From assembly GCF_006345805.1 (NCBI RefSeq), contig NW_021825907.1:1-14179 (forward strand): a stretch of DNA of 14,179 bases. Direction: 5' to 3'. Made by a program: the position numbers and the translations under genes. The notes under the pieces are model-generated. The model ran no database searches. It worked only from the letters and a program-made list of their open reading frames with translations, and was not told where the DNA came from. The first letter of the stretch is position 1, and every line of letters begins with the position of its first letter. Shown here piece by piece: positions 1 to 14,179 of this stretch. This DNA comes from Octopus sinensis (lineage: Eukaryota).

Positions 1-422
1 AAAAAAAAAAACTTAATAAATAAAAAAAAGAAACTAAAAGACAAAAAAGAAAAAAAAATTAAAATAAAAAAAAATTTAAAAATAAAAAAAAATTTAAAAA
101 TAAAAAAAAAAATTAAAAAATTAAAAACTTTTAAAAAATAAAAAAATGAAATAAAAACACAATAAAAATCAAAAAAAAAACACAATAAAAATCAAAAAAT
201 TAAACAACTAAAAAATAAAAAAAGAAAATAAAACAAAAAAATCAAAAAAAGTAAATAAAACACAAAAAAAAGAATAAAAAAATAAAAACACAATAAAAAA
301 CAAAAAATAAAAAAAAAAAAAATAAAAACAAAAAAAAATTCAAAAAATAAAAAAAAAATTTAAAAAATAAATGAAAAAAGAAAAAAAAATTAAAAAAATA
401 AAAAAAGAAAATAAAAACACAA
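1..422. repeat. A-rich low-complexity tract with a degenerate AAATAAAACACAATAAAAATC-like motif
   Basis: Almost entirely A with sparse T/C/G. The motif aaataaaacacaat(a) recurs near 150, 283 and 410. Confidence 0.9.
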
Positions 423-453
423 TATTTGAACCTGTCAATTTTTAACAGCCTAT

Positions 454-637
454 TAGATAATGCTTAAAGCCCTTTACAGTTTCCGGAAATTTAGCTTAGT
501 GACTTGATTAGACAAACCACTTCAGATAGCAATTAAGATAAGGCTTAAGAGCCTTTACAGTTACGGAAATTAGGCTTAGTGACCTTGATTAGACAAAACC
601 TTCAGATAGCAATTAAGATAAGACAAGGCTTAAGAGC
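454..637 (+). repeat. Tandem repeat, ~80-81 bp unit, ~2.3 copies
   Basis: cctttacagt at 471 and 552 (period 81); ttcagatagcaattaagataa at 521 and 601 (period 80); partial third copy aaggcttaagagc ending ~637. Confidence 0.9.
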
Positions 638-686
638 GTTAAATGTTCAATATGTATTACTGCGTGGCGTAAAAAATAAGATTAGT

Positions 687-1165
687 ATGGTGGTAGTCAG
701 AATATGGAGAGTTTCACCGAAGATATCGTGGATGCCAAAACAAACGAACAAACTGAGCTTGGGGGGAGTGTAAGTAAGTATGGTGCGGGCATAGGTAATA
801 TAGGTGTAGGAAATGCAGGAAATGTGGGGCAGGAAGTGTAGGTAGTGTAGGTGCATGCGTAGGTAATCTAGGTGCAGGAAATGTAGGTAGTGTAGGCTTA
901 TGTAATGTCAGAGAAAATAAGATTACTCATCAGTTGTCAGAAGATCATCAATCGATCCGTTTCGATGAAAATAACTTCAGTAAAGAGGTATTAATATTAG
1001 ATTTATTTTAGTGTATGGAAAAACGATTACCTATTGAGAAACAAAGAATATTTGGAAAATACACAGGTTTTAGATAATTTATGTAGCACGAAACGTAAAA
1101 AAGTTAGTGTAGGAAATAATAATTTTAAACGATATAGTTTCGATGATATGAGTGTTAGTCTAGAT
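687..1165 (+). CDS. Putative fragment of an unknown gene with Gly-rich tripeptide repeats, interrupted by the hAT insertion
   Basis: Restoring one G in the GGGG run at ~826 gives a stop-free frame 687-987 (YGGSQNMESFTEDIV...GNIGVGNAGNVGAGSVGSVGACVGNLGAGNVGSVG...FDENNFSKE). A phase-0 24-nt GT-AG intron follows (988-1011), then a frame reading ...LRNKEYLENTQVLDNLCSTKRKK...SVSLD up to the hAT end. No family recognised. Confidence 0.35.
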
Positions 1166-1629
1166 CAGCGGTTCTCAAATGCGGCCCCCGGGCCGCATGT
1201 GGCCCCAGAATTTTTTTTGCGGCCCCTCTAGAGTAACTAACTTTTTAATTTTTTAATAATGTTTAAATTTAATTATTCATTCTTAAGGTTAAACATATCC
1301 ATAATTGGTGATTCATTATCAATTTGAAGCACGTTTTGGGGTAAATTATATAAATTTAATTTTTAGAATTTTAAAGAATTCCTTCCTTTAATGAAAATAT
1401 TCGCAACTCCATTCAGCGTGGAAATTAAGGATGCGCCTGCAAAGTTCAACTAGAACTCAATAATTTACAACATGATATAGAAATGGCGGCATTGTTCAAA
1501 AATGCGTCAATTATTAATTTTTACGAATTAATTCCTCAAGACAAATTCAAAAATATAAACACACAATGCATATATGAATCTACATATTTATGCGAATCAA
1601 ATAAAACGTTAATAAAATTAATTATGTAA
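1166..1629 (+). mobile_element. hAT DNA transposon remnant (Charlie/SPIN, GTF2IRD2-like transposase): left end plus C-terminal transposase fragment
   Basis: Terminus CAGCGGTTCTCAAA at 1166 follows GTCTAGAT (1158-1165, matching the NTCTAGAN hAT-Charlie target) and has GGCCC-rich subterminal repeats. Translation QFEARFG/NFKEFLPLMKIFATPFSVEIKDAPAK-QLELNNLQHD...NFYELIPQDKFKNI...STYLCES matches the hAT dimerization region, with a 26-nt intron (1341-1366). No right TIR was found in the window. Confidence 0.8.
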
Positions 1630-1662
1630 ATTCTATCTTAAATTATTTAAGAATCCAGATCG

Positions 1663-2750
1663 TCAGTGATTTCTCTTCTTCGCTTGGAAGAAGAGTTTGC
1701 AACAAAATTTCATCATTTCCATTTCTGCGTCAAAGTAATTGTTCAACTGAGTGTCCTCACGACATGCCAGCTCCGCAAGTTGATTGGCGGCAGAGGCGTA
1801 CTCCTCGTTGTCTACCTTCATCCCATGTCTGTGTTCAATAAGCATACTCTCTAGAGTCCTCTTCAGCACAACCGACTGGATGTATGTCCTCGTTCCTTCT
1901 TCAATGGATAACTTGTCCATATGACTTTTAAAGAACTTTGAGACAACTCCATCCCATGTCAAGACAATTGGAATAATCTTCACTTTTGCTTCATAGAGAA
2001 CTGACAGTTCATTTGCAAGCAGGTCATATTGTGAAAATTCTCCACTTCAACTTGCTTTTAAACGGTCTTGCGAGGTAACTCCCACTTCGATTAAATGAAT
2101 TCTCTTTTCCTCTTGTCATAAACGAAGATATCAGGTTTATTGAATTGAACCTTTGTTTCAGTCATAATTGAAGTGTCAACTCTGATTTCGACATTTTGGG
2201 TCGACAGTGTTGACACGACTGAATGTCCTTTCAATTTCCTGCTTCGTTTTATTCCATACATTCGACACAAGTGGAGATGAATACACTTTACCACTTCGTT
2301 GTGTCTTCGGAGAATCACTGTTTAGCATCCTACCACACCGCGTGGCTAGATGGTCAACAGTCTGCCTGCTTTTTTTGCAGTGGACGCATAGTGATCCCGT
2401 GTATGCAAAGAACAAATTCCTATCTTGCAAAAGACAGTACAATGCTTCGCTTCGTGGACCATTGTTCCCTTTCGATAGCCATTGCGAAGAAGTAGATATG
2501 TCGACATCTGATTCCTCCATACATTTGAACATCACCGAGTGTAGTGATTTACTGTTAATCGGTTAAGCAAGAGTTTCCTTTGTGCGTCCTTCAGTAACTC
2601 AATGGTCAGATTTTCCCTGCCGACAGCTGCATATTTGGAGACAAGAAATTCTGCGATTGTGGCTAAGTGCCATTTTTTTCCTTTTATTACTCGCAGAATA
2701 CCCGACCTCCGCAGACAGGTAGTCGACTGTTTTTCCAAACTTTTAAGAAA
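1663..2750 (-). mobile_element. 5'-truncated R4/Dong-like non-LTR retrotransposon (end of RT, CCHC finger, restriction-like endonuclease)
   Basis: Frameshifted ORFs give LQDRNLF, CVHCKKSRQTVDHLATRC (CCHC), RRHNEVVK, KPDIFVYD...IEVGVT (PD-(D/E)xK-type RLE) and KIIPIVLTWDGVV, with a stop at 1663-1665. Confidence 0.85.
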
Positions 2751-2752
2751 CT

Positions 2753-3320
2753 GAAATACGAGTTGATACAACAATTCCAACAGAGTTGAAAATTCAATAT
2801 AACAAACCCGACATTTTTTTCTACGACAAAAGAGAAAACCTAATATGGCTTATTGAAGTGGGTGTGACTTCAATAAATAACCTAAAGAGTGTGGAAGTAG
2901 AAAAAACTGCACAAATACGACATTTTAGCTAGTGAATTACAACTGATTCACAAGACTAAGGTGAAAATTGTGCCAATTGTCATTACGTGGGATGGAATCG
3001 TTTCAACAATCTACCGCAAGTACATGAAGCTCCTTGGGATTGAAGAACGTGTTCGGTCTTACATCCAGACTGTAACGCTGAAGGCCACTCTGGAGAGCAT
3101 GTTTGTCGAGTACAAACATGGCTTCAGTGAAATTCTGGACTCTGCAAATTCCGTAAATAGGGACTGGCGGAAAATAATTTCTCTATGAAGATCAGCAAGT
3201 CCCTTAAGAGGCCCAGAGACTGTACGCCCCAGGCGGAGATTGAGGATCATGGCGGGGAAGATCAAAGTGGAGTTATGGGGAACTCGGGAAGCAAAAATGA
3301 GAGTCGTCTAATTATTAGTT
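2753..3320 (+). mobile_element. Second, divergent R4/Dong-like RLE retrotransposon 3' fragment
   Basis: EIRVDTTIPTELKIQYNKPDIF...LIEVGVTS...KYDILASEL...KIVPIVITWDGIV...YIQTVTLKATLESM. It shares 31/53 identical residues with the minus-strand copy over the C-terminal segment. The 3' boundary is approximate. Confidence 0.8.
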
Positions 3321-3360
3321 TACTTTTCTTAATAACATTATCGGAATTTGTTTCATTTTA

Positions 3361-3980
3361 TTATTATTATTTATTTATTAACTCCAAGATCACCGAGAAA
3401 GATAGGTCAGAATAACTAATTAGGGGATCTCTGCCTCAAACAACAGCCGTACTCTCCTTACATGATCTTCTGATGACCCAACCGTAACCCGGAAACGCCT
3501 TCTCTTCCTTCTGCAGAGGAACTCAATCGGAGTGAATTTCTTTATAACCGACCGAAATTCCTATGCATGGGCCACCTTTTCCTTGAGTGGGTTTCCCAGT
3601 TCCTTGCAGAAACGTAGGAAACCCTGTCCATTCTTCTGCGTCGCCTCCTCGGAGGCAGGGCTGCCAACTGAGGTGTCAGTGTGGAGCATAATCTTCCTTC
3701 TGAGTGAGTTCAAACGTTCCGCTTTCGAACAAGCAATTGCAAACCTCCAGGCTGAGCAGGCATACTCAACCGTCGGGGCAATCACTTGTTGGTAAATTTT
3801 GCTGACACAATCTTTCAGGAGAAAGGGACTCTTCTTTAACAGAGCTTTCAAGACGTTCCACTTCCGAAGACCTTTAGCTAGGGTCTCCTCCACGTGACTT
3901 GAGAACGTCATTAAGGAGTCGAAGACCACGCCAAGGATCTTCTGGGTACGCGAAGAGGGAATAGGATTGTCTCCAATGAA
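3361..3980 (-). mobile_element. 5'-truncated LINE 3' fragment (I/Jockey-group-like RT thumb) with (TAA)n tail and 13-bp TSD
   Basis: KILGVVFDSLMTFSSHVEE...KIYQQVIAPTVEYACSAW thumb motifs. The minus-strand tail TAATAAATAAATAATAATAA is at 3361-3380, and TSD TTGTTTCATTTTA is at 3348-3360 and 3981-3993. Confidence 0.85.
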
Positions 3981-4047
3981 TTGTTTCATTTTAGGTTATC
4001 CTAATATATTTTTAGATAAAATTTATCGTTAATTTGTAATAAAATTT

Positions 4048-4774
4048 GGTACTTTTGTCGAGTGGTCGCAGTTTTTTTAGGCCTTTTAAAAAATCTAATA
4101 ATTTTTGAGGTGGAATATATTATATTTTATTTAAGTCGCTCTATCAATAATTTAAAATATTATTAAATTTTTTACTAATTATTTTCTAATTTTTTAATTA
4201 TGGCGAGCATGTACCTAATATTGATATAAACTGGCACTATAGGTCACATGGAAAATTCTGTTGTGGACTTATGCAAATCAAATTCCGACAGCTCCCAAAA
4301 GTAAGGAGGATGCAGTGCATTTTCTGCAAAATGTGGATATCCTTTCAAAATCACGTATATGTCCGAAGGGACATCAGATGGAATTAGTCTTGGGACCGAA
4401 GCTCAATTGGAAATGCTCAAGAGTTGGTTGTAGAGTCCAATGTTCTATTAAAAAAAGGTATAATTTCTCTCAAATAATTCTAGATCTGGTTAGAGAATTG
4501 TAATTTTTTCAGAATTTATGTGGCGAAAACAAATACAGAACTATAAGGAATCTTTTGCACAGATTGTAAAAGACATAAATTCCTTCTACAGTCCTGGAAT
4601 TTGGATGCCGCGTACTAAAAATGACTAAATTGGTAAATAAATTTTTAAATAATTTTAATAACCATTTAAATTATTGATAGAGGGTTATAAATTAAATAAT
4701 CTATTTTTCACTAAAAAAATTAATTAATTTTAATTATCTCTCTAAAAAAACTGCGACCACTCGACAAAAGTACC
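4048..4774 (+). mobile_element. Complete non-autonomous (internally deleted) Merlin/IS1016-like DNA transposon, 727 bp
   Basis: Perfect 33-bp TIRs GGTACTTTTGTCGAGTGGTCGCAGTTTTTTTAG (4048-4080 / 4742-4774), an inner 18-bp inverted repeat (4139-4156 / 4665-4682), and 8-bp TSD TAAAATTT (4040-4047 / 4775-4782). The remnant ORF 4248-4628 joins an N-terminal Zn ribbon (FLQ...RICPKGHQM...WKCSRVGC...SIKK) to the C-terminal EFMWRK motif. The DDE core is absent. Confidence 0.92.
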
Positions 4775-5149
4775 TAAAATTTTTTTTATTTGATATTAAA
4801 AAGTATCAATCAATTTTAGGCAATGGAGAAATTATAAATTCAATCTAACTGTTTCGTGCTCCTTTTTGATAATTAATAATATACTTATTAGCTTTAAATC
4901 GATTGTTCTTATATATTCAATAGAGATTTTTTAATTTTGAAAAATGCGGTCTTCCCCAAAGTGGTTATAATGTGTATGTTCAGTCTATTTTATTTATTAA
5001 GTTGCACTCAACGCACTTAACCTTTAATCCGAGTTCATCTTCACAGAAAAAAACTCAATTTTAGCCCATTCTTTGAAAATTTATTTTTGCATTTTTAAAA
5101 TAGAAATTCATTCCAAATTTTACGAGCCTGATTCTTTTATTATTATTAT

Positions 5150-5370
5150 TCAACCAAGACCACTGTCTAAAGGAGGGTCCTCATTTTCCGCTGACGTTCT
5201 TCCCTTGTTCACGCGAATTTTTTGTATGGGCGCAGCAGCTGTGTCATTCGTTATGTCGTCACCCTGTTTCTTAGACAGTTTCTTGATTGAATTTTCGAAA
5301 ATTTTCCCCAATTGATGTAGCTGATCGTTTTTCCCCACGCTGCGTAGGCGTAACTAATTATGTGTTCCAT
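5150..5370 (-). CDS. Hypothetical ORF fragment, unassigned
   Basis: More GC-rich than its flanks. An ATG at 5370 (MEHIISYAYAAWGK...) needs a frameshift to join the 62-aa ORF 5150-5338. No motif recognised. Confidence 0.2.
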
Positions 5371-5955
5371 GTATTGCTAATAAACGGTTTGGCGCTAGAT
5401 CTTAAAAATTTACAAAATTTAATTAGATGTACTTTTTATAGACCGATTAGAAAAATCTAAATAAAGATACAGATAATTATTTCAATAATATTATAAACTT
5501 TTTTTCATTAATTATTGTTTAATTTTCTAAATTTTTAATGACAAACCTAATAGATTATTAGATGCGGTTTATTAGTTTGTTACTGTTCTATTAATTAGCT
5601 TTGCTTTATTTTGTGTATTAAATTGGATTCAGAAGGAATTTCGTGATGAAGTTTTTTTTAGTGATTTAATTATCTGAAATTTCGTCATTTTTGTGATATT
5701 TTCCGATTTTATTCCTCTAATCTGTTTCTAATCTTTTTCTCAAAATTATAATACTTCCTCTCATTTCAAAGTTTTACCAGAAGGACTGTTTTCGGTCGTT
5801 TTACTTGTCCTCACGGCTTCTTAATTTCAGTTTATTAGTCAATGAAATTAAAAATTATTTCAAAATTTCGACTTTATAAACGGAAAAAACAAAATTAATC
5901 ATAATATCTCACCAAACTTTTCATTGCTGATTTCATTGCTGATTGGATTTGATCA

Positions 5956-6680
5956 ATCATGACACTCTTTTGGGTCTATGTCGAAGTCCACTTCCCAAGT
6001 CTTCTTAATAACATTCTCCCACACAGCGAAGGGTCTTTTACAAGAGCTCCAAAGCTGCACTTTTGAGCAGATATGCCATATGATCGCATATCAAAAGTGT
6101 TCCTTCTAGTATCGTCGTATGTGTCAAATTTCTGTTAAGTGCGGATAGAGGCTGAGTGCCTCTTATGCATCGTATTTCTGATGGATCTACCGGAGAATAT
6201 TTAGCGTTTTGACTGATGATAGGCAACCACCAACCATCGATGTTGAGCTTACCTCTATGATTAAAAAAATAATCACTATATGTTGGGGAAAAGGATTCGA
6301 TATTCACAATCTGTGGCCCCTTTTCTTTGAAGGGCCAAAGATTGACCATTCATGAGTTCATATGTAACTATAATTGCTGAACGCACGCTCTCTAAAGAGA
6401 AGACGTGCAGAAATTGAGAACATGTTATCTACTAATCCGGACCTTTAATTGTGAATGAAACAAAATTTAAACAACATGATGATTATTATCTGAATGGTTA
6501 CTCCCCTGATATCAAATGGAAGTCGGGTTCGATAGCTGGAACGGGGACTCAATCTGCCCGGATCTCAACATTCCTATTGCATCATGACACTCTTTTGGGT
6601 CTATGTCGAAGTACACTTTCCAAGTCACATTTTCCCACACAGCGAAGGGTCTTTTACAAGAGCTCCAAAGCTGCACTTTT
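5956..6680 (+). mobile_element. Decayed LINE fragment spanning the ORF1 end and the start of the ORF2 AP-endonuclease
   Basis: 6374-6502 reads LLNARSLKRRRAEIENMLSTNPDL-IVNETKFKQHDDYYLNGY, matching the N-terminal APE motifs (NxRSL; D-x-x-x-x-xET; GY). The upstream frame ends ...EGPKIDHS* with TGA (6353-6355) overlapping an ATG (6352-6354). Only degenerate Cys/His remnants lie further upstream. Confidence 0.55.
5956..6680 (+). repeat. ~100-bp direct repeat pair (5956-6064 and 6581-6680)
   Basis: atcatgacactcttttgggtctatgtcgaagt...agctccaaagctgcactttt occurs twice. The copies differ by 3 substitutions and a 9-nt indel (ttcttaata). Confidence 0.95.
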
Positions 6681-6899
6681 ATTAACAGTGTATCAATTTT
6701 GGGGTCCTTCGTTTCTTTGATTTTTCCTTATATAGTTTCAGTAAACTAATGTTTTCTATACAAATAAATAGTCAATAATTTATTCAGTTAGACTAATTTT
6801 GTAAATTTCGATTTTTTGATCATTTGTGACAAGAAGAGATTATTCGGCATGCATTTTATTATAACTGACACAAAGTATATATTAGGGGAGTAAAGTATG

Positions 6900-7890
6900 G
6901 CAGAACGTATTTGACTGGAAGTGTGAATTTATTCCAAGCTGACTAGTCTGTGTATAGTGAAGACAAGAGTGTAACGTCAATGTCACATAGTTTTACACCC
7001 ACTTTGAGGAATAGGACAATATATACCTAATCTTCCAGTTATGTAAAACGGAAAGTATTTTTTTGTTGTTAAAGTTCCGCCCAGAAAGTAGTGGATTGTG
7101 ATAAACATTTTTCATTTATCATTGTCTGAATTTGAAATTGCCTTTGTACTCACCCTTGTAAATCCTATCGACAAAAAATGTTGAATTACAAGAATTCGGT
7201 GTAACAAGCTTATTCGTGTATGACAAAATAAAAAAAATATTATCATCAAAGTGAAAGTCACTTCCCAAGACCACCTGAAGCAATCCAAAGTTCAAAAAAT
7301 GCAATAAATGAGACGGGGTTGTTTCCAAGTTTTCAAGAACTACATTGAAAAGTTGAAGACGGAACTTGGAATTACATACAGTATCTGATTTTTGTTATTA
7401 AATAGGATTTTTATGAAATAAGTTTGTCGACAGTCCTCATGTAGTTGGTGGTGCACTTGATCGAGCAATGGACGACCAATTTGATGAAGAGAATGTAAAC
7501 GATACCCAAAAGAAACATTTGGATAAATTGAACAAATTCTAAATGTGCTACAGCTCCAGAAGGAGTATACTGGATATATGTATCTAGCGAGTTGCATATT
7601 TATCAATTTTTGTTCGATAACGTCATCGTAGTAAACAAATTGATTAATGATCGGTCCCTCATCCTCAGGGGCAATTCGCTGATTACGCCAATTTCAACTT
7701 TTGACGAATTTTGAGAGATATCAATATTAGACGGAATAACAAATAATGTTGCCTCATTCAAAATACGAGACCTTGTGCCTCCTTCCTACAATTACGGCAT
7801 CTGCCTAGACTGCCAGTCTTTCCAGGAATAATATGTTTTAAAATTAATATTAAGGATGTCTGAAAACGCACTAAGAGCTCAAACCATGGA
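6900..7890 (+). pseudogene. Possible heavily decayed MULE/Mutator-like transposase
   Basis: One frame with many stops reads C-T-H-P-CKS...H-F-P-R-P-P (FLYWCH-like), IWIN*T...ATAPEGVYWIY (cf. W-x-DGTF...P...Y), HIYQFLF and TFDEF*EISILDGI (cf. DFE-x-A-I). The resemblance is weak, and no TIRs were identified. Confidence 0.3.
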
Positions 7891-8265
7891 CAATTAAGTA
7901 TTTTTTAACAACAATGTCAATTTTTTAAGATAATACAGCTGACTATCAAATTCTACCTCTTAGCTAAAAATAAAGTTAATACGTAAAAATCTCGCTATTG
8001 TTTCGGCAGAAAAAAAAAATAAAAAACCATTTTTAGCTCAAAATATGCACACTTTTAGCTAGTTAACCTATTAAAAATTTTTAATCTACCGAAAAATATT
8101 GATTTATAATGCGTATAGGGAATTTGTTAAAGTATTTTAAAGATTATATTATGTCACATGCCTCAGGGATTACTATGCCCCACTCGTTACCTCCGAATTA
8201 TTTCTGAGAAATAATTGATTAATGATTTTTTCAATTTTTTAGAAAAATTAATAATCAATCACAAT

Positions 8266-10580
8266 GAACGAACGAACGAACAGATTTTATTGACTTAGCA
8301 ACCGAAAGAGAAGAGTTATATGAAAAGGTTTTATTAAAATCGAGACACCGAAAGCCTCCTCCTTGCTTTCCTTTTCACTTCTCATGCCCTTTGCAATGAG
8401 CAGAGGACTTGCCGAATGTTTTGAGTTTGTTCGTCTAGCTCTCTGGGGAGATCCTGATCAAGCCGTAGCTTATACGCCAGTTTAATCGCAAAGCGCCTTG
8501 TTTTCTCCAGTTTGGTGATTATGCGATTTCTTCGTCTGTAGGGTACCAACCTTCATGTCCATAGATAAGGACTGGTTCTACAGTCGCCTTATAGATGAAG
8601 AGAAAGGTGTCTGGGGAGAGATGGAAGCGTATAAGGCTTCTCAGGATCCCGGAACATTTCCTTCTTCTAGATTCCACGAACTTAAGGAACGATCCGTCAG
8701 CCCCGATCGTTACCCCAAGGTAGCGTAGGTCGTCAGAGATTCTTAGTCCCATTGTCTCCAGAAGTGGTTCTCTTCCTTTCCGAGTTTTAGAAACCCACGT
8801 GATGGTGGACTTGTCTCGTGCTAAGGAGAGGGCTTTCTCCGTAGCCCAAGACTCAACCATCGCTATATATTCCCTCAGCCTTTTCCAAGAGAGGTCCTTG
8901 GATCGCGACAGATCCGTAACCAATATGTCGTCCGCATAGATGATTAGTAGACTCTCCGGATTTACTGGTTTCGGGATGTCGGCAACGTATAAGTTGAAAA
9001 GTAGAGGGCTCAGGACCGACCCTTGAGGCACTCCCCTCCTTAGATTGATTGTATCCGAGGTCCGGTTACCACATCTGATAAAAGACTTTCGCATGTGTAA
9101 GAAATTCTCTAGCCATTTGACAGTCCTTTGCCCCGGAAGGATACTGATGATCCTTTCCAGGAGGCCTAGGTGCCAAACGCTGTCGAACGCTTTGAAATGT
9201 CCAGACAAACAGCTGTCATCCCCATCTTGTGTGTAAGGGCCCTCGAGATTTGCGTTTCCAGTTGGGCAAAGCAGTTTCCACAGGACTTCCCACGTCGGAA
9301 ACCCCATTGTTCTTTAGCCAGGTAACCTGACTCCTCCACGAGAATAGATAATCTGTTAAAGATTATACGTTCCATGATTCTTGATATGGAGCAGATGAGA
9401 CTTATAGGTCGGAAATTTTCTGCACGGTCTTTAGGTTTCCCTGCCTTTGGAATCATTCGTACCACGGTTTTTTCCATGCATTCGGGACGTATCCAGTCTC
9501 CCAACTGGCATTGAAAAGTATCGTTATTATCTTGACTAGGCTTATCGGGGCCTCTTTGAAGACTCGGATGGGTATGTAATCAAAACCCGGTGCGTTGTCC
9601 TTGCATCTTTTAATTGCTAGTAGGGTTTCATCCAGGGTGATTGCGTGACAAAGTCGACCAGGGGACATTTTCGCAGAGGCTATTGCCCTCTTTTTATCGT
9701 CCATTATATCTGTCGGGACAAAACAGCTCGGGTCGACATCTTGAATTTTCGCCAGTTGTTGACGTAAAGCGTCAGGTACATCGTCTCGGTTGATGGCATA
9801 GCCATTTTCTGTGGTTAAATTGATTTCATCTCCTTTGCATTCCGTTTCTTTAGGCGATTATATGCCTTCCAGAAACTTGGGTGTCTTCGATTAAGCTTAG
9901 AACATTCCAATCTCCAAGCTGAGTCAATGTTTTCTTTAGACCTTTTGTCGATCCTCTTTTTAAGAGAGGAAATCATTGCTCGTAGGCGTGTGCAGTCTGT
10001 TGGGTCAAAACATCTGCGTAGCCTCTTCTGGTATCTTGCCTTTTCTTTCAGGAGACTCACTACTGTGTCGTCGAGTTCATGAGTCCCTCCACCAGAGTGT
10101 TTAATGAACTTTTTCCTGGAGAACTTCTCCAAAGAAGTGTTGATAAGATTCCTAACGAGCTGGTCCAGACTTTCAATTTGTTTTGTCGTGTGAACTGCTG
10201 CCCGATGTATGAGTGACTCTAGCGAGGTTGTCAGGAATAGGGACACAAGGGGCCAATTCGTTTGATTGGTATTGTATCCAATAAATACTTCATCTTGCAG
10301 AACTGAGCTTGCACGTAACACCATTGTTTGAGGAAGGTGATCGCTTCCAATATCAATTTCAATGCGTGGGCGGTCACAGAGGGGAGCTAAGCAGTCCGCC
10401 ACGAGAAACACACACCAGTCGATCTTCTCCGTAACATGAGAAATGATTCGTTTCGTCAGAGGACCAGACCTCAAAACCGTGTCTCGCCGATAAGGTATGA
10501 AGTAACCGTCGGTCACTGTTTGTTGATACGCATCCATATAGCGAGTTCTTTGCGTTTAGGTCTCCGACTAGAATCGACTA
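8266..10580 (-). mobile_element. 5'-truncated APE-RT non-LTR retrotransposon (I/Jockey-group-like ORF2) with (GTTC)4 tail
   Basis: EN motifs ILVGDLNAKN, KIDW, GSDHLP. RT motifs APGFDYI, PKAGKP, FRPISLICSISRIMER, QWGFRRGKSC, LDISKAFDSVWH, GVPQGSVLSPLLFNLYVAD, YADD, YLGVTI. The tail gaacgaacgaacgaac is at 8266-8281. No TSD was found. Confidence 0.93.
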
Positions 10581-11002
10581 AAATTCAACCTATATATTAG
10601 GTTAATTAGAGTACAATTAATGATAAATAAAAAGATGCTTTAAAACAAATAAATTAAAATAATATTTTTATACAACAAACCATTTTGACTGATAAGCACA
10701 TTAAAACATATTTTAAAAATGTGAATTGTGTGAAACGCTTTAAAGGCACATAATTTGATAGTTTTATAATTAACTCTAACCAGTTTTTAGTTTTATTTAA
10801 ACATTTTTTGAAATGTAAAAAGATAAAGGTTTAAAATCATCTGTAGATCTCTTATAAAAAACTCAAACTTTATCCAGTTTTTAGTTTAAAATCATATATA
10901 GATCTGAAGTTTAAAACGAAAAATTAAATTTGTCCTTTTTTGATTCTTTTCATGTGAACAATCTTTGTATCTCCTTCGAAAATTCTACTTTAAATTTTTT
11001 CA

Positions 11003-11142
11003 AACCCTAAACCCAACCAATTCCCTAACCTTCACCCAAACCCTAACCTTCACCCAAACCCTAACCTTCACCCAAACCCTAACCTTCACCCTAACCCTAA
11101 ACTATACCCTAACCCTAACCTATACCCTAACCATAACCATGA
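11003..11142. repeat. Interstitial telomere-like (CCCTAA/TTAGGG) variant array
   Basis: 20 in-register hexamers at 11023-11142, 9 of them perfect CCCTAA, including three exact copies of the 18-mer CCCTAA-CCTTCA-CCCAAA. One more CCCTAA is at 11005. Confidence 0.9.
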
Positions 11143-11557
11143 GATAAAACAGCATGCTTAATTTATTGTTTTTAATGATAATGGTTAAGCATTGAAAAAA
11201 TAAAAATCCATAATATTATAATTTTTAAATTAATAAGTAAATATATTTCAATCATTTAAATATTTTAAATTGAAATTTTAAAAATTTAGAGCAATGGTAA
11301 CGAGCGGGGCATGGTAACGAACAGGGCATGTGACATATTAACACAAAAACTAATTTAATGACTCTTTTTTGGGAAGCTTGGCCATAAGTCCCCTAGTTTC
11401 ATTATAATAGCCACTAACACAATTTATGCACATAAAATATAAACAATCCAGAAAATATCAAATATTAATTTTTATGAACACTTGGAAATAGAAATGTTTA
11501 AAACCAAATTCCACAATAAATATGACTTATATAATAATATTAGTAATCAAAATAAGT

Positions 11558-13037
11558 TTAATCCGACCAGCCAGCCTCATTTTCATCCTCCTCCATTGAT
11601 TCACTCTTTATGACTTTAGAAATACTCTTGATTAGTGGTGACTCCTCATACTTCTTCGACTTTGGAGGCTCTACATAGTCCTCTCCCTTCCCTTTTAGAG
11701 ACTCGCCTCTTCTTTTTAACACTTTTTGAGTTGTGACAATATATCCATTTTTTCCTCTTCCTTTTTTGGTTCAATCTCAGTTTTTGTTTCATTTTCTTTC
11801 CTTTTTCGGAATTTAAACTGATTTATTCCTCCCGCGTCAAGAATTGAGTCAAGCAGAGCCTTCAGTTTCGGTTCTCCCGAAGGCTTCGGAGTGACCTCGA
11901 CAGATTTTTTGTCATCTTCGACTACAAAATTTTCCTCGATTTCATTTTTTGATGACAAAGTCATGTTTTCCTCTGCAATTTCAGTTTTTGGAAAAATGTT
12001 GGATTCGGGATGCGAAGTCTCGACCTTTGGTAGTGTGGAGACTACGGGGTCCTCGGTGAATTCAGAATCAAGATCCGGTAAATCCACGGTGATTTCGGTC
12101 AAAATAATCGACGGAGCAATCCCCGTTTCTTTTTTAGGGAGATAATTCAAATCACTTACAATCCCTAAAATAACAAATTGAGTTTAACCAGAAAGCACGG
12201 GAAGACTTTCGGGGACCTTGATTTGAGGTACATCACCCAAAATAGGATTGTAGTCAAAATTTAAACGCTGGAAAGGATCGAATTGATGGCCCAAAGTCAC
12301 GGTCTCCGGTGCCTTGGCTGGCTCGTGTCTTTTTTCATGTGGTTTTGTAATTTTTGAAACAACGTTAAGAGGATCAACAAAAGAATAGTTTTTAAATCTA
12401 TTTATTAAAATAAAAAATTAATAATAAATATAAAAATAAATTACGCATTTATATTTGTATTATATATAAGAAAATTTCCAGTGCTTTTCAAATTGTTTGG
12501 AGGCCTGCCAATTCCTCATGAAATGGTGTCTTATCCTTGTCTTTTAGTAAATCAAAAGAGGCTGGGACCATTGTAGAATTTTTATATTGAGAAATTAAAT
12601 CTAAATTCTAATAATTAAATTAAATAATTTTATTTTTATTTAAATTTATAATAGATATTTAAATAAAAAACTTTTGATAGTTTGTAGTGGAGTTTGGTTT
12701 CATTTTTAACATTTGGCATCACTTGGAGGTCATTTCTTGGAAATTTTATTGTCTGAGGCAAATTGAATGGAGAATAAATCCTATTGCTTTGCCCGATTGT
12801 CCAGTTTTTTAATTTTGCTCAACAATTGAAATTCTAGACTTTATGGATGACAATCTGTCCTTTCTAAATCTATCTATAGCTTTAATCGTTACATATTTAT
12901 ACATTTTGATTTATTTTTTGAATAAAATGTCTAAAATCTTGTTGGAACTTTTCTAATATTAGCAATGATTGGATAATCTTTTCCTCGTCTGGAATACAAG
13001 GAGAAATTATCGGTATAACTGACTGCTCAATGCTCAT
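11558..13037 (-). CDS. WASHC1: WASH complex subunit 1 (WASH1): WAHD domain plus VCA
   Basis: Exons 13037-12903, 12873-12672, 12607-12445, 12397-12189 and 12164-11558; GT-AG introns of 29, 64, 47 and 24 nt. The translation shows the WASH1 landmarks in order: VIPIISPCIPDEE, KAIGFYSP, GLPNNLKSTGNFLIYNTN, NYSFVDPL, YNPILGDVPQIKVPESLP, GIAPS, ALLDSILDAGGI (WH2), DILSQL..VLKRRGESLKGK (C) and acidic EEDENEAGWSD*. Several single-base homopolymer corrections are needed. Confidence 0.9.
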
Positions 13038-13327
13038 GTTTATATTACTCACTAGAGTAGGGGACCACAATAAATTATGTCTTCTTTTATTATAAATTTA
13101 AATATACTAATTAATTATTTAAAAATATTTATTAAATTAACTATATTAATAAAATAAAAATTTATAAAGTCATTTCTAATCGTTAGCTAATCTATATAAG
13201 AAAAGTTAAAAGGACTTAAGTAATAAATAATTTCTTTTATTATAATTATATATATATTTAATTAATTTTAAAATTTGATAATATAATAAATATATATATA
13301 ATTCATCCACTTGTGGTTATTTAATTA
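13038..13327. promoter_or_regulatory. 290-bp AT-rich head-to-head intergenic region, candidate bidirectional promoter
   Basis: Lies between the divergent ATGs of WASHC1 (13037) and TSEN54 (13328). Function is inferred from position only. Confidence 0.3.
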
Positions 13328-14179
13328 ATGGAGTTATTACTATGTAAAACAGCACATGCTAATTGGATAGAAGACTGGAAAGTAGGCGAACTAGTAAAAA
13401 TAAAAGTATAAAAAATATATATTTCAATTTAGGGCAACTTCCTTCTTCAGCTGTCGAGCCTGGCTCAGTCTCTCGCAAACCGAGAAGATGAAGATTGGAA
13501 AGTACAAGGAGCTCTCTGAACGGTATCTGTTCACTCCCATCGCCGTCGAGACTTCCGGCGTCATCGGCGAAAAGTCTCTTTCCTTTCTAAAAAAGCTGGC
13601 CGCATGATCTCCCATAAACGGGACACCCACGCGAGTCCAAGTGGCTTTTCGAAAGGATTTCCTTGGCCATAGTACGTGGAAACTGTGTTTCATTTACGAT
13701 GCCGGGAATTTAGTTAGTTAATAACTATTTGTTCTTACTTAAAAATGATATTTAAAATTGAAAAAAAAAAAAAAAAAAATTTAGGGCAACTTCTTCAAAA
13801 CAATGGGATATTCAAAAAATAGTAAACATTACTTATTCCCCGAGGAAATACTATATCTTACCAACAAGGGCTCACTAACATGTCTAAAAGACGGCCAAAT
13901 ACTACAGGCCGATGACCTGTCCCTTATAGTTGATGGAGTATTGGGGAGTAATGTCATGACTGTATACTCCAATTTAACACAACTGGGCTATGTACTACGT
14001 CGTAATACTACTCCTTTTTATTATTCCATTTTTGATGTTTATTTACCGTCTTTTGTTAAGACTTTTAAAAAATCCAATCCCACATCACCACAATATCATC
14101 TATTTGTAACAAGGTATTTTATTATATATTTTAATTAATTTAAATATTATTTATATATAATTTTAAACAGTATTTTTAG
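13328..14179 (+). CDS. TSEN54: tRNA-splicing endonuclease subunit Sen54 (3' incomplete; CRE insertion at the intron 1 acceptor)
   Basis: Exon 13328-13405 (MELLLCKTAHANWIEDWKVGELVKIK) joins in frame to exon 13785-14113 (GNFFKTMGYSKNSKHYLFPEEILYLTNKGSL...VYSNLTQLGYVLRR...IFDVYLPS...FKKSNP), which are Sen54 N-terminal and C-terminal signature motifs. The next intron starts with GT at 14114. Confidence 0.88.
13442..13779 (+). mobile_element. 5'-truncated CRE-clade non-LTR retrotransposon (RLE C-terminus, 3' UTR, poly(A)) with 16-bp TSD
   Basis: With small frameshift corrections it reads AEKMKIGKYKELSERYLFTPIAVETSGVIGEKSLSFLKKLGRMISHKTGHPRESKWLFERISLAIVRGN (CRE-type P-x-AVET-x-G and R-x-S-x-A-x-x-RGN motifs), stop at 13711-13713. 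A19 tail at 13761-13779; TSD AATTTAGGGCAACTTC at 13426-13441 and 13778-13793 (its first AA overlaps the tail). The insert is much more GC-rich than its flanks. Confidence 0.9.

Follow-up and report, generated by a model that had tools for sequence, protein, structure and literature searches.

Transposable elements that land in exons are in some cases spliced out of the transcript. Maize Ds and dSpm, the Drosophila 412 element in vermilion and Tc1 of C. elegans are exonic insertions of this kind that leave partial function to the gene, most or all of the element being spliced away, and they rely on cryptic sites within or close to the element whose products are usually imprecise. The L1 insertions found in exons in human disease consist of a truncated poly(A) copy with a 10-16-nt duplication and 5' microhomology, and they bring in a premature stop. 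Among the non-LTR retrotransposons that carry a restriction-like endonuclease (CRE, R2, R4, NeSL and HERO), classical CRE and R2 are site specific and occupy spliced-leader or rDNA genes. Introners, described from Micromonas, Aureococcus and other organisms, insert into coding sequence, where the duplicated target offers a 3' AG for precise removal, and co-option of the 3' AG from the target-site duplication is treated in a recent review (PMC11282704). Most of them are DNA transposons that make 3-nt duplications; they bring a donor of their own and exist in hundreds of spliced copies. Both spliced-out exonic transposons and splice sites supplied by a duplication are already established.

Here we describe a retrotransposon fragment in TSEN54, within a window (the whole stretch of DNA analysed) of 14,179 nt. 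The locus shares with introners a coding insertion whose duplicated target offers a 3' AG. It differs from them in that a single non-LTR fragment is involved, the donor would be borrowed and the acceptor is the duplicate of an existing one, so that an existing intron would be enlarged and no new one gained. In contrast to Ds/dSpm, 412 and Tc1, with their cryptic sites, the duplicated acceptor here would give a wild-type mRNA. From truncated LINE and L1 insertions we find no mechanistic difference; what is special is that the duplication spans an acceptor, and that it does so in a genome of ultra-short introns.

RESULTS

Identity of the interrupted gene

The gene had been named TSEN54 (Sen54), which encodes a subunit of the tRNA-splicing endonuclease, in the original prediction, and the assignment stands on a match to the Sen54 N-terminal domain (PF12928, E=1.9e-13) and on homologue alignments, both of which cross the junction restored by joining exon 1 to exon 2 (Table 1). 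The restored 135-residue fragment scored 50.7 bits against PF12928 (gathering cut-off, 24 bits) over residues 9-60, with the junction at 26/27. Exon 2 alone scored 39.5 bits, so that 11 bits and 18 positions of the profile come from exon 1. When 1.84 billion representatives were searched exhaustively with HMMER, 166 relatives were obtained at E<=1e-3 (best E=2.3e-13, 39% identity), nearly all of them collinear over query residues 9-105 and with fish Sen54 and cestode Sen54 among the named ones; no TSEN54 protein more than 39% identical was present in that collection. A word-indexed protein search with the restored fragment gave no match, and the exon-2 ORF was not found among called genes. Exact-pattern scans with exon 2 of metagenome and prokaryotic genome contigs recovered neither an empty-site allele nor a second copy.

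In the multiple alignment of homologues, exon 1 aligned to the W-x8-V-x3-K motif of Sen54, and the junction (slash) fell inside the conserved motif W-x8-V-x3-K/G-x-FF-x-TMG. Residues G27, G34, P45, E46, Y50 and L51 were invariant across the homologues, with which the C-terminal motif FKKS-x-P aligned as well. Because homologues align straight through the restored junction, the ancestral gene is taken to have consisted of exon 1, the 27-nt intron and exon 2. TSEN54 is seen as far as intron 2, the window stopping at 14179, before the C-terminal domain.

Layout of the locus and the target-site duplication

The features of the locus are collected in Table 1.

Table 1. Coordinates of the TSEN54 locus and its insert within the window
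Feature	Position	Strand	Description
TSEN54 exon 1	13328..13405	+	26 codons, MELLL...VKIK; ATG at 13328; translation MELLLCKTAHANWIEDWKVGELVKIK
Native intron 1	13406..13432	+	GT-AG, 27 nt, GTATAAAAAATATATATTTCAATTTAG; proximal acceptor AG 13431-13432
Left copy of target-site duplication	13428..13441	+	Last 5 nt of intron and first 9 nt of exon 2
Retrotransposon body	13442..13760	+	5'-truncated, non-LTR; tblastn and blastn against dicyemid-like contigs
Pure poly(A) tail	13761..13779	+	19 A; read from the sequence
Right copy of target-site duplication	13780..13793	+	Carries distal acceptor AG 13783-13784
TSEN54 exon 2	13785..14113	+	GNFFKTMGYSK...HLFVT; ORF intact
Start of intron 2	14114..14179	+	GT at 14114; length 57 or 66 nt, depending on the candidate AG; read from the sequence; window ends inside
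Premature TGA after proximal splicing	13517..13519	+	From translation
Cryptic GT in insert	13502..13503	+	AAA/GTACAAGG; from GT/AG pair enumeration; hypothetical
Downstream in-frame ATG (Met33)	13803..13805	+	Starts ORF 13803-14138, 111 codons

The two copies of the target-site duplication form an exact direct repeat of 14 nt, TTTAGGGCAACTTC, or of 16 nt when two A's are counted. Even with one mismatch allowed, these were its only two matches in the whole window, where 0.01 matches are expected by chance and where none of 200 shuffles contained two. The duplication spans the boundary between intron 1 and exon 2, so that the acceptor is present twice, 352 nt apart, and from -7 to +9 no difference is seen between the proximal and the distal acceptor. 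The insertion point lies 9 nt into exon 2 and not within the intron; the first 9 exon-2 bases, which precede the insert, read GGCAACTTC. Between the repeats (13442-13779) lie 338 nt with a GC content of 49.6%; exon 2 has 35% and the upstream sequence 20%.

The original prediction had posited a 27-nt intron running from GT 13406 to AG 13432 and an acceptor recreated downstream, at AG 13783-13784, by the target-site duplication; the coordinates of the intron hold, and the second AG does lie in the right-hand copy of the exact 14-mer repeat. Translation agreed with its two predicted outcomes. Splicing of 13405^13785 takes out 379 nt and yields ...VKIK/GNFFKTMGYSK..., open to 14113, whereas splicing of 13405^13433 reads GNFLLQLSSLAQSLANREDEDWKVQGAL, 28 codons, and then reaches the TGA at 13517-13519. 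Retention of intron 1 leads to a TAA stop at once.

Origin of the insert

That the insert is a retrotransposon 3' fragment had been proposed beforehand, and homology to related copies, the poly(A) tail and the target-site duplication all bear this out. By sequence comparison it corresponds to the 3' end, truncated on its 5' side, of a non-LTR retrotransposon that is poly(A)-tailed and encodes a reverse transcriptase (RT) and a C-terminal restriction-like nuclease. Of the C-terminal nuclease-associated module, the final ~90 codons are present (13443-13715, with two frameshifts); after two single-base frame corrections the insert translates as ...KMKIGKYKELSERYLFTPIAVETSGVIGEKSLSFLKKLGRMISHKTGHPRESKWLFERISLAIVRGNCVSF..., followed by a stop. 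An AT-rich 3' UTR of ~45 nt separates the stop codon from the A-run, which is A19 and not A20. The two frameshifts coincide with the only two internal 1-nt gaps in the blastn alignment to the closest relative (L006, described below), and they may not all be real, as the gene model of the neighbour suggests single-base homopolymer assembly errors. Because the insert starts downstream of the RPDG/WD-x-T catalytic motifs, it is non-autonomous; unlike the CRE, R2, R4, NeSL and HERO elements, it has neither the RT nor the catalytic part.

The insert peptide had no significant match in Pfam, PDB or a word-indexed protein search, and exact-pattern scans of metagenome and viral contigs with the insert returned nothing. 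A second copy of the insert is absent from the window, and Rfam and tRNA scans of the whole window gave no hits.

Both ends of the insert are as expected of target-primed reverse transcription. At the 3' end, the poly(A) tail directly abuts the target-site duplication; at the 5' end, the insert is truncated, and what is left is homologous to the 3' end of an element that encodes an RT. The left repeat finishes with CTTC, 4 nt that also precede the matching point in L006, and the 5' junction therefore falls within a 4-nt microhomology. Microhomology at the 5' end is usual for truncated LINE insertions. The perfect duplication and the pure A19 tail indicate that the insertion is recent.

Two minor readings concern the presence of the insert in the DNA. 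An assembly artefact, with the fragment misplaced through a chimeric read or a collapsed repeat, could be entertained in view of the apparent homopolymer-length errors in the window, where the WASH-like neighbour gene requires at least one 1-nt A-run correction; yet the precise 14-nt duplication, the A-tail, the 5' microhomology and the family-typical architecture argue for real retrotransposition and not a mis-join, which leaves an artefact with only a marginal chance. The other is somatic removal at the DNA level, through recombination between the 14-mers or through programmed repeat elimination, such as is reported for dicyemids, with the insert then confined to the germline. The exact direct repeats are the one sequence feature that speaks for it, but 14-nt repeats are a normal by-product of insertion and the sequence holds no evidence for DNA-level removal; we judge it extremely unlikely.

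One further resemblance was seen between insert and host gene. The exon-1 segment at 13370-13384, GAAGACTGGAAAGTA, shares 14 of 15 bases with the insert segment at 13490-13504, GAAGATTGGAAAGTA, and after proximal splicing both encode EDWKV. Since the element's closest relative has another sequence at this place, the match is probably due to chance.

Related copies and element family

Relatives were found in seven 17-21-kb stretches (L001-L007) of GCA_006345805.1 contigs labelled Octopus sinensis, contigs that were chosen because their proteins matched a second nuclease module of the window (1663-2540, minus strand). At least six copies related to the insert module were present there at 40-67% amino-acid identity (tblastn). 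The best, in L006, reached E=7.6e-30 and 67% amino-acid identity, and 73% over 275 nt at the DNA level (blastn); five more ranged from 40 to 56%. An alignment of the insert module with its relatives contained 14 invariant columns. Relatives end in tails of A7-A13, 40-70 nt past the stop codon, with A-tails in 8 copies, and two short 5'-truncated relatives, in L006 and L007, are flanked by direct repeats of 14 and 11 nt, respectively.

The most complete context came from L001 (17948-20434, minus strand), where an insert-type module ends an 829-residue ORF with an RT domain (PF00078, E=3.3e-15). Its best match among solved structures was the R2 retrotransposon protein (E=1.9e-4), and inspection by eye revealed a Cys/His cluster and ...DGKRPDG...WD-x-TC... 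motifs upstream of the module. No Pfam match besides RVT_1 was obtained for this ORF, which argues that it contains no AP-endonuclease domain.

The insert had been ascribed to CRE. The single ORF of L001, with RT, Cys/His and restriction-nuclease-like module, resembles the restriction-like-endonuclease elements in general, and its layout fits CRE, a fit shared equally by R2, R4, NeSL and HERO. Spliced-leader site specificity, the hallmark of classical CRE, was not seen: the insert lies in TSEN54 and the flanks of its relatives are unrelated. Whereas classical CRE and R2 are site specific, the relatives found here lie at varied AT-rich sites.

Host organism

The DNA of the window is, judging from its sequence, most likely dicyemid, and the Octopus sinensis-labelled contigs of GCA_006345805.1 look like contamination from a kidney parasite of this group. 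Cephalopod kidneys are the habitat of dicyemids. Repeats of the window at 2753-2925 and 4045-4774 are 94-98% identical to copies on Octopus sinensis-labelled contigs. In L007 (15353-16369, minus strand; VCDQ01004311.1), a gene for a GSK3-like kinase has a 25-nt GT-AG intron after CDFG. To our knowledge, octopus genes do not contain introns of 25 nt, and the contigs are therefore regarded as dicyemid-like, a type of host in which introns are typically ~26 nt. The next apparent intron of the kinase gene, of 26 nt, seems to end in TG and not AG.

Introns shorter than 30 nt have been reported among animals only in myxobolid myxozoans and in the dicyemid Dicyema japonicum (PMC13644364), and the genome of the latter has 36.7% GC, 49% repeats and many LINE copies (PMC6736024). 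A ciliate (Paramecium-like) host was rejected on account of the animal-type WASH neighbour, the TTAGGG-type repeats and the presence of the closest repeat copies on octopus-associated contigs. A myxobolid would share introns of less than 30 nt but is disfavoured by the link to octopus. The original prediction had also spoken of a spliceosome used to ~25-nt introns. This was right in that the host appears dicyemid-like, with ultra-short introns, but it was too narrow, as the same window holds likely introns of 47-66 nt.

Surroundings of the locus

A divergent WASH-like gene (11560-13037, minus strand) lies ~290 bp from the TSEN54 start. It matches the WAHD domain (PF11945, E=1.8e-24) and has a WH2-like motif and an acidic C-terminus, ...EAGWSD; the Pfam match points to WASH and not to WAVE/SCAR. 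The best conceptual model has seven GT-AG introns of 24-64 nt and includes at least one 1-nt A-run correction near 12485, which suggests homopolymer assembly errors or incipient decay. Just downstream of this gene, at 11001-11138, lies an interstitial telomere-like array based on CCCTAA, with an 18-nt unit, CCCTAACCTTCACCCAAA, in 6.4 copies with 93% matches.

Two 5'-truncated copies of a second LINE family stand head to head at 1663-2780 (minus strand) and 2750-3190 (plus strand), and the family also occurs in L001-L005 and L007. Its restriction-like nuclease is marked by C-x2-C-x8-H-x4-C, RHN and KPD..E..K. The module at 1663-2540 matched Octopus sinensis-labelled proteins with up to 77% identity, on GCA_006345805.1 contigs of 40-690 kb, and records from microsporidia (Hamiltosporidium, Nosema and Vairimorpha) and Papilio with ~50% identity; this distribution hints at assembly contamination, horizontal spread or both. 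The same module had no significant sequence match in Pfam or PDB. BLASTP between it and the insert module was not significant (E=0.6), and the two are thus assigned to different families.

Other repeats are scattered through the window. An element of ~730 bp at 4045-4775 has imperfect inverted ends (84-nt arms, 75% complementary); the short ORF inside it shows a Cys/His pattern and matched nothing in Pfam. Because copies of the element in L003 and L005 are 94-98% identical, it is considered a young, MITE-like DNA element. A degenerate LINE at 8250-10600 (minus strand) shows an AP-endonuclease-like motif, GDLNAKN..., an RT (PF00078, E=3.4e-22), many frameshifts and a (GTTC)n-like tail. In the region 3420-3990 (minus strand), a separate LINE C-terminal fragment was found at 3561-3989. 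Positions 1-420 contain an A-rich low-complexity array of 400 nt, and positions 455-622 an 80-nt unit in 2.1 copies with 88% matches.

Choice between the two acceptors

The structure shows that a non-LTR retrotransposon inserted by target-primed reverse transcription 9 bp past the 3' splice site of TSEN54 intron 1. The copy was dead on arrival, being 5'-truncated within the nuclease module and joined at the 4-nt microhomology, and the staggered cut gave rise to the 14-nt duplication, in which TTTAG, the acceptor, is followed by the first 9 bases of the exon. The insertion left the native donor, the intron body, the acceptor and the first 9 exon bases untouched. Since this context is unchanged and is transcribed ~350 nt ahead of the distal copy, excision of the 27-nt intron most likely goes on as it did before the insertion. 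The mRNA would then enter the element and terminate at the TGA, and use of the distal acceptor would be a minor leak at best. With middling confidence, we favour the view that this copy of TSEN54 is a null or strongly hypomorphic allele, with minor rescue at most. The insertion allele is probably young, and segregating or heterozygous.

What is known of very short introns may bear on this choice. In animals with ultra-short introns, conserved A residues lie farther from the AG as the intron lengthens (PMC13644364). From this we infer, as that paper does not, that branch selection may be measured from the 5' end; with such a ruler, the first suitable AG would be favoured.

The same locus could instead be rescued by its duplicated acceptor. 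If the native donor and the distal acceptor were joined often enough, normal TSEN54 mRNA would be made by removal of an intron enlarged 14-fold, to 379 nt, and the allele would be near-neutral. Twenty AGs were enumerated from the native donor, and only the one at 13784 restores the open exon-2 frame, with exactly the conserved ...VKIK/GNFFKTMG junction; from -7 to +9 its surroundings are those of the native acceptor. The A-rich tract before it resembles the weak A-rich branch region of ultra-short introns (PMC13644364), with 76% identity over 41 nt. Longer introns (>100 nt) occur in such genomes (PMC13644364), and likely ones of 47-66 nt are present in the window. The allele sits in the assembly, so that it is more likely tolerated than lethal, and exon 2 is intact and free of decay. 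Splice sites supplied by a target-site duplication have their precedent in introners (PMC11282704), and here such a site coincides with frame restoration, as a potential of the sequence. Against rescue, the proximal acceptor is unaltered, lies at a typical distance and is transcribed first, and 18 further AGs stand between the two acceptors. Folding of the RNA from 13380 to 13810 gave no significant structure (z=-1.64) and no end-to-end stem that would bring the distal site closer to the donor. We regard rescue as possible but doubtful. It would mean, equally tentatively, that an insertion in an essential gene is tolerated by means of a cloned acceptor, with the poly(A) serving as branch region, and that an intron expansion is caught at a polymorphic stage.

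Splicing may also take place twice. After removal of the 27-nt intron, a second one of 283 nt could run from the GT at 13502 to AG 13784 and leave an in-frame insertion of 23 residues, GNFLLQLSSLAQSLANREDEDWK, before G27. Among the pairs available after proximal splicing, this is the only one that is open and in register with all of exon 2; two others also keep the frame, but they use AG 13822, at the cost of 12 conserved residues of exon 2. The GTA at 13502 agrees with 'GTa', the reduced consensus that Dicyema donors are reported to have (PMC13644364), and the product keeps 45.1 bits on PF12928. Yet AGs at 13508, 13511 and 13550 are nearer to this GT and each leads to a stop, the same AAAGTA stands in exon 1 (13379-13384), where evidently no splicing starts from it, and the 23 residues would interrupt a conserved motif. 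Such a product seems highly improbable.

Nor does translation from within exon 2 offer an easy way out. Re-initiation, or a transcript start in or after the insert, could produce an N-terminally truncated protein from Met33, whose in-frame ATG lies 19 nt past the distal acceptor and opens an ORF of 111 codons. A start at this position, however, drops 32 residues, among them half of the Sen54 N-terminal domain, and lowers the PF12928 score from 50.7 to 26.7 bits, and we consider it very improbable.

DISCUSSION

As far as its sequence goes, the locus is most safely described as an insertional allele of the ordinary kind that contains, unusually, an escape route of its own. Three things would be unusual about that route if it were real: the inserted DNA is a non-LTR fragment, the acceptor has been cloned in such a way that splicing to it would yield an exactly wild-type product, and the introns of the host are among the shortest in animals.

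If the distal acceptor is not used, the locus would represent an essential gene disabled by a young insertion, and its use would be confined to showing that non-LTR elements are still active, and heterozygosity present, in a dicyemid-like genome. If it is used, the locus would provide a natural experiment on the choice of 3' splice sites, setting a 5'-end ruler against the local branch and AG context in a genome with introns of less than 30 nt. It would then also offer a rare snapshot of intron growth by retrotransposition, free of cost to the host.
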